Positions 1 through 64,000 of a stretch of DNA of 64,000 nt are shown piece after piece (the stretch's first letter is position 1; each line of letters starts with the position of its first letter). The translations under genes were made by a program, and so were the position numbers. The notes beneath the pieces were generated by a model that was not told the origin of the DNA, ran no database searches, and worked only from the letters and a program-made list of their open reading frames with translations. The stretch is from Candidatus Sediminicultor quintus (GTDB taxonomy: Bacteria > Atribacterota > Phoenicimicrobiia > Phoenicimicrobiales > Phoenicimicrobiaceae), in contig MEYH01000022.1 of the NCBI GenBank assembly GCA_001773955.1, forward strand, positions 3,606-67,605, given 5' to 3'.

Positions 1-499
1 CCAATTTGGCTGCCTGTATAAATGGTTCTCCGGTAAAAACTAAGGCAGCTGCTACCATTACCCCACTTAATAATACCGCTAAAAATCCGCAAACAAAAGC
101 CAGGATTAGGACAATAAAATTATTCTCACTTCTAACCCCCCGATTAAAAAGATAAAAACAGATAATAGCCGGCAAGGCCATATTAAAAGTATTGACTCCC
201 AAGGTGGTAATGCCTCCGAATTGAAAGAGCACACCTTGTAAAGCAAGAGCAACCAATATCGCCGGAAAGGCAGACCAACCCAATAATACTCCCGTTACTC
301 CATTTAAAATCAAATGCACACTTGAAGGACCTAAGGGAACGTGAATTAAAGAAGCCACAAAAAAAACAGAAGATAGAATGGCTACTTTAGGCATTTGCTT
401 ATAATCCATTTTTTTTAAACCATAGCCTACTGCTGTAGCAGTCAAGCTTACCCCCGTAATTAATACCGGAGCAGATAGTATTCCTTCTGAAATATGCAT
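1..499 (-). CDS. cbiM: CbiM/NikM-type Ni/Co ECF-transporter substrate-specific component; C-terminus truncated by the window edge
   Basis: Reverse-strand translation starts MHISEGILSAPVLITG... (the classic CbiM N-terminus) and is multi-TM; ATG at 497-499. Confidence 0.8.
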   Translation of the reverse strand, partial: MHISEGILSAPVLITGVSLTATAVGYGLKKMDYKQMPKVAILSSVFFVASLIHVPLGPSSVHLILNGVTGVLLGWSAFPAILVALALQGVLFQFGGITTLGVNTFNMALPAIICFYLFNRGVRSENNFIVLILAFVCGFLAVLLSGVMVAAALVFTGEPFIQAAKL

Positions 500-520
500 A
501 AAGTATTTCCTTTCTACTAT

Positions 521-1306
521 TTATTCCATATCATAAGTTTTAACCCAGAGCACTGCTCCTATTTCTACTGATTTCTCTTCTCCATTATGTTTTATCTTCT
601 CTTCATCTTCATTAAGAGCAGCAAATCCCCACCATCCTGCTTTGGGCATAGCATAAGTGAATACCCCGTTCTGGTCAGTTTTAATTACCTGGGTAATCAT
701 AGGGTCAGCAAGCCATCTAATCTTGCCATCTTGATTGTAATATTCTACTTCTACTTCCGCATAGGGCACTGCTGCTCCCTTAACTTTCACCATCCCCTGA
801 AAAACATTTCCAGTCCAAAGACCATATGGCCGAGTCAAAGGAACGATCTCTGTCTTTAGTCCTACTTCTTCATCCCAACCTACTTCCAGGCCAAGGGCAT
901 TTACAATCACTTTAGTATAGTGAATAATAAAACAGTCCTCTGCAGGCTCCCAATAAGGTTGAGGCTCAACATAAAAGATTTGGTCACCCGGTCGTTGTAT
1001 CTGATAATTAGCCTCCCAGGTAGTACAATCATTAATTCTTTTCTCCTGAAGAGTATTTAACAAATCAATTTTCTTGCCCTGAACCAAAACTCCAAATTGC
1101 ACGGGTTCAGCCATCTCCATATAATCCCCTTCCATGGGATGAATAAATTGTACTTTTAAAGTAATGCTTTTGTTGTCATCCTGGGTGATCATATCATCAG
1201 AGGGGATTACCATCCCGAAATGAGCACTTGCCACCATCAAACTCCCGAGTAAAAATACTGCCACCAAACTAAAAATTAAAACCGCTCTAAACTTTAAATT
1301 CTTCAC
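521..1306 (-). CDS. DUF4198-family periplasmic nickel/cobalt uptake component with signal peptide; auxiliary subunit of a NikMN/CbiMN transporter
   Basis: 261-aa ORF with an N-terminal signal/TM segment, lying immediately upstream of cbiM on the same strand; typical DUF4198 context. Confidence 0.6.
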
Positions 1307-1520
1307 ATCTTTCCTCCTGACTTTTATTAATTATCCTATTGTTTTTAATGTAGGGGTCGAATTTATTCGACCCGAGTTTTACGGGCTTGATAAATCAAGC
1401 CCCTACTTCTCTCTGTAAACTTGTAACTCGCGACCTTCAACTTGCAACCCGTTACTCATTACTTATCACTTATTACTGTATTTTCTATATACTATTTTCA
1501 ATTTCGTGTTACGCATAAGA

Positions 1521-1544
1521 CAAAAAATATAAGGCTATAAGCCT
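1521..1544 (-). terminator. Rho-independent terminator downstream of nikR
   Basis: Hairpin aggcttatagcct followed by a T-run on the minus strand, directly after the nikR stop. Confidence 0.55.
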
Positions 1545-1579
1545 CTTTTTGTAATTTAAATTTGAAAACTATTCTCTTT

Positions 1580-1999
1580 TCAAACCAGTTCTTTCCCGGT
1601 AGTAGCTATAGATAAAGATCCGTATTTTACCCCTTTAGTTACTCTTAATTTATCAGCCAGCTCTCTCGCCTCTGTCGGCTTACCTCTTACCACTATTATC
1701 TCCAAACAATTATTATGATCCAAATGAATGTGCTGGCTGGAGATAATCAACTGGTGAAAATCATGCTGGATATCGGTTAAGGTGTTTACTAACTCTCTCT
1801 TGTGGTGGTCGAATACTAAAGTAATGGCTCCGGCAACTTCTTTCCCTTCTGTCCATTCTTTCTTAACCAGATTCTCTCTGATTAAATCTCGTATTGCCTC
1901 CGAGCGATTGGGATATTTTTTCTCTTTGCTGAGTCTATCAAATTTTTCCAAGAGTTCTTTTTCTAAAGATACTCCAAAACGGACTATTTCCGACATCAA
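1580..1999 (-). CDS. nikR: Nickel-responsive transcriptional regulator NikR (ribbon-helix-helix plus nickel-binding domain)
   Basis: 139 aa with an N-terminal RHH and C-terminal His/Cys-rich motifs (HHKRE...HxHxDHNNC) typical of NikR. Confidence 0.85.
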   Translation of the reverse strand: MMSEIVRFGVSLEKELLEKFDRLSKEKKYPNRSEAIRDLIRENLVKKEWTEGKEVAGAITLVFDHHKRELVNTLTDIQHDFHQLIISSQHIHLDHNNCLEIIVVRGKPTEARELADKLRVTKGVKYGSLSIATTGKELV

Positions 2000-2104
2000 T
2001 CCCTACCTTTGTTATTGGTAAATATTACTATTTTCAAAATAATAACACGATAATTCTATCCTGTCAAGGTTTTAACTTTTAACTAACAAGTTTTAATTTT
2101 ACTA

Positions 2105-3241
2105 TTATTTATCTAAAAGTTTTGATTCGTCGTAAGATATTTTATTCTTCTTTTTATCCTGGTGTCTTTCTAAGGCAAGCTGAATTAATTGGTCGATTAA
2201 ATCAGGATAAGAAACGCCGCTCGCCTCCCACAGACGGGGGTACATACTAACAGAAGTAAAACCGGGGATGGTATTAATTTCACTTAAATATATTTTATTT
2301 TCTTTTTTGCTGACAAAAAAATCTACTCGAGCCATCCCGGCAGCATCAACAGCTTTAAAGGCACGAAGGGCAATCTCCTGAACTTCTTGGGATACTCCAT
2401 CAGATAAATCTGCTGGGACAATTAATTGAGTTTCCTTATTAATATATTTTGAATCATAATCGTAAAATTCTCCTGCCGGTATGACTTCTCCTACTACTGA
2501 AGCCCGGGGTTCATCATTACCTAAAACACCGCATTCCATCTCTCTTACTTCTTCTAATCCCTCTTCGATCAAAATCTTTCTATCATAAGAAGAGGCTAAA
2601 TCTATTGCCCCCTCCAATTCTTCTTTCTCGTGAACTTTAGTTATCCCTACACTCGAACCCAAATTAGTGGGCTTTACAAAGAGAGGATATTCAAAGCCAT
2701 TCTCAATTGAGGACAGGATTTTCTCTTTGTCTTTTTGCCACTCTTTTCTCCTAATAGTCATCCACTTTAATATGGGTAAATCCCTCTGTTGAAATATTGT
2801 CTTCATTAAATCTTTGTCCATAGAAATTGCGGAGGCTGCCACTCCCGCTCCCACATAAGGAATATTAGCTACTTCCAGGAGGCCCTGTACTGTTCCATCC
2901 TCTCCATAAGGACCGTGTAATACCGGGAAGATTACGTCTACTCTTTCTAAAGCCGATCTTTTATCTGATCTTTGATTATTGTCTGTGCGAATCAGGGCAT
3001 TACCGGAAGGATCATTCAATAAAATCACCGTACTTTTCCCTTCTATTTTGCCAGATTGAAGAGCTAATTCAGAATCCTGGGGAGATATCCATCTGCCTTC
3101 TTTAGTTATACCGATAGGTACTATGGTATATTTATCTTTATTTATTGCTTTAATAATTGAGGAGGCGGAACAAAAAGAAACCTCATGCTCTCCCGACCTT
3201 CCTCCAAAAATTAGTCCTACTCTTATTTTTTTTACTCCCAT
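2105..3241 (-). CDS. ddl: D-alanine--D-alanine ligase
   Basis: 378-aa ATP-grasp protein; N-terminus KIRVGLIFGGRSGEHEVS is a Ddl signature. Confidence 0.9.
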   Translation of the reverse strand: MGVKKIRVGLIFGGRSGEHEVSFCSASSIIKAINKDKYTIVPIGITKEGRWISPQDSELALQSGKIEGKSTVILLNDPSGNALIRTDNNQRSDKRSALERVDVIFPVLHGPYGEDGTVQGLLEVANIPYVGAGVAASAISMDKDLMKTIFQQRDLPILKWMTIRRKEWQKDKEKILSSIENGFEYPLFVKPTNLGSSVGITKVHEKEELEGAIDLASSYDRKILIEEGLEEVREMECGVLGNDEPRASVVGEVIPAGEFYDYDSKYINKETQLIVPADLSDGVSQEVQEIALRAFKAVDAAGMARVDFFVSKKENKIYLSEINTIPGFTSVSMYPRLWEASGVSYPDLIDQLIQLALERHQDKKKNKISYDESKLLDK

Positions 3242-3283
3242 ATTATATTACGCCCTTCTTATATTTTCTGATAAATTTTATTC

Positions 3284-4162
3284 TTACAAATTTAATATCT
3301 CTATAGTTCCTTCTTCAATATCTAAATATAGCAGTTTATTCCGAAAGAGTTTACCTCTTTTTAATAATATTTTAATCACTTCTTGGGCTTCCAAAGAGGC
3401 AATTAAGGCAGGAGTTACCGTAGGAGCACCTAATTCTAGCTCACTGCCATGTTCAGGTAAATCTTTATTAGAGCCATAGATTAATTCTAATCCTTTATCC
3501 TCCGGAAAGATAGTGGTAAGCTGGCCATTAAATCCCGCTATAGCACCATGAACCAAGGGGATTTTTAAATCTCGACAAGCTTTTTGAAGCACAAAACGAG
3601 AAGGAAGGTTGTCCAAAGCATCTATTACTACCTCTGCTCCTTCAATAATTTTTTTTACATTGTCCGAATTAATGAAAACAGAATGTCCAAGAATCTCTAC
3701 TGAAGAATTTATTTCTTTTACCCTCTTTACTGCGGCCTCACTCTTAATCTGCCCTAAATTGGTTTCATTGGAAAGTATCTGCCGATTTAAATTACTGTCT
3801 ACTACTATATCTTTATCAGCAATGATAAGTTTTCCAATTCCCATCCTGGTCAAAAGCTCTAATATTGTCCCTCCTAATCCGCCAGCTCCGATTATAGCTA
3901 CTTTTGACTGAAGCAATTTTACTTGTTCGAGAGGACTGATTACTCCCAAATTACGGTGATAACGTTCGGGAATTATATTACTTTTCAGAGCTAATATCTC
4001 TATCTTTCTGCTCGGTAATTGAAATTTATCAGCCATCTCTTTAACCTGATTTAATGAAACACTATCATATTTTTCACCAGCAGAATTTATCGCTTCTCTT
4101 CTTGTTTTCTTTAATTCTTTGAGAATCATTTCTTTTTTTTCATTTTTCGTATTTTCTTTCAT
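3284..4162 (-). CDS. ThiF/MoeB/HesA-family E1-like adenylyltransferase
   Basis: Rossmann motif AIIGAGGLGG...DKDIVVDSNLNRQ. Confidence 0.7.
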   Translation of the reverse strand: MKENTKNEKKEMILKELKKTRREAINSAGEKYDSVSLNQVKEMADKFQLPSRKIEILALKSNIIPERYHRNLGVISPLEQVKLLQSKVAIIGAGGLGGTILELLTRMGIGKLIIADKDIVVDSNLNRQILSNETNLGQIKSEAAVKRVKEINSSVEILGHSVFINSDNVKKIIEGAEVVIDALDNLPSRFVLQKACRDLKIPLVHGAIAGFNGQLTTIFPEDKGLELIYGSNKDLPEHGSELELGAPTVTPALIASLEAQEVIKILLKRGKLFRNKLLYLDIEEGTIEILNL

Positions 4163-4280
4163 GAGATTCGCCCTTATTTACTTATATTACTTATATTGTA
4201 TAATGAGTTGAGATTATCTGGGCGTATGCAATACGCCCTTACTCATTTCTCTTTTTATTTTCTTTACTATATACTCGATA

Positions 4281-5615
4281 CTATATACTATCTTTATACT
4301 TGGCTTTTAATTTTTCCAATCTTTGCTTAATCTCTTTTTCAAATCCCCTATCGGTAGGAAAATAATATTTTCTTCCTTTTAGCTCCTTGGGAAGATGTTC
4401 CTGAACAATATAGCCTCCTTCAAAATTGTGAGCATATTTATAGCCTTTACCATAATCTAAATTCTTCATTAGCGTAGTGGGGGCATTGCGAATTACCAGA
4501 GGAACTGGCAGTGGTCCCCACCTTTTAATGTCTTCCTGGGTAAGTTGATAACCCTTGTAGAGGGCATTACTCTTGGGGGCACAGGCTAAATAGGTAGCGG
4601 TCTGAGCTAAAGCTAAATTTCCTTCAGGCATTCCTAAAAAATGGACTGCCTGCATAGCTGCTACTGCTACCTGTAAGGCCTGGGGGTCAGCATTTCCTAT
4701 GTCTTCTGAGGCAAATCTCACCAGACGCCGGGCAACATAAAGGGGATTTTCTCCGGCTTCTAACATACGGGCTACCCAGTAAATAGCAGCATCGGGGTCG
4801 GAATCGCGCATGCTCTTGTGGAGGGCAGAGATAATATTGTAATGTTCTTCCCCGGTTTTATCGTAACGCAGACATCTCTTTTGGACTACCTCTTCGATAA
4901 TTTTCAAACTTATATTTCTTATACCCTGTGTATCTGGCTTGGTAGTTATCACTGCAAATTCTAAGATATTTAAAGCTATACGGGCATCTCCATAAGCAAG
5001 TTCAACAATAAAATCTAAAACTTTTGGTTCTAATTTCAGTTTATATTTTCCCAGACCTTTTTCTTTATCCAGCAAAGCCTTTTCCAAAATATTGTTCAAG
5101 TCTTCCGGAGATAATGGTTCTAATATATAAACAGTTGACCTGGATAAAAGAGGGGGAATAACCTCAAAAGAAGGATTTTCGGTGGTGGCTCCAATTAAGA
5201 TTATGGTTCCATCTTCTACGTAGGGTAAAAAAGCATCCTGTTGTGCTTTGTTAAACCTATGAATTTCATCCACAAATAAAATAGTTCTTTGGTGATGATA
5301 CCTTCTTCGGTCCTGGGCTTCTTTGATAATCTTTCGTAAGGCAGGTACACCTGAAATAGCCGCGCTGAAAGGGACAAAATGGGTCTTAGTTATTTTGGCT
5401 ATAATTCTGGCTAAAGTTGTTTTTCCAGAACCAGGCGGACCCCAGAGAAGAATCGATTGAAGTTCATCTTCTTCGATAGCCTGACGTAAAGGCTTACCCG
5501 GACCAATAATATTATCCTGTCCTAAAAAATCCTCTAATCTTTCCGGCCTGATTCTATCGGCAAGAGGGGCATTATTATTCATTTTATTTTTTTCATAATT
5601 TTCAAAAAGATTCAT
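4281..5615 (-). CDS. rarA: Replication-associated recombination protein A (RarA/MgsA AAA+ ATPase)
   Basis: Walker A LWGPPGSGKTTLARIIA, then the AAA+ lid and MgsA C-terminal domain. Confidence 0.85.
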   Translation of the reverse strand: MNLFENYEKNKMNNNAPLADRIRPERLEDFLGQDNIIGPGKPLRQAIEEDELQSILLWGPPGSGKTTLARIIAKITKTHFVPFSAAISGVPALRKIIKEAQDRRRYHHQRTILFVDEIHRFNKAQQDAFLPYVEDGTIILIGATTENPSFEVIPPLLSRSTVYILEPLSPEDLNNILEKALLDKEKGLGKYKLKLEPKVLDFIVELAYGDARIALNILEFAVITTKPDTQGIRNISLKIIEEVVQKRCLRYDKTGEEHYNIISALHKSMRDSDPDAAIYWVARMLEAGENPLYVARRLVRFASEDIGNADPQALQVAVAAMQAVHFLGMPEGNLALAQTATYLACAPKSNALYKGYQLTQEDIKRWGPLPVPLVIRNAPTTLMKNLDYGKGYKYAHNFEGGYIVQEHLPKELKGRKYYFPTDRGFEKEIKQRLEKLKAKYKDSI

Positions 5616-5691
5616 TTAAATTCCACCAAAATATTCTTTATATTTTCATTCTTGTCTCTTTATTACATTTTTCTTTATTATACTATATCTT

Positions 5692-6252
5692 TTATTTAAA
5701 ATTTTCAAATTCATCTTTTAATATCCCCATTAAGATTACATCATAATATTTTCCGCCATAAAATTGACCTTTTCTTAACCTTCCCTCTTCTTTAAATCCG
5801 CATTTCTCATAACAGCGTACACCCCTCTGATTATAATCGAAAACTCGAAGATATACTTTATATAAATTCATCTGATTAAAAGCATGGTTAAGCAGAATTT
5901 TTATGGCATCTGCGCCATAACCTTTGCCCCAATATTCTTTATTACCGATTACAATCCCCAATTCTGCATTTCTATTCTTCCAATCAATTTTATGTAAACT
6001 AATCTGACCTATATAATCTCCTTCTTTGGTTTCCATAACCAGATTCTTCTCCGTATCATTATGACTCATCGCTCTTTCTAAAAACTTTTCCTCTTCGGTC
6101 CGAGAAACCGGATATAGAAAGGCAGATAAATACTTAGTAACCTCCCAATCATTTACCCATTTCATTATTTCTTCCAAGTCTTTCTTCTCTATAGCCCTTA
6201 AGTTTACTAATTTCCCTTTAAGCATATCCTCCCTCTTTTCAAAATGTAACAT
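5692..6252 (-). CDS. GNAT family N-acetyltransferase (RimJ/RimL-like)
   Basis: 186 aa with GNAT core motifs. Confidence 0.75.
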   Translation of the reverse strand: MLHFEKREDMLKGKLVNLRAIEKKDLEEIMKWVNDWEVTKYLSAFLYPVSRTEEEKFLERAMSHNDTEKNLVMETKEGDYIGQISLHKIDWKNRNAELGIVIGNKEYWGKGYGADAIKILLNHAFNQMNLYKVYLRVFDYNQRGVRCYEKCGFKEEGRLRKGQFYGGKYYDVILMGILKDEFENFK

Positions 6253-6434
6253 CTTGTACCCGGTACAAAATATTACCTCTTTAAAAAAATATAAATTTAT
6301 TTTCTATTATAGCAGGAATTTTAAATTATTTGTAGAAAGTATATACAGTATCGAATATCGAGTTAAGAAAGCGAAAGAAAAGATAGAAAAAATGGCATTT
6401 TAAGTTTACACTAACCAAGAAGGAGGTTTATTCA

Positions 6435-8102
6435 ATGGTTAATAAATTAAAGATAGCCTGTCTCCAAGTAAGTGCACGAGAGTATAGTGATAGATTTGAA
6501 AATAGAGAAAATATATTAAAAATGATTGACAAGGCAGCGGATTCACACCCTCAATTAATGGTTTTACCGGAATGTGTTTATCCGGCGTATTATATTTCTC
6601 CGCTTATAGTGAAAAATTCTTTAGAATTCCAGAAATCAACTCTGGTGCTAATTACCGAAGTGAAACAAAGGGCTAAACTGTATAAATGCTACATAGCTTT
6701 AGGGATAGTTGAAACTGACCCAATCGAAAATATTCTTTACAATTCTGCTTTACTTATCAATCCGGAAGGTCAAGAGATAAGCTGCTTCCGAAAATCTTTC
6801 CTATGGCATTTTGATTCTCACTGGTTCTGTGCCGGTGAAGAATATCCGGTAATTGAGACCGAATTCGGAAAAATAGGAATGTTTATCTGTTCTGATGGAC
6901 GACTCCCTGAAATAGTCCGTTGTTTGAGTTTACAGGGAGCGGATATTTTGCTTGACCTTACCAACTGGGTCACCTCAGGATTTGAAAAAGAAAACCTTAC
7001 CAACCCTCAGGTAGAATATATGATTCCTACACGAGCCCTGGAGAACCGGGTGTGGATAATTGCTGCCAATAAAGTGGGAATGGAGGCAAAGAGTATATTA
7101 TATTGTGGGAAAAGCGCTGTCTTTGCACCCGATGGCCAGATAGCCAAAATTGCCTCGTCTTGCCAGGAAGAGATTCTCTTTTATGAAATTTCCCTTGAGG
7201 AAGCCATAAATAAATCCATCGATAACCAAATTAATATAATTAGTGATAGAAGACCGGAATTATATTCCGAATTGGTTCAACCCACTGATACTTTACCTAT
7301 CTATTCTATTATGAAAAAAAAGACTGGCCCTAAAAATCCAAATCCGTTTACCGCAGTAGTGCAAATAGAATTTGAAGATAATTTTAAAAAATATCTCCAA
7401 AAGATAGAATTATTTATAAATAATCTATTAGAACAGGAGGCTGATATTATTATCTTTCCCGAATGTGATTTTATCTTCCCCGAAAATGGAGAGGAGATCA
7501 TCCATAAAATCAAGCAAATAACTAAGGGTAGGAAAGCGCTCTGCGCTATTACCCTAGTCGAAAAAGCAGACGAGTCCTATTATAAAACCACTTTTCTTAT
7601 AGAATCGGGTAAACTCCGGGGAAAATACCGAAAAACCCATATAGAAAGAGAAGAAAAGAGCCTTTTTTCTCCTGGAGATTTAGGCCTTCCGGTATTTAAA
7701 ACTTCTTATGGTTACGTGGGAGTAATGATAGGTTATGAAGGAATTTTCCCTGAAATAGCCCGTACCCTAACCCTTAAAGGGTCTGATATAATTATCTGGC
7801 CCAGTAAATTTTGCAATGATAGACAGATCATTATCTGCCGCAGCAGGGGGGCAGAAAACAAAATATTTGTCGCCTGTTCTAATTCTATTTCTCATCAAAG
7901 TAATGGTCATAGCTTGATCACTTCTCCTTCAGGACAAATATTAACCTCTTGTCTGGGTAAAACTGAACAAACCAGCCTTTCTTCGCTTAATCTTTTGCTT
8001 TCTCGAAATAAAAACATTGTCCCCCATACCAATACAATCTTAAACAGGAAACCAGATACTTATAAAATTTTGTTAAACAATATTCATATAGAGGAGAAAT
8101 AA
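6435..8102 (+). CDS. Tandem carbon-nitrogen hydrolase (nitrilase superfamily) protein with two CN-hydrolase domains in one polypeptide
   Basis: Two repeats of the CN-hydrolase pattern (…LMVLPECVYPAY… and …IIIFPECDF…, each with a downstream catalytic Cys region); AGGAGG RBS. Confidence 0.7.
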   Translation: MVNKLKIACLQVSAREYSDRFENRENILKMIDKAADSHPQLMVLPECVYPAYYISPLIVKNSLEFQKSTLVLITEVKQRAKLYKCYIALGIVETDPIENILYNSALLINPEGQEISCFRKSFLWHFDSHWFCAGEEYPVIETEFGKIGMFICSDGRLPEIVRCLSLQGADILLDLTNWVTSGFEKENLTNPQVEYMIPTRALENRVWIIAANKVGMEAKSILYCGKSAVFAPDGQIAKIASSCQEEILFYEISLEEAINKSIDNQINIISDRRPELYSELVQPTDTLPIYSIMKKKTGPKNPNPFTAVVQIEFEDNFKKYLQKIELFINNLLEQEADIIIFPECDFIFPENGEEIIHKIKQITKGRKALCAITLVEKADESYYKTTFLIESGKLRGKYRKTHIEREEKSLFSPGDLGLPVFKTSYGYVGVMIGYEGIFPEIARTLTLKGSDIIIWPSKFCNDRQIIICRSRGAENKIFVACSNSISHQSNGHSLITSPSGQILTSCLGKTEQTSLSSLNLLLSRNKNIVPHTNTILNRKPDTYKILLNNIHIEEK

Positions 8103-8104
8103 AA

Positions 8105-9007
8105 TTGAAAGCAGAACTTATTGTTAATTTAACCGCAGGCGGGGGGAAACCCCATAAACATTTAAATACAGTCTTAAAACATCTAAAGGAAAATGGACTA
8201 AATTTTAAGGTGTGCACCACTTCCCATCAAGGAGAAGCGGTGGAACTAGCCCAAAAGGCTGCTGACAACGGCGCAGAACTCATTGTATCAGTAGGCGGGG
8301 ACGGAACAGTCAATGAAATAGTAAATGGAATTATGAAATCAAAAAATGACCCACCTTTAGGGATAATCCCTTTAGGGTGGGCTAATGATTTTATTAAAAG
8401 CACGAACATTCCCTCTGATATAATGGAAGCTTGCAAAATTTTAGTTCGGGGGAAGATTAAAAAAATAGATATAGGAATAATTAATGAAAAAATATATTTT
8501 GCTAACATCTGTGGGGTAGGATTTGATGCAGAAGTAGCCCAACTTGCCAATCGAATGAAAAGTAAGCACCCCAATTTGCACATTCTTAGTGCATTTGTTT
8601 ATGTCTTCGCTACCGTAAAAAAACTTCTTTCTCCTTTTAGCTGCCATAATGTAAAAATAAAATTTGATGGGCAAGAAATCCATTCTAAAATTCTATTTAT
8701 TGCCATCAGTAATGGAAAATTCTACGGAGGAAGATTTAAAATTACTCCGGAAGCTATATTAGATGATGGTTTGTTCGAAGTATGCGTGGTAGAAGAGATG
8801 GGAAGACTAAAATATCTTATGAGCATCCCTAAGGTATTTAAAGGTACACATGGAAGTATTAAAGGAATCAATTTTTATAGAGCTAAAGAGATAATAATTA
8901 AATCTTCGAAACCAATTCTGGCTCAGGTAAGTGGTGAAGTGATTGAAGGTCAGAAGGAATTTACTATCACTCTTCTGCCCAAAAGATTAAAATTGATTGT
9001 CCCTTAA
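8105..9007 (+). CDS. Diacylglycerol kinase catalytic-domain / YegS-like lipid kinase
   Basis: SVGGDGTVNEIVNG motif of the DAGK_cat family; 300 aa. Confidence 0.8.
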   Translation: MKAELIVNLTAGGGKPHKHLNTVLKHLKENGLNFKVCTTSHQGEAVELAQKAADNGAELIVSVGGDGTVNEIVNGIMKSKNDPPLGIIPLGWANDFIKSTNIPSDIMEACKILVRGKIKKIDIGIINEKIYFANICGVGFDAEVAQLANRMKSKHPNLHILSAFVYVFATVKKLLSPFSCHNVKIKFDGQEIHSKILFIAISNGKFYGGRFKITPEAILDDGLFEVCVVEEMGRLKYLMSIPKVFKGTHGSIKGINFYRAKEIIIKSSKPILAQVSGEVIEGQKEFTITLLPKRLKLIVP

Positions 9008-9249
9008 CTTGGACAAAATAGTCGTTAGTCGTTAGTGAATAGTCGTTAGTAAAGAAAACACAAAGAAAAAATATAAAATAAATTATTTAGTTGGGAATAG
9101 ATTGTAAGAAAATATATAATATGCTTTGGGGGCACAATGCATTGTGTCTCTATACCCAAATCCCAATTTTTTGTTCGATGCAAGATATGCTCTACGCTAA
9201 TCTTACACTAATGGCTAATTTAATTGGTAAATTGGTGAATTAAGACAAA

Positions 9250-11496
9250 TTATCTTCCCTTATTTTTACTCTTCTTCTCTTCATACATCTTTTCGTCAGC
9301 TATTCTGATTAATTCATCCATAGATAAAGGGTTGGCCGGATCATAATGAGAAAATCCTGTGCTAAGTTCTACTTTATAAGGTTTTTTGGAAATCTTATTT
9401 AGCCGGGTTAATTCCTTGCTTAACCTCTTTCTAATTATAGGTATTTCCTTTAAGGAACCATCCAAGAAGATTACTAAAAATTCATCCCCTCCCATCCGAG
9501 TGATAATATCTACCTCTCTTAAAATAGATTTAAAGAGTTTTGCTACTTGGACCATAACCCTATCCCCCTCTTCATGACTAAATTCATCATTGATATCTTT
9601 CAGATTATCTAAATCACTATAGGCTAACAATAAAGAGGATTTGTTTCTTTTAGCTAATTTTAACTGTCTTTGAAGAAGCTCTAAGCCATACCCCCTATTA
9701 TAGGCTCCGGTAAGGGTATCGTAATGGGCTAATCTCTTTAGTTTCTCTTCCACTCTCTTTCTTTCTATAGCAGTAGCTACTTGGGAAGAGACGAATTCTA
9801 AAAGTGTTGTATCCTTCTCGGAATAGGGATTAGAATTGGAGTAACTTTGGATAGCCATAGCGCCTATTACCTTATCTTCTACCCTTAGAGGAACTCCAAA
9901 CCAGAAGATATCTTTGGTAATAACCCCTGCATTTAATATTTCTCCATCATCTTTTAATTTTTTGATTTTATCATAATTTAAGAGCATAGAACGTTTATTT
10001 TTAATAATATAGCAGGTCAGGCTTTTTTCCTCTAAGTTTTGGGGTTCAAAATCATCTTCCAACTCGTCTATATGATAAGGAAAGTATAATTTATTCTCTT
10101 TTTCGTCAACTAAAGCGATATAGAAATTAGTAGTGTCGATTATAGTGCCCAATTCTTGATGAATTATGGGATAGAGCTGGTCAAGCGAGATCGATAAATT
10201 AGCTGCTTTAGAGATATTATATAAGACCTGCTGAAGTCTTTCATTCTTTTTAATTTTGGTAATATCTCGGTAGGATATTATCCTCCCTTTATGTTTACCC
10301 TCAATTACTACTGGAGAACAGGAAATAACCACTGGAAAGAGGAGTCCATCTTTCTTTTTTCTCATAGATTCGTAATTATAATAACTTCTGGATAATGATT
10401 TTTGATATAAATCTTTAGCTTCTCCCATCTTATCTTGGGGGTGAATCATCCCATCATTAATATTTCTACCTTTAATTTCCTCTAAGGCATAACCGAACAA
10501 TTTAGTAAATTGAGAATTAATATTTAAAATATTACTCTTTTCATCTACATAGACCAAAGCCTCCGGACTATTTCTAAAAAGACTGGCAAATTCTTGTTGG
10601 CTTTTATGGAGAGCTTCTTCGTCTTTTTTGCGTTCGGTGATGTCTCGGGTTATACCTATTGTCCCTATTATTTTGCCTTTTTCATCATATCGAGGTACCT
10701 TGGTAACAGAAAACCAACGCTCCATCCCATTCAAATAAGTGATTTTTTCTATCCTATCAATGAGGGGTTTGCCCGTTTTCATTACCCGATCATCATCAGC
10801 AAAACATTTTTTAGCTGCCTCTTCGGTGAAAATATCGAAGTCAGTTTCTCCAATAAAATCCTCAGGTTTAATACCTCTGTCTTCACCACTTGCTTTATTT
10901 ACCCTAACAAATCGATTTTTCTCATCTTTGAAATTGATAAAATCAGGGATATTATCCATAAGGGCATGTAATAAACTCTGTTCATATATAATTGACATTT
11001 CGGCTTCTTTACGCTCAGTGATGTCCACAAAGATGCCTTCCACTCCAGCAATATTCCCTTCTTTGTCATAATAGTAATGGCTGGAAGTGGAGACAGTAAC
11101 CGGGGAGCCATCTCTTCTTTTTAGGGCTACTTCATAATCTTTAACACTTCCTTTTCTCTTTTTCAATTCTTCTAAAAATCTTTTTCTGTCTTCAGGGATA
11201 TAATATAAATCTTTAGCCAGATTTTTCCCTATAATCTCTTCGGGAGAGTGATAACCCAGCAATTTAGCTCCGGGAGGATTTACCATTAGAATATTCCCTT
11301 CTCTATCTGCACGATAGTAGACCCCCGGCATATTCTCATAGAGACTACGATATTTCTCTTCACTATTCTTTAAGTCTTCTTCTGCCTTCTTACGTTTAAT
11401 TTCAGATTCCTTTAATTTAGTAATCTGCTGACGTAATTTTGCTAATTCATTGATAAGTTGTTCCTTGGTTTTTTTGCTATCTCCCATATTGTCCAT
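9250..11496 (-). CDS. Sensor diguanylate cyclase with multiple PAS domains, a GAF domain and GGDEF
   Basis: 748 aa with repeated PAS-like segments; C-terminal RMGGDEF active-site motif. Confidence 0.85.
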
Positions 11497-11554
11497 CCTC
11501 TAAAAATCAAAAAATAATTTTATTCTTCATTTTAAATTATTACCTCAACTTGTT

Positions 11555-12211
11555 TTACTGTTTTCCATAAGATTTTTTGGCGAAATCTTGCATTATTTTA
11601 ATATCTTCTTCAGGGATTATTCTACACTTACCTACGCTTTTACTTAAAATATAAATATGGGCTGTTTTTTCAACCACGTAGCAAACCTTCATCGCCTCTT
11701 TCATATCTTTCCCCACGCAGAGCGTCCCGTGATTTAGAAGAAAAACTGCATTTCTATTTCCTAAACTGGCAACTGCATTCTCAGCTAACTCATCTGAACC
11801 GGGTAAAGCATATTTCGCACATAAAACTTTTTCTCCCACTATCTGGACAAAATCTTCACAAATTCCCGGAAGACTGAAGCCGGTTACTGCCAACACACTC
11901 GAATAAATGGGGTGATAGTGCACTATAGCCCCTACATCCTTTCTGACATTATATATGGAAAGATGCATAGGCATCTCGATAGAGGGCTTCCTAAGCCCCT
12001 CGATTGTGTTTCCCTTCTTATCAACCACAATGATATCCTCGGGATTAATATCATTATAATCCATACCGCTTGGCTTGATATAGACTAAGCCTGTTTCAGA
12101 ATCCAAAACACTAATATTCCCCCAGGTCCCGAGGGTTAAATTCTGCTTATACAATTCTTTTCCTGTATCGACTATTAATTTTTTAAACTTTTCTGATATT
12201 TCTAATTTCAC
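11555..12211 (-). CDS. Class II aldolase/adducin family protein (fuculose-phosphate aldolase / ribulose-5-P epimerase-like)
   Basis: 218 aa with the class II aldolase His cluster (HYHP…). Confidence 0.75.
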   Translation of the reverse strand: MKLEISEKFKKLIVDTGKELYKQNLTLGTWGNISVLDSETGLVYIKPSGMDYNDINPEDIIVVDKKGNTIEGLRKPSIEMPMHLSIYNVRKDVGAIVHYHPIYSSVLAVTGFSLPGICEDFVQIVGEKVLCAKYALPGSDELAENAVASLGNRNAVFLLNHGTLCVGKDMKEAMKVCYVVEKTAHIYILSKSVGKCRIIPEEDIKIMQDFAKKSYGKQ

Positions 12212-12344
12212 ACCTCTATCCTCATATTTCTATTTTTGCTTACTATATTTATATACTCCATAATATTTTAAAATCCTTCTTTTTTCGAAAAAAATCTAAC
12301 AGATAGCGCTATATATAGGAAATTTAACTTAATTAAATTTAATT

Positions 12345-13286
12345 TTATTTAAAAGTAGATTCTTTTTGGGTTTTATCAATAATGGAAAATTTGCAAATAA
12401 CGGCTCCCGCAATAACCAAACCACAGGCTATCCAGAGATTGGCTTTAACTGCTACCTGAAGATATAAAGAACTGATAACGATAGAAAGTAGAGGCGTAAA
12501 ATAGGAAAAAGAGACAACCAGAATAATTTTACCTTTACGCATAGCCCTATCCCAGAAAGTATACGCTAAAAAAGTGGGGAAGACAGACATATATAAAAGC
12601 TCTACTATCACCTGTGGTGTCCAGTAAGATTCTTCTGGAAACACAAACCTTATTGTGGTTAAGACCAATCCGGTAGCCAAAAGAAAGAGGGGGACAGCTC
12701 CACCCTCAGTATGACCAGCCCAGCGGCGAACTAAATTAGAATAGAGCCCCCAGGTAATGGCAGCCATAAAGGCTAATAAATAAGGAAAATAACTTACTTG
12801 GAAATTTCCTTTGAATACCTCCCAGGAAAACATTCCACTTTGCACTGTAGCCAGGTAAAATCCAGCAAAGGCAATTATTATACCGGGAATTAAAATTATT
12901 TTTCCTTTCTTATGCAGAATAGGAAGGGAAAATATCAGAGTTAAGCCAGGCCAGAGATAATTAATAATACTTACTTCAATGACCTGTTCACGGCTAAAAG
13001 CTAATCCCACCGCCAAATAAAGACAGACCATATAAAAAATAAATAAAGTTCCACAACCTATTAAATATAAAATAGGCAGCTGGAAGATTTTTTTAATTCC
13101 TCCCGGTTTATTAATTAAGTAGATACAACCCCAGATACCGCTCAGCATATATATCCAGGAAGCAGCAGTTAAAGGTCCTAACTGCTCTGTTAGGCTTCGG
13201 GAAAAGGCAATAGTAGTCCCCCAAAATAATATGGCCAATATTCCAAATATAGTATTTAAATTCTCTTGAGAAATAGATATTTTCAA
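12345..13286 (-). CDS. EamA/DMT superfamily transporter
   Basis: 313 aa with about 10 predicted TM helices and a duplicated EamA-like organisation. Confidence 0.7.
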   Translation of the reverse strand: MKISISQENLNTIFGILAILFWGTTIAFSRSLTEQLGPLTAASWIYMLSGIWGCIYLINKPGGIKKIFQLPILYLIGCGTLFIFYMVCLYLAVGLAFSREQVIEVSIINYLWPGLTLIFSLPILHKKGKIILIPGIIIAFAGFYLATVQSGMFSWEVFKGNFQVSYFPYLLAFMAAITWGLYSNLVRRWAGHTEGGAVPLFLLATGLVLTTIRFVFPEESYWTPQVIVELLYMSVFPTFLAYTFWDRAMRKGKIILVVSFSYFTPLLSIVISSLYLQVAVKANLWIACGLVIAGAVICKFSIIDKTQKESTFK

Positions 13287-13502
13287 ATCGCATCTCCTTC
13301 AAGTTTTCAAGTTAACAGGTTACTTATCCAGCCAATTTCTATATTTATTATTCATTCTACGTAAATAAATATTTAATTGCAAGAAAACTATCAAAATCGA
13401 GTAGTAAATTAGTTAGCCAGTTATTTCTTGGTTAATTAATTATTGTATAATAGAGGATAAATTGCTATATTATAATTTACAATCCGTAAAGAAGGCGAGA
13501 AA

Positions 13503-14930
13503 ATGAAAAAAGTTACCCGTGAAGAAATCTTAACCGGCAATCCTTTAAAAGTGATGTTTTTATTAAGCTTTCCAATCATAATCTCCCAATTCTTATATAC
13601 TTCATATCATCTTGCTGATACCTTCTGGCTGGGTCATCTTCCTCCCACAGAAAGCGGAGAAGCAGTCGCTGGATTGCAAATTTCCTGGCCAGTGATCTGG
13701 TTTCTCATTGCTCTCTCCTTCGGATTTGGAATAGCTGGTGTGGCTCTCGTTTCTCAATATACTGGAGCGGGTGAAAAGGAAAATGCCAATATAATAGCCA
13801 GTCAAATGCTTTCTCTTTCCATTATATTTGGACTGATTATTGCTGTATTCGGATTTATATTAACCCCTTATTTGGTCCCTCTTATTACTAAATCAACCAC
13901 AGTCACCAGAACAGCGATAACTTATATGCAGCTTATCTTCTGGGGAATACCTTTCGTTTTTATTGCCTTCACTTTTCAGAGTATTCTTTCTGCTAAAGGC
14001 GATACCATAACCCCAATGTATATAAATCTTTTCACCGTTACTTTAAATGTTATACTCGATCCCTTTTTAATTTTTGGATGGTGGCGTTTTCCTCGTTTAG
14101 GTGTAATGGGAGCAGCACTGGCTACCATCATATGTCAGGGCATAGCTGCTTCCATTTCTATCTATCTCCTCTTTAGAGGGACAAAAGGCATAAAGATTAC
14201 CATAAATAGTCTAATCCCGGCTGGGAAATGGCTGAAAAAAATCTTCAAAATAGGACTGCCGGCAGCAATAGGCCATTCTACAACTGCCTTTGGATTCGTG
14301 CTGGTTATGGCTATTGTCGGTAGGATGAATAATCCGGAAACAGTTATTGCCGCGTATGGTGTGGGGGATAAACTGATTAATATCATTTTTATTGTGGTAG
14401 ATGGCTTGGGGACAGGGATTATCACTTTAATCGGACAAAACCTGGGGGCAAATCTTATTAATCGAGTAGAAGAAATCGCCCGAAAAAGTCTTCGGGTTGT
14501 ATTTCTTATTACTTTGTTGGAAGCCGCTCTGGTCTTTGCTTTAAGAATTCCTCTATTTAAACTATTTATCCCTAATCGACCGGATGTTATTGCTGAAGGG
14601 ATTCACTTTCTCAGCATCTTCACTTTAGGTATCCCTTTCTTCGGTTTGATCGGAGCAATTATGGCTGTATTTAGAGGATCCGGGCATAATGTTCAACCTA
14701 TGATTGTGGATATGGTAAGACTCTGGGGATTGAGAATTCCCCTTGCTTACTTCCTCGGTAATCAATTTGGCTCTACCGGTATATGGTGGGGAATGGCTTT
14801 AAGTAATATTATCGCTGCTATTGTAGCCCTCTTCTTCTACTTTCAAGGAGGATGGAAGAAGCAAGTTATTCATGAATACAAGGAAACTATTCAACCCGCC
14901 CCTTCTCCTTTTATTCCCGAGGAGGGATAA
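13503..14930 (+). CDS. MATE family multidrug efflux transporter
   Basis: 475 aa, 12-TM, typical MATE/NorM composition. Confidence 0.85.
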   Translation: MKKVTREEILTGNPLKVMFLLSFPIIISQFLYTSYHLADTFWLGHLPPTESGEAVAGLQISWPVIWFLIALSFGFGIAGVALVSQYTGAGEKENANIIASQMLSLSIIFGLIIAVFGFILTPYLVPLITKSTTVTRTAITYMQLIFWGIPFVFIAFTFQSILSAKGDTITPMYINLFTVTLNVILDPFLIFGWWRFPRLGVMGAALATIICQGIAASISIYLLFRGTKGIKITINSLIPAGKWLKKIFKIGLPAAIGHSTTAFGFVLVMAIVGRMNNPETVIAAYGVGDKLINIIFIVVDGLGTGIITLIGQNLGANLINRVEEIARKSLRVVFLITLLEAALVFALRIPLFKLFIPNRPDVIAEGIHFLSIFTLGIPFFGLIGAIMAVFRGSGHNVQPMIVDMVRLWGLRIPLAYFLGNQFGSTGIWWGMALSNIIAAIVALFFYFQGGWKKQVIHEYKETIQPAPSPFIPEEG

Positions 14931-15081
14931 ATTACACTTTTTACCCTCGAAAAATGAGTATTTTTTGGGTTTTGAAATCCTTGTAAATAAAGAGTTTCAT
15001 GTTATTTAAATTTATATCCCTTTCTTGGAATAAAGGTTTATGCTAAAATATAAAAAAACAATCTTTGGGCAGGTGTAAATA

Positions 15082-16356
15082 ATGTCACATATGGTGGGGA
15101 AATCAGCTTATAAAAATCTGGAGGAAAGGCTAAATAAATTTCCCCAGGGTGCTCCTCCTTCTGAGACACTATACAAGATATTGAGTATCCTTTTTAATGA
15201 AAAGGAAGCGGAACTAGTTTCTCGACTTCCTATAAAACCTTTCTCCATTAAAACAGCCAGTCGAATATGGAAATTAGATGCAGTTAATACGGAAAAATTA
15301 TTAGATGAATTAGCTGGCAGAGCAATCCTCCTGGATTCTGAACATAACGGAATTAAAAAATATGTTCTTCCACCCCCCATGGCAGGATTCTTCGAATTCT
15401 CGATGATGAGGACCAGACACGATTTAGATCAAAAGCTGCTTTCGGAACTCTTTTACCAGTACCTCAACGTTGAGGAAGATTTTGTTAAGGATTTATTTTT
15501 AGGTAGTGAGACCTTACTGGGAAGAACTTTCGTGCAGGAGGAGGTCCTATCCAAGGATAACCTTGTTTCCATCCTGGATTATGAAAAAGCAAGTCATATT
15601 ATAAAAACCGCATCATCTATAGGAATCAGTATGTGCTATTGCCGTCATAAAAGGGAGCATTTGGGAAAAGCATGTGATGCTCCCATGGATATCTGTATGA
15701 CTTTCAACAATGTCGCCAAATCCTTGATAAGACACAATTATGCCCGAAGAGTAGAAGCCTCAGAATGTATGGAACTGTTACACAAAGCTTATGAATATAA
15801 TCTTGTCCAGTGCGGGGAAAATGTCAAAAATAAGGTCAGTTTTATATGCAACTGCTGCGGTTGTTGCTGCGAATTCCTGGTAACAGCAAAAAAATTCGGG
15901 ATGCTCCATCCGGTTCAAACCACCTCATATATTCCTAAGATTGATGAAGAAAAGTGCACGGAGTGTGGAAAATGCGTCAAAGTATGTCCTATTTCCGCCA
16001 TAGAGTGGATTTCGAATGATGATGGAATAAACAGCAAACCTAAAAAAATCAAAATAAATGAAGAGATATGCCTGGGATGCGGGGTCTGTGTTAGGGCATG
16101 TTCCAATAAAACTATTACACTTGAAAGACGTGAGGAGCAAATTATAACACCAGTCAATTCAGTCCACCGGATTGTTTTGATGGCGATAGAAAAAGGGAAA
16201 CTGCAGGAACTGATATTTAACAATCAAGCCTTTGGCAGCCACAGGGTGATGGCAGCCGTTCTTGCAGTTATTCTGAAACTGCCCCTTATAAAACAAATGA
16301 TGGCCAGCAAACAAATGAAATCAATATACCTTGAAAAACTTTTTGAGAGAATATAA
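15082..16356 (+). CDS. Fe-S cluster-binding protein with two C-terminal 4Fe-4S ferredoxin motifs
   Basis: CTECGKCVKVCP and CLGCGVCVRACS motifs plus an upstream Cys-rich CNCCGCCC block; paralogous to 53923-54834. Confidence 0.6.
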   Translation: MSHMVGKSAYKNLEERLNKFPQGAPPSETLYKILSILFNEKEAELVSRLPIKPFSIKTASRIWKLDAVNTEKLLDELAGRAILLDSEHNGIKKYVLPPPMAGFFEFSMMRTRHDLDQKLLSELFYQYLNVEEDFVKDLFLGSETLLGRTFVQEEVLSKDNLVSILDYEKASHIIKTASSIGISMCYCRHKREHLGKACDAPMDICMTFNNVAKSLIRHNYARRVEASECMELLHKAYEYNLVQCGENVKNKVSFICNCCGCCCEFLVTAKKFGMLHPVQTTSYIPKIDEEKCTECGKCVKVCPISAIEWISNDDGINSKPKKIKINEEICLGCGVCVRACSNKTITLERREEQIITPVNSVHRIVLMAIEKGKLQELIFNNQAFGSHRVMAAVLAVILKLPLIKQMMASKQMKSIYLEKLFERI

Positions 16357-16651
16357 AATTAATTAGCATTCCCTTTTATTCAGTTCTCTAATAACTATCT
16401 TGTCCAATATTTCCGATGCTTTCAAAATAACCTCTCTACATTTTTTCTCTTCTGTCCGGTAATTATCCTTTAAGGGTTTACAAGGCAGCTGCCAGTCTTA
16501 GAGAATCAGGGTTTAGGTTAAGATGATAAACCTGATTAGCACCATATAAAATAGTTTCCGCACAATTTAAATCTTCCTTAATTCCATACCCATTTTGGAT
16601 TAATTCTTGCAACATTTATTTCTTCCTCCTGAAGTAAGAAGCACTCAAATT

Positions 16652-17593
16652 TTATCGTGCTATTAATTCTCCATACACCTCTGTAATTGTGGGAATAGAG
16701 ATATCGTGTTCTTTCGCCAGACGGATTAAAGTTCCTCCGAATATATCTCCTTCGTGTTTGGTGTTTCCCTTTTCATAATCTCTTTGAAATGAAGTCTTGG
16801 TTTCGCAGGGAAAGCCCTGGGCTTTTTGTACAGTTTTTTCTACTATATCTTGCTCAAAATCTATATTTTTTGCTTTCCCGATTAAAACAACTTCTTTCAT
16901 GATATTTCCCATCATACTCTTTAGCTTATCATCAGAGAGTACTCCTCCTATTGTTTTTCCTGAATAGGCGGTCATTAAACTAAACGCTGTAATAAATATA
17001 TACTTTTCCCATATTGCCGGATAGGGATTATCATGCCAGGTGTTACTAATCCCCATTTTATTAAAGAATTCAATAAGATACTGATAATTATAGTTTAAGT
17101 GTTTCGGATCTTTGCCAAATACAATATGCCCTTCAGGGCCTTTTTGTCTGATGGTACCGGGTTTTTCAATACTGGAGGAAACATAGACAGAGGCAGGTGA
17201 GACTATCGCTTTTTCTAAACTGGTCCTTATGCGCTCATAGATATCTACTCCATTAAGCAAGGGGAGAATGATAGTACCAGCGGATATATTTTTTGAAATT
17301 GATGCAGCAGCATTATCCAAGTCATACCCCTTTACACACAGTAAGTATAAATCCGGGGTAGGAACATGTCTTATATTATCGGTGGCGATATTCGGAAAGC
17401 AAAGAAATTTCTCTTTATCGGTGATCAGATTCAGCCCGTGTTGCTGAATGGCTTTTAAATGTTCCCCTCGGCCTATAAAATAGACCTGCACAGCGCGGTT
17501 ACCCTTGCTAATCTCATGAGCTATTCTGCCGCCAAAATACCCGCCGACACCTCCGATGCCGTATACACATACACTTTTAATTTTTTTAGACAT
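16652..17593 (-). CDS. 2-dehydropantoate 2-reductase family protein (ApbA/PanE-like)
   Basis: N-terminal VYGIGGVGGYFGG Rossmann motif; 313 aa with the two-domain ketopantoate reductase layout. Confidence 0.65.
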   Translation of the reverse strand: MSKKIKSVCVYGIGGVGGYFGGRIAHEISKGNRAVQVYFIGRGEHLKAIQQHGLNLITDKEKFLCFPNIATDNIRHVPTPDLYLLCVKGYDLDNAAASISKNISAGTIILPLLNGVDIYERIRTSLEKAIVSPASVYVSSSIEKPGTIRQKGPEGHIVFGKDPKHLNYNYQYLIEFFNKMGISNTWHDNPYPAIWEKYIFITAFSLMTAYSGKTIGGVLSDDKLKSMMGNIMKEVVLIGKAKNIDFEQDIVEKTVQKAQGFPCETKTSFQRDYEKGNTKHEGDIFGGTLIRLAKEHDISIPTITEVYGELIAR

Positions 17594-17876
17594 GCTTCCC
17601 CTTTCTAACTATTTTTAAATCAACCTTGAGTTCATCCATTATCAGCCTGAATAATATTAAATTTAACCATTCTTAGGCTTTTTTTAACTTTACCAGACCT
17701 AGCAATTTATGTAGAAAGATCTTTTATCTTTCCCGCGCAAGCGGGAATCCAGCATTTTCTTAAGAAATTTTCTATATCAATAACCGTATACCTTGATTTA
17801 GAGCCCACTACAAAATCGATTCTGGTTTGTGCGCTGCTTTTACATTGTCAATAGAACCGTCCCTATGACATCTTTT

Positions 17877-18596
17877 TTACCTTGGTTTATCCATTTCTTT
17901 CAGATATTTTACATAAGCTGAGCCTAACTCCGTAATAGAAAAAGTATCTCCTTCCTCTTCCCGGATAAATTCTAAATCAAGAAGGGCATCTAATATGGCC
18001 TCCCGCTCTTTGGTGTCGGATATTTTAGACTGCCATATATTATTATATTCTTCTCGGCTTACCGATTTGGATTTATGAAGCCAGAATAAAACATACTTTG
18101 CGTATAAGACCAGATAGGTATTGGCATAGAGAAATCGCCATTTAATATTTTCTTCTTGCAGTTTTCGAATATGTTTAGCCATCACTTCTTCTCTTAAAAC
18201 GACGGAGTCTGTTTCTTGAATTTTCTTATTTAATATGTTGTCCCGATTAAAATCGTAAGAAGAGGTTAAATCACCAATATTAATATCCAATACTGAACCG
18301 AAAAATTGCTCTTGTTTTGACTGTTGAGAATCGTGCTGCCCTGATTTTTTAGCAGTAAAAAATTCTTCAAAAAACTTGTAAATAGACTTTTCAAATAGTA
18401 ATATACTGAGAACCAGATACACCATTATTAAGGCGACCCAGGAATTGGTTATTTCTGCTAACGATGGTTTTACCGGCCACCAGATTAATAAAAGAATACT
18501 GGCTATCACAATTAATAAGATAAATAAAACCACCGCAAAGATTATTTTTTGCACATTTAAAATTTCTATTTTTTCTTTTAAATTTATTTTATTCAT
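17877..18596 (-). CDS. Hypothetical membrane-anchored protein
   Basis: 239-aa ORF with N-terminal TM helices; no recognisable catalytic motif. Confidence 0.4.
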   Translation of the reverse strand: MNKINLKEKIEILNVQKIIFAVVLFILLIVIASILLLIWWPVKPSLAEITNSWVALIMVYLVLSILLFEKSIYKFFEEFFTAKKSGQHDSQQSKQEQFFGSVLDINIGDLTSSYDFNRDNILNKKIQETDSVVLREEVMAKHIRKLQEENIKWRFLYANTYLVLYAKYVLFWLHKSKSVSREEYNNIWQSKISDTKEREAILDALLDLEFIREEEGDTFSITELGSAYVKYLKEMDKPR

Positions 18597-18748
18597 CTAT
18601 CTAATTTACCTCCCTTAATAAAAGAATTCGATAAAAAAAAAGAAAATCCTTTTTATTTTGAAAAAATATAGCAAATTTTTAATTTTTGAGGTTAATGGTT
18701 TTTTGTTTTCACTAATAATCTTAAGAGCCATATTTTTTCAACTTTATT

Positions 18749-19336
18749 TTAGTATATCTCTTTTATATAAGATTCTACTGTATTTCTGATAATTTCTTTA
18801 TCCTTATTAGTCTGTCTTGAACAGAAAATTGGTTTCTTAATTTCCACTTCAATTTTTTTTAAACTTCTGATAAATTTTGCTCCTCTTGGTAAAGCTTTAT
18901 CGGCTCCTTTAATCCTTATTGGTACGATAGGTACTCCTATCTTGGCAGCCAGATAGGCAGCTCCCGCTCTAACGGGTAAATTATTCTTTTGACGGTCAAT
19001 ACCCCCTTCGGGGAAAATTCCCAAAACTCCACCTCCCTTTAATATTTTCAAGGATTGCTTTATAGCCTTAATATCATTTTCTCTTTGAACCGGGATAGAA
19101 CTAAACTTTCTTAACATATAACCAAGCCAACCTATTTTGAAAAGATAGGCCGCGGCTATAAAAATTACTTTAGGTCTAACCGATACTCCCAGGATAACCG
19201 GGTCTAATAAACTTGAATGATTGGCAACAATAATAAACGGGCCATCCTGTGGTATATTTTCTTGGCCGGTTACTTTTAGCCGAAAAAGTAATTTAAAAAT
19301 AATCCAACAAATATATTTGGCAATATTGTATAACAA
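18749..19336 (-). CDS. plsC: 1-acyl-sn-glycerol-3-phosphate acyltransferase (PlsC family)
   Basis: NHSSLLD (HX4D) acyltransferase motif and a downstream FPEGG block. Confidence 0.8.
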   Translation of the reverse strand: MLYNIAKYICWIIFKLLFRLKVTGQENIPQDGPFIIVANHSSLLDPVILGVSVRPKVIFIAAAYLFKIGWLGYMLRKFSSIPVQRENDIKAIKQSLKILKGGGVLGIFPEGGIDRQKNNLPVRAGAAYLAAKIGVPIVPIRIKGADKALPRGAKFIRSLKKIEVEIKKPIFCSRQTNKDKEIIRNTVESYIKEIY

Positions 19337-19350
19337 AATAAGCTACCCCA

Positions 19351-20811
19351 TTATTTATCTCGGGTTTGTTCTAAAATCCAATCGCCTATTATTTTTAAGG
19401 CGATGGGTGAAATTGTTTCTTCGATCTTTGCATATTCAGCAGGCACCCCGATTTGAGCGGTTTGAAAAAGATGATTAAGGCCTGGTAATTCTTTAATGGT
19501 AAAGTTTTTATTACCTCCGGCAACGAGAGCATCTTTGATAGCACTTAGATTCTCTTTGGGGGGAACTTGTAAATCTTTCTCCCCATTTATAGCCAGTACC
19601 GGACACTTTACCTTACTCAAAGTTGGTTTAGGATCATAGGTTAGGAAAAACTTAAGCCAGGGAGATAATAAGCTCTGAAGTTGAACTTTAAGGAACACTT
19701 CCGGATCACCTATTTGTTCTTTTTTCTCATCACTCATTTTTTCCCAATCTTCCATAAACATCTGACGAAGTTTTTCTTCAATAGTTTTCTCGTCCTTTCC
19801 CTCCTTAATGAGAGAAAATATCTTTTCATTAAACTGACGATTCTTAATAATATCTTCTTCGCTGACCCCCATTGCCCTGGAAATCAAAGCACCTTGTAAA
19901 TATAGAATTTCTTCTCCGGTTAACCCTGTCCCGGCCATTAATACTATAAAAGCCACATCTGAAGATTTTGCAGCAACCATTGGGGCAATAATACCACCTT
20001 CGCTATGTCCGATAAGGCCAATCTTCTTTGGATTTATCTCTTTTCTTGCTTTTAGGTATTCTATCCCGGCTAACACATCGGAAGCAAAATCTCCACTGGT
20101 AGCCTGAGAAAAGTCCCCGGTTGATTCTCCCACTCCCCGATCATCTACCCTGAGGACAGCAATCCCCTGACGAGTTAAATAATCTGCTAATACCAGAAAG
20201 GGACGATGCCCGGCTATAGCTTCATTACGGTCTTGCGGACCAGAACCGGTAATTAATAATACTGCCGGAAAAGAATCCTGCTCAGATGGCAAAGTCAGAG
20301 TTCCTGTGAGTGTAATTTCTGCTTCTTTATTTTCATATACTACTTCTTCTTCAATGTAAGGATAAGGTTTTTTTGGCTCCTGAGGTCTGAGCATTTCCAC
20401 TGCTTTATCAACCCGCTTCACTGTCAGCGGTAGAGTCTGTCCGGATTGTTTCCAATGTCCTTCTATAGTTAAAAAATCACTACTTATCTTTCCTTCAAAA
20501 ATACCTCCCACAGAATTTATTTCCAGATACAAAGTGTTATCTTTAACCATAACCTTTTCCACCGCTATACCAGTTACTCCCTGATCAGGGCTATCTAAAG
20601 TTGCAGTTAGAGATCCATCTGGATTCTTAGAAATCTTACACACAATCCGAAGTTCTACTCCTGGTACTTTCAACTTACCCTCCCAGATACCCTCAATGCT
20701 TATTTCAGAGGTATCTTGCTGTTGAGCAAATACTACCATGCTAATACTACTTACCATTATTAAAGCAAGACAAATTAAACCACTAAATATAATCTTATAA
20801 GTTATTTTCAT
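19351..20811 (-). CDS. Secreted alpha/beta hydrolase (dienelactone hydrolase / S9-like) with an N-terminal accessory domain
   Basis: Signal peptide and a GHSEGG nucleophile elbow. Confidence 0.7.
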   Translation of the reverse strand: MKITYKIIFSGLICLALIMVSSISMVVFAQQQDTSEISIEGIWEGKLKVPGVELRIVCKISKNPDGSLTATLDSPDQGVTGIAVEKVMVKDNTLYLEINSVGGIFEGKISSDFLTIEGHWKQSGQTLPLTVKRVDKAVEMLRPQEPKKPYPYIEEEVVYENKEAEITLTGTLTLPSEQDSFPAVLLITGSGPQDRNEAIAGHRPFLVLADYLTRQGIAVLRVDDRGVGESTGDFSQATSGDFASDVLAGIEYLKARKEINPKKIGLIGHSEGGIIAPMVAAKSSDVAFIVLMAGTGLTGEEILYLQGALISRAMGVSEEDIIKNRQFNEKIFSLIKEGKDEKTIEEKLRQMFMEDWEKMSDEKKEQIGDPEVFLKVQLQSLLSPWLKFFLTYDPKPTLSKVKCPVLAINGEKDLQVPPKENLSAIKDALVAGGNKNFTIKELPGLNHLFQTAQIGVPAEYAKIEETISPIALKIIGDWILEQTRDK

Positions 20812-20917
20812 AATATTTTTCTCCCTTTCCTATATTAAAAAGTGATTTCCCATTCAATGCTCTAATTAAGATTTGCAAAATTAATAGTAAAAATAATTAG
20901 GAAATAGCTATATTCCT

Positions 20918-20960
20918 TTATTCTACAAAAAAAGCAAAAATCCTCTTTTTATATAAAAGT
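20918..20960 (+). promoter_or_regulatory. Conserved upstream module shared by both arsR-headed operons (copy 1), followed by a TTGACA -35 element
   Basis: ttattctacaaaaaaagcaaaaatcctcttttt is almost identical to 23233-23275. Confidence 0.4.
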
Positions 20961-21055
20961 TTTTGCTTTTTTATATTAATCTAATTGACAAGAGAAGATT
21001 TTTAATATACACTATATAAGTAAATATGAATATACTTATTTAAAAGGAAATAGCA

Positions 21056-21370
21056 ATGCCCAATTATGAAATTGAAGAAATTTCCAAAATATTTAAAGCT
21101 TTATCTGATCCAACCAGATTTAAAATATTTCTCTTGTTAAATGATAGAGTATCTTGCGTTAATGCTATAGTTAATTTTTTACAAGTATCCCAGCCAGCGG
21201 TATCCCAGCATCTCAAGATTTTGAGGGAAGCCGGCTTGGTTAAGATAGAAAAAAGAGGTTATTGGGTGCATTACTCATCTAATAAGGAGAAGGTAGAAAA
21301 ATTTTTTGAGGATTTTCCAGCCTTACTAAAATTGAAAGGGGTTGAAAAATATGTGCAAAAAAATAAGTAA
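21056..21370 (+). CDS. arsR: ArsR/SmtB family metalloregulator
   Basis: 104 aa; winged HTH LSDPTRFKIFLLL…VSQPAVSQHLKILREAGLV. Confidence 0.85.
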   Translation: MPNYEIEEISKIFKALSDPTRFKIFLLLNDRVSCVNAIVNFLQVSQPAVSQHLKILREAGLVKIEKRGYWVHYSSNKEKVEKFFEDFPALLKLKGVEKYVQKNK

Positions 21371-21515
21371 AGAAAGATGTGAACATCCGGAAAGACTTAA
21401 GGGTAAACCGGGGAAATGCACTTCTGAACAGATAAAAAATTGTCACGGTGATATTTCCGAAAAAAATCATCCATGCGCATGTGTTTCGGGAAAAAAGTCG
21501 GACAAGTCCATTTAA
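21351..21515 (+). CDS. Small 54-aa Cys/His-rich protein, a putative metal-binding peptide
   Basis: ORF MCKKISKERCEHPERLKGKPGKCTSEQIKNCHGDISEKNHPCACVSGKKSDKSI found by manual translation. It overlaps the arsR stop and is absent from the >=60-aa ORF track. Confidence 0.35.
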   Translation: MCKKISKERCEHPERLKGKPGKCTSEQIKNCHGDISEKNHPCACVSGKKSDKSI

Positions 21516-21560
21516 ATAAATAAAAAATTGCTCAAAGTAATTTGATAAGGGAGAACAAAT

Positions 21561-22040
21561 ATGTATGACTATGTTTTGTATCTATTGGCGGGCATATTTC
21601 TGGTGATTTCATTTAAAAGAGATAAAAAGAAAACTAAAATGGCTTTAAAAAAAGCCTGGAAGTCATTCGAAAATATACTTCCACAATTTTTAACTATTTT
21701 AGCTTTTTCAGGTATGGTTTTAGCCCTGCTAAGTCCTGATGTTATATCCCGCCTTTTAGGCCAGAAAGCTGGTTGGCAGGGCATGATTATTGCCTCAATA
21801 ATTGGGTCAATAACACTGATACCAGCCTTTATAGCTTTTCCTATTGCTGCTATGCTCCTTAAAAATGGAGCTGGTTTCGCGCAGATAGCAGTATTTGTAA
21901 GCACACTGATGATGGTTGGAATAGTCACACTGCCACTGGAAATTAAATGTTTCGGTAAAAAGATTTCCATAATGAGGAACATGTTTGCTTATCTGTTTTC
22001 CTTTATGGTAGCTTTAGTAATAGGGGTGGTGCTAGGATGA
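21561..22040 (+). CDS. Permease subunit 1 of a two-component membrane permease; part of a split permease
   Basis: 159-aa multi-TM protein; its stop overlaps the next start (ATGA coupling). Confidence 0.5.
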   Translation: MYDYVLYLLAGIFLVISFKRDKKKTKMALKKAWKSFENILPQFLTILAFSGMVLALLSPDVISRLLGQKAGWQGMIIASIIGSITLIPAFIAFPIAAMLLKNGAGFAQIAVFVSTLMMVGIVTLPLEIKCFGKKISIMRNMFAYLFSFMVALVIGVVLG

Positions 22041-22573
22041 AAATAATTTTCAAAAGATATTTAGGGTTTATAATTATTTTGGTATTGAATATCATATTGT
22101 TTATTATTGACAGAAAAAATGGGTTAAGTTCAATAACCATTTTCGGATCAATTATTTTTCAAATGGCGAAAATACTACCACCCATATTTGTGCTTTTAGG
22201 ACTTATGGATGTGTGGATTCCCAGGGAAACAATGGAAAAATTTATGGGAGAGAAATCGGGCTTACTCGGAATTCTAATTGCTTTTTTCTTTGGGTCATTT
22301 GCAGCAGGCCCTCTTTATGCTGCTTTCCCCATTGCCATAATTTTAATGAAAAAGGGTGCAAAATTTCTTAATATTCTTATTTTTATAGGTGCTTGGTCAA
22401 CTACCAAAGTTCCCATGTTCCTATTTGAAACAGCCTCCTTGGGATGGAGATTTTCTGTTATAAGGCTTATTATGAGTATATTCGGAGTAATTACTATAGG
22501 CTACGCGATAGAATTATTGATAAGTAAAAAAGAAAAGGAAGACCTATATAATAAGGTAAGATTAATGCAGTGA
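22037..22573 (+). CDS. Permease subunit 2
   Basis: 178-aa multi-TM protein translationally coupled to subunit 1. Confidence 0.5.
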   Translation: MKIIFKRYLGFIIILVLNIILFIIDRKNGLSSITIFGSIIFQMAKILPPIFVLLGLMDVWIPRETMEKFMGEKSGLLGILIAFFFGSFAAGPLYAAFPIAIILMKKGAKFLNILIFIGAWSTTKVPMFLFETASLGWRFSVIRLIMSIFGVITIGYAIELLISKKEKEDLYNKVRLMQ

Positions 22574-22737
22574 TTGATATACAAAAATAAAATAACAGAA
22601 GGCATTAAAGGATTAAAAATAAGAGGGGAATTTTCTTATTTTATTTAAAGAGCAGTTTTTAATTATTTCAACTATTAATAGAGCGACTAATTGAATGGCG
22701 GGATAAAAAACAAGTAAATCTATAGGAGGTAAGGATA

Positions 22738-23043
22738 ATGCAAGCATTTAATCTTAAAACAATGAAGTCACATCCCTATGAGGAGAGGGATAAGAATGTC
22801 TTTTATAAAGCTAAGGAGTTTAAAGCAAGAATTATCGAACTTCCACCCGGTGGAGAGATGCCAACCTGTGAAATGCTTTCTTATGTAATCTTTTATGTTG
22901 TTAAAGGAACAGCAGAAGCAAAAGTTAATCAAGAAAAAATTATCCTTAAAGAAGGACAGTGTCTAATTACTGAACCAGCAATACTATCTATGAAAACACA
23001 AGATGGCGTCAAGATGATGGGTATACAGATAATGAAAACTTAA
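22738..23043 (+). CDS. Cupin domain protein
   Basis: 101 aa of small-barrel composition with a GGAGG RBS. Confidence 0.55.
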   Translation: MQAFNLKTMKSHPYEERDKNVFYKAKEFKARIIELPPGGEMPTCEMLSYVIFYVVKGTAEAKVNQEKIILKEGQCLITEPAILSMKTQDGVKMMGIQIMKT

Positions 23044-23232
23044 ATATCCTATCAAGTTAATTTTATTTTATACTTTTATCTTTCGAACTGTATCTAATTT
23101 TCGAAAAATCTGCTTTTTAATTTTTACCTCAAATCTCAGGTTAAATCAACATTCTCTCCTCTACAGTCAATACAGTTGTCTTTGCTTTCCCCCTCTTTTT
23201 TATAAATAATTTGTTAGCGACTTTATATTTTT

Positions 23233-23275
23233 TTATTCTACAAAATAAGTGAAAATCCTCTTTTATTAAAAAATC
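23233..23275 (+). promoter_or_regulatory. Conserved upstream module (copy 2), followed by TTGACA-N17-TTATAT
   Basis: ttattctacaaaataagtgaaaatcctctttt matches the copy at 20918. Confidence 0.4.
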
Positions 23276-23367
23276 TTTGGTTTTATAAATAATAAATAAA
23301 TAATAAATATTGACAATAATATGATTATATGATTATATTATCATATCTTAATACAAAGGGGGGTGAA

Positions 23368-23700
23368 ATGGAAACAGTTATAAAAATATTTAAAGCCTTA
23401 TCTGATGAAACTCGCCTACGTATTTATTTGCTTCTACTGCAAGGTGAATTATGTGTCTGTGAATTGGTAAATATATTAAATATGGAACAATCAAGAATTT
23501 CGCATAGTATTAGGATTTTAAAAGAAGCAGGTCTTGTTGATAATCGGCGAGAAGGCAAATGGATAATCTATACAGTAAATCCTGAAACAGAAAATAATAG
23601 AATAATTCAGGGTTTTAAGAATGAATTAGAATTACCGGAACAGGATTTGAAATATATTAATAAATGTAGGAAAGAAAAAATAAGAGAAAAGTTTAAATAA
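23368..23700 (+). CDS. arsR: ArsR/SmtB family metalloregulator, paralogous to the one at 21056
   Basis: Start chosen at METVIKIFKALSDETRLRIYLLLL after a G-rich RBS; HTH SRISHSIRILKEAGLV. Confidence 0.85.
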   Translation: METVIKIFKALSDETRLRIYLLLLQGELCVCELVNILNMEQSRISHSIRILKEAGLVDNRREGKWIIYTVNPETENNRIIQGFKNELELPEQDLKYINKCRKEKIREKFK

Positions 23701-23725
23701 AATTAAAATATTATAGGGGTTAAAT

Positions 23726-24778
23726 ATGTTACTAGAAATATTAATTGGCGGACTAATTGCTTTAAAAGAATATGTTGCACTACATGTGTTAACTTGCCTT
23801 ATTCCAGCTTTTCTTTTGGCTGGCGGAATTATTGCTTTTACTTCTCGTGATACCATTCTTAAATATTTAGGTGCGAAAGCAAAAAACATTATTTCTTTCC
23901 CCTTAGCGGCAATCTCTTCAATATTTATTGCAGTATGCTCCTGTACCGTAATTCCAGTTTCAGCCGGAATCTATCGTAAGGGTGGGGCGATTGCCCCTGC
24001 TTTTATTATATTATGGGTGGCCCCTGCTTCCAATCTTTTAGCAGTAATCTATACTGGAAATATAATAGGGTATGACATGGCCATAGCCAGAATTATTACT
24101 GCTTTCGTTACTGCTTTCGTTATGGGAACAGTAATGTATCTATCTTTCCGCAAAGAAGAAGCAGAGAGGATGGTAGAAGGAGAAAAAAAAGGAAATAATG
24201 ATAAAAAAATTATTGCCGGAAAAGATATAATTTTACTTCTCTTAATTCTTTTTAGCTTGCTTTCTCCTAATTACCTTATTACCAAGGGTCCTTACTTGCA
24301 TAAGGTTTATGTCTTTGCCATATCCATCTCTATTACTTTTTTATATGCTTACTTTGCTATTAAAAAAGATAGGATTTCCAATTGGCTTAAAGAGACCTGG
24401 TGGTTTGTAAAATTAATATTTCCTTTGCTTTTAATGGGAGTATTTATTGTAGGAGTTATTGGAAAAATCCTCCCTCAGCAATGGATAGAACATTGGCTGG
24501 GAGGAAATTCTTTGCGTTCCTCTTTTTTTGCCACCCTTATTGGAGCAGTAAGCTATTTTGCTACTATGACTGAAGCACCATTTGTAGATACTTTAATGAA
24601 ATTAGGAATGGGGAAAGGTCCAGCCCTTGCGCTGCTTCTTTCTGGACCAGGAATGAGCCTTCCCAATATGTTAGCCATAATAAAAGTATTTGGCTTTAAA
24701 AAAGCTTCTGTTTATATTGTAACTATGGTTATCCTGGCTACCCTGAGTGGTTGGTTTTGGGGAAATTATATTTTTTAG
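23726..24778 (+). CDS. DUF318 family permease (ArsP-like)
   Basis: 350 aa, multi-TM with a CSCT motif; the classic partner of the downstream small thioredoxin-like gene. Confidence 0.75.
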   Translation: MLLEILIGGLIALKEYVALHVLTCLIPAFLLAGGIIAFTSRDTILKYLGAKAKNIISFPLAAISSIFIAVCSCTVIPVSAGIYRKGGAIAPAFIILWVAPASNLLAVIYTGNIIGYDMAIARIITAFVTAFVMGTVMYLSFRKEEAERMVEGEKKGNNDKKIIAGKDIILLLLILFSLLSPNYLITKGPYLHKVYVFAISISITFLYAYFAIKKDRISNWLKETWWFVKLIFPLLLMGVFIVGVIGKILPQQWIEHWLGGNSLRSSFFATLIGAVSYFATMTEAPFVDTLMKLGMGKGPALALLLSGPGMSLPNMLAIIKVFGFKKASVYIVTMVILATLSGWFWGNYIF

Positions 24779-24791
24779 GAGGTAAATAAAG

Positions 24792-25034
24792 ATGAAAATT
24801 GAAATTTTAGGAACAGGATGCCCTAAATGTAAAAAATTAAGTGAATTAACGCAGAAAGTCATTCAAGAACTTGGTATATCAGCGGAGATTTCAAAAGTAA
24901 CTGACATTAACAAAATTATTGATTATGGGGTTATGGTGACCCCTGCTTTAGTTATTGATGGAAATGTAAAGGTAGCGGGCAAAATACCCAGTAAAAAAGA
25001 AATTACTGAATGGATTGAAGAAAAAAATAAATAA
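24792..25034 (+). CDS. Thioredoxin-family small protein (redox-active disulfide protein 2-like)
   Basis: 80 aa with an N-terminal GTGCPKC CxxC motif. Confidence 0.75.
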   Translation: MKIEILGTGCPKCKKLSELTQKVIQELGISAEISKVTDINKIIDYGVMVTPALVIDGNVKVAGKIPSKKEITEWIEEKNK

Positions 25035-25080
25035 AAAAGAGATTAAAATATTTTTCAAAATTTATAAAGGAGCTGTAAAA

Positions 25081-25512
25081 ATGGATAAATGCGGCTGTAA
25101 TGCAAAATCAAGATTGATCTATTCTTGTTCGGGTGCTTCCAATACGGAAGAAATTGCTGACCAGGTATCAAGAAAACTCACTAAAGAAGAATATGGCAAT
25201 ATGGCTTGTCTTGCTTCTGTGGGTGCTCATATTTCAGGTTTTATAGAATCAGCAAAGGGTGCTGAGGAGAATATCACCATTGATGGCTGCCCCACTGCTT
25301 GTGCTAAGAAAATCCTTGAACATATAGGAGTGACCCCTCCCCAATCCTATATATTAACTGGAATGGGGGTGGAAAAGGGAAAGACGCCGGTAACAGAAGA
25401 AATAATCAATGAAATAAGCAATAAAATTAAAAAAGACCTATCCTTTAAGGCAGAACAAGGGAATAATGCTGAAGGTGGGAAAAATTCAGGATGTTCCTGC
25501 GGCTCTTGTTGA
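25081..25512 (+). CDS. DGC-domain putative zinc-binding protein
   Basis: IDGCPTAC (DGC motif) plus N-terminal CGC and C-terminal CSCGSC; start reassigned to MDKCGCN after the AAAGGAG RBS. Confidence 0.65.
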   Translation: MDKCGCNAKSRLIYSCSGASNTEEIADQVSRKLTKEEYGNMACLASVGAHISGFIESAKGAEENITIDGCPTACAKKILEHIGVTPPQSYILTGMGVEKGKTPVTEEIINEISNKIKKDLSFKAEQGNNAEGGKNSGCSCGSC

Positions 25513-25563
25513 AAAAACATATGAAGATAAACTGAATGAAAAACATTAAAGGGGCAAGATGAA

Positions 25564-26481
25564 ATGAGTTTTCATCATACACATAAACATTTTAAAGAAG
25601 AAAATTTAATCATCGTTATGGTATTAAATTTTATTATTACCCTGGTTGAGGTTATTGGCGGCTTGTTGTCAGGGAGCCTTGCTCTACTGTCAGATGCATT
25701 GCATAATTTCAGTGACGGTATATCGGTTATTATAAGTTTTATTGCTATAAAATTAAGCAAGAAGGAAAACACACTTACCAATACTTTTGGCTATAAAAGA
25801 GCAGAAATATTAGCCGCCTTGTTTAATGCTTCTTTTCTTCTTGCCATTGCTTTTCTTTTGTTTAAAGAAGCATTCTTAAGGTTTCAGCATCCCCAGGAGA
25901 TAGAGAGCAAGCTGATGATTGCTGTTGCATTAGTTGGTCTAACTGCCAATGTTATTTCGGTGTTTCTATTAAAAACCGGAGCCAAAGAGAGTATGAATAT
26001 CCGATCAGCATATGTTCATCTATTTTCAGATTCTCTTTCCTCTTTAGGGGTTATTATCGCAGGGTTATTGATTCATTTTTTCCATATCAATATCGTTGAT
26101 TCTATCCTGACTTTTATGATTGGTGCTTATGTCCTCAAGGAAGGATTCGATATTTTAAAACAGAGTACCAGTATTTTAATGGAAAAAGTACCTGCTGATA
26201 TCAATATCATACAATTAAAAGAAACAATAGAAAATATTCCTGAAGTCGACAATCTTCATCATGTACACATCTGGCAAACCAATGAAAAACAGATTCTTTT
26301 AGAAGGGCATATTGATGTTAGAGAAGATATTAGTTTGAGTGAAGCTGATAAAATACGGACTAAAATAAGTTCTATACTATTGAATCAATTCGGAATTAAT
26401 CATACGACTCTCCAAATAGAGTATAACTGTTGTAAAGATAAAGAAATTATTAAAAATCATTGGCAAATAAGAAACCGATAA
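25564..26481 (+). CDS. Cation diffusion facilitator family metal efflux transporter (CzcD/ZitB-like)
   Basis: His-rich N-terminus HHTHKH, 6 TM helices and a C-terminal cytoplasmic domain. Confidence 0.85.
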   Translation: MSFHHTHKHFKEENLIIVMVLNFIITLVEVIGGLLSGSLALLSDALHNFSDGISVIISFIAIKLSKKENTLTNTFGYKRAEILAALFNASFLLAIAFLLFKEAFLRFQHPQEIESKLMIAVALVGLTANVISVFLLKTGAKESMNIRSAYVHLFSDSLSSLGVIIAGLLIHFFHINIVDSILTFMIGAYVLKEGFDILKQSTSILMEKVPADINIIQLKETIENIPEVDNLHHVHIWQTNEKQILLEGHIDVREDISLSEADKIRTKISSILLNQFGINHTTLQIEYNCCKDKEIIKNHWQIRNR

Positions 26482-26524
26482 TGAATGATAAGAAATTAAA
26501 AAAAAATAAGGTGGAGATAAATTA

Positions 26525-26935
26525 ATGCAAAATAAGAAAAAATATATTTATATCATAATTTTTTTAGTACTTTTAGCTATCGTCTTTGGTTTTAAAAAGG
26601 TATCTAACAACACTGAAGCTACTTTAACTCAAGAAGGTGTAACCGCCGATGAGATTAAAGTAACCTTTGTAGAGCTTGGCTCGGTTGGCTGTATTCCTTG
26701 CGATAATATGCAGCCAATTATGAAAGAAATTGAAGAAGAATACAAAGGACAGGTAAAAGTAGTTTTTCACGATGTGAAGACGGCAGAAGGCAAGCCTTAT
26801 ATTAAGGAATTTGGTATCAGGGCAATCCCAACTCAGGTCTTTCTGGATAAAGATGGAAATGAATATTTTAGGCATCTAGGGTTTTTTGCCAAAGATGAAT
26901 TAATTAAAGTTCTTAAAACGCAAGGAGTCAATTAA
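26525..26935 (+). CDS. Membrane-anchored thioredoxin-like thiol:disulfide oxidoreductase (TlpA/ResA-like)
   Basis: Signal anchor and a GCIPC CxxC motif in a thioredoxin fold. Confidence 0.7.
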   Translation: MQNKKKYIYIIIFLVLLAIVFGFKKVSNNTEATLTQEGVTADEIKVTFVELGSVGCIPCDNMQPIMKEIEEEYKGQVKVVFHDVKTAEGKPYIKEFGIRAIPTQVFLDKDGNEYFRHLGFFAKDELIKVLKTQGVN

Positions 26936-27636
26936 TGATAAGAACTATTTTTGAATGGTTGTCTAATTCTCTCCAATTGAATCCAATTATTGCCTTAACC
27001 GCTTCTTTTATCTGGGGAATATTCAGTATATTGTTAAGCCCCTGCCATTTAGCCAGTATCCCTTTAATTGTTGCATTTATCGGAGAGCAAGGCAAGGTAT
27101 CAACCAAAAGAGCTTTTTGGTTAGCAACCTCTTTTTCTATGGGTATTTTAACAACTATTACCGCTATAGGTCTGATTACTGGACTTTTAGGCCGTATGCT
27201 GGGTGATATCGGCTCTTATGGGAATTATTTCGTGGCAATAATTTTTTTCGTTATGGGCTTTCATCTTTTAGAAATCATTCAATTGCCTTTTCTGGGAAAA
27301 ACTAATCAACCAGCTTTCCGGAAAAAAGGACTTTGGGCTGCTTTTGGATTAGGTCTTATTTTTGGTATCGCCCTTGGTCCCTGTACCTTTGCCTATATGG
27401 CACCGATGCTGGGTATTGTGTTTAAACTGTCAGCCGCACAATTTTTCTATGGAGCTGCACTTCTTTTTGCTTATGGTATTGGTCATTGTTCGGTAATAGT
27501 TTTTGCGGGAACCTCTGCCGGAATGGTTCAAAAGTATCTAAATTGGAATGAAAGATCTAAAGGTGCAGTATTAGTTAAAAAAATATGTGGTATTTTAGTG
27601 ATTTTAGGTGGAATATATTTAATTTGGAGTATCTGA
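26935..27636 (+). CDS. ccdA: Cytochrome c biogenesis protein CcdA (DsbD transmembrane domain)
   Basis: 233 aa; conserved Cys in TM1 ([11 protein letters not shown]) and TM4 (GPCTFAY). Confidence 0.8.
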
Positions 27637-27655
27637 AAGGAGATCAGTATTAATT

Positions 27656-28819
27656 ATGGTTAAAGAAAAAAGAGAGGGCTTAAGTGTTTTTGAAAAATAT
27701 CTAACGGTATGGGTCTTGTTATGTATTGTTATTGGAATTATTTTCGGTAAAATGATTCCCGGGGTAGCAAAATATCTGGATGGATTAGCCATTTATATTG
27801 GTGAAGCACCAGTAGTTTCTATCCCGATTGCAGTTTGTCTATTTTTTATGATGTATCCGATTATGGTAAAGATTGACTTCGGGGAAGTGTTAAAAGCAGG
27901 AAAATCCATTAAGCCGGTTGGACTGACTTTATTCGCTAACTGGGCAATAAAACCTTTTACTATGTACGCTATATCTATCTTTTTTTTAGGTTTTCTTTTT
28001 AAAAATTTTATTGGGAGTGAGGCAATGGATTTAGTAAAACTTCCACCTGGAGCAGATTGGGCAGTGGGAACAATTCATGGGGCTGGAACTGTAGTGATAA
28101 GCAATGGGATGAAATTACTCGAAATCCCTCTGTGGAGAAGTTTTCTTGCTGGAAATATTTTATTAGGCATTGCCCCCTGTACAGCAATGGTCTTGGTTTG
28201 GGGGTTCTTGGCAAAAGGCAACGATGGACATACGCTGGTTATGGTAGCAATAAATTCTCTAACTATGCTTTTTCTTTATGGACCGCTTGGTGGATTCTTA
28301 CTTGGCGTAGGAAAATTACCAGTTCCCTGGCAAGCACTACTACTTTCTATCAGCATTTATGTTGCCTTACCCTTGGTGGCAGGTTATTTTTCCAGAAAAT
28401 GGATAATAAAGGCAAAGGGCGAAAAATGGTTTAAAGAGAATTTTTTACATTTACTTACACCGGTATCTATTGTTGCTCTATTATTTACTCTAATCCTACT
28501 TTTTTCCTTTAAAGGTGAGGTTATTTTAACTAAACCTTTAACCATACTATGGATAGCTATTCCACTTTTTATTCAAACTAACCTTATCTTCTTTCTCACC
28601 TATGGATTAGCAAAACTATTGAAACTTAATTATGAAGATGCTGCTCCTTCTGCGCTGGTAGGAGCAAGTAATCATTTCGAGGTAGCCATAGCAACCGCTA
28701 TAATGGTTTTTGGTATATCTTCGGGTGCTGCCTTAGCAACAGTAGTAGGAGTTTTAATCGAAGTTCCGGTAATGTTGATGCTTGTTTCAGTTTGTAAAAG
28801 AACACGAAATTTCTTTTAA
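27656..28819 (+). CDS. acr3: ACR3 family arsenite efflux transporter
   Basis: N-terminus [23 protein letters not shown] matches the ACR3 signature; 10 TM helices. Confidence 0.85.
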
Positions 28820-28848
28820 AATCTTAAAATGATTTAGATATTTGATAG

Positions 28849-28927
<79 letters not shown>

Positions 28928-29023
28928 TCATGTATAATAAACATTAATTAATTATTCTAATTTAATAAATTATATCATAATATTATAAATTGTGGGTTAT
29001 AATTTTTATTCAATTTAAAAGGG

Positions 29024-29557
29024 TTATCTTAATGGGATGACCAATTTTAATTTATTGGCGATGAAGGAAGCGGCAATTATTTTTAAGATATCACCGGGTA
29101 AAAAAGGAAGCATTCCTACTGTTATTGCTTTTTTTACTCCTATACCTGTAACCAAAGATATTTGAGTTATACCGATTATATAAATAATTACCGTTCCCAA
29201 TAAACCTGCCAGAAAATAGTAAAAAATATTCTTTTCTTTTTTCAACTCTATTATCTTTCCAATAACATAAGCGGAAATTATAAACCCAAATAAAAATCCA
29301 CCGGTTGGCCCAAATAAAATACCTATCCCAGCTTTAAAGCCAGCAAAAACTGGCAAACCTACTACGCCCAACAACACATAGATTATCTGGCTTGATGCTC
29401 CCATAATGCTTCCCAGAGTCATAGCTGCCAAAAGAGTAAATAAAGTCTGTAAAGTAAGAGGGACAGGGTAAATGGGGATCGAAATAAATGCTCCCACTGC
29501 AGTTAAAGCAGCGAACAATGAGACTAAAGTCATTTGACGGACATTTATTTTTGACAT
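29024..29557 (-). CDS. bioY: Biotin ECF-transporter S component BioY
   Basis: 177-aa 6-TM protein; downstream of birA with an operator between them. Confidence 0.85.
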   Translation of the reverse strand: MSKINVRQMTLVSLFAALTAVGAFISIPIYPVPLTLQTLFTLLAAMTLGSIMGASSQIIYVLLGVVGLPVFAGFKAGIGILFGPTGGFLFGFIISAYVIGKIIELKKEKNIFYYFLAGLLGTVIIYIIGITQISLVTGIGVKKAITVGMLPFLPGDILKIIAASFIANKLKLVIPLR

Positions 29558-29588
29558 TCTTAAATCGCCCCAATTTTTTGATTAATTA

Positions 29589-29621
29589 GTGTTAACCAAT
29601 ATAATATCTTTAGTTAACAAT
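29589..29621. promoter_or_regulatory. BirA operator (bioO) upstream of bioY
   Basis: GTGTTAACC-N14-AGTTAACAAT inverted repeat matching the Firmicutes BirA site TGTTAACC…GGTTAACA. Confidence 0.6.
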
Positions 29622-29636
29622 AATGTCAAAAAAAAT

Positions 29637-30599
29637 TTAAATAATAGTTCCGGAAATTATTTCTACCAGTTCTCCATTTTCTTTTTTTAGAATCAATGCT
29701 CCTTCTTCGTTTATGTTTACTGCTTCTCCTGTAACAATTCTCTCCCCCATATCTACCCTTATCTTTCTCCCCAGAGTATGGGAGTATAATTTCCATTCCT
29801 TTAAAATAGAAGAAAATTCTCTTCTTTTTAAACTTTCGTAATACTTCTCAAATTCCTGCAAGAAGATTTGTACCAGCTTAACCCGCAAAACCACTTTACC
29901 TAAAACTTCTTTTAAAGAAATCGTATTCTCATGAATATCTTCCGGAAACTCCCGGTGTTCTATATTCACATTTATCCCTATTCCCACTACCACCCAGTTT
30001 ATTATATCCAATTCGGCACTCATTTCAGTCAGTATTCCACATACTTTTTTTTCATTTATTAATATATCATTTGGCCATTTTATTTGAGATTCAATTTGGG
30101 TGCACATCTTAATAGCCTTCACTACCGCTACTGCAGTCATTAAAGTTATTCGAGGGATATAAGAAGGAGGAAGTTGAGGGTATAATATTATGGAGAGCCA
30201 GATACCTCCGGCAGGTGAAAACCATTCCCGACCCAATCTCCCCTTCCCTGCGCTCTGCCTTTCAGCAATAATTAATGTGCCTTCGTTTATCTCCTCTGCT
30301 CGGTGTAAGGCCTTCTCTTTAGCCATTATATTGGTAGATTTTAATTCTGGAAAATAGTATATTTCTTTGCCGATATATTTTGTGAATAATTCTCCTCGGA
30401 CTTCTTGGGGGATTAAAAGGTCAGGGCGGGAAATCAGGCAATAGCCCAGATTTTGGTCAGCTATTATCTCATACCCCATATCCTTTAGTCTTTGTATCTG
30501 CTTCCAAACCGCCACCCGGGAGATGCCTAATTTGTGAGCTAGAGCTTCACCGGAAATGTATTCTTTCTCTCTTAAAAATTTTAATATATTACCTGTCAT
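29637..30599 (-). CDS. birA: Bifunctional biotin--[acetyl-CoA-carboxylase] ligase and transcriptional repressor BirA
   Basis: N-terminal HTH, central BPL catalytic domain (GRGRxW…) and a C-terminal SH3-like domain. Confidence 0.85.
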   Translation of the reverse strand: MTGNILKFLREKEYISGEALAHKLGISRVAVWKQIQRLKDMGYEIIADQNLGYCLISRPDLLIPQEVRGELFTKYIGKEIYYFPELKSTNIMAKEKALHRAEEINEGTLIIAERQSAGKGRLGREWFSPAGGIWLSIILYPQLPPSYIPRITLMTAVAVVKAIKMCTQIESQIKWPNDILINEKKVCGILTEMSAELDIINWVVVGIGINVNIEHREFPEDIHENTISLKEVLGKVVLRVKLVQIFLQEFEKYYESLKRREFSSILKEWKLYSHTLGRKIRVDMGERIVTGEAVNINEEGALILKKENGELVEIISGTII

Positions 30600-31006
30600 C
30601 TTTTTAAACTGGAGGCTAATAGGCCGCTATCTTTATCTATATCTCTAATCTGCTTGAAATCTATTATAAAAGAACCCTTGCTCTCCAATAAACTCATTAA
30701 ATTCTTTAAGGTTTTATCGTTTCCCATTAACCGTGGAATGATAAAGGCAATAGTCTTTTTTCTTTCCAACCCAGTACATCGTTTTATATAATCGATTAAT
30801 TCAGATGGCAATTTACCTTTAAACATACTTGAAACCGGGCAGCCCACCAAGACTAATTCATAAGGCAAAAAATTGCAATTCACTATTCCTCTTACCGCTT
30901 TAATTACTTTTAATTCATTCCCTTTTTTTTCTATTGCTGATGATATTTTTTTTACAAATAATTCTAATTTTTTATTTTCCCCGCCATAAATTAATACTGC
31001 TTTCAA
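30596..31006 (-). CDS. Hypothetical protein, possibly with a flavodoxin-like fold
   Basis: 136-aa ORF whose stop overlaps the birA start (operonic); no diagnostic motif. Confidence 0.35.
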   Translation of the reverse strand: MKAVLIYGGENKKLELFVKKISSAIEKKGNELKVIKAVRGIVNCNFLPYELVLVGCPVSSMFKGKLPSELIDYIKRCTGLERKKTIAFIIPRLMGNDKTLKNLMSLLESKGSFIIDFKQIRDIDKDSGLLASSLKR

Positions 31007-31017
31007 AATATTCCCTC

Positions 31018-31653
31018 CTAATCAAATACTACCTTTTCTACCCCCTGGAGTTTATCCAATATTTTATTGGCAATTAATTTTAGATGTTCAGGGCGTTTAA
31101 CAAAATCCAAATCATCAGCGGGCACATTCAAGATAGGACAAATATTAAAATTCTCCACCCATTCCTCATACAAGACGTTTAACTGTTTTAAATATTCCTC
31201 GGAGATAGTTTTTTCATAATCTCTTCCTCGCAGAGAAATTCTTTTTAAGAGAGTGGGAACCGAAGCTTGAAGATAAACGATTAAATCCGGAGGAGTAAGA
31301 AATTGGGTCATTATGCTAAATAATTCCTGGTAATTTTCATAATCACGTACCCCCATAAATCCCTGCTGATTTAAATTTTTTGCAAATATATCCACATCTT
31401 CATAAATACTTCTATCCTGAACTACAGAGGTAGGATTCTTTAATATCTCCTGATGATGACGAAATCTCTTAGACAGAAAAAATATTTGGAGATGAAAACT
31501 CCACTTTTTCATATCTTTATAGAAATCCTCTAAATATGGGTTATTTTCCACTACTTCATAATATGCCTTCCAACCCAATCTTTTACTTAATAGATCAGTT
31601 AAACTTGATTTACCGCAACCGATATTCCCTGATACAATAATAAATTTTTTCAT
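31018..31653 (-). CDS. Deoxynucleoside kinase (dCK/dGK family)
   Basis: P-loop IVSGNIGCGKSS; start trimmed to MKKFIIV (ATGA overlap with the upstream gene). Confidence 0.8.
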   Translation of the reverse strand: MKKFIIVSGNIGCGKSSLTDLLSKRLGWKAYYEVVENNPYLEDFYKDMKKWSFHLQIFFLSKRFRHHQEILKNPTSVVQDRSIYEDVDIFAKNLNQQGFMGVRDYENYQELFSIMTQFLTPPDLIVYLQASVPTLLKRISLRGRDYEKTISEEYLKQLNVLYEEWVENFNICPILNVPADDLDFVKRPEHLKLIANKILDKLQGVEKVVFD

Positions 31654-31654
31654 T

Positions 31655-32278
31655 TTAGCTTTCCTCTTTATAGATTTCATTAATAATATCTTCAAGGTCT
31701 TTATTTCTTACTATAAAATCAAGACTGTTAGTATTTATTTTAATTAATTTTATTTTTTTATAATTATCGGGATAAGAAAAAAATTCTTCATAAGCCAAAT
31801 TCAATCTTCTCATATATTCAAAAGACATTTTTCGCTCAAAAGGCCGATCTCTTAACGCTATCCTTTTCATTAACATCTCGGTGCTTGCTTGCAAGTAAAC
31901 AATTAAGTCCGGCCGAGGGATATCTTTAACCATAATTTCATAGAGGCGTTCATACATAGAAAGTTCATTTCCAGAAAGGTTAAGGTGAGCAAATATCCTA
32001 TCCTTGGCAAATAAGTAGTCAGAAAAAACTGATTGATTAAATAAATCTTGCTGGGCTAATTCTAATTGTTGTTTGTAGCGGCTCAGTAAAAAAAATATTT
32101 GAGTCTGGAAGGCGTATCTTTCTATATCGTTATAAAATTTAGACAAAAAGGGATTTTCTTCCACCACCTCTAAATTAGTTCTTGCATTAAACCTTTTGCT
32201 TAGCAATAAAACTAAACTTGTTTTTCCTGCTCCTATAGCTCCTTCAACTACAATAAATTTACTGTTAAGTTTAATCAT
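31655..32278 (-). CDS. Deoxynucleoside kinase (second paralog; dGK/dAK-like)
   Basis: P-loop IVVEGAIGAGKTS and a DRxxxE motif region. Confidence 0.8.
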   Translation of the reverse strand: MIKLNSKFIVVEGAIGAGKTSLVLLLSKRFNARTNLEVVEENPFLSKFYNDIERYAFQTQIFFLLSRYKQQLELAQQDLFNQSVFSDYLFAKDRIFAHLNLSGNELSMYERLYEIMVKDIPRPDLIVYLQASTEMLMKRIALRDRPFERKMSFEYMRRLNLAYEEFFSYPDNYKKIKLIKINTNSLDFIVRNKDLEDIINEIYKEES

Positions 32279-32290
32279 CTACCTGCTCCT

Positions 32291-33136
32291 TCATTTTTGG
32301 GAATCAAGTTGATTATTTTTCCTTTCGTAATTCCACTCATAGGTCGAGTACTTATTTTTTAAAAGGTCTTTGGAAATTTTTTCTTCCTGTTCGGTTAATT
32401 TACCTTCAGTTAATTTTACTCCAAATTCTTTTTCAAATCCCCGGGGAAGAATTTCTGATAATTCTGAAAAACTTGTCTTTCTCTTTAAAATCTCTTCCAG
32501 GCTGGTAGCATTAAATCTTGTTTTGAACCTTTCTCTTATCTGAGCTGAGGGGAAATTGAATATTGAGAATAATTTATCTTTTTCTAATTCTATCAATAAA
32601 GAGCCGTGTTGTAAAACTATTTCTCTTTTTCTTACCTGGGCAGAACCTACAATCTTTTTACCTTCAACCTGTACCTCGTATCGAGAGGGAACGGAAAAAC
32701 AGATTGATTTAAAATCAGAATGATGGATTTCAGATTTTTCCCTCAGAGGAACTAATTCGGCCGCTACCCCAAGATAAGAAAGACCTCTAATCATTCCCCC
32801 GCTAATCTTCTTATAGGTCTCTAATATAGAATTATTAACCAAAGGATGGTTTTCTCTAATTATAAAACTATAGGTTAATTCCTTATCATGGAGAACCGCT
32901 TTTCCCCCGGTGGGCCGACGGACAATATCGATTCCCATATCCTGACAAACATCCACATCAATCTCTTTCTGTAGATCCTGAAAATAACCCAAAGACACAG
33001 CCGGGGGAGACCATTGGTAAAATCTGATAGTGGGAGGAACCAACCCTTCCCGGTGAGCTATCATTATTGACTCATCAATCGCCATATTCATAAAACCGTT
33101 ATGATAACTATCTTTTATTAATCGCCATTCCATCAA
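32291..33136 (-). CDS. Lipoate-protein ligase A family protein (LplA/LipM-type BPL_LplA_LipB domain)
   Basis: 281 aa with a BPL/LPL catalytic-domain pattern. Confidence 0.65.
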   Translation of the reverse strand: MMEWRLIKDSYHNGFMNMAIDESIMIAHREGLVPPTIRFYQWSPPAVSLGYFQDLQKEIDVDVCQDMGIDIVRRPTGGKAVLHDKELTYSFIIRENHPLVNNSILETYKKISGGMIRGLSYLGVAAELVPLREKSEIHHSDFKSICFSVPSRYEVQVEGKKIVGSAQVRKREIVLQHGSLLIELEKDKLFSIFNFPSAQIRERFKTRFNATSLEEILKRKTSFSELSEILPRGFEKEFGVKLTEGKLTEQEEKISKDLLKNKYSTYEWNYERKNNQLDSQK

Positions 33137-33210
33137 TTTTATCCTTTCTGTTTGAACAAAATAAGCGTATAGCAGGAGAACAGATGATAAGTTAAAAACT
33201 AAAAAACTTT

Positions 33211-34455
33211 TTATAGTTTATGGACAAAGATACCGCTTCGCAGTTTTGGTTCAAACCAGGTTGATTTAGGAGGCATTAGTTTTTCTGCATCCGCTACTTT
33301 CATTAATTCTTCTATAGGAGTAGGATACATGGAAAAGGCTGCTTTCATCCCCGCCTTTACTCGTTTCTCTAATTCCTCCAAACCTCTGATTCCTCCTATA
33401 AATTCTATTCTCTGGTCTGTTCGGGGGTCTTCTATCCCCAGAATAGGAGTGAGCAGATTATTTTGCAATATCGATACATCAAGACTGTCTATTGCATCAT
33501 CTTCAGCAAAAGTCCCTGGTTTAGCAGTTAGTTTATACCAACAGTTACCTAAATACATGCCAAAGGTATGTTTTGCCTTTGGTCGGCAGGGGCCTTCCCC
33601 GCTATATTCCTCTATGGTAAATTTTTCAGATATTTTCCGGATAAATTCTTCTTTAGAATTTCCTGCTAAATCAGCTGCTACCCGATTGTAGTCCATAATA
33701 TATAGTTCATCATGAGGGAAAAGGACAGACAGAAAGTAATTAAACTCTTCCTTCCCGGTATAATTTTTAAGCTGTTCCCTTCTCTTCAGCCCTACTTTTG
33801 CCGCTGCTGCTGCCCGATGGTGACCATCGGCAATATAAAGATAATCAATCTCGGCAAAAGATTCTATTAACTGCTGAATGGTTGATTCATCATCAATGAC
33901 CCAGCAAGTATGAGTAGTTCTATCCTCGGAAGTAAAAATATATACCGGGTTTTTTTCTTTAGTCCATCTATTTACGATTTGCTTTATCACATCTTTTGCT
34001 TTGTAAGTAAGAAAAACCGGACCGGTATTGGCATTAGTAAAATCAATATGATTTATACGATCATTTTCTTTATCTTCCCGGGTATTTTCATGTTTCTTAA
34101 TCTTTCCTTGAAGATAATCATCGATAGAAACACAGGCTACCAATCCGGTTTGAGCCCTTCCTTTCATTATCTGCCTATAGATATAAATCTTCTCCTGCTC
34201 CTCCTGTAAATACACTTTTTTCTCAATCAACCTATCGAGATTTTCTCTGGCTTTTTCGTACACTCTTTGGTCATAATGGTATATGGAAGAGTCTAAATCT
34301 ATCTCTGCTTTACTAATATGAAGAAAAGAATAAGGATTGTCTTTTGCCAATTGACGGGCTTCTTCGCTATTTAGAACATCATAGGGCAGTGATGCTACTT
34401 CGGCCACTAACTCCGGTTCAGGCCTAAAAGCTTTAAATGGTTTGATTACTGGCAT
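33211..34455 (-). CDS. DUF1015 domain protein
   Basis: 414 aa beginning MPVIKPFKAFRP; the conserved DUF1015 gene found next to serA and serC homologues. Confidence 0.75.
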   Translation of the reverse strand: MPVIKPFKAFRPEPELVAEVASLPYDVLNSEEARQLAKDNPYSFLHISKAEIDLDSSIYHYDQRVYEKARENLDRLIEKKVYLQEEQEKIYIYRQIMKGRAQTGLVACVSIDDYLQGKIKKHENTREDKENDRINHIDFTNANTGPVFLTYKAKDVIKQIVNRWTKEKNPVYIFTSEDRTTHTCWVIDDESTIQQLIESFAEIDYLYIADGHHRAAAAAKVGLKRREQLKNYTGKEEFNYFLSVLFPHDELYIMDYNRVAADLAGNSKEEFIRKISEKFTIEEYSGEGPCRPKAKHTFGMYLGNCWYKLTAKPGTFAEDDAIDSLDVSILQNNLLTPILGIEDPRTDQRIEFIGGIRGLEELEKRVKAGMKAAFSMYPTPIEELMKVADAEKLMPPKSTWFEPKLRSGIFVHKL

Positions 34456-34457
34456 TT

Positions 34458-35384
34458 CTATATTCCTCTTTTAATCTCATTATTTTCTTTGATAATAGAA
34501 ACAATCTCGGCCCCGATTCTCTTTTGAGCTTCTTTGGTAGATGCTCCAATATGAGGAGTTACTGAAACTTTCTCATGGCTTATCAGTTCCAAATTCTGAG
34601 AAGGTTCTTCAGGAAAGACATCAATCCCTGCTCCGGCAATCTTCCCGGAATTTAGTGCCTCCAATAAAGCTGCCTCATCTACCACATTACCCCGGGCACA
34701 ATTAATAAGATATACTCCATCTTTCATCTTGGAAAATTCTGCTTTACCAATCATCGGAGATTCATCTTCATTCCCCGGCAGATGTAAAGAGATAAAATCA
34801 GAATCAGTTAGAAGTTCATCCAGAGAAACAAAAGAATATTCAGGATAATCTTTGGCTGGGCCTAAAATATCATTATAGATAATCTTCATCCCTAATGCTT
34901 TAGCTTTTTTGGCTAATTCTTTTCCGATTCTGCCAAACCCTATAAGCCCTAAGGTTTTACCGGAAAGTTCTATCCCGGTATATTTCTTTTTGTTCCATTT
35001 ACCTTCTCTCATGGTAACATTGGCAATACCAATAAATCGAGCCAGAGAGAACATATGACCCAAAGCTAATTCTGCTACCGTCAAACTGCTCGATTTGGGA
35101 GTATTTCTTACTTTTATCCCTTTTGATTCAGCATAAGTTACATCTATATTATCCACTCCAACTCCACCCCGAATAATCAGCTTTAAATTTCCGGTCTCAA
35201 GGGCAGAATCTATTATATCTTTTCCAACTTTAGTTGCAGAACGCACAATTACTACATTAAAGCCCTTCACCTTTTCTTTTAACTCTTCGGGTTCAAAAAA
35301 TTGCTCTGTAACTTCATGCCCCAAATCTTTTAAGATCTGAACAGATCCTTTATCCATTCCATCAGTTACTAATATTCTTAACAT
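34458..35384 (-). CDS. serA: D-3-phosphoglycerate dehydrogenase-type 2-hydroxyacid dehydrogenase (short form)
   Basis: NAD-binding GxGxxG (LIGFGRIG) and a catalytic domain. Confidence 0.75.
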   Translation of the reverse strand: MLRILVTDGMDKGSVQILKDLGHEVTEQFFEPEELKEKVKGFNVVIVRSATKVGKDIIDSALETGNLKLIIRGGVGVDNIDVTYAESKGIKVRNTPKSSSLTVAELALGHMFSLARFIGIANVTMREGKWNKKKYTGIELSGKTLGLIGFGRIGKELAKKAKALGMKIIYNDILGPAKDYPEYSFVSLDELLTDSDFISLHLPGNEDESPMIGKAEFSKMKDGVYLINCARGNVVDEAALLEALNSGKIAGAGIDVFPEEPSQNLELISHEKVSVTPHIGASTKEAQKRIGAEIVSIIKENNEIKRGI

Positions 35385-35396
35385 CTTTATCGCCGC

Positions 35397-36467
35397 CTAT
35401 AATCCTAAAATCTCATCAATGAGAGAAAGAAGTTCTCTAATCTCATTAAAAGTCGCTTCTGCCATGTGAGCTATTCTGAAGGTTTTATCTTTTAATTTCC
35501 CATATCCGTTAGAAATCATAAACCCTCTTTCTCCCAAAGCTTTGTTTAGGCCGCCTACACTAATCTCTCGAGTATTTTTTACACAGGTCACTGTGTTAGA
35601 AGCAAATTCTTCTTGAGCCAAGAGAGCAAATTCTTCTTGAGCCCACGCTCTTACGTAATCAGCCATTTCTATATGCCGGGCAAAACGGTGATCTAACCCT
35701 TCTTCCAATATTTTATCTAATTGATAATCAAGGGCAAACATATGAGACAGAGAAGGAGTAGAGGGGTATTGATAATCTTTCTTTTTAATATACTCGTAGA
35801 TTTGTAAGAGGTCAAAGTAAGTCCCTCTATGCTTAACTTTCCTGGCTGCCTCCAAGGCTTTTTCTGAGATTGAGCATAAAGAAAGACCGGGGGGTAAACC
35901 CAAACATTTTTGACTGGAAGTTATACATATATCGATGCCTAACTTATCCACCTCTATCTTGGTTCCACCTAAAGAACTTACCGCATCTACGCAGAATATT
36001 ACTTCGGGATATTTTTTCATTACCTTAGCGATCTCTACAAGCGGATTCATTACTCCGCTGGAAGTCTCATTGTGGGTTACGGTGATGAGGTCATATTTAC
36101 CGCTGGTTAAAACTTGATCTACTGATTCCGCAGTGTTAGGTAATCCCCATTCAACTTCAAATTTATCAGCAGGCACATTATTGTCTTCTGCCATGGCAAA
36201 CCAGCGGTTACCAAAGTTGCCACAGGAAAATACTGCGGCTCTTTTTTGAGTACATGAACGAACAGCTCCCTCCATTAGGCCGCTGCCCGAAGAAGTAGAT
36301 AATAAAATTTCATTTTGGGTATACATCAGCTTTCTTAGTTTATCACTGATGTTTTTCTGCAGGTTTGAAACCTCTTTACCTCGATGACTAATCATGGGAG
36401 TAGCCATCTTTTGCAAGGTATCTTCGGTTACATTAACTGGTCCGGGAATAAAAAGTTTTTTGTACAT
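35397..36467 (-). CDS. Class V aminotransferase (phosphoserine / serine-pyruvate aminotransferase type)
   Basis: 356 aa of the PLP-dependent AAT_V family, clustered with serA. Confidence 0.75.
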   Translation of the reverse strand: MYKKLFIPGPVNVTEDTLQKMATPMISHRGKEVSNLQKNISDKLRKLMYTQNEILLSTSSGSGLMEGAVRSCTQKRAAVFSCGNFGNRWFAMAEDNNVPADKFEVEWGLPNTAESVDQVLTSGKYDLITVTHNETSSGVMNPLVEIAKVMKKYPEVIFCVDAVSSLGGTKIEVDKLGIDICITSSQKCLGLPPGLSLCSISEKALEAARKVKHRGTYFDLLQIYEYIKKKDYQYPSTPSLSHMFALDYQLDKILEEGLDHRFARHIEMADYVRAWAQEEFALLAQEEFASNTVTCVKNTREISVGGLNKALGERGFMISNGYGKLKDKTFRIAHMAEATFNEIRELLSLIDEILGL

Positions 36468-36595
36468 TATTACTTCTCCTTATTTTAATCTATTTTAATA
36501 ACCTACTTAAATTAACAAATAACAACCATTTCGTCAAGTAATTGTTTACACAAAGCATATTTTTAAAATCCTTTTAATTTATTTTGGGTCATCAT

Positions 36596-36907
36596 CTATT
36601 TCTTTTTCTCGAATAATCTTCCCAGAATTAATTTATAACCATCTGCGCCATAGTTTAAACACCTTTTTACCCGACTAATAGTAGCGGAACTTGCTCCTGT
36701 TTTATGGGCAATCTCTTCATAAGTAGAGGCCTCGCTTGACATTCGAGCCACTTCCAGCCTTTGGCTAAATTCCTTAATTTCATTGATGGTAGCTAAGTCC
36801 TCAAAAAAACTGTAACATTCCTTTTCGTTTTTTAAGAGTAACATTGCCTTAAATAATTGGTCGGTTAATCCGTCTCTCCAACGAGGATAATCTTCCATTT
36901 TTACCAC
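36596..36907 (-). CDS. YerC/YecD-like TrpR-fold DNA-binding protein
   Basis: 103-aa TrpR-like helix bundle (…ATISRVKRCLNYG…). Confidence 0.6.
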   Translation of the reverse strand: MVKMEDYPRWRDGLTDQLFKAMLLLKNEKECYSFFEDLATINEIKEFSQRLEVARMSSEASTYEEIAHKTGASSATISRVKRCLNYGADGYKLILGRLFEKKK

Positions 36908-36908
36908 C

Positions 36909-37640
36909 TCATTTTCTTCTTTTTTTTAGTTCTTTAAATACATCCTGAGGGGAAATATTGCAACTACCTAAAGCCACTAAAGTATGAAACCATAAATCAG
37001 CCACTTCATGTATTATTGCATTCTTATCTTTATCTTTAAGGGCAATAATAACTTCTGCTGCCTCTTCTCCTATCTTTTTAGGTAACATATCCTCAGAATT
37101 AGCCAGTAATTTACAAATATAAGAATCGCTTTTATAATTTAATTTTCTATCTTGAATTACCTGATATATCTCATGAATAATTTCATGGTCTGTTTCTGGT
37201 TGCTCATCCCCATTCTCCCCTTGAGAAGATTTTGCTCTTTCCGTTGGTTGGTTTCTTAAAAGACCGGGAGGCTCAACATTAATTTCTTCTATTTTATCAC
37301 CTTTTATCTCTTTAAAAAAGCAGGAATAGTGTCCGGTATGACAAGCAACCCCTTTTTGTTCTACTAAAATTAGCATGGTATCATTATCACAATCCAAAAG
37401 AATTTTTTTTACCAATTGAGTATTTCCGGAAGTGCTTCCTTTAAACCATAATTCTCTTCTGCTTCTGCTGTAAAAACAGGTCTTCCCTTCTTCTAAAGTT
37501 TTTTCCAAAGATTCCCTATTTATATAAGCTAACATCAAAACCTGATTGGTTTTCTCGTCCTGAACAATTGCCGGTATTAACCCATCTTTATTAAATTTTA
37601 TTTGATTTAATATTTCACTTTTATCCATTATTCTTCTCAC
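36909..37640 (-). CDS. hisI: Bifunctional phosphoribosyl-AMP cyclohydrolase / phosphoribosyl-ATP pyrophosphatase
   Basis: N-terminal HisI and C-terminal HisE (MazG-like) domains. Confidence 0.85.
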
Positions 37641-38412
37641 TCCTTATTTTCTCCCCTGCCAGTCTTATTTCTATTCCCTTTTGCCACAAAAACTCTTTGA
37701 CTTTTGGTATGGTGTATTCTTTATTATGAAATATGGAAGCAGCTAAAACGGCATCCGCCTTCCCCTTAATCAATACCTCATACAAATGTTCTGGTTTCCC
37801 TGCACCACCAGAAGCAATAACGGGGATATTAACATTTTCTGAAACTATTTTGGTTAATTTTATATCATATCCCTCTTTGGTCCCATCTTTATCCATACTG
37901 GTAAGCAGTATCTCCCCTGCTCCTAACCTTTCCACCTTTTTAACCCAATTTAATATCCTTAAACCTGTCCCGGTTCTTCCTCCATTAATTACAACTTCCC
38001 AATCAGAATCTATCTTCACGGCATCAATAGCCACTACGATAGTAGAACTGCCAAATTTTAAAGAAGCCTCCTGAATCAGGAGGGGGTTTAAAACAGCCGC
38101 CGTATTAATGGATACTTTATCTGCTCCTGCACGTAATAAATAGTATATATCTTCCAGGTTCCTAATCCCTCCCCCTACCGTAAAAGGGATAAAGACTTTT
38201 TCCGCCGTCTTTTCTACTAATTCAATGATAATATTTCTCTTTTCCCAGGAAGCGGTAATATCCAAAAAAACCAGTTCATCTGCTTCTTCTTTCTCATAAA
38301 ATGAAGCTAATTCAATTGGATCCCCCGTATCTATTAAATTAACGAACTTAATTCCCTTTACCACTCGACCTTCCTTTATATCCAGACAGGGTATAATTCT
38401 CTTGGTAAGCAT
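37621..38412 (-). CDS. hisF: Imidazole glycerol phosphate synthase cyclase subunit HisF
   Basis: TIM-barrel HisF motifs (RIIPCLD…, DEL…). Confidence 0.9.
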
Positions 38413-38511
38413 TTTTTAATTCCTCTCTCATATTTAGTTAGCCGGGTTATAGGTTGCAAGTTTAAAATGCCTTTGTAGTAAACTGAAACCTCATTTTATA
38501 CTAATGACTAT

Positions 38512-39240
38512 TTATTCACTAACGACCAATTTAAGTGCCTCTTCCAGTATGATTCGCCCCTTATACAAAGCTTTTCCAATAATAATCCCTTCCAGGTTTG
38601 AATCTTTAATCTTTTTTAACTTTTTAATGTCGTTCAGAGAAGCGATTCCTCCGGAGCAAATAAGGGGAATATTCACATTTTTTAACATCTTTTCTATATT
38701 TGTTATATTAGGTCCCTTAAGAGTCCCATCTCTCTTAATGTCAGAATAAATTATTCGCCTGGCACCTAATCTCTCTATCTCTCCTGCAAAATCTAGGGCA
38801 TCAATAGAAAGAACATTCTGCCACCCTTCTATGGCTACATAACCATCCCGGGCATCAATACCAGCAACAATCTTTTCTGAAAAATCCTCAAACAATTTCT
38901 CGGCCAGGGTCTTATCCTTCCAAAGAATGGTACCTAAAATTACCCGGCTTGCTCCAAGGTTTATCAGATTTTTTACTTCCTGATAACTCCTGATCCCCCC
39001 TCCAACTTGAACAGGGATACTCATTTTCTTAATCATCTTCTCCACCAAAGAGATATTGGTTAATTTGCCATAACGGGCACCGTCCAAATCTACGATATGT
39101 AGCATCTCAGCCCCTTTATCGGCCCAATTTAGCGCTACCTTTATCGGGTCATCGGAAAACACCTCCGTATCGGAAAATTGGCCTTCTCGAAGACGAACAC
39201 ATTTACCTTCTTTAATATCTATAGCAGGAATAATTAACAT
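38512..39240 (-). CDS. hisA: ProFAR isomerase HisA
   Basis: MLIIPAIDIKEGKCVRL… HisA signature. Confidence 0.9.
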   Translation of the reverse strand: MLIIPAIDIKEGKCVRLREGQFSDTEVFSDDPIKVALNWADKGAEMLHIVDLDGARYGKLTNISLVEKMIKKMSIPVQVGGGIRSYQEVKNLINLGASRVILGTILWKDKTLAEKLFEDFSEKIVAGIDARDGYVAIEGWQNVLSIDALDFAGEIERLGARRIIYSDIKRDGTLKGPNITNIEKMLKNVNIPLICSGGIASLNDIKKLKKIKDSNLEGIIIGKALYKGRIILEEALKLVVSE

Positions 39241-39858
39241 TTAACTTAACTCTCCGAAATTCTTTAATATTTTTAAACCTTGTGTACTGCTCTTTTCGGG
39301 ATGAAATTGAACCCCAAATAAATTGCCTTTCCAGATAGAAGAGGGAAAGACCAGACCATAATCAGTTGTAGAATATACCACCTGCGGATTATCTGCTTCA
39401 CAGTAATAAGAATGAACAAAATAAAAATAAGATTCATCCAGAATATCTTGAAAGATAGGATTTGTATTACTATTAGAATTATGAGTAAATTTTATTTTAT
39501 TCCACCCCAGGTGAGGACATTTTACCGAAGCAGGAAACCTTTTCACTCCGCCCGGTATCACATTCAATCCTGAAAATAAACCGCCTTCTTCGCTATAAGT
39601 AAACAATAATTGCATCCCCAGGCAAATACCCAAGAAAGGTTTGCCTGCCTTTATGGCATCAATTAATTCTTTATCTATTTTTTTATTTTTTAAAAATTTA
39701 ATAGCATCCCTAAAAGCCCCTACTCCGGGAAGTACTATAGTGCTGGCTTCCTTAATCCGGTTTGGATCATCGGTTATTTCCGTTTTATATCCGACTTCAG
39801 AAAAAGCATTTTGCACACTCTTTAAATTCCCCATGCCGTAATCTACTATCACCATCAT
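39241..39858 (-). CDS. hisH: Imidazole glycerol phosphate synthase glutamine amidotransferase subunit HisH
   Basis: Start set at MMVIVDYGMGNLKS after an AGGAG RBS; triad Cys in GICLGMQ. Confidence 0.9.
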   Translation of the reverse strand: MMVIVDYGMGNLKSVQNAFSEVGYKTEITDDPNRIKEASTIVLPGVGAFRDAIKFLKNKKIDKELIDAIKAGKPFLGICLGMQLLFTYSEEGGLFSGLNVIPGGVKRFPASVKCPHLGWNKIKFTHNSNSNTNPIFQDILDESYFYFVHSYYCEADNPQVVYSTTDYGLVFPSSIWKGNLFGVQFHPEKSSTQGLKILKNFGELS

Positions 39859-39880
39859 TCTAATTATTCTCCTAATCTTA

Positions 39881-40498
39881 CTAATCAATAATCCCTTTAG
39901 TGGATAGGACATCTTTTAACCGGATATTTTTGCCGGTTGCCTCATTTAAAGCCCGTCCAAAGGCCTTGAATATCCCTTCGATGATGTGATGGGAATTTTT
40001 CCCGTAAAGCAAATTTATATGTAAAGTTATTCCGGCATGAAAAGATAGGGCTCTAAAAAATTCTTCCACCAAACTTACTTCAAAAGAACCCACTCTTTCC
40101 TGCTCAAACTGGACCTTATAGATTAATTGTCCTCTTCCACTAATATCCAAAGCCACCTGTATCAGTGATTCATCCATCGGTAAGATGGTAAACCCATATC
40201 TTTTTATCCCTTTCTTATCTTGCAGGGCATCCTTAAGGGCTTCGCCCAGACAGATTCCTATATCCTCTACGGTATGATGATAATCCACTTTAAGGTCCCC
40301 CTGAGCTTTCACTTCCAGATTAAAAAAACCATGCTGGGAAAATAGGGTAAGCATATGATTTAAAAAATAAATTTCTGTTTCTAAATTATTTATCCCCTTG
40401 CCATCTAATTCCACCTTCACTTCTATTTCAGTCTCCAAACTTTTTCTTTTATATTCACCTTTTCTTTCCTTCAAGGTTATCGACACCTGCCTTTCCAC
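39881..40498 (-). CDS. hisB: Imidazoleglycerol-phosphate dehydratase HisB
   Basis: IGPD motifs (…HH.VED.GI…). Confidence 0.9.
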   Translation of the reverse strand: MERQVSITLKERKGEYKRKSLETEIEVKVELDGKGINNLETEIYFLNHMLTLFSQHGFFNLEVKAQGDLKVDYHHTVEDIGICLGEALKDALQDKKGIKRYGFTILPMDESLIQVALDISGRGQLIYKVQFEQERVGSFEVSLVEEFFRALSFHAGITLHINLLYGKNSHHIIEGIFKAFGRALNEATGKNIRLKDVLSTKGIID

Positions 40499-41526
40499 TA
40501 TTGTCCATTATTTTTAAATCTTTCTAAATAATATAAGATAGAATTAACATCTTTGGTTAATAAATCCACTCCTTCGTTAAGATAGAACTTTACTGACTTA
40601 CCTCGTAAATCAAATCTTTCTCCTAACACTATTGCCGACAAAAACTTTATTTCTCGCTCTTCTTTGTTGGTATTTTTTACAGTAACTAGATCATCCCAAG
40701 TATCACCTATATAAATCCCCAATTTAGTTTTCAAAATTTCAGCTATTCTTTTTAATCCCTGAGGATGAGGTTTTCCAACTCCATCATCAGCTGTAACTAT
40801 ACTTTTTTTAGAAATAATATCATCCCAACCCAATCTTTCTAAGGCTACCCTGGCCTCTCTTTCATTTCTGCCAGTTAAGACACCGAGAGAAAAATTTTCT
40901 AAGAAATTTTTTTTATTTTTATCTATAATTATTCTTTCCTGTTTTATTAAACCTTCTGTCTTAACTAATGAAGGATGAAATCCGTAAATAGTAAAACAGT
41001 ATTCTTCTCCGGCATAAATTTCCTGAAATATTTTAGTAATTAAATCCTTATCCCACAAACTCAATATTCCATCTTTTACGTGCCCATTGTTCTCGATTGA
41101 ATCTATTATTTTAATTAAACCTCCTCCAGGAGATAACGTCTTAGTGGCAAAGGTCTTTATATCAGGTGCACTTCTCTTAAGTTCATCTACGTCCTTTAAA
41201 TTATTTTCCATGGCTTTCATCAGGTAAAACAGAACGACTGCTGAAGTTAAATCCCAGTCATTATTAAAGCCCCCGGCTATTTTAAAATATTCAATCTCTT
41301 CCTGGTTTATTAAATTTTGTGAACCCTGAAAGCGTAATGTCTCTTTAAAATAATATTGAACCGTTTGACATATGGCCTCTCTATAAGAATCACGCACATC
41401 AATCAAGACACCATCAACATCAAAGACCAGGGTATCTACCCGAGAAAGTTTCTCTAAAATCTTCTTATTTAAAATAATCTTTTCTGTGAATAAATAATCT
41501 GAATATAATTTTTCCGAAATCAACAC
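40498..41526 (-). CDS. HAD-superfamily hydrolase in the his operon; candidate histidinol-phosphate phosphatase
   Basis: HAD motif I LVFDVDGVL with a large cap domain, at the position normally held by hisC; the functional assignment is inferred. Confidence 0.5.
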   Translation of the reverse strand: MLISEKLYSDYLFTEKIILNKKILEKLSRVDTLVFDVDGVLIDVRDSYREAICQTVQYYFKETLRFQGSQNLINQEEIEYFKIAGGFNNDWDLTSAVVLFYLMKAMENNLKDVDELKRSAPDIKTFATKTLSPGGGLIKIIDSIENNGHVKDGILSLWDKDLITKIFQEIYAGEEYCFTIYGFHPSLVKTEGLIKQERIIIDKNKKNFLENFSLGVLTGRNEREARVALERLGWDDIISKKSIVTADDGVGKPHPQGLKRIAEILKTKLGIYIGDTWDDLVTVKNTNKEEREIKFLSAIVLGERFDLRGKSVKFYLNEGVDLLTKDVNSILYYLERFKNNGQ

Positions 41527-41687
41527 TAATTAATCAACCCTTTCTTAATTTATTCGACCCGTTTCTATCGTCCTATCTGTCATTCCCGTGGAAACGGGAA
41601 TCTATTTTTTTTTATTCTCTGGCACCTGCGGGCACGATGCATCATGCCCCTACAACTCACTACAGTAATATTCAATTTAATCCTTCG

Positions 41688-42986
41688 TTATGAATTTCTT
41701 ATCTCTATCGAACGGGCATGAGCCTCCAGACCTTCTAACCTGGCTAAACTTACTATTTTTTGGCTATCCTGTCCCAATTTTTCTTTATCATAAAAAATTA
41801 TACTACTCATTTTAGTAAAGTTATTTACCGATAAGGGCGAAAAACATCTTGCTCCGCCGGAAGTAGGTATAATATGGTTGGGCCCTGCCCAATAATCCCC
41901 TAATGGTTCGGGAGCAAATGCTCCCATAAATATTGCCCCGGCATTTTTTATTCCTCCCAACATTTCCCAGGGATTTTCTATCTGTAACTCTAAATGTTCG
42001 GGAGCAAAACAATTGATAAATTTTAAAATCATCGTTACGTCTTCGGCAATTATTAACTTCCCATTTTTTTCTAAAGATTCCTGAATGATTTCTTTTCTCA
42101 CTGAATTTTTTAATTCACCTTCAATTTCCTTTTTTACTTTTTCAACTAATAATGCGGAAGTGGTAATTAAAATTGCCGAAGCCTTTGCATCATGTTCAGC
42201 TTGAGAGAGCAAATCACATGCTAAATATCGGGGGTTAGCCTTTTCATCAGCCCAGATAAGGATTTCACTCGGCCCCGCCAACATGTCTATATCCACTTCT
42301 CCAAATACCATCTTTTTTGACAGGGTTACATAGATGTTTCCCGGACCCACAATTTTATCCACTTTTTTTATTGTTTCTGTTCCGTAAGCCAAAGCAGCTA
42401 TAGCTTGAGCTCCACCTACCTTGTAGATTTCCGTTATGCCCAATTCCCGGGCGGTGGATAATAAATAAGGGTTGATTTTACCTTCGGAAGAGGGAGGGGT
42501 TACTACAATAATCTCTTTAACCCCCGCAATCATTGCCGGTATTGCTGCCATAATAAGAGACGAAGGATAAACAGCCTGTCCCCCCGGAACATACAGTCCA
42601 ACTCTTTCTATGGGATTCACCAACTGTCCTAAAATGATCCCTTTTTCTTCAGTGGTAACCCAGGAATTTTTTTTCTGATGTAAATGATATTTTTCAATTT
42701 TCTTTATTGCCTCTTTTATTATTTCTAATAAATCTGCACTTACTTCCTGGTCGGCACTATCATATTCTTCTTTGCCTATCAGCATTTCGGAAGGACTTAG
42801 CTTGACACCATCATACTTTTCAGTATATTCAAGAAGGGCTTTATCTCCTTCCTTTTTCACCCTGGATATAATTTCACTAACCTTCTTTTCAATATCATGA
42901 ATTAAGCTGTCTTCGGAAAACCTCTGTCGGCAGATCTGTTCTATTTTTTCTTCGTTTTCCTTGTTTAAAAAAATAGTTTTTATCAC
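41688..42986 (-). CDS. hisD: Histidinol dehydrogenase HisD
   Basis: 432 aa with HisD motifs. Confidence 0.9.
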   Translation of the reverse strand: MIKTIFLNKENEEKIEQICRQRFSEDSLIHDIEKKVSEIISRVKKEGDKALLEYTEKYDGVKLSPSEMLIGKEEYDSADQEVSADLLEIIKEAIKKIEKYHLHQKKNSWVTTEEKGIILGQLVNPIERVGLYVPGGQAVYPSSLIMAAIPAMIAGVKEIIVVTPPSSEGKINPYLLSTARELGITEIYKVGGAQAIAALAYGTETIKKVDKIVGPGNIYVTLSKKMVFGEVDIDMLAGPSEILIWADEKANPRYLACDLLSQAEHDAKASAILITTSALLVEKVKKEIEGELKNSVRKEIIQESLEKNGKLIIAEDVTMILKFINCFAPEHLELQIENPWEMLGGIKNAGAIFMGAFAPEPLGDYWAGPNHIIPTSGGARCFSPLSVNNFTKMSSIIFYDKEKLGQDSQKIVSLARLEGLEAHARSIEIRNS

Positions 42987-43074
42987 CTCTAACCAATCCC
43001 TTCTTCAATATTATTTCAATTATTCTTAACACTTTATTTTGACCAGAAGTTTTTAAGTATTTATTCAGCTTGCA

Positions 43075-43758
43075 CTATTCTGCAATTTTACCTGACTCTA
43101 AAGATACAAATTTTTTAATATCCTGTATAAGCCGGGTAATTCTTTCATGTTTAGTCTTATAGCTGATCCTATTAACAATAAGCTGGGCGCTCAAGGGGAT
43201 TATCTCTTCAATTATGGTTAGCTTATTTTCTTTTAGAGTACCCCCGGTAGAAACTATATCGACAATCATATCTGCCAAACCTACCTGGGGAGCTAATTCT
43301 ACCGACCCATAGAGCTTAATTAATTCTACATATATCCCTTTTTCTTTAAAATAATCCCCGGCAATGTGGGGATATTTAGTAGCAACTCTTAATCGATGCC
43401 CGTTATTTTTACAACACTTTTCTTGCTCTCTTCCCTCCGGAGCGGCTAATACCATCTTGCATTTTCCGAATTTTAAATCTATCAACCTATATACATCTTT
43501 TTTTTCTTCTAATAATACATCCTCCCCTACAATCCCGATATCTGCCGCCCCGCATTCGACATAGGTGGGATTATCTTTAGGCCTGGTAATAACAAATTTA
43601 ATCTCCTCTCCCTGGTCAAAAAATGTCAACTTCCTGCTTATCTCTTTCCCACCTTTTAAATCTATTCCTATCCCTTCAAATAATTGGATAGAAGGTTTAA
43701 GTAATATTCCACTGGGCAAAGCAATGACTAAATAATTGGTATTGTTTTCTATACTCAT
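43075..43758 (-). CDS. hisG: ATP phosphoribosyltransferase, short form (HisG-S)
   Basis: 227-aa short HisG lacking the C-terminal regulatory domain, paired with hisZ. Confidence 0.85.
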   Translation of the reverse strand: MSIENNTNYLVIALPSGILLKPSIQLFEGIGIDLKGGKEISRKLTFFDQGEEIKFVITRPKDNPTYVECGAADIGIVGEDVLLEEKKDVYRLIDLKFGKCKMVLAAPEGREQEKCCKNNGHRLRVATKYPHIAGDYFKEKGIYVELIKLYGSVELAPQVGLADMIVDIVSTGGTLKENKLTIIEEIIPLSAQLIVNRISYKTKHERITRLIQDIKKFVSLESGKIAE

Positions 43759-44993
43759 AAGTTTATCATTTCCTTTTTTCCTGATATGACTTCTATTCTG
43801 TTTATTTTGTCTGATTGATGGTCAGCTATAATGAGAATATATTTTATCCCTTTAAGACGGGCATAGCTTAACACCTTATCATATTTTCTTTTGCCTATCT
43901 CTAACTCTACAATCAATCCTTTCTTTCTTAGTTTTTCAGCTGTTATCAGGGCATTTTTAAAATAGGTTGTATTGTTCTGATAATACACTAAATATTTATT
44001 CAGCCTCCCTAACTTTAATGAATTTGCATCTTCTTTTTCCAAAGTAGTAGCTAACCTTTCTATGCCGATAGCAAATCCGGTGGAGGGTAAGTCCTCCCCA
44101 AATTTTGAACATAGATTATCATATCTTCCCCCGCCGCATATCGGAAATCCCATATAATCGGTATAGCCTTCGAATATAATGCCGGTATAATAATCAAAAT
44201 CACGTATGATCCCCAAATCTATTAAAATATATTCTTCCAATCCGTAATCTCTTAACAGATGATAAACCTCTTTTATCTCTTTTAAAGCAGCTGCCGATAG
44301 TTGGTTGTCTATTATCTTCTCCGCCTCTTCTAACACCTCTTCTTTTCCTCTTAAGGTGGGCATTTTCAAAATATATTCTTTTTCTTTAGCCTTTATATCT
44401 TCAATAGATAATATCTTTTCCAGTAATACAAAATTTTTATTTAGAATTACATCTTTTATTTCTTGTTTTCTTTCCTCTTTAACTTTTATCGATTGCATAA
44501 TTCCATTAAATAAATTGATATGACCTATGTCTATAAAAAATTTCCTAAGCCCACTATTCTTCAAACTCTCCACCGCTAAAGCAATAACCTCTGCATCCGC
44601 CTCTTTGCTATTTACTCCTATTAGCTCTACCCCTGCCTGGCAAAACTCTCTTTGGTTTCCCACTTTATCATCATACCTAAATACATTCCCTATGTAATAC
44701 AATCTCGATGGTTTTGGCTCTAGTTGCATTTTAGTCGAAGCTACTCTGGCAATAGAAGTAGTTATCTCAGGGCGAAAAGCAATAATATTTCCTTCTCGGT
44801 CAAAAAACTTAATCATTTCCTTTTTCATAATTGACCCTGCACCCTTTGCCAGTATTTCATAAAATTCAAAAGTAGGAGTAATGATCTCTTGGTAACCCCA
44901 TTGGGTAAAAATCTTACTTATTCTATTTTCCAATAATCTCCTCTTTAAAACTTCTCCTGGCAACAAATCATTTAAACCTTTAGGAATATTCAT
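43755..44993 (-). CDS. hisZ: ATP phosphoribosyltransferase regulatory subunit HisZ (HisS paralog)
   Basis: Class II aaRS-like catalytic core without an anticodon-binding domain, immediately upstream of short hisG. Confidence 0.8.
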   Translation of the reverse strand: MNIPKGLNDLLPGEVLKRRLLENRISKIFTQWGYQEIITPTFEFYEILAKGAGSIMKKEMIKFFDREGNIIAFRPEITTSIARVASTKMQLEPKPSRLYYIGNVFRYDDKVGNQREFCQAGVELIGVNSKEADAEVIALAVESLKNSGLRKFFIDIGHINLFNGIMQSIKVKEERKQEIKDVILNKNFVLLEKILSIEDIKAKEKEYILKMPTLRGKEEVLEEAEKIIDNQLSAAALKEIKEVYHLLRDYGLEEYILIDLGIIRDFDYYTGIIFEGYTDYMGFPICGGGRYDNLCSKFGEDLPSTGFAIGIERLATTLEKEDANSLKLGRLNKYLVYYQNNTTYFKNALITAEKLRKKGLIVELEIGKRKYDKVLSYARLKGIKYILIIADHQSDKINRIEVISGKKEMINL

Positions 44994-45084
44994 CTACCAT
45001 ACCTCATCCTTAACCCTTGTTTTTTTCTAAATTTAATTTTCATTCTTTAATACGTTAAAGTATTAACGAGTAAAATTTAGAGAA

Positions 45085-45113
45085 ATATTAACATTGTTTT
45101 AGAATTTTGTCAA
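45085..45113 (-). promoter_or_regulatory. Candidate sigma-70 promoter of the his operon
   Basis: Minus strand TTGACA-N17-TAATAT, about 95 nt upstream of the hisZ start. Confidence 0.4.
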
Positions 45114-45259
45114 ATTTTTTACTTTACTCTTTTTGTATTGAAAAAAATAATGTAGCTTTTATTGAATACTAGTCATTAATGCAAAAATAGCAATAAATTG
45201 GAAAATTGAGGAGCAGAAAATCATTTTAAAATAAGGGTTTTAGGGGTAAGGGTAAATAG

Positions 45260-46204
45260 CTAATTATTTACTCGAGAGAATATTCTTCGAATACAGAATT
45301 CCATCCATTCTGAATGCATTTTCTTTTGACCAAAATCCCAATCTTTCCAATACCTGTATTCAGATTCAGGTCTGCATATATTCCCATGATCAGTTTTATC
45401 TCTGATTATTTTAATCATATCCTCCAAAGACGTATTCATTTTAGTGTTTGTTGCCTGGCTAAGTACATCTGCAACATGCAAGATATCATACCAAATGAAG
45501 GGGAGTTTCAACTTACGGAAATCAGTTCCCATATAAAAGATATAGGGATGATCATTTAAGCTATTTTCCCAAAGTGAATTTAAGCTATTACATCCAACAG
45601 CTATTTCTTTTTTATATTCATCTTTATACAATAATAGTAATTTTATCATGATCAAAGTAGCATAAGGGCAAGGATCATTTTTCTTCCCCGGTCCGTGCCA
45701 CGTTCCGAGTTCTTTTGCCACACTGCAGCCCCAACCATTTTCTCTTACCTGATTGACCAAAATGCTGACAGCTTTATCGATGGTATTGTTTTTATAACCC
45801 ATCTTAATCAATCCATAGAGTACAGTGGGAGCATCACACAATGCCCAAGCCCATGTATCTTTCCCGTAACCACCATATGATGTACCAATATTCATTGGCA
45901 ATTGAGGGATACCGTGTTCGTCTCTGTGTTCTAATATTTTCTCTATAATAAAATATATTTCATTATCATTAATTGATAGACCAATATCTGCAAGGAAAGC
46001 AAGCTGATGAAAAGATTGTTGAGCACTTTTATGGCTACTAAGCACTTTACCTGGCCAATTCTTTAACTCAGAAATTAATTTCATGATTCTTTCATCCTCA
46101 AACATTTTTTGTTTTAATGAAGTATCATTTTCTTTATTGAAATAAAGTTTAGCATTATATGAAACAAAGGCTTGAGGTGAATTTATTAATGTATCTATAC
46201 TCAT
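45260..46204 (-). CDS. Hypothetical protein, possibly an alpha/alpha-toroid-like enzyme
   Basis: 314-aa ORF with motifs such as GWGCSVAKELGTWHGPG; no confident family assignment. Confidence 0.35.
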   Translation of the reverse strand: MSIDTLINSPQAFVSYNAKLYFNKENDTSLKQKMFEDERIMKLISELKNWPGKVLSSHKSAQQSFHQLAFLADIGLSINDNEIYFIIEKILEHRDEHGIPQLPMNIGTSYGGYGKDTWAWALCDAPTVLYGLIKMGYKNNTIDKAVSILVNQVRENGWGCSVAKELGTWHGPGKKNDPCPYATLIMIKLLLLYKDEYKKEIAVGCNSLNSLWENSLNDHPYIFYMGTDFRKLKLPFIWYDILHVADVLSQATNTKMNTSLEDMIKIIRDKTDHGNICRPESEYRYWKDWDFGQKKMHSEWMEFCIRRIFSRVNN

Positions 46205-46356
46205 ATTATTTCTTTCCGGAAACCTCTTTCAAAATCCCATTTTTAATAAACTTGGTTAATATATTATAGATGGTTTGATAACTCCTGTTTTTAAGCCGTT
46301 TTTTAATACTGACAAAAGAAACTAAAGTGTCAATCATTTATTTAAAAACGAGAATT

Positions 46357-46550
46357 TATGGGGTCAGGTCTTGCAATATCACTTTTCATCTTCCCGCTCA
46401 ATTTCTTTAAGCCCTTTGCTTACCGTAGTATAATGCAGGTAAATATACTGCTATATCTTCTAAGGTATAGCCATGGTGTCTCCCTCAATTTTTTTTACCT
46501 CTTATCAAGAGTTTTATCTTATCTGTTATATTGCAAGACCTGACCCCATA
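46357..46550. mobile_element. MITE-like element with 22-bp perfect terminal inverted repeats
   Basis: Left end TATGGGGTCAGGTCTTGCAATAT (46357-46379) is the exact inverse complement of the right end ATATTGCAAGACCTGACCCCATA (46528-46550). About 150 bp of non-coding AT-rich filler lies between them. Confidence 0.6.
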
Positions 46551-46563
46551 ATTTTCTTTAAAA

Positions 46564-46600
46564 AGGTGGCTAAGTTCATAGGGTATGGCCACCTTTTTTC
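46564..46600 (-). terminator. Bidirectional rho-independent terminator downstream of dctQ
   Basis: Stem GGTGGC…GCCACC flanked by T-runs on both strands. Confidence 0.55.
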
Positions 46601-46630
46601 TTTATTTTTATATCTTTGCTAGCTCTTCAA

Positions 46631-47101
46631 TTATTCTTCCTTTGAGAGTATTATATTTACGAGTCTGTATGTCATAAATATTACAGAAAAAAATGCAAAT
46701 ACGGGAAGAGCCATAAAAGCATAGCCCGTGGGTATCCCAAGGACTGTGAAATCGATACTCATCTTCATTATACCGGTTTTCCACCCTGAAAAAATAAGGT
46801 TAATAAAGAAAACTATTATAATGAAGGTCAGAACGATCTCCAGTACTTTTTTGACATTTTGGGGAAACTTGTTTCTTATAATTTCTATAGTTAAATGAAT
46901 TTTTTTATAAATGGCGACAGACATGCTGAGTGCCAGCATCCATGCGATTGATATATTGCTTGCATCAGTCACCCATAAAAGCGTAAAATCTAAAAAAGTC
47001 CTGCATATAATTCCGGCTACATTGATGCTGAAAATAAATATAAACAAAATTCCTGATATTGTTAGTAACATATTAGATAAAATATCCAAAGCTTTTTTCA
47101 T
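46631..47101 (-). CDS. dctQ: TRAP transporter small permease DctQ
   Basis: 156 aa with 4 TM helices, adjacent to dctM. Confidence 0.75.
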   Translation of the reverse strand: MKKALDILSNMLLTISGILFIFIFSINVAGIICRTFLDFTLLWVTDASNISIAWMLALSMSVAIYKKIHLTIEIIRNKFPQNVKKVLEIVLTFIIIVFFINLIFSGWKTGIMKMSIDFTVLGIPTGYAFMALPVFAFFSVIFMTYRLVNIILSKEE

Positions 47102-47113
47102 TTCACTAGCCTC

Positions 47114-48394
47114 CTAAAATAACAGGTTGGGTATAAAAGTGACTGTTGCTGGAATAAGTATCATTAAAACTACAACTGCAAACAGCACCAAAATAAATGG
47201 TACAAGTTCCTTTATCAGTCTATCAACTGGTACATTGGCGATTTTTGCCTCCAAATAGAGTAGTCCACCAACTGGTGGTGTTAGCAAACCTATCATAAGA
47301 TTGACGACAATAAGTACGCCAAAGAAAATAGGATCTATACCCAGTGCTATTGCTATAGGAAAAAGCACTGGCACAAAGATAATCATCGCAGCTATTGCGT
47401 CTATTATCATTCCTAGAAAAACAAACAACAAGTTTACAAAGATTAGGAACATGAGGGGTGACATATTCATAGAAAGAACAAATGCCCCCATTTGTTTGCC
47501 TAGCCCTTCTACGGCAATAAACCATGAAAAAATACCAACTACAGAAAACAGTGCCATAATCGAAGATGAAAATAAGACTGAATTTTTAAATATATTCAAA
47601 ATGTCCTTTATGGCTATTGTCTTGTAGACAAATATACCAATGATAAGAACATATGCTGTCGCAAGTATTGCAACCTCAGTAATAGTAACAAGACCTGTAA
47701 TAATACCAAGGATGATGACAATGGGAGCAATGAGTGCCCAAAAGGAATCCTTGAGTATCCCCAAAAAGATTTTAAATGAGTGTTCTTGTTCGTATATCTC
47801 CAGATTCATTTTTTTAACCTTCAAGTAACAAACCAACATAAGACCACCACCCATTAAAAATCCCGGGATGACACCTCCCAAGAAAAGACGTCCTACAGAC
47901 AGGTTTGTTAGAAGTCCAATGAACACCATTGGTATGCTGGGTGGAATAATAGGCCCGATTGTAGCCGCAGCTGCGTTGATAGCTGCTGAAAAATCCTCTG
48001 GATATCCTTCTTTTTTCATAACCGGCAACAAAACTGACGAAACTGCACTGCAGTCAGCAGGTGCTGAACCGGACACTCCGGCTGCTATAATATTAGTAAT
48101 AACGCAGGTGTAGGAAAGACCACCCTTCCATCCTCCAATAAAAAAACGGGAGAATCTTATAACTCTCCACGTCATCCCAGAAACATTCATCAACTCCCCA
48201 GCCAGTATAAAAAAAGGAATAGCCATCAATGAATAGGTTGTTATGCCGTTTATCATGCTTGTTGCTATAAGTGTAAGCGGCGCATTTCCGGTCATAAGTA
48301 GGTAGGCAGCCGCTGCGATACCCATGGACAAAAATATTTCTACACCAAGTAACATCAGTAAAAACATGATTCCAAACAACATTAGCATAAACAT
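47114..48394 (-). CDS. dctM: TRAP transporter large permease DctM
   Basis: 426 aa with about 12 TM helices and DctM family composition. Confidence 0.85.
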   Translation of the reverse strand: MFMLMLFGIMFLLMLLGVEIFLSMGIAAAAYLLMTGNAPLTLIATSMINGITTYSLMAIPFFILAGELMNVSGMTWRVIRFSRFFIGGWKGGLSYTCVITNIIAAGVSGSAPADCSAVSSVLLPVMKKEGYPEDFSAAINAAAATIGPIIPPSIPMVFIGLLTNLSVGRLFLGGVIPGFLMGGGLMLVCYLKVKKMNLEIYEQEHSFKIFLGILKDSFWALIAPIVIILGIITGLVTITEVAILATAYVLIIGIFVYKTIAIKDILNIFKNSVLFSSSIMALFSVVGIFSWFIAVEGLGKQMGAFVLSMNMSPLMFLIFVNLLFVFLGMIIDAIAAMIIFVPVLFPIAIALGIDPIFFGVLIVVNLMIGLLTPPVGGLLYLEAKIANVPVDRLIKELVPFILVLFAVVVLMILIPATVTFIPNLLF

Positions 48395-48454
48395 GTGTTT
48401 TCCTCCATAAAATAGACTTATAGTAAACTTTTTCTTATCAAATCTGATTTCGGA

Positions 48455-49648
48455 TCAGTTTTTCTCGAATGTTACTTCCCCACCAACTATTACGGTTGAA
48501 ATATTAATATCATCGTCGAATATAATTATATCCGCATCTTTGCCTATAGATAATGAACCCTTGGTGGAAAACCTGCCAATATTTTTAGCCGGTGTAGCCG
48601 ACATCATCTTAACCGCCTGGTATAACGGCACATCTGCTAATTTTATCATAGTCCTCACTAACCTATCGGTCGTGGCGACACTTCCTGCGAAAGCCGATCT
48701 GTCTGGAAGTTTTGCCACATCATCTTCAATGATGATATTCGATCCGCTCGTTTGGCTATATCTTTCTCCTTTGACGTCTTTTAGACCCGCTACGTCTATA
48801 GCGTCGGTCACAAGGCATATCCTGTCGGGGCCCTTGATCTTATATATCAATTTTAAAAGGCTTGCAGGCAAATGTTTACCGTCGGCAATAATCTCTACCG
48901 TCATATCGTCAATCAAATATGCCGCTTCTATTATTCCAGCGTATCTATAAGCATTTATTCGCCGAACGGTCGAAGTACAGGAATAGAGGTGTGTAACAGT
49001 TGTAAAGCCACACTCATATGCCTTTATTGTTTCATCAAAGAGGGCGTCCGAATGGCCTATGGACAGGCGAATTCCACGCTTTGTAAGTTCCTTTGCCATT
49101 TCAAGTGCGCCGGGAAGCTCTGGTGCCAATGACCATCGCAAAATATTGTCGAAGCTCGCAACAATATTCATGTATTCCTCTTTAATAGGATTTCTCACCT
49201 GTTCTGCTGCCTGAGCTCCCTTTTGACTCATAGCAAAGTATGGTCCTTCAAGATGTACTCCCAGAATTTCAGGGCTCTTAGTCATCTTTGAGGTGGCTTC
49301 CCTTATATTCTCTATGCTCTCTCTTGTAAGCTCGTTACTCGCAGATGATACGGTAGCCACCATAGAGGTTGTACCATGACTCATATGCACTTTACTACAT
49401 GAAATCACATCATCAACACTGCTGCCCAGAAAGGCATATCCACCTCCACCGTGAACATGAATATCCAAAAAGCCCGGAGAAATATATTTACCTCCTGCAT
49501 CAATAACCGTCTCGTCCGGCTCTGGAAGCCTTCCTATTCCTTCATATACACCGGTGATTACCCCGTCACACAAAGAAACGCTTCCTTCGGGGATAATTCT
49601 TTCAAGTGCGATAATCTTTCCATTGGTTATTAGCTTTTTGTTCGTCAT
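48455..49648 (-). CDS. nagA: N-acetylglucosamine-6-phosphate deacetylase (amidohydrolase family)
   Basis: LDIHVHGGGGY metal-binding motif and an amidohydrolase fold. Confidence 0.8.
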   Translation of the reverse strand: MTNKKLITNGKIIALERIIPEGSVSLCDGVITGVYEGIGRLPEPDETVIDAGGKYISPGFLDIHVHGGGGYAFLGSSVDDVISCSKVHMSHGTTSMVATVSSASNELTRESIENIREATSKMTKSPEILGVHLEGPYFAMSQKGAQAAEQVRNPIKEEYMNIVASFDNILRWSLAPELPGALEMAKELTKRGIRLSIGHSDALFDETIKAYECGFTTVTHLYSCTSTVRRINAYRYAGIIEAAYLIDDMTVEIIADGKHLPASLLKLIYKIKGPDRICLVTDAIDVAGLKDVKGERYSQTSGSNIIIEDDVAKLPDRSAFAGSVATTDRLVRTMIKLADVPLYQAVKMMSATPAKNIGRFSTKGSLSIGKDADIIIFDDDINISTVIVGGEVTFEKN

Positions 49649-49651
49649 ATT

Positions 49652-50428
49652 TCACCCCCTGTAAAGTAATTTTGCAGAATCCTGGTCTAGGTATAAACTA
49701 GCAGCCCGGTGTAACCTTAAAACAGATGCGGGACACCTTTCACTGATTTCTCCATACAGCATGTTTCTGACCGCCTCAGCCTTTGTCGAGCCAGGCACCA
49801 TACAGACAATATAATTGGCGGCCACAATAGCGGGAACTGTCAGAGTCAACGCATCTTTTGGTACCAGGGTTATATGGGAAAAGCATCCGTCATTTACCTG
49901 CTGCCTGCGGGATCTTTCATCCAATGCAACTATTTTAACCAGTTTATTCTCATGAAAATTGGCAACGTGGGGATCATTGAAGGCCAAATGTCCGTTTTCT
50001 CCTATACCTGTACAAGCGATATCCAGAGGATGTTTTTTTAACAGTTCACCATACCTTTGACACTCTTGTTCCGGCTCTTTACTGTTTCCTTCGATATAAT
50101 TCACAGATTTAAAGGGCACAGAGCCGAAAATCCTTTCTTTAAGAAAATTACCAAAACGTTGAGGTGCGTTATAATCAAGACCAATGTATTCATCCATGTG
50201 AAAAGCATTTATGCGCTGCCATGGAATATCTTCGTAGGCTGTTAGAGCCTCTAAAAACTCATTTTGAGACGGAGCGGCTGCAAACAGCAAATTTATTTCT
50301 TCCCTCGTCTTAAAAAGTTCATTGATCTTATCGTATACTGCTTTAGCCGATAGATGCCCTAATTCGGTTCGGTCATCGCATATATACACGGATAAAGCGT
50401 CTGTCATAAACCTATCTTTCATCACCAT
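49652..50428 (-). CDS. nagB: Glucosamine-6-phosphate deaminase / NagB family isomerase
   Basis: Start set at MVMKDRF after an AAGGAG RBS; HMDEYIGL region typical of NagB/6-PGL. Confidence 0.7.
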   Translation of the reverse strand: MVMKDRFMTDALSVYICDDRTELGHLSAKAVYDKINELFKTREEINLLFAAAPSQNEFLEALTAYEDIPWQRINAFHMDEYIGLDYNAPQRFGNFLKERIFGSVPFKSVNYIEGNSKEPEQECQRYGELLKKHPLDIACTGIGENGHLAFNDPHVANFHENKLVKIVALDERSRRQQVNDGCFSHITLVPKDALTLTVPAIVAANYIVCMVPGSTKAEAVRNMLYGEISERCPASVLRLHRAASLYLDQDSAKLLYRG

Positions 50429-50566
50429 TTTACTCCTTGTGTTATATTCACTATATAAATAAATCATATTTTTGAACATAATCCGGTTATATATTTTTAT
50501 TAAGTCTCCAATTTGGCTATTTAAGAACAGACAAGACTCATACCCGGGCAGTAGATATACTAGATA

Positions 50567-51328
50567 TTAAAACAGCAAAATTGCTTTTCCTGTGTATTTT
50601 TCCATCATATCCTTATTATATTCATCGCCACCGGGAAGATTGCCGCTTCTAAGCACTGGAGGAGTATAACCCTTGGAAACTAAATATTTACAAGTCTCCA
50701 ATACTAAATAGTTGGCAGTAAAACAGTTACAAAAGGTAGAAGTTGGCCCTACGTTCTGTTCACATCCTTCGACTGATAGAATGGCGTCTCCGTAAGGAAG
50801 GTGGTTGTTTATGAATACATCCACCGACTGATACAAATTGGCTCCACTGGGATGTCTTGAAGGATGGTCCTTAGGCAGTTTATCGGCAAAAGAGGTAGAG
50901 GTAATTGCGATTGATGTTACACCACGTTTTTTCGCCTCATTGGCACAGTCTATGGTCATACAATTAACACCATATGCATTTATTATAATTAAAACTTCGC
51001 CGGGAGTTTTACCTACACGATAGGCATTCAGTACTGGAATGGCATAACCGGGAACTCTTTCAACGCCCATGGACCGAGGTCCACCATGACTCAAGTTAGT
51101 GCCGGGGTCCAGGATTGCATTGATACAGGCAAAGCCGCCCGCTCTTGAAAACATCTCTTCAACTCCCATATTTGAATGACCACCAGGGCCTATAACGTGG
51201 ATGACTTGATCCCTCATAATTGAATCGCCGACCAAAGCTGCCGCTTTTTTAACAGACTCCTCTTCACTTGATATTTCATCGAGGAGAGATTTAATTATAT
51301 TGGCATATTGCATAGCTTCTTTACTCAT
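50567..51328 (-). CDS. SIS-domain phosphosugar isomerase-like protein
   Basis: 253 aa with a SIS-type nucleotide-sugar binding pattern (VIHVIGPGGHS…). Confidence 0.55.
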   Translation of the reverse strand: MSKEAMQYANIIKSLLDEISSEEESVKKAAALVGDSIMRDQVIHVIGPGGHSNMGVEEMFSRAGGFACINAILDPGTNLSHGGPRSMGVERVPGYAIPVLNAYRVGKTPGEVLIIINAYGVNCMTIDCANEAKKRGVTSIAITSTSFADKLPKDHPSRHPSGANLYQSVDVFINNHLPYGDAILSVEGCEQNVGPTSTFCNCFTANYLVLETCKYLVSKGYTPPVLRSGNLPGGDEYNKDMMEKYTGKAILLF

Positions 51329-51352
51329 TATTCAAAACTCCTTTTTGTTAAA

Positions 51353-51685
51353 TTACACAGCTGCATGAAAAAAGAACAGCTTTATGCAGCTGCATGACGT
51401 ATCTTTTTTAATAGAATGATTGGTTCCTGGCGGTACAATAAAACAAACGCCTGGTTCCAGATAAAACTCCTTGTCCCCGACCATAGCACTTCCGCTGCCG
51501 GAAAGCACAAAAAAACCCTCCTGGTCATCATGAACTCCATTCTGCCTATATTCTTCCTGTGTATAAATAAGTACCCCTGTCCTGCATCCCGCAAGGCAAC
51601 CGTTTTTCTTTCCAAGCATTTCCTTAAAAGAATAATCCTTATATCTAACCGGAGTGACATCTTTTTCATTAATAAATATTTTCAT
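51353..51685 (-). CDS. Cupin domain protein
   Basis: Small beta-barrel with a GTNHSI motif; start trimmed to MKIFINEKD. Confidence 0.45.
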   Translation of the reverse strand: MKIFINEKDVTPVRYKDYSFKEMLGKKNGCLAGCRTGVLIYTQEEYRQNGVHDDQEGFFVLSGSGSAMVGDKEFYLEPGVCFIVPPGTNHSIKKDTSCSCIKLFFFHAAV

Positions 51686-51854
51686 AAATGCCTCACAAAC
51701 CAAAACATACAGCAGCGAGAACCAGTCAAAATACCAGACCATTAATTACACTTCCAAGGATTTGAGGGGGGGACTCACTTGCATCGTTTTCTCTATATTC
51801 CCCTGGTGAGATCCCCCCTAACCGCTACATCTACCTATTTAATAATGCAAATAA

Positions 51855-52877
51855 TCAGTCTTTGTAGTTTTCCTTAAATTTAAGTACAAGATCCAATGTC
51901 CCTGTGGGCCAGATTTTACCTTCTTTATCGAATTCCTGATAAATATCGCTTCCGAGCTTTGCCTGAATAGAGGCAACATCAATGTCAACATATGTCATTT
52001 TACTGGATAGAAAAGCCATTACTTCTTCAACCGAATCTGCTATTATTTTAGCTTCCAAATCCGTTGCTTCTTTTGCAGCATCTTTCATGATTTTCTTCTG
52101 GTTATCGGACATCTGGTTCCAAATTTTATCGCTCATGAAAATTGCGCCCACGTCTCTAATATAATCGGTCTTCATGAAGTGGGTCTGAACCTCATAGAAA
52201 CTACTACTTTTCATAGTAAAGAAGTTATTCTCCTGGGCATCTGCTACGCCTGTTTTTAAAGACATGTAAAGGTCAGCAAAAGGAATAACTACAGGAACAG
52301 CTCCAAGCTTCTTCATAATTGCCTGAACTATTGGAGCCTCAGCGGTTCTAATTTTTAGACCTTTAAAATCATCGGCATTTTTGATTGCCCTGTTTGCTGA
52401 AAGTTGCCGGGGAACTAACTCACCGTTTGCAATAAGTAAACGAACGCCCGATGAGGTTGAGCCCTCTTCAAACCGCCTCTGAATTTCAGGGGAATCAATG
52501 AAAGACTGGAGCTCTTGGTTATCTTTCCAAAGGAAAGGAGCTGATGTAATATTAAGCCATCTTAAATCGGAAAGCCAGGAATAGCAGGATAAGGTGTTAT
52601 AAAGCATGTCAACAGTACCGTCGATCATGCCACTGAGAAGATCGTTTAAATTACCGAGAACACTGTTAGTAAAGGTATTTACTACTATTGTGCCATTAGA
52701 ATCCTTCTTCACTTTCTCTGCGAACAACTCCATTGCCTTACTAGCAGGGTCTTCATCATTCTTAATACCAGCCAATTTTAGAGTGAAGGTCTTTTCGGCA
52801 GCCGACGATGAGCAAATACCGAACATGAACATTGTAGCCAAACTAATTACTAATACCAAAGCAATTATTTTTTTCAT
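51855..52877 (-). CDS. dctP: TRAP transporter substrate-binding lipoprotein DctP
   Basis: Lipoprotein signal …MFGICSSS and DctP family length and composition. Confidence 0.85.
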   Translation of the reverse strand: MKKIIALVLVISLATMFMFGICSSSAAEKTFTLKLAGIKNDEDPASKAMELFAEKVKKDSNGTIVVNTFTNSVLGNLNDLLSGMIDGTVDMLYNTLSCYSWLSDLRWLNITSAPFLWKDNQELQSFIDSPEIQRRFEEGSTSSGVRLLIANGELVPRQLSANRAIKNADDFKGLKIRTAEAPIVQAIMKKLGAVPVVIPFADLYMSLKTGVADAQENNFFTMKSSSFYEVQTHFMKTDYIRDVGAIFMSDKIWNQMSDNQKKIMKDAAKEATDLEAKIIADSVEEVMAFLSSKMTYVDIDVASIQAKLGSDIYQEFDKEGKIWPTGTLDLVLKFKENYKD

Positions 52878-53055
52878 TTTGTTTTCCTCCCAAAAAATAT
52901 TTTGTGCTCAATGGTGTTAATATAAAATACATAAAATGCTTCAATATTAAACTCCCATTAAGCTCCGAAATCTGCATCTAAAATATTTACGCAGTTTTTT
53001 TGCTAAATTCATCTAAAATACTCATAAATTTTAGGATGAATCTGCGAATCTACAT

Positions 53056-53814
53056 TCAAATTCTACTATTTTCTTCACCTCCTTTATTGTTTTCTATTTT
53101 AATAAATTTCTCTCCCTTGTGGCTTTCAACCCAGGCCATTGCCTCTGCAAAATGTTCTTCCAGTCTTTTTTGGGCTAAACGGGAATCTCTCTTTTCGATT
53201 GCTTCGAGCAGTAATTTATGCTGACGTATAAATGAATTTTTATCTTTGGTTTTGTATCTGTGAAGTAAAACAAGATTTCTTTGAACGGTGGAAAAGATTT
53301 TAATTAAATTAATGAGTAAAGAATTATTAGAATTTTTATAAAGAGTACAGTGAAATTGAGAATGGGTTTCTACTAATTCCTTTTCTTCGAAATTACTAAG
53401 TACCTGGAATTCAAGCTTTTCTAGGATCTCTTTGGACTGAGCGATATTTTCTTTGGTAAATTTATTTATATCTTTACCGATAAACCAGGATTCTAAACAA
53501 AACCTAACCTCTAAAATTTCTTGAAAATTTTTTATATCCATTTCTAAATTATAAGGGAGACCTTTAAGGATAGCCTCAAAATTAAATTCTCTTATAAACC
53601 GGCCCACTCCTGGTCTTACTTCAATTATACCTAAAGTTTCCAATCTTTTAAGAGCTTCTCTAATTGCTGTTCGGCTTATTCCTAATCTTTCGGCCAAGTC
53701 ATACTCTGTGGGGAAGGGATCACCGCTTTTCATTCCGTTTTCAATGATGTAAAGCTTGAGCTGTTCCTGGATTAATCCTTGCAAATCTTGAGTCTTTAGA
53801 TTTTTCAATTCCAT
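53056..53814 (-). CDS. GntR family regulator (FadR/FCD subfamily)
   Basis: N-terminal GntR HTH (DLAERLGISRTAIREALKRLE) and C-terminal FCD domain. Confidence 0.85.
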   Translation of the reverse strand: MELKNLKTQDLQGLIQEQLKLYIIENGMKSGDPFPTEYDLAERLGISRTAIREALKRLETLGIIEVRPGVGRFIREFNFEAILKGLPYNLEMDIKNFQEILEVRFCLESWFIGKDINKFTKENIAQSKEILEKLEFQVLSNFEEKELVETHSQFHCTLYKNSNNSLLINLIKIFSTVQRNLVLLHRYKTKDKNSFIRQHKLLLEAIEKRDSRLAQKRLEEHFAEAMAWVESHKGEKFIKIENNKGGEENSRI

Positions 53815-53915
53815 TTATTTCCACCTCAATATTGGTTGTACGATGTATGACATCTTAATCATAACAAAAAAATATTCTTTGTCAAATATTTTTTCTTTTT
53901 TGCTAAAAATTTATT

Positions 53916-53938
53916 TATGGGGTCAGGTCTTGGAATAT
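53916..53938. repeat. Solo copy of the MITE terminal repeat
   Basis: TATGGGGTCAGGTCTTGGAATAT, 22 of 23 identical to 46357-46379. It overlaps the last codons and the stop of the 53923-54834 gene. Confidence 0.5.
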
Positions 53939-54834
53939 GACTTTTCCTCTTCCTCCTTATCTCTCAGCCAGATATTTGCTGCCTCAGGACTCTCCTGCCT
54001 TGGTAATAACCTAATGGCATTGTTTGGGCATTTCGCCCTACACAAGCCACACCCGAAACACCTGGTGGGATCGATATACACCTTAGAAAGCGCAGATGAG
54101 TAAAACTGAGCCCCGAACTGACATTGACTCATACAAGATTTGCACCCTGCACAGAGTTCCAAATCTATCTGGCAGACATACTCTGCCCGGAAGAAGTGAG
54201 GAGCACCTCGCTTCTCAATATACCCCTTGTAGGCTCCACAATCACGATCACAATTACACATACCTACAACATAAGGGGTTACTCCTGTCCAAATGCTATG
54301 TATCAGCCCTTCCTTATCATATTGGCGAAAAATTCTCTTGGTCTCCTCCTGGTCAAGCACCTCCAGGGATGAAGCGGCATCCGGAAACTTACCCAATATA
54401 TTCCATTTATCCATCCCTAGACCGAAACAGTATCGTTTATCTGTCTTTCCTGTGGTAATGAACCGGCATCCACAAGGCATTCTCGTAATAGAGTCTATCA
54501 TATCTATCACTCTTTCAACATCCTCGATGGGCAGTACTTGACCGAAATGTTCGACCTTCCGATGTGCCACCAGCTCATCTTCACTGGGTTGAACCTCAGG
54601 AAGCTCAGTTGATGACGGAACATCTGGTAATCCCTTTTGTGTCTTGGACACCCTGCCAATGGCCGGTATCACAAAAGTCTCCCAGAAGCAATTGTTCCAC
54701 TCGAAACGCGTTGTAGCTCCAACGATGCCCTTTTGAGCGGCAGAAAGCTCCTCATGGAGTAATTCTTCGGCGTAATTCTTCATTTGGAGATACCATTTCT
54801 TCCCCTCGCCGTGTTCAGTACAAAACTCGCACAT
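53923..54834 (-). CDS. Fe-S cluster-binding protein with two 4Fe-4S ferredoxin motifs; paralog of 15082-16356
   Basis: CAGCKSCMSQC and CFGCGLCRAKCP motifs plus a CGCRF…CNCDRDC block; the C-terminal 6 aa and stop are encoded within the repeat. Confidence 0.6.
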   Translation of the reverse strand: MCEFCTEHGEGKKWYLQMKNYAEELLHEELSAAQKGIVGATTRFEWNNCFWETFVIPAIGRVSKTQKGLPDVPSSTELPEVQPSEDELVAHRKVEHFGQVLPIEDVERVIDMIDSITRMPCGCRFITTGKTDKRYCFGLGMDKWNILGKFPDAASSLEVLDQEETKRIFRQYDKEGLIHSIWTGVTPYVVGMCNCDRDCGAYKGYIEKRGAPHFFRAEYVCQIDLELCAGCKSCMSQCQFGAQFYSSALSKVYIDPTRCFGCGLCRAKCPNNAIRLLPRQESPEAANIWLRDKEEEEKSYSKT

Positions 54835-55129
54835 TTTGCCCTCCTTCCGTTACAAAAGTAAGCGAATAGATTAAGCCCCTCGATCCTCCAATATAGGTTT
54901 TCTCAAAGTTTTCTCCTCTTCGCTTTTCTGCAACATTAAGTAATTTTATATATAATATTTTACGAAAATAAGAAATATTTTACTCCTTAACATTAAATTC
55001 TTTCTTATTATTTTATTAAATCAAAACCAAAACATAATTTTTGATTTATTTTAATGCTTCTGTAACTTTCTTCTGAAAATCTTCTTAATTTAAATACACA
55101 TCCTATTTTTTCTATTGTTTAGCGTTCCA

Positions 55130-55650
55130 TTTTACAAGGTCTTCCGTTAGGAAGTCTATCTATGACAATACCTGAAGTCCCAACCCTCTTGATAAGAAAC
55201 TACTCAGCTTCTATAGGTTGTCACGGTAGGACAGCCAGTTACCTGACTGCCCCCGCACAAATCCCAGCGTGCGGAATTACCGCACTGGGCTCTTCAGAAA
55301 TACTCGCTTCCATAGCTGATCCGAATCCCTATAAGCCATCAGTCATCCTCTCTTTTCATCCCTGTAGACTTACCTTATAGTAAGTGAGCTTATAGGGTCT
55401 CCCAAGTTCTTTATATCTCTCTACAGACCTGCCATGTGCCAAGACCTCGACAGACCCTCTTTAGAATCTCGCCATATGCGATTCTTTTGTGTAGGCTTCC
55501 GTTACGGAAACGACGCCGCTGTCTTGCATTAATCTTTATTTACGAGGCTGTATAGTTCACTTTAAGGAAGTACGGCCTTCCTTATGGCCTATCTGTTTCC
55601 CGGTGTACGCTCCTGCCTGCAGCAGACAGGTCATCTAATGGTTACCCATT
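55130..55650 (+). ncRNA. Candidate large structured non-coding RNA of unknown class
   Basis: About 520-nt ORF-free core with clearly higher GC than its flanks and many local and long-range complementary segments (for example cccagcgtgcgg/ccgcactggg and ccctataagc/gcttataggg). The strand is uncertain; a + strand terminator lies at 56005-56030. Confidence 0.3.
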
Positions 55651-55949
55651 TTGATGCAACACTCCATTAGACTATTAATTAAGAATATATTAAAATAAAT
55701 TAAAGTTTATTAAATTAAATCAGGTACCGAATAAAGAAGGCTGAATAAGTCTATGAACACTCAAAAGAAAAACTTATATTCCGAATAAGACGAAAGCCTT
55801 CTTGATGATTAAAGCTAAATAGTGCTTTCGTCGCTAAAAACGACTATTAATGGAGTAAGCTCATATCATCGTTTATTCGGCCAAGGAAAGGAATATTTAT
55901 TATGAAAAAGAACTTGTTTTTTAGATGTTGCTTACATAATATTCTTAAT

Positions 55950-56297
55950 TTAAAAAATATTTAGCTGGTACATATTCTCTTTATGGTAAAACCATTTGGC
56001 CATTACCACCTTCAAAGAAGGTGGTTTTTTAAGGTTAAATAAATCGTCACTGACTTCTTGACTGACCTTACCCCATTCCTCTTTACCTACCAGTATTTCT
56101 GAGGAATTCAGTCTTGCTCTATCATACTTTTTCGTAAACTCAAGAAGGGCGTTGTCTCCTTCCTTTTTCACTTTTAATATAATTTCTCTTACCTTATCTT
56201 TAATATCCTCTGACAGGTTATCTTCAGAATACTTATGTCTGCAGACCTCTTTTATTTTTTCCTTATTTTCTCTGTTTAAAAAAATGGTCTCTATCAA
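55950..56297 (-). pseudogene. Diverged duplicate of the hisD 5' end (N-terminal fragment of about 90 aa)
   Basis: MIETIFLNRENKEKIKEVCRHKYSEDNLSEDIKDKVREIILKVKKEGDNALLEFTKKYD… is about 60% identical to HisD residues 1-90 and then diverges. The upstream 35 bp also resemble the hisD leader. Confidence 0.6.
56005..56030 (+). terminator. Rho-independent terminator on the + strand
   Basis: ACCACCTTC-AAA-GAAGGTGGT followed by TTTTTT; embedded in the hisD-like fragment. Confidence 0.5.
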
Positions 56298-56447
56298 CTT
56301 TTAATCCATCCCTTCTCTTGCAATATTTCAGATATTTTTTTAGAAATTTATTTTAGACAATCATTCTATTTATCAGTCTCTTTCTCGCATTGGCGCTTTA
56401 TGATATAATCGTTTAATGAAAAAATTAATGAGTTGTTGTAAGGAGTA

Positions 56448-59400
56448 ATGATGGTTACCAGAAAAAATTTCGGGCGTACCTGGTGGGGAAATGCCTGGAT
56501 AGAAGCAATGGCACGAATTGATCACGATACCAACCGCTTGCCCAGAGGCAGAAGTTATGCCAACGGTGGTAGAGTACAAGAGATTCAGATTTGTAACGGT
56601 ATTGTGGAAGCAAAAGTAAAAGGTAGGCAACGAAAACCTTATCAAGTAACAATTTACTTGCAAAAATTTACCCCGGAACAACTTTCGAAAATACAATCCT
56701 GTATCGCCGAAGATCCAGCCTTGGCCTCCGAATTGGCTTTGGGAAAACTACCGGAAGAGATGCTGAATCGGCTTGCTCAGGAAAATATCTCTCTTTTACC
56801 GACTACCTGGCAAGAGCTTAACGCAAACTGCTCCTGTCCCGACTGGGCCAACCCCTGCAAGCACCTCGCTGCAGTCTACTACCTTATTGCCAATGAAGTG
56901 GATAAAAATCCCTTTATTTTGTTTCACCTACGAGGTGTGGAAACCAACACACTAATGCAGGCCGCCGGTTTTGTAGAACCTGTCACGGCTGCTGAAAACG
57001 AAGAAACTTTTATCCCTTATATACAGATAAAAGTTCCCATCAAAGACAATAAAAAGGATAATAAAGTCGAACCCGAGTTTTCTTCAATTTTAAGTTCCCT
57101 TTCTCAAGAAAAGGATAGTGCTGCCATTTTTGCCCTGCTGGAAGAATCTCCTTTGTTTTACCCCGAGGCTAATTTTAAACAGATCCTCTTTAAAGCTTAT
57201 CATAATATAACAAACCATATCAAACAATTACAGCTACTGGAAGAGTTCCCCAGTTGGTCAAAGTCAAATATTTGCCTGCTCGATCCGGGAATTAAGGTCT
57301 ACCACCCCTTGTCCGAAACATCTTTTTTTATTTTTCTTCCCAAAAAAATCTCGGAAGGTTTGGAAGGTCCATCAAAAATAATTACCGTTCCCGAAGACCT
57401 GGGCGGGAAGCTAATTCTAAAAAAGAAAAAGGGAATTCTATTGCCTGCAGCAACCTTAATTGATTACTTTATAAGACTACCACTGCAGCTTTCTTCTGAA
57501 GAGAGCTCCCCTGAGGTAAGATTAATCAGCATCGCGACCACTATAGCCTTAGCCCTGGCCAGGGAATCAGCATTTGTGCCACAGATAAGGAATGACCAAA
57601 AAGGTAACTTTTTTGTGCGTTATATGCCCCTTAACCAGCTGAAAGTCACTGAAAAAGCCCTGGACTTTCTGGCCGGCCTCATTCCGGTAACCTTTCTTTA
57701 TCGAAAAGAAGAAAAATCTCTTCTTATAAGGCGAGATGCCGCCAGGTCTCTTTTATCACTTATTCTGACCTATATTGTGCATCGCTTTGCCGGGATCAAA
57801 GAAAGTAATAAGCTTTGTAACACCTTTTTTAATGGGGACTATTACCCGGTTCAGGACTTTACCGAAAGGCAGACCGCCAGGGTAATTACCAACTGGCTAA
57901 GCATATTAAACTTAAGTGGGAATGAAATTTCCCCGGCAATTAGGATAGAAATACCTCAGGGTAAAAAAACTCTTTTTCAGTTACAGGTGGAGGTAGAAAA
58001 CAAAAAAGATCCCCTCTCCCCACTTCTCCCTTTAGCGGATGTATTTACGACAAAAAAAACTATTTTCTCTCATCCCATTGAAATGGTGCGCTTTACCCTA
58101 GCCCACCAAATTTCTACAGCCTCTACTTATTTCCCGCCTCTAAAAACGGTTCTCAGCAGTAAAGGAAAGAAGTCACCCCTTATCGACCCTCTGGAAGTGG
58201 CCAGATTTATCCAAAATGGCCAACATATCTTTAATATGCTTGGCATACGCGTGATTGTGCCCAAAGAATTAAAAATACTTAGCTCACCTCAGCTGTCTCT
58301 GGCAGCTAAGCTTAAAGCCAGCGAGAAGCAAAACATTTCTTATTTTAACCTGGAAGAAATGTTAACCTTCTCCTGGGAAGTGGCTCTGGGTGATCTTAAA
58401 CTAACGCGAAAAGAATTTCTTCAGCTGGTCAAATCGGCAGCAGGGGTAGTAAAATTCAAAGAGCACTATCTGTTACTTCAGCCTGAAGAAGTAGCGCAAA
58501 TAGTTAAAAAGCTAAACCAACCCTTGCCTAAACTATCTTCTGCAGAAATAATGCAAGCATCACTAACCGGACAAACCGCCAATATTTTTTTTCATTCTGA
58601 TGATAAACTCCGCAAAATGATAGATGAGCTTACCAAGTTCAAAGTGGTCAAACTCCCAAAAAGCCTAAAAGCAGTGCTTCGACCCTACCAGAAGCGAGGT
58701 TTTCAGTGGCTCTACTCTAACGCTGACAAAGGGCTCGGTTCCTGCCTGGCCGATGATATGGGATTGGGTAAAACCATCCAGGCGATTACCCTTATTTTAA
58801 AACTGAAAGAAGAGAAAAAACTGGACCATCCTGCACTGGTAATTTGCCCGACTACCCTGGTCGGTAACTGGCTGAAGGAATGCAACAAATTTGCCCCATC
58901 CTTAAAAGCATTGACATATCACGGACCAGAACGTCAGCTTATTACCTCTCTACCTGTGCGTGTACGCACCTGTCTGCGTGCGTACACGCACAGGCAGGCG
59001 CAGACAGGTCACGCCGATTTAGTCATTACCACATATGGGCTATTGCGCCGTGAAGTTGAAAAATTTAAAAAAAGAAACTGGGATCTTATTATTATTGATG
59101 AAGCTCAAAATATAAAAAATGCAGATAGTAAGCAGACCAAAGCGGTTAAAGCATTAAAAGCCAGGGGCACTATCGCCTTAAGCGGAACGCCGGTAGAAAA
59201 TCGCCTGAGTGAGCTCTGGAGTATTTTTGATTATTTAATCCCAGACTACCTGGGAACCCGGCAGAATTTTATGCGTCGTTTTGCTATGCCCATCGAAAAG
59301 TACCGTGACCAGAGAAAAATCGCCTTATTACAAAAAGCCACCGCTCCTTTTATTATGCGCCGCATGAAGACAGATCGTTCCATCATACAGGATTTACCGG

Positions 59401-60128
59401 ATAAGATAGTAAAAAATGAATACTGTTACCTGAGCAAAGAACAAACTGCTATCTACCAGCGTGTTGTAGATACCAATATACAGGAAATTTCCAATAGTGA
59501 AGGAATCGCGCGCCGGGGACTTGTTTTCAAGTTAATGACCTCTCTAAAACAGATCTGTAACCACCCGGTTCACTATACCAAAAAAGGAACTGTGGTCAAG
59601 GAACATTCGGGTAAAGCAGAGATGACCATTTCTCTACTGAAAAAGATTATATCCGCCAGGGAAAAAGTGCTCTTGTTCACCCAATACAAAGTGATGGGGA
59701 ATCTACTGGTACAACTAATCCAGACAGAACTTCAGATAGTGCCTCTCTTTTTTCACGGCAGCCTCACCCGGAAAAAACGAGAAATGATGATTGAGGATTT
59801 CCAGAACGGCAATTGCTCCCCAATTATGATTATCTCACTGAAAGCAGGAGGCACCGGCCTTAACCTGACCGCCGCAACCAACGTCATCCACTACGACCTT
59901 TGGTGGAACCCTGCCGTAGAAGCACAGGCAACCGACCGTACTCACCGTATCGGCCAAAGCAGGAAGGTATTTGTACACCGGCTTATTACTATCGGTACAT
60001 TTGAAGAAAAAATTGATGAAATGATCAGCGCCAAAAAAGAGTTGGCTGAGTTAACTGTTTCTACCGGTGAAAAATGGCTCAGCGAACTCTCCAACCAGGA
60101 ACTGAAAGAAATATTTAAGCTAAGCTAA
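56448..60128 (+). CDS. SWIM zinc-finger / SNF2-family DNA-dependent ATPase (helicase)
   Basis: N-terminal SWIM CSCPDWANPCKHLAAV; SNF2_N LADDMGLGKTIQAI and DEAQNIKN; helicase-C motif DLWWNPAVEAQATDRTHRIGQ. Confidence 0.9.
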   Translation: MMVTRKNFGRTWWGNAWIEAMARIDHDTNRLPRGRSYANGGRVQEIQICNGIVEAKVKGRQRKPYQVTIYLQKFTPEQLSKIQSCIAEDPALASELALGKLPEEMLNRLAQENISLLPTTWQELNANCSCPDWANPCKHLAAVYYLIANEVDKNPFILFHLRGVETNTLMQAAGFVEPVTAAENEETFIPYIQIKVPIKDNKKDNKVEPEFSSILSSLSQEKDSAAIFALLEESPLFYPEANFKQILFKAYHNITNHIKQLQLLEEFPSWSKSNICLLDPGIKVYHPLSETSFFIFLPKKISEGLEGPSKIITVPEDLGGKLILKKKKGILLPAATLIDYFIRLPLQLSSEESSPEVRLISIATTIALALARESAFVPQIRNDQKGNFFVRYMPLNQLKVTEKALDFLAGLIPVTFLYRKEEKSLLIRRDAARSLLSLILTYIVHRFAGIKESNKLCNTFFNGDYYPVQDFTERQTARVITNWLSILNLSGNEISPAIRIEIPQGKKTLFQLQVEVENKKDPLSPLLPLADVFTTKKTIFSHPIEMVRFTLAHQISTASTYFPPLKTVLSSKGKKSPLIDPLEVARFIQNGQHIFNMLGIRVIVPKELKILSSPQLSLAAKLKASEKQNISYFNLEEMLTFSWEVALGDLKLTRKEFLQLVKSAAGVVKFKEHYLLLQPEEVAQIVKKLNQPLPKLSSAEIMQASLTGQTANIFFHSDDKLRKMIDELTKFKVVKLPKSLKAVLRPYQKRGFQWLYSNADKGLGSCLADDMGLGKTIQAITLILKLKEEKKLDHPALVICPTTLVGNWLKECNKFAPSLKALTYHGPERQLITSLPVRVRTCLRAYTHRQAQTGHADLVITTYGLLRREVEKFKKRNWDLIIIDEAQNIKNADSKQTKAVKALKARGTIALSGTPVENRLSELWSIFDYLIPDYLGTRQNFMRRFAMPIEKYRDQRKIALLQKATAPFIMRRMKTDRSIIQDLPDKIVKNEYCYLSKEQTAIYQRVVDTNIQEISNSEGIARRGLVFKLMTSLKQICNHPVHYTKKGTVVKEHSGKAEMTISLLKKIISAREKVLLFTQYKVMGNLLVQLIQTELQIVPLFFHGSLTRKKREMMIEDFQNGNCSPIMIISLKAGGTGLNLTAATNVIHYDLWWNPAVEAQATDRTHRIGQSRKVFVHRLITIGTFEEKIDEMISAKKELAELTVSTGEKWLSELSNQELKEIFKLS
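58953..58995. repeat. GC-rich perfect 17-bp-stem palindrome inside the SNF2 helicase ORF
   Basis: CCTGTGCGTGTACGCAC-ctgtctgcg-GTGCGTACACGCACAGG, part of a roughly 66-nt block that is about 65% GC and encodes LPVRVRTCLRAYTHRQAQTGHA in frame. Confidence 0.5.
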
Positions 60129-60224
60129 TTCTTCGGGATACCTTTCTCTTGAAATTTGCATGTGGAAGATGTATAATCATTGTAGATACATTTTATAGTT
60201 CATTTTTTGAAAGGAAGGTGCTAT

Positions 60225-60467
60225 ATGCAAACTAAGATTAAAAAATGGGGTAACAGTCTGGCATTACGAATTCCCAAATTATTAGCATTAGATGTAAACC
60301 TAAAGCTAAATGAATTGGTTGATTTATCTATTGATAAGGATAGTATTATTATTACGCCAATCGGCGAAAAAGAATATTCGCTCGAAAAACTTTTAAAAGG
60401 CATTACTAAAAACAATCTTCACGGAGAATTTAACACCGGGGCACCGGTTGGAAAAGAAAACTGGTGA
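60225..60467 (+). CDS. mazE: MazE/AbrB-type antitoxin
   Basis: MQTKIKKWGNSLALRIPK SpoVT/AbrB swapped-hairpin motif; RBS GGAAGG; overlaps mazF by 4 nt. Confidence 0.8.
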   Translation: MQTKIKKWGNSLALRIPKLLALDVNLKLNELVDLSIDKDSIIITPIGEKEYSLEKLLKGITKNNLHGEFNTGAPVGKENW

Positions 60468-60814
60468 TGGCGGGCAATTTTATTCCGCATAGAGGTGATG
60501 TGGTTTGGATAGATATGCAGCCTCAAGCCGGCCATGAACAATCCGGAAGACGTCCGGCAATCGTTCTGTCGCCAAAATCTTATAATGGTAAAGTTGGCCT
60601 GGCCTTATTGTGTCCGATAACCAACCAAATAAAAGGATATCCTTTTGAAGTTATTATTCCATCCAGATTAAGGGTAGTAGGGGTTGTTTTATCAGATCAG
60701 GTAAAAAGCCTTGATTGGAAAATTAGAAATGCCGAATTCTGTGATAAAGTACCTGAGACTGTGGTTTTGGAAATATTTAAAAAACTTGAGACACTGCTAA
60801 ATTTTGATAGGTAG
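60464..60814 (+). CDS. mazF: MazF/PemK family endoribonuclease toxin
   Basis: 116-aa PemK-like protein (GDVVWIDMQPQAGHEQSGRRPAIVLSP). Confidence 0.85.
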   Translation: MMAGNFIPHRGDVVWIDMQPQAGHEQSGRRPAIVLSPKSYNGKVGLALLCPITNQIKGYPFEVIIPSRLRVVGVVLSDQVKSLDWKIRNAEFCDKVPETVVLEIFKKLETLLNFDR

Positions 60815-61601
60815 TGTTTTATTGTTTTTTATTCGATTAACCAGCGTATCTTGCGTTAATATTGCTTTATGTCGCGCTCTGGCAACCTGTTCCCCAATAC
60901 AAAGATTTTGGTATTCCTTGTCAAATTTCTCGCGAAATTCTTTATTTTCCATATCACTTTTTATCTTCCTGCTTTAATTTTTTTCATCGCCTTGCTCACT
61001 GTAGTATATTCACATCAATATATTCTGCTATCTATTTTGTCATATTGCAAGACCCTATATAATTGCTTATATCTGGGGAAAATGTGTAAAACCTGTGGGA
61101 AAATACCTTCTTGAAAGCCTTATATAATAAGGGTTTCAAGAGAATATCGCGAGGATTGCTTGTACGAGCAAATTTTGCCTTAACTGATACTTTACCCCTC
61201 AAAAATAGTACTTTTTTAGCTAAAATTCCATCATCTCAAAATCTGAAAGTGGTTATTTATAAGGGTTTAAGGATTTCGGGGAGGCAAAAATAGGCCAAAA
61301 ACGGGGGTCGTAATTGCTGATTTTTCGAAATTTGAAGCGCGTTTAAAGGCACTCTACGTGCGTTTTTAGGGCATTCCTGAAGGGGGTCTTAAACCATTAC
61401 AGATAAAGGGTTTTAAAGATAGTAAATAGAAACATAGAATCATTGTCCCCTTTTCCTCTTGTGGACTTTAGCACCATGCGCCTTACGAAAATTTAGAAAA
61501 AGTTATGAATTATTGATCTATGATTTCTATCCTCGTGATAAACCATTGAGACAGCTCTATATCTTAAACACGCAAACTATTCTTACGAGATATTAAACTG
61601 C

Positions 61602-62030
61602 TCATTGTATTACTTTTTCCTTAACACTAATTACAAATTCCGGAGAAAGTGTAGCTATAAGTTCTTTTTTTTGATTATAAAAATCTAAGAAAAATGTAAT
61701 ATTTCCCGAGTTTTCAAATTTAAAAGCACTATGGACAAATGCAATATTTATTTTTTTTGAAGTTTTAATTTTCGGTAGAGTTAAAATTCTATCAAGCAAC
61801 ACTGTTTCTTTTTCATTGTATTTCATCCTTATCTTAAATCTAGACACTTCCTCATTGTCTTCGGTTTTTACTTTTGCATATATCCCAATTCTTAATAATT
61901 TTGGCCAGATATTTTGACTATCCGAAGTAACTTGGAACTCAATGGAATCATCATAAATGCCCATCAGAGAATGTTTGTTTCCTAATTCGTTTCTAATATC
62001 ATCACAAATAATAAAATTCAATAATTTCAT
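61602..62030 (-). CDS. Hypothetical 142-aa protein, downstream partner of the MqsA-like gene
   Basis: ORF 13 bp downstream of 62043-62648 on the same strand; no recognisable motifs. Confidence 0.4.
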   Translation of the reverse strand: MKLLNFIICDDIRNELGNKHSLMGIYDDSIEFQVTSDSQNIWPKLLRIGIYAKVKTEDNEEVSRFKIRMKYNEKETVLLDRILTLPKIKTSKKINIAFVHSAFKFENSGNITFFLDFYNQKKELIATLSPEFVISVKEKVIQ

Positions 62031-62042
62031 TTCTAATCTCCT

Positions 62043-62648
62043 CTATTCTGTGTTTGTTATAAGCGTGACTTCATTATATATTTTTTCTTGGTTATCCATA
62101 TCCTTTTTCTCATAATACCTATAAAAAAGCGCGGATCCGGATGTTGCTACTATACCACCAGCCTCAATGAAATCTTCCTTAAGAAAATCTATTTCAGGCA
62201 ACAATTTTTGTATTGCCGCATTTATATGAATTTTTTGAGCTTCATTGTAATCATATTTATTTTCCGCTACTTCTAACAACCATGGAAACAGTTTAATAAG
62301 CCTCACTAAAGCAACGCCTGAAGAAGAAGGAGCAGTTGTTCTGTTTTTCCATTTAGTAAGTGTTCGTTGAGGTATTTCTAATGCTCGTTCAATTGATGAC
62401 ATACTCATTTTACTATCAACAAAATCATTTAGGATACTCTCAATACTTTTTTGTTTTAATTTTTTAATCGTTTCATCTATTAAAGTTTCATTCTGATTAA
62501 AAAAATCTCCTCGAGATCCACATGTAGAACATATATTTTCATGTATCTCAATATTATCTTGACCTCCAAAAGGTTCCTTTATTAAAATACTTTTTTTCTC
62601 GTCTATAATATCTACAGAGCCGCATGCCGGACATCTCTGTTTATTCAT
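62043..62648 (-). CDS. MqsA-like protein: N-terminal zinc ribbon, XRE-type HTH and a C-terminal extension of about 70 aa
   Basis: CPACGS…CSTCGS zinc-ribbon pairs, then an HTH segment …SIERALEIPQRTLTKWKNRTTAPSSSGVALVRLIKLFPWLL resembling the MqsA HTH region. Confidence 0.6.
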   Translation of the reverse strand: MNKQRCPACGSVDIIDEKKSILIKEPFGGQDNIEIHENICSTCGSRGDFFNQNETLIDETIKKLKQKSIESILNDFVDSKMSMSSIERALEIPQRTLTKWKNRTTAPSSSGVALVRLIKLFPWLLEVAENKYDYNEAQKIHINAAIQKLLPEIDFLKEDFIEAGGIVATSGSALFYRYYEKKDMDNQEKIYNEVTLITNTE

Positions 62649-62769
62649 GTTCTTCCTCCAACTTATTAATTAGACCTACTTTATCCATGGCAAGATATAT
62701 TGCCATATTTCTATTACTCGATAAATGAAAAGATTTAATAAGCCATTTATTGGTTTCATCATTATGCAT
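62641..62769 (-). CDS. Small 42-aa ORF translationally coupled to the MqsA-like gene
   Basis: MHNDETNKWLIKSFHLSSNRNMAIYLAMDKVGLINKLEEEHE; its stop overlaps the downstream ATG (ATGAATAAA). Confidence 0.25.
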   Translation of the reverse strand: MHNDETNKWLIKSFHLSSNRNMAIYLAMDKVGLINKLEEEHE

Positions 62770-62952
62770 AAATGCTATATACCCCTGCTATTTTAAAATC
62801 CGTATATCTATAATACGACATTTCTACCTCAATATCAGGTATTTTACACTTTAAGACACTCCTCAGATTTTATAGGTTGTTCGCTAAAAGTTACCGAATT
62901 ATTGACCTGATACACCGTCCATATTCATCTAAATTAAAAGCATATAAACTTT

Positions 62953-63736
62953 CTATATCTCAGTTATTTCTTCATACAGTTCTGGTAAGCAATTTTGACG
63001 TAATCTAAACTTAGTTCCGTGATTATGTCCTGTCCTCGCATCAAAATCCACTAAAGCTTTGTTCTCTTCTAAGGCTTTGATAAATATGTCTATACTAAAT
63101 TTTTGTAACATTAAAATTTTATTATAATGAAAATACTCTTTACCATCTTTTTTCTTGACTTGAGCTTGAACATAAAAACAATTAATCAGCTTTGTGCCTG
63201 CTTTGTGAAATAGATCATCAAAACCCCAATAAGGCTGCGGATTTATTTCATCTAAACCAATTCTTTTATTTACTGATGCAACCCAATCTGAATGATATTC
63301 TGCAACGGTATTTGAGTTAAAAGAAACTAACATTTTTCTTTCACTCCTATTAATAACTATTTTAAAACCTCTGTCACTTCTATTCTTACCACCAATAGTT
63401 TGTCGAAAACTCATTTCATTTTTAGGATAACGAGTCTCAGCTTCTTTATGAGGACAGCCATATTTTGAGTAAAAATATTCGGGGTACAAATTTTAAGGCT
63501 CTTGGGGAAGGTTCCATATGAAATAAAGTTGTTGAAGATGAAGTATTTGCTCTTTGAGTTTTTAATTTCCATTCAGCAGCATTTGGAATTGGTAAATTAT
63601 TTTCTTTAATCCCAAGTAAATCTTCTAAAGTATTTCCAATGCCTCCTACGTTTCCTGGTCTTGTATTTTTTATCCAACCCATCTCTTTTATTTTTCTTAA
63701 TTCTAGAATTAATTGATCCTTAGTAAATATTTCCAT
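62953..63736 (-). pseudogene. Frameshifted MutH/Sau3AI-family (MvaI/BcnI-like) type II restriction endonuclease gene
   Basis: Two overlapping ORFs in different frames (63446-63736 and 62953-63489). The N-terminal part carries the MutH-like motif GNVGGIGNTLEDLLGIKENN…AEWKLK. Confidence 0.5.
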
Positions 63737-64000
63737 GTCGTTTTCCCTCTATTTTTATAATTGTTTTTAAAAAATATAAAATTTCTATTTGTCCATTTTC
63801 TGCATTATTATTAGATGTTTAAATCCTCTAAGAAAAAAATTATATCTTTTTGCTCTCTCGTGCCAAATACTTGTATTTGAGGATTGATTGTGTCTTGTAA
63901 CACATATAAGATCAACAGGCGTGAAATATTTTTCAAGGATAGAATATATTTTAAACCCCACTGGTGTAAATTTTTTCTTTTTTGCTTGGTCTCCAATTAA

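Follow-up and report, generated by a model that had tools for sequence, protein, structure and literature searches.

A palindrome in an atribacterial SNF2 helicase gene composed of two nested 30-nt hairpin units, a probable REP-like mobile element

Among the short repeats described in bacteria, REP sequences and their dimeric REPIN forms come closest to the element considered here. They are imperfect, bulged palindromes of 20 to 40 nt with an unpaired 5' tag, lie mostly outside genes, occur as singletons and as inverted dimers, and are documented in frame inside repair and helicase genes (PMC3733652; PMC6006769). Each REP family is specific to a lineage, in which it is inherited vertically, and a genome contains tens to hundreds of copies; REPs carry a GT[AG]G or CGTC foot, form dimers whose units are spaced, and are associated with a flanking RAYT gene (the REPtron). 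Elements of the IS200/IS605 group and the PATEs insert without target-site duplication, leave seamless empty sites, appear to be lost precisely, depend on imperfect subterminal hairpins, and have a wide horizontal distribution. Bacterial MITEs, such as Correia/NEMIS and ERIC, are non-autonomous elements of 100 to 400 bp with terminal inverted repeats and target-site duplications that can be co-transcribed or translated. The Rickettsia palindromic elements (RPEs), palindromic selfish DNA of 100 to 150 bp found only in Rickettsia, occur in frame in protein genes and are tolerated in surface loops. Finally, the GC clusters of yeast mitochondria are mobile, GC-rich palindromes of 30 to 50 bp in an AT-rich genome, which sometimes sit in frame within the coding gene var1 and cause length polymorphism.

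The window analysed here (the whole stretch of DNA, 64 kb in length) carries, within an SNF2-family helicase gene, a 60-nt insert that consists of two 30-nt units, one inverted inside the other. The insert is probably a nested dimer of a non-coding hairpin mobile element that is REP-like and, as we infer, moves by an HUH/Y1-type route. The gene and the parts of the insert are as follows:

56448-60128, plus strand: SNF2-family helicase host gene (SWIM zinc finger, DUF3670, SNF2), taken from the open reading frame and its translation; 1226 aa
58949-59008, plus strand: entire insertion, 60 nt, in frame; the empty site ACCGC/TCACGCC is seen in L138, L003, and L143
58949-58968, plus strand: outer unit, left part, TCTACCTGTGCGTGTACGCA, comprising the tag TCTA, the left arm, the loop GTAC, and the start of the right arm
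58969-58998, minus strand: inner unit, inverted; the plus strand reads CCTGTCTGCGTGCGTACACGCACAGGCAGG, the reverse complement of the canonical CCTGCCTGTGCGTGTACGCACGCAGACAGG
58999-59008, plus strand: outer unit, right part, CGCAGACAGG, from comparison with L136
58953-58994, no strand assigned: 17-bp palindrome, formed by pairing of the outer unit's left arm with the inverted inner unit's right half
58968-59009, no strand assigned: second inverted repeat of 11 bp (58968-58978 / 58999-59009), formed by pairing of the inner unit's left half with the outer unit's right arm

The host protein matches the Pfam families SNF2-rel_dom, DUF3670, and Helicase_C and is 100% identical to OGD37834.1 and OGD16930.1, which come from RBG MAGs of Candidatus Atribacteria. 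The insert is flanked by the YHG and VITTYG strands of RecA-like lobe 1 and has a GC content of 63%, compared with 36.2% for the window and 42.6% for the SNF2 gene without the insert; the value of about 35% given for the gene in the first-pass annotation was too low. That annotation correctly described the insertion as in frame but counted 22 residues. The insert encodes 20, LPVRVRTCLRAYTHRQAQTG, the 'HA' that follows being native, and the codon preceding it reads TCT (Ser) in place of GCT (Ala). The insertion register is ambiguous by +/-1 nt, and 58950-59009 is an equally valid placement. The arms of the palindrome, CCTGTGCGTGTACGCAC (58953-58969) and GTGCGTACACGCACAGG (58978-58994), are fully complementary and enclose a loop of 8 nt, CTGTCTGC, initially given as 9 nt; the overlapping second inverted repeat also exists, with 11 bp instead of the 12 first reported. 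The palindrome itself, which is present where it had been placed, is the longest perfect inverted repeat within the 64-kb window and is far beyond chance, as no second match to its 17-mer with up to 3 mismatches was found in the window and none in 100 shuffles. As single-stranded DNA, the 70-nt stretch that contains it folds at -24.6 kcal/mol (z = -5.5).

The insert is resolved into its parts by related loci. The flanks in L136 are 99% identical to those in the window and enclose exactly TCTACCTGTGCGTGTACGCA plus CGCAGACAGG, a single 30-nt unit. The 30 nt that are present in the window and missing from L136 constitute the inner unit, which fits the family pattern and matches the family profile with E = 6e-12. 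It is the inverted nesting of this second unit in the first that gives rise to the 17-bp perfect palindrome, so the early suggestion of a miniature palindromic insertion holds and can be narrowed to a nested dimer of a dispersed 30-nt element. The 5' tags of the two units differ (the canonical CCTG in the inner unit, TCTA in the outer one), and the inner unit was therefore not copied from the outer. Gains of exactly 30 nt were seen in three filled/empty comparisons, namely, the empty L138, L003, and L143 versus the single-unit L136, L002, and L139; L136 versus the window; and L137 versus L140 at a second site in the SNF2 gene. None of the junctions resolved in these comparisons shows a target-site duplication. 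This property, along with the seamless empty sites and the apparently precise loss, is shared with IS200/IS605 elements and PATEs and is unlike MITEs, with their duplications and their greater length. The yeast GC clusters, for which target duplications are reported, also differ in being organellar and eukaryotic and in having other sequences; their likeness to the unit implies no relation by descent.

At the first site, alleles of 0, 30, 57, and 60 nt, all in frame, are found, and each of the two clades of the gene tree shows an interleaving of filled and empty alleles. Comparison of orthologues supports the view that the insertion is lineage-specific (~55 of 60 SNF2 orthologues do not have it), and the notion of a recombination hotspot is right only insofar as the site is hypervariable. 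The second site in the gene is as follows:

57381-57390, plus strand: second target site, ATTACCGT/TC, with the junction between 57388 and 57389; empty in the window, occupied in relatives

Its alleles include a 30-nt unit in L137, nested 60-nt inserts in L140 to L142 and in L146, L147, and L149, and a 57-nt insert in L001. The motif of this site is rare in the window. The sequence ATTACCGY/TC is common to both SNF2 sites, and the units that reside there share a rare loop base, a combination that fits homology-assisted copying between the two sites, not transposition, for that step. When metagenome data were scanned for ATTACCGY/TC joined to the start of the unit, only the two SNF2 sites were returned, so this is no general target.

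An origin as an assembly artefact, suggested at the outset, or as a chimera or adapter artefact might appear compatible with the observation that genome matches to the unit are all in MAGs, with no match in the isolate-derived collections (PLSDB plasmids and GenBank phages). Nevertheless, the 60-nt allele is identical in several independent assemblies (P0001, P0124, and P0127), related first-site alleles from independent samples and pipelines bear their own point mutations, and the matching MAGs include long-read, chromosome-level ones (OZ24xxxx). An adapter would be expected at the ends of fragments, not amid contiguous halves of a gene, and an artefact would hardly display the regularities described below: the extragenic bias, the preference for hairpin tips, the fixed nest point, and the preserved frames. 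This explanation was therefore rejected as extremely improbable.

The unit has the consensus YCTG-CCTGTGCGTG-NNC-GCACGCAGACAGG, that is, [C/T]CTG followed by CCTGTGCGTG, a variable loop of 3 to 4 nt, and (C)GCACGCAGACAGG. A single unit folds as single-stranded DNA at -9.5 kcal/mol (z = -2.5) into an unpaired 5' tag of 4 to 5 nt followed by an imperfect hairpin, whose 4-bp lower and 6-bp upper stems are separated by a GA bulge and capped by a tetraloop; this is the bulged, tagged architecture of REPs. Its YCTG tag is not the REP foot, neither GTAG nor CGTC being present, and no CCTG or CAGG family is listed among the REPs in PMC3733652. Matches to the pattern CCTGTGCGTNNNNGCACNCAGACAGG were found in more than 118 species-level MAG stretches from ~18 phyla, where ~0.3 would be expected by chance, as well as in 14 viral contigs. 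Such cross-phylum conservation of a 30-nt hairpin unit is unusual: REP families are confined to their lineages, and RPEs, several times longer, are confined to Rickettsia, whereas this unit occurs near-identically in Atribacterota and many other phyla. The flanks are unrelated among loci, yet the CTG/YCTG tag, although unconstrained, is kept in 95-98% of 118 units. The termini CCTGYCTG/CAGRCAGG form an 8-nt imperfect inverted repeat that is common to relatives of 18 to 47 nt. Instead of the defined 4- to 5-nt target of IS200/IS605 elements (e.g., TTAC), there is a weak preference for YG in the upstream flank (~73% of units), and instead of two unlike hairpin ends, there is one 30-nt hairpin. 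The wide cross-phylum distribution of the family and the origin of the palindrome by nesting were both beyond the view of the first-pass annotation.

Like REPs, the 30-nt units are mostly extragenic, as only 19% of them, versus 70% of control positions, are inside open frames of at least 200 codons. Flanking inverted repeats of at least 6 bp, which place the unit at the tip of a host hairpin, were seen for 9% of units and 0.7% of controls. Between 10 and 17 of 124 units are nested in an inverted member of the family, and the same nest point, GCA^CGCAG, recurs in the window, in L140, and twice each in L040 and L062; in REP dimers, by contrast, the units are spaced. Units that do lie in frame inside real genes, including those for UvrD (in L013), HsdS, DDE transposases, and a BrxC-like protein, make use of all six frames. 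The element appears to be low-copy in the window, which has one occupied site plus a doubtful 19-mer. In Rfam, nothing matched the unit at the gathering score, and relaxed E-values returned only chance matches to generic miRNA hairpins; searches of the literature by unit sequence and by topic found only primers and unrelated papers and no description of such an element. A CRISPR repeat was considered and ruled out, as the unit does not form arrays and an 8-kb locus usually contains a single match.

The reading frame of the SNF2 gene remains open because the unit is 30 nt long and its consensus is free of stops in all six frames. This freedom from stops is observed in 101 of 124 units, but composition-matched shuffles of the consensus are stop-free 30% of the time, so that it is, on its own, no evidence of selection. 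In the AlphaFold2 model, the insert is an unstructured loop with pLDDT <50. With 20 added residues predicted to form a disordered surface loop on ATPase lobe 1, reminiscent of the surface loops that tolerate RPEs, the helicase probably remains functional. Domestication of the insert, as an mRNA element or as a loop that modulates the helicase and is maintained by selection, would be in line with the presence of two struck sites in one gene and with the retention of the frame by all six allele lengths at the first site and all three at the second; in addition, an enrichment of REPs in genes for helicases and repair proteins has been reported (PMC3733652), and a UvrD gene carries units in L013. 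However, purifying selection on the SNF2 gene alone predicts frame conservation, the peptides encoded by different alleles (LPVRVRTCLRAYTHRQAQTG, LPVRACTQTGVGTGRRTQTG, and LPVRVPVCRLPVRACTQTG) are wholly different, host genes use all six frames, disorder is predicted for the insert, and close SNF2 orthologues mostly do without it. Domestication is accordingly regarded as improbable.

The alleles show that a first unit was inserted into the SNF2 gene, with ...ACCGC on its left and TCACGCC on its right, adding exactly 30 nt with no target-site duplication, and that a second, canonical unit, inverted relative to the resident one, was later inserted into it at GCA^CGCAG, lengthening the gene by exactly 30 nt more. 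In the mobile-element reading preferred here, the units would travel as single-stranded hairpins with the help of a trans-acting HUH/Y1-type enzyme (RAYT- or IS200/IS605-like), which would cut at a fixed distance from the hairpin, insert it without duplication, and be able to excise it precisely. Movement of this kind would explain why empty and filled alleles are interleaved, why hairpin tips are preferred, and why self-nesting recurs at one point. RAYT genes are single-copy, and the enzyme search covered the flanking loci (~1 Mb) and the window; there, phmmer with IS200/IS608 queries and an HUH-motif prefilter returned no Y1/HUH transposase, and neither a RAYT gene nor tnpA/tnpB lies near the units. 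The GTAG tag read by RAYT-type enzymes is also missing from the unit. In an all-against-all BLASTP comparison of 2,074 flanking ORFs, no protein family was shared by more than 6 of ~130 loci, which ruled out the unit being the end of a larger mobile element; the families that did recur were housekeeping or IS1634 genes, and the ORFs between paired units encode IMPase or TolB or are spurious.

The lack of a Y1 gene in these loci leaves some room for the same family having been moved by other means, namely, by a DDE transposase acting on the terminal repeats, by a recombinase for which the unit serves as the site, by a reverse-transcriptase route, or purely by homology or template-switch copying. 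The 8-nt terminal inverted repeat, which extends to the 18- to 47-nt relatives, would suit a DDE enzyme, but the three exact junction comparisons without target-site duplication argue against DDE-type MITEs. Template switching would be consistent with the 10 nt of flank and the rare loop base shared by the two SNF2 sites but cannot account for units that are identical across phyla although their flanks are unrelated, or for the difference between the inner unit and the unit that hosts it. A group II intron with a related 19-mer (see below) could hint at a further mover, although no reverse transcriptase or recombinase recurs beside the units. Taken together, movement by one of these other means appears unlikely, and HUH/Y1-type movement remains the favoured explanation.

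More tentatively, and with some doubt, the units may constitute an undescribed class of frame-neutral 30-nt hairpin DNA that is near-invariant in ~18 phyla and in some viruses, inserts preferentially into hairpins, its own included, at a fixed position, and, unlike lineage-bound REP/RAYT systems, is mobilised in trans by an enzyme that is universal or spreads horizontally; it could be a general source of in-frame loops in uncultured bacteria. If a 30-nt sequence spreads nearly unchanged in ~18 phyla, trans-acting machinery of very conserved specificity must be shared or exchanged among them, and this machinery, once identified, would be a new player in single-strand DNA transposition, with GCA^CGCAG offering a directly testable cleavage site. 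Spread across phyla would also challenge the view of REP-like repeats as strictly vertical residents. In real proteins (SNF2, UvrD, HsdS, and transposases), the unit generates in-frame length polymorphism in the form of natural loop insertions, and it is likewise a source of artefacts when proteins in MAG-derived databases are annotated and aligned. The SNF2 gene of the window is intact, and its palindrome is probably selfish DNA caught between its first insertion step and its second.

An ORF-less group II intron is located 3.3 kb upstream of the palindrome. The first-pass annotation had called for a search for further copies of the palindrome; within the window there are none, the only find being a tentative relative in this intron:

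55612-55630, plus strand: 19-nt relative CCTGCCTGCAGCAGACAGG with the same termini, membership tentative; in domain I of the ORF-less group II intron

With all four query forms, this 19-mer was the best match to the unit in the window, but its score is only suggestive, being equalled or exceeded in 0 to 7 of 60 shuffles (7 of 60 for the 60-nt insert of the window as the query). The intron domain I hairpin, together with the GTGCG in the insert that corresponds to the group II 5' consensus, might suggest that the palindrome is an intron remnant or else a one-off local product of replication slippage or snap-back synthesis. Both origins are exceedingly unlikely, as the 30-mer is present at more than 130 unrelated loci and a single-unit intermediate exists in L136; moreover, the similarity to the intron is limited to a 19-nt stretch with the termini of the family and does not involve the intron ends. 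Dispersal of the unit independently of introns ruled out the remnant. The 19-mer in the intron of the window is identical in L149.

A perfect 17-bp palindrome lies within the SNF2 helicase gene of the window, which also has a second, empty target site:

56448-60128, SWIM/DUF3670/SNF2 helicase gene, 1226 aa, containing the palindrome
58953-58994, perfect 17-bp inverted repeat, CCTGTGCGTGTACGCAC / GTGCGTACACGCACAGG, with an 8-nt loop
58968-58978 / 58999-59009, overlapping 11-bp inverted repeat
57381-57390, second target site, ...ATTACCGT^TCCCG, unoccupied in the window and filled in sister lineages

The encoded protein is identical to proteins in Candidatus Atribacteria RBG MAGs. The palindrome is the longest perfect hairpin of the 64 kb; as single-stranded DNA, the stretch folds with -24.6 kcal/mol (z = -5.5). 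With up to 3 mismatches allowed, the 17-mer is found nowhere else in the window, and 100 shuffles gave no match. The first-pass annotation had correctly described this stem and a second overlapping inverted repeat, which measures 11 bp here; its 9-nt loop, 22-residue insertion, and gene GC content of ~35% are corrected to 8 nt, 60 nt (20 aa), and 42.6%, respectively.

In the protein alignment, approximately 55 of 60 homologues read ...LITA^HADL..., with no residues between. Within the three closest 90%-identity clusters, this first site (58949-59008) occurs in several states: empty, +10 aa (LPVRTCTQTG, LPVRACTQTG, or LPVRVRTQTG), +19 aa, and +20 aa, the last in two unrelated versions. The insertion is thus lineage-specific and polymorphic. 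In the DNA, the site without an insert reads ATTACC GCT^CAC GCC (compared loci L138, L003, and L143). Locus L136, whose flanks are 99% identical to those of the window, carries a single 30-nt unit, TCT CTACCTGTGCGTGTACGCACGCAGACAGGT, and the window carries the L136 allele with exactly 30 extra bases (58969-58998). These are the reverse complement of CCTGCCTGTGCGTGTACGCACGCAGACAGG and therefore represent another unit, which entered the first at GCA^CGCAG in the opposite orientation; in the 17-bp palindrome, the outer unit contributes its left arm and the inverted inner unit its right half. Because the 5' tag is CCTG in the inner unit and TCTA in the resident outer unit, the former was not copied from the latter. 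Neither step, from empty to single or from single to nested, duplicated target bases. The initial suggestion of a miniature palindromic insertion is supported and can be made more precise: a 30-nt REP-like mobile hairpin was inserted in two nested steps. The competing suggestion of an assembly artefact is rejected. In a neighbor-joining tree built on 2 kb of the gene around the site, both main clades contain a mixture of filled and empty alleles, which requires that the insert was either lost seamlessly more than once or gained more than once at one and the same nucleotide.

A profile search of Atribacteria loci revealed units at the second site as well: a single 30-nt unit in L137, nested 60-nt inserts in L140-142, and a 57-nt mosaic in the sister contig L001. 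The sequence ATTACCGY^TC is common to both sites, and the exact motif occurs only twice in the window; a metagenome scan for this motif joined to the unit start matched only the two SNF2 sites, which shows that the motif does not serve as a target in general. At both sites, the resident unit has a T in the loop, a rare base at this position (C in 112 of the 118 matches listed), from which we infer homology-assisted copying between the sites for this step. The inner units of the nested inserts are of canonical sequence, and we infer that they arrived from elsewhere. The reading frame is preserved in all alleles of the two sites, which we conclude reflects purifying selection on the helicase. 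In an AlphaFold2 model of residues 720-1226 (71-sequence alignment; mean pLDDT, 84.8), the 20 inserted residues form a coil with pLDDT of <50 between the YHG and VITTYG strands of RecA-like lobe 1; we conclude that the insert is tolerated.

A scan of one genome per GTDB species (596 Gb) with the pattern CCTGTGCGTNNNNGCACNCAGACAGG (21 specified bases) matched at least 118 stretches versus ~0.3 expected. According to record titles, the hosts among the matches listed, all of them MAGs, include Atribacterota (L006), Desulfobacterota, Planctomycetota (Brocadia, Kuenenia, and Phycisphaerae), Latescibacterota, Bipolaricaulota, WOR-3, Patescibacteria, Spirochaetota, Actinomycetota, Nitrospirota, Verrucomicrobiota, Lentisphaerota, Kiritimatiellota, Armatimonadota, Thermotogota, Bacteroidota, Binatota, and several proteobacterial classes. 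The unit is also present in 14 IMG/VR contigs and had no matches in PLSDB plasmids and GenBank phages. Flanks are unrelated between copies; conservation starts abruptly at 5' (G)[C/T]CTG (C 98%, T 95%, and G 95% in the matches listed), which the pattern did not require, and ends at ...CAGG. The unit, which folds into a 5-nt tail and a bulged hairpin, is on this sequence evidence a dispersed cross-phylum element. The restriction of genome matches to MAGs fits an environmental host range, yet it is the main residual reason for caution. Shorter relatives (18-28 nt) with CCTGYCTG...CAGRCAGG termini occur in the same loci and never in shuffles.

Units are mostly extragenic: open frames of at least 200 codons hold 19% of them versus 70% of control positions. 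Tips of host hairpins are enriched, with flanking inverted repeats of at least 6 bp in 9% of units versus 0.7% of controls. Of 124 units, 10 to 17 lie within another family member of inverted orientation, and the nest point GCA^CGCAG is used again in a Spirochaetaceae MAG (L040) and a Thermodesulfobacteriota MAG (L062), at two levels in each, and at the second Atribacteria SNF2 site (L140). In-frame intragenic units were found in genes for a UvrD helicase (L013), an HsdS subunit (L060), DDE transposases (L092 and L035), and a BrxC-like protein (L130). Intragenic units use all six reading frames, which places the constraint on the DNA rather than on the peptide. The unit consensus is stop-free in six frames, as are 30% of its shuffles, and this openness is therefore not counted as evidence of selection. 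In L013 ('bacterium E14_metabat.bin.131', ~6600-6800), the UvrD/PcrA-type helicase gene has a unit and another stretch resembling the family, both in frame and between helicase motifs, paralleling the SNF2 case. In Opitutales and related MAGs (L107, L070, L064, and L112), the unit occupies the loop of a different repeated hairpin, GGCGGACAG...GAATGTCCGCC, which suggests a second, host-specific palindromic repeat family acting as a target.

The exact 30-nt gain without duplication, the seamless empty sites, and the fixed self-insertion position are the signature of HUH/Y1 single-strand, hairpin-guided transposition (IS200/IS605 and RAYT/REP; PMC6006769), which makes this the most likely mechanism by which units would be mobilized. 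No Y1 or other transposase was found to recur near units in the flanking loci searched. REPs that lie in frame within helicase and repair genes have been documented (PMC3733652; PMC6006769), which makes the phenomenon one of a known kind. The unit family lacks the defining GTAG/CGTC tag of REPs, no REPtron was seen for it, and, unlike REP families, it is almost invariant across phyla. RPEs are ruled out by the size and host of the unit, and DDE-type MITEs by the lack of target duplication. Sequence-word and topic searches across 8 million papers found no published description of the unit; its identity as a cross-phylum, previously unnoticed, REP-like mobile hairpin of 30 nt is supported.

Upstream of the SNF2 gene, an intergenic ORF-less group II intron lies on the minus strand (55220-55665), with RF02005 (D1-D4; 42.4 bits, E = 2.7e-10) and RF00029 (D5-D6; 35.5 bits) both scoring just below the gathering score. 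Its domain I contains a 19-nt palindrome with element-family termini, and an identical 19-mer is present in L149. Next to the intron, a 115-aa ORF (55953-56297, minus strand) covers only an N-terminal fragment of histidinol dehydrogenase. In L140 and L142, a complete his operon (hisZ, hisG, hisD, and more) immediately precedes the SNF2 gene; the window genome therefore carries a deletion or rearrangement at this place. Directly 3' of the SNF2 gene is a MazE antitoxin/MazF (PemK) toxin pair (60207-60814, plus strand) that is kept in relatives. In L001 (5078-10178), the SNF2 gene is followed by genes for an OLD-family/AAA_15 ATPase and a type IIL (MmeI-like) restriction-modification protein, hinting at an adjoining defense island. 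Two other perfect hairpins of the window, at 20928-20972 (13-bp AT-rich arms, 19-nt loop) and 46560-46598 (11-bp arms, AAAAAGGTGGC/GCCACCTTTTT), look like bidirectional terminators.
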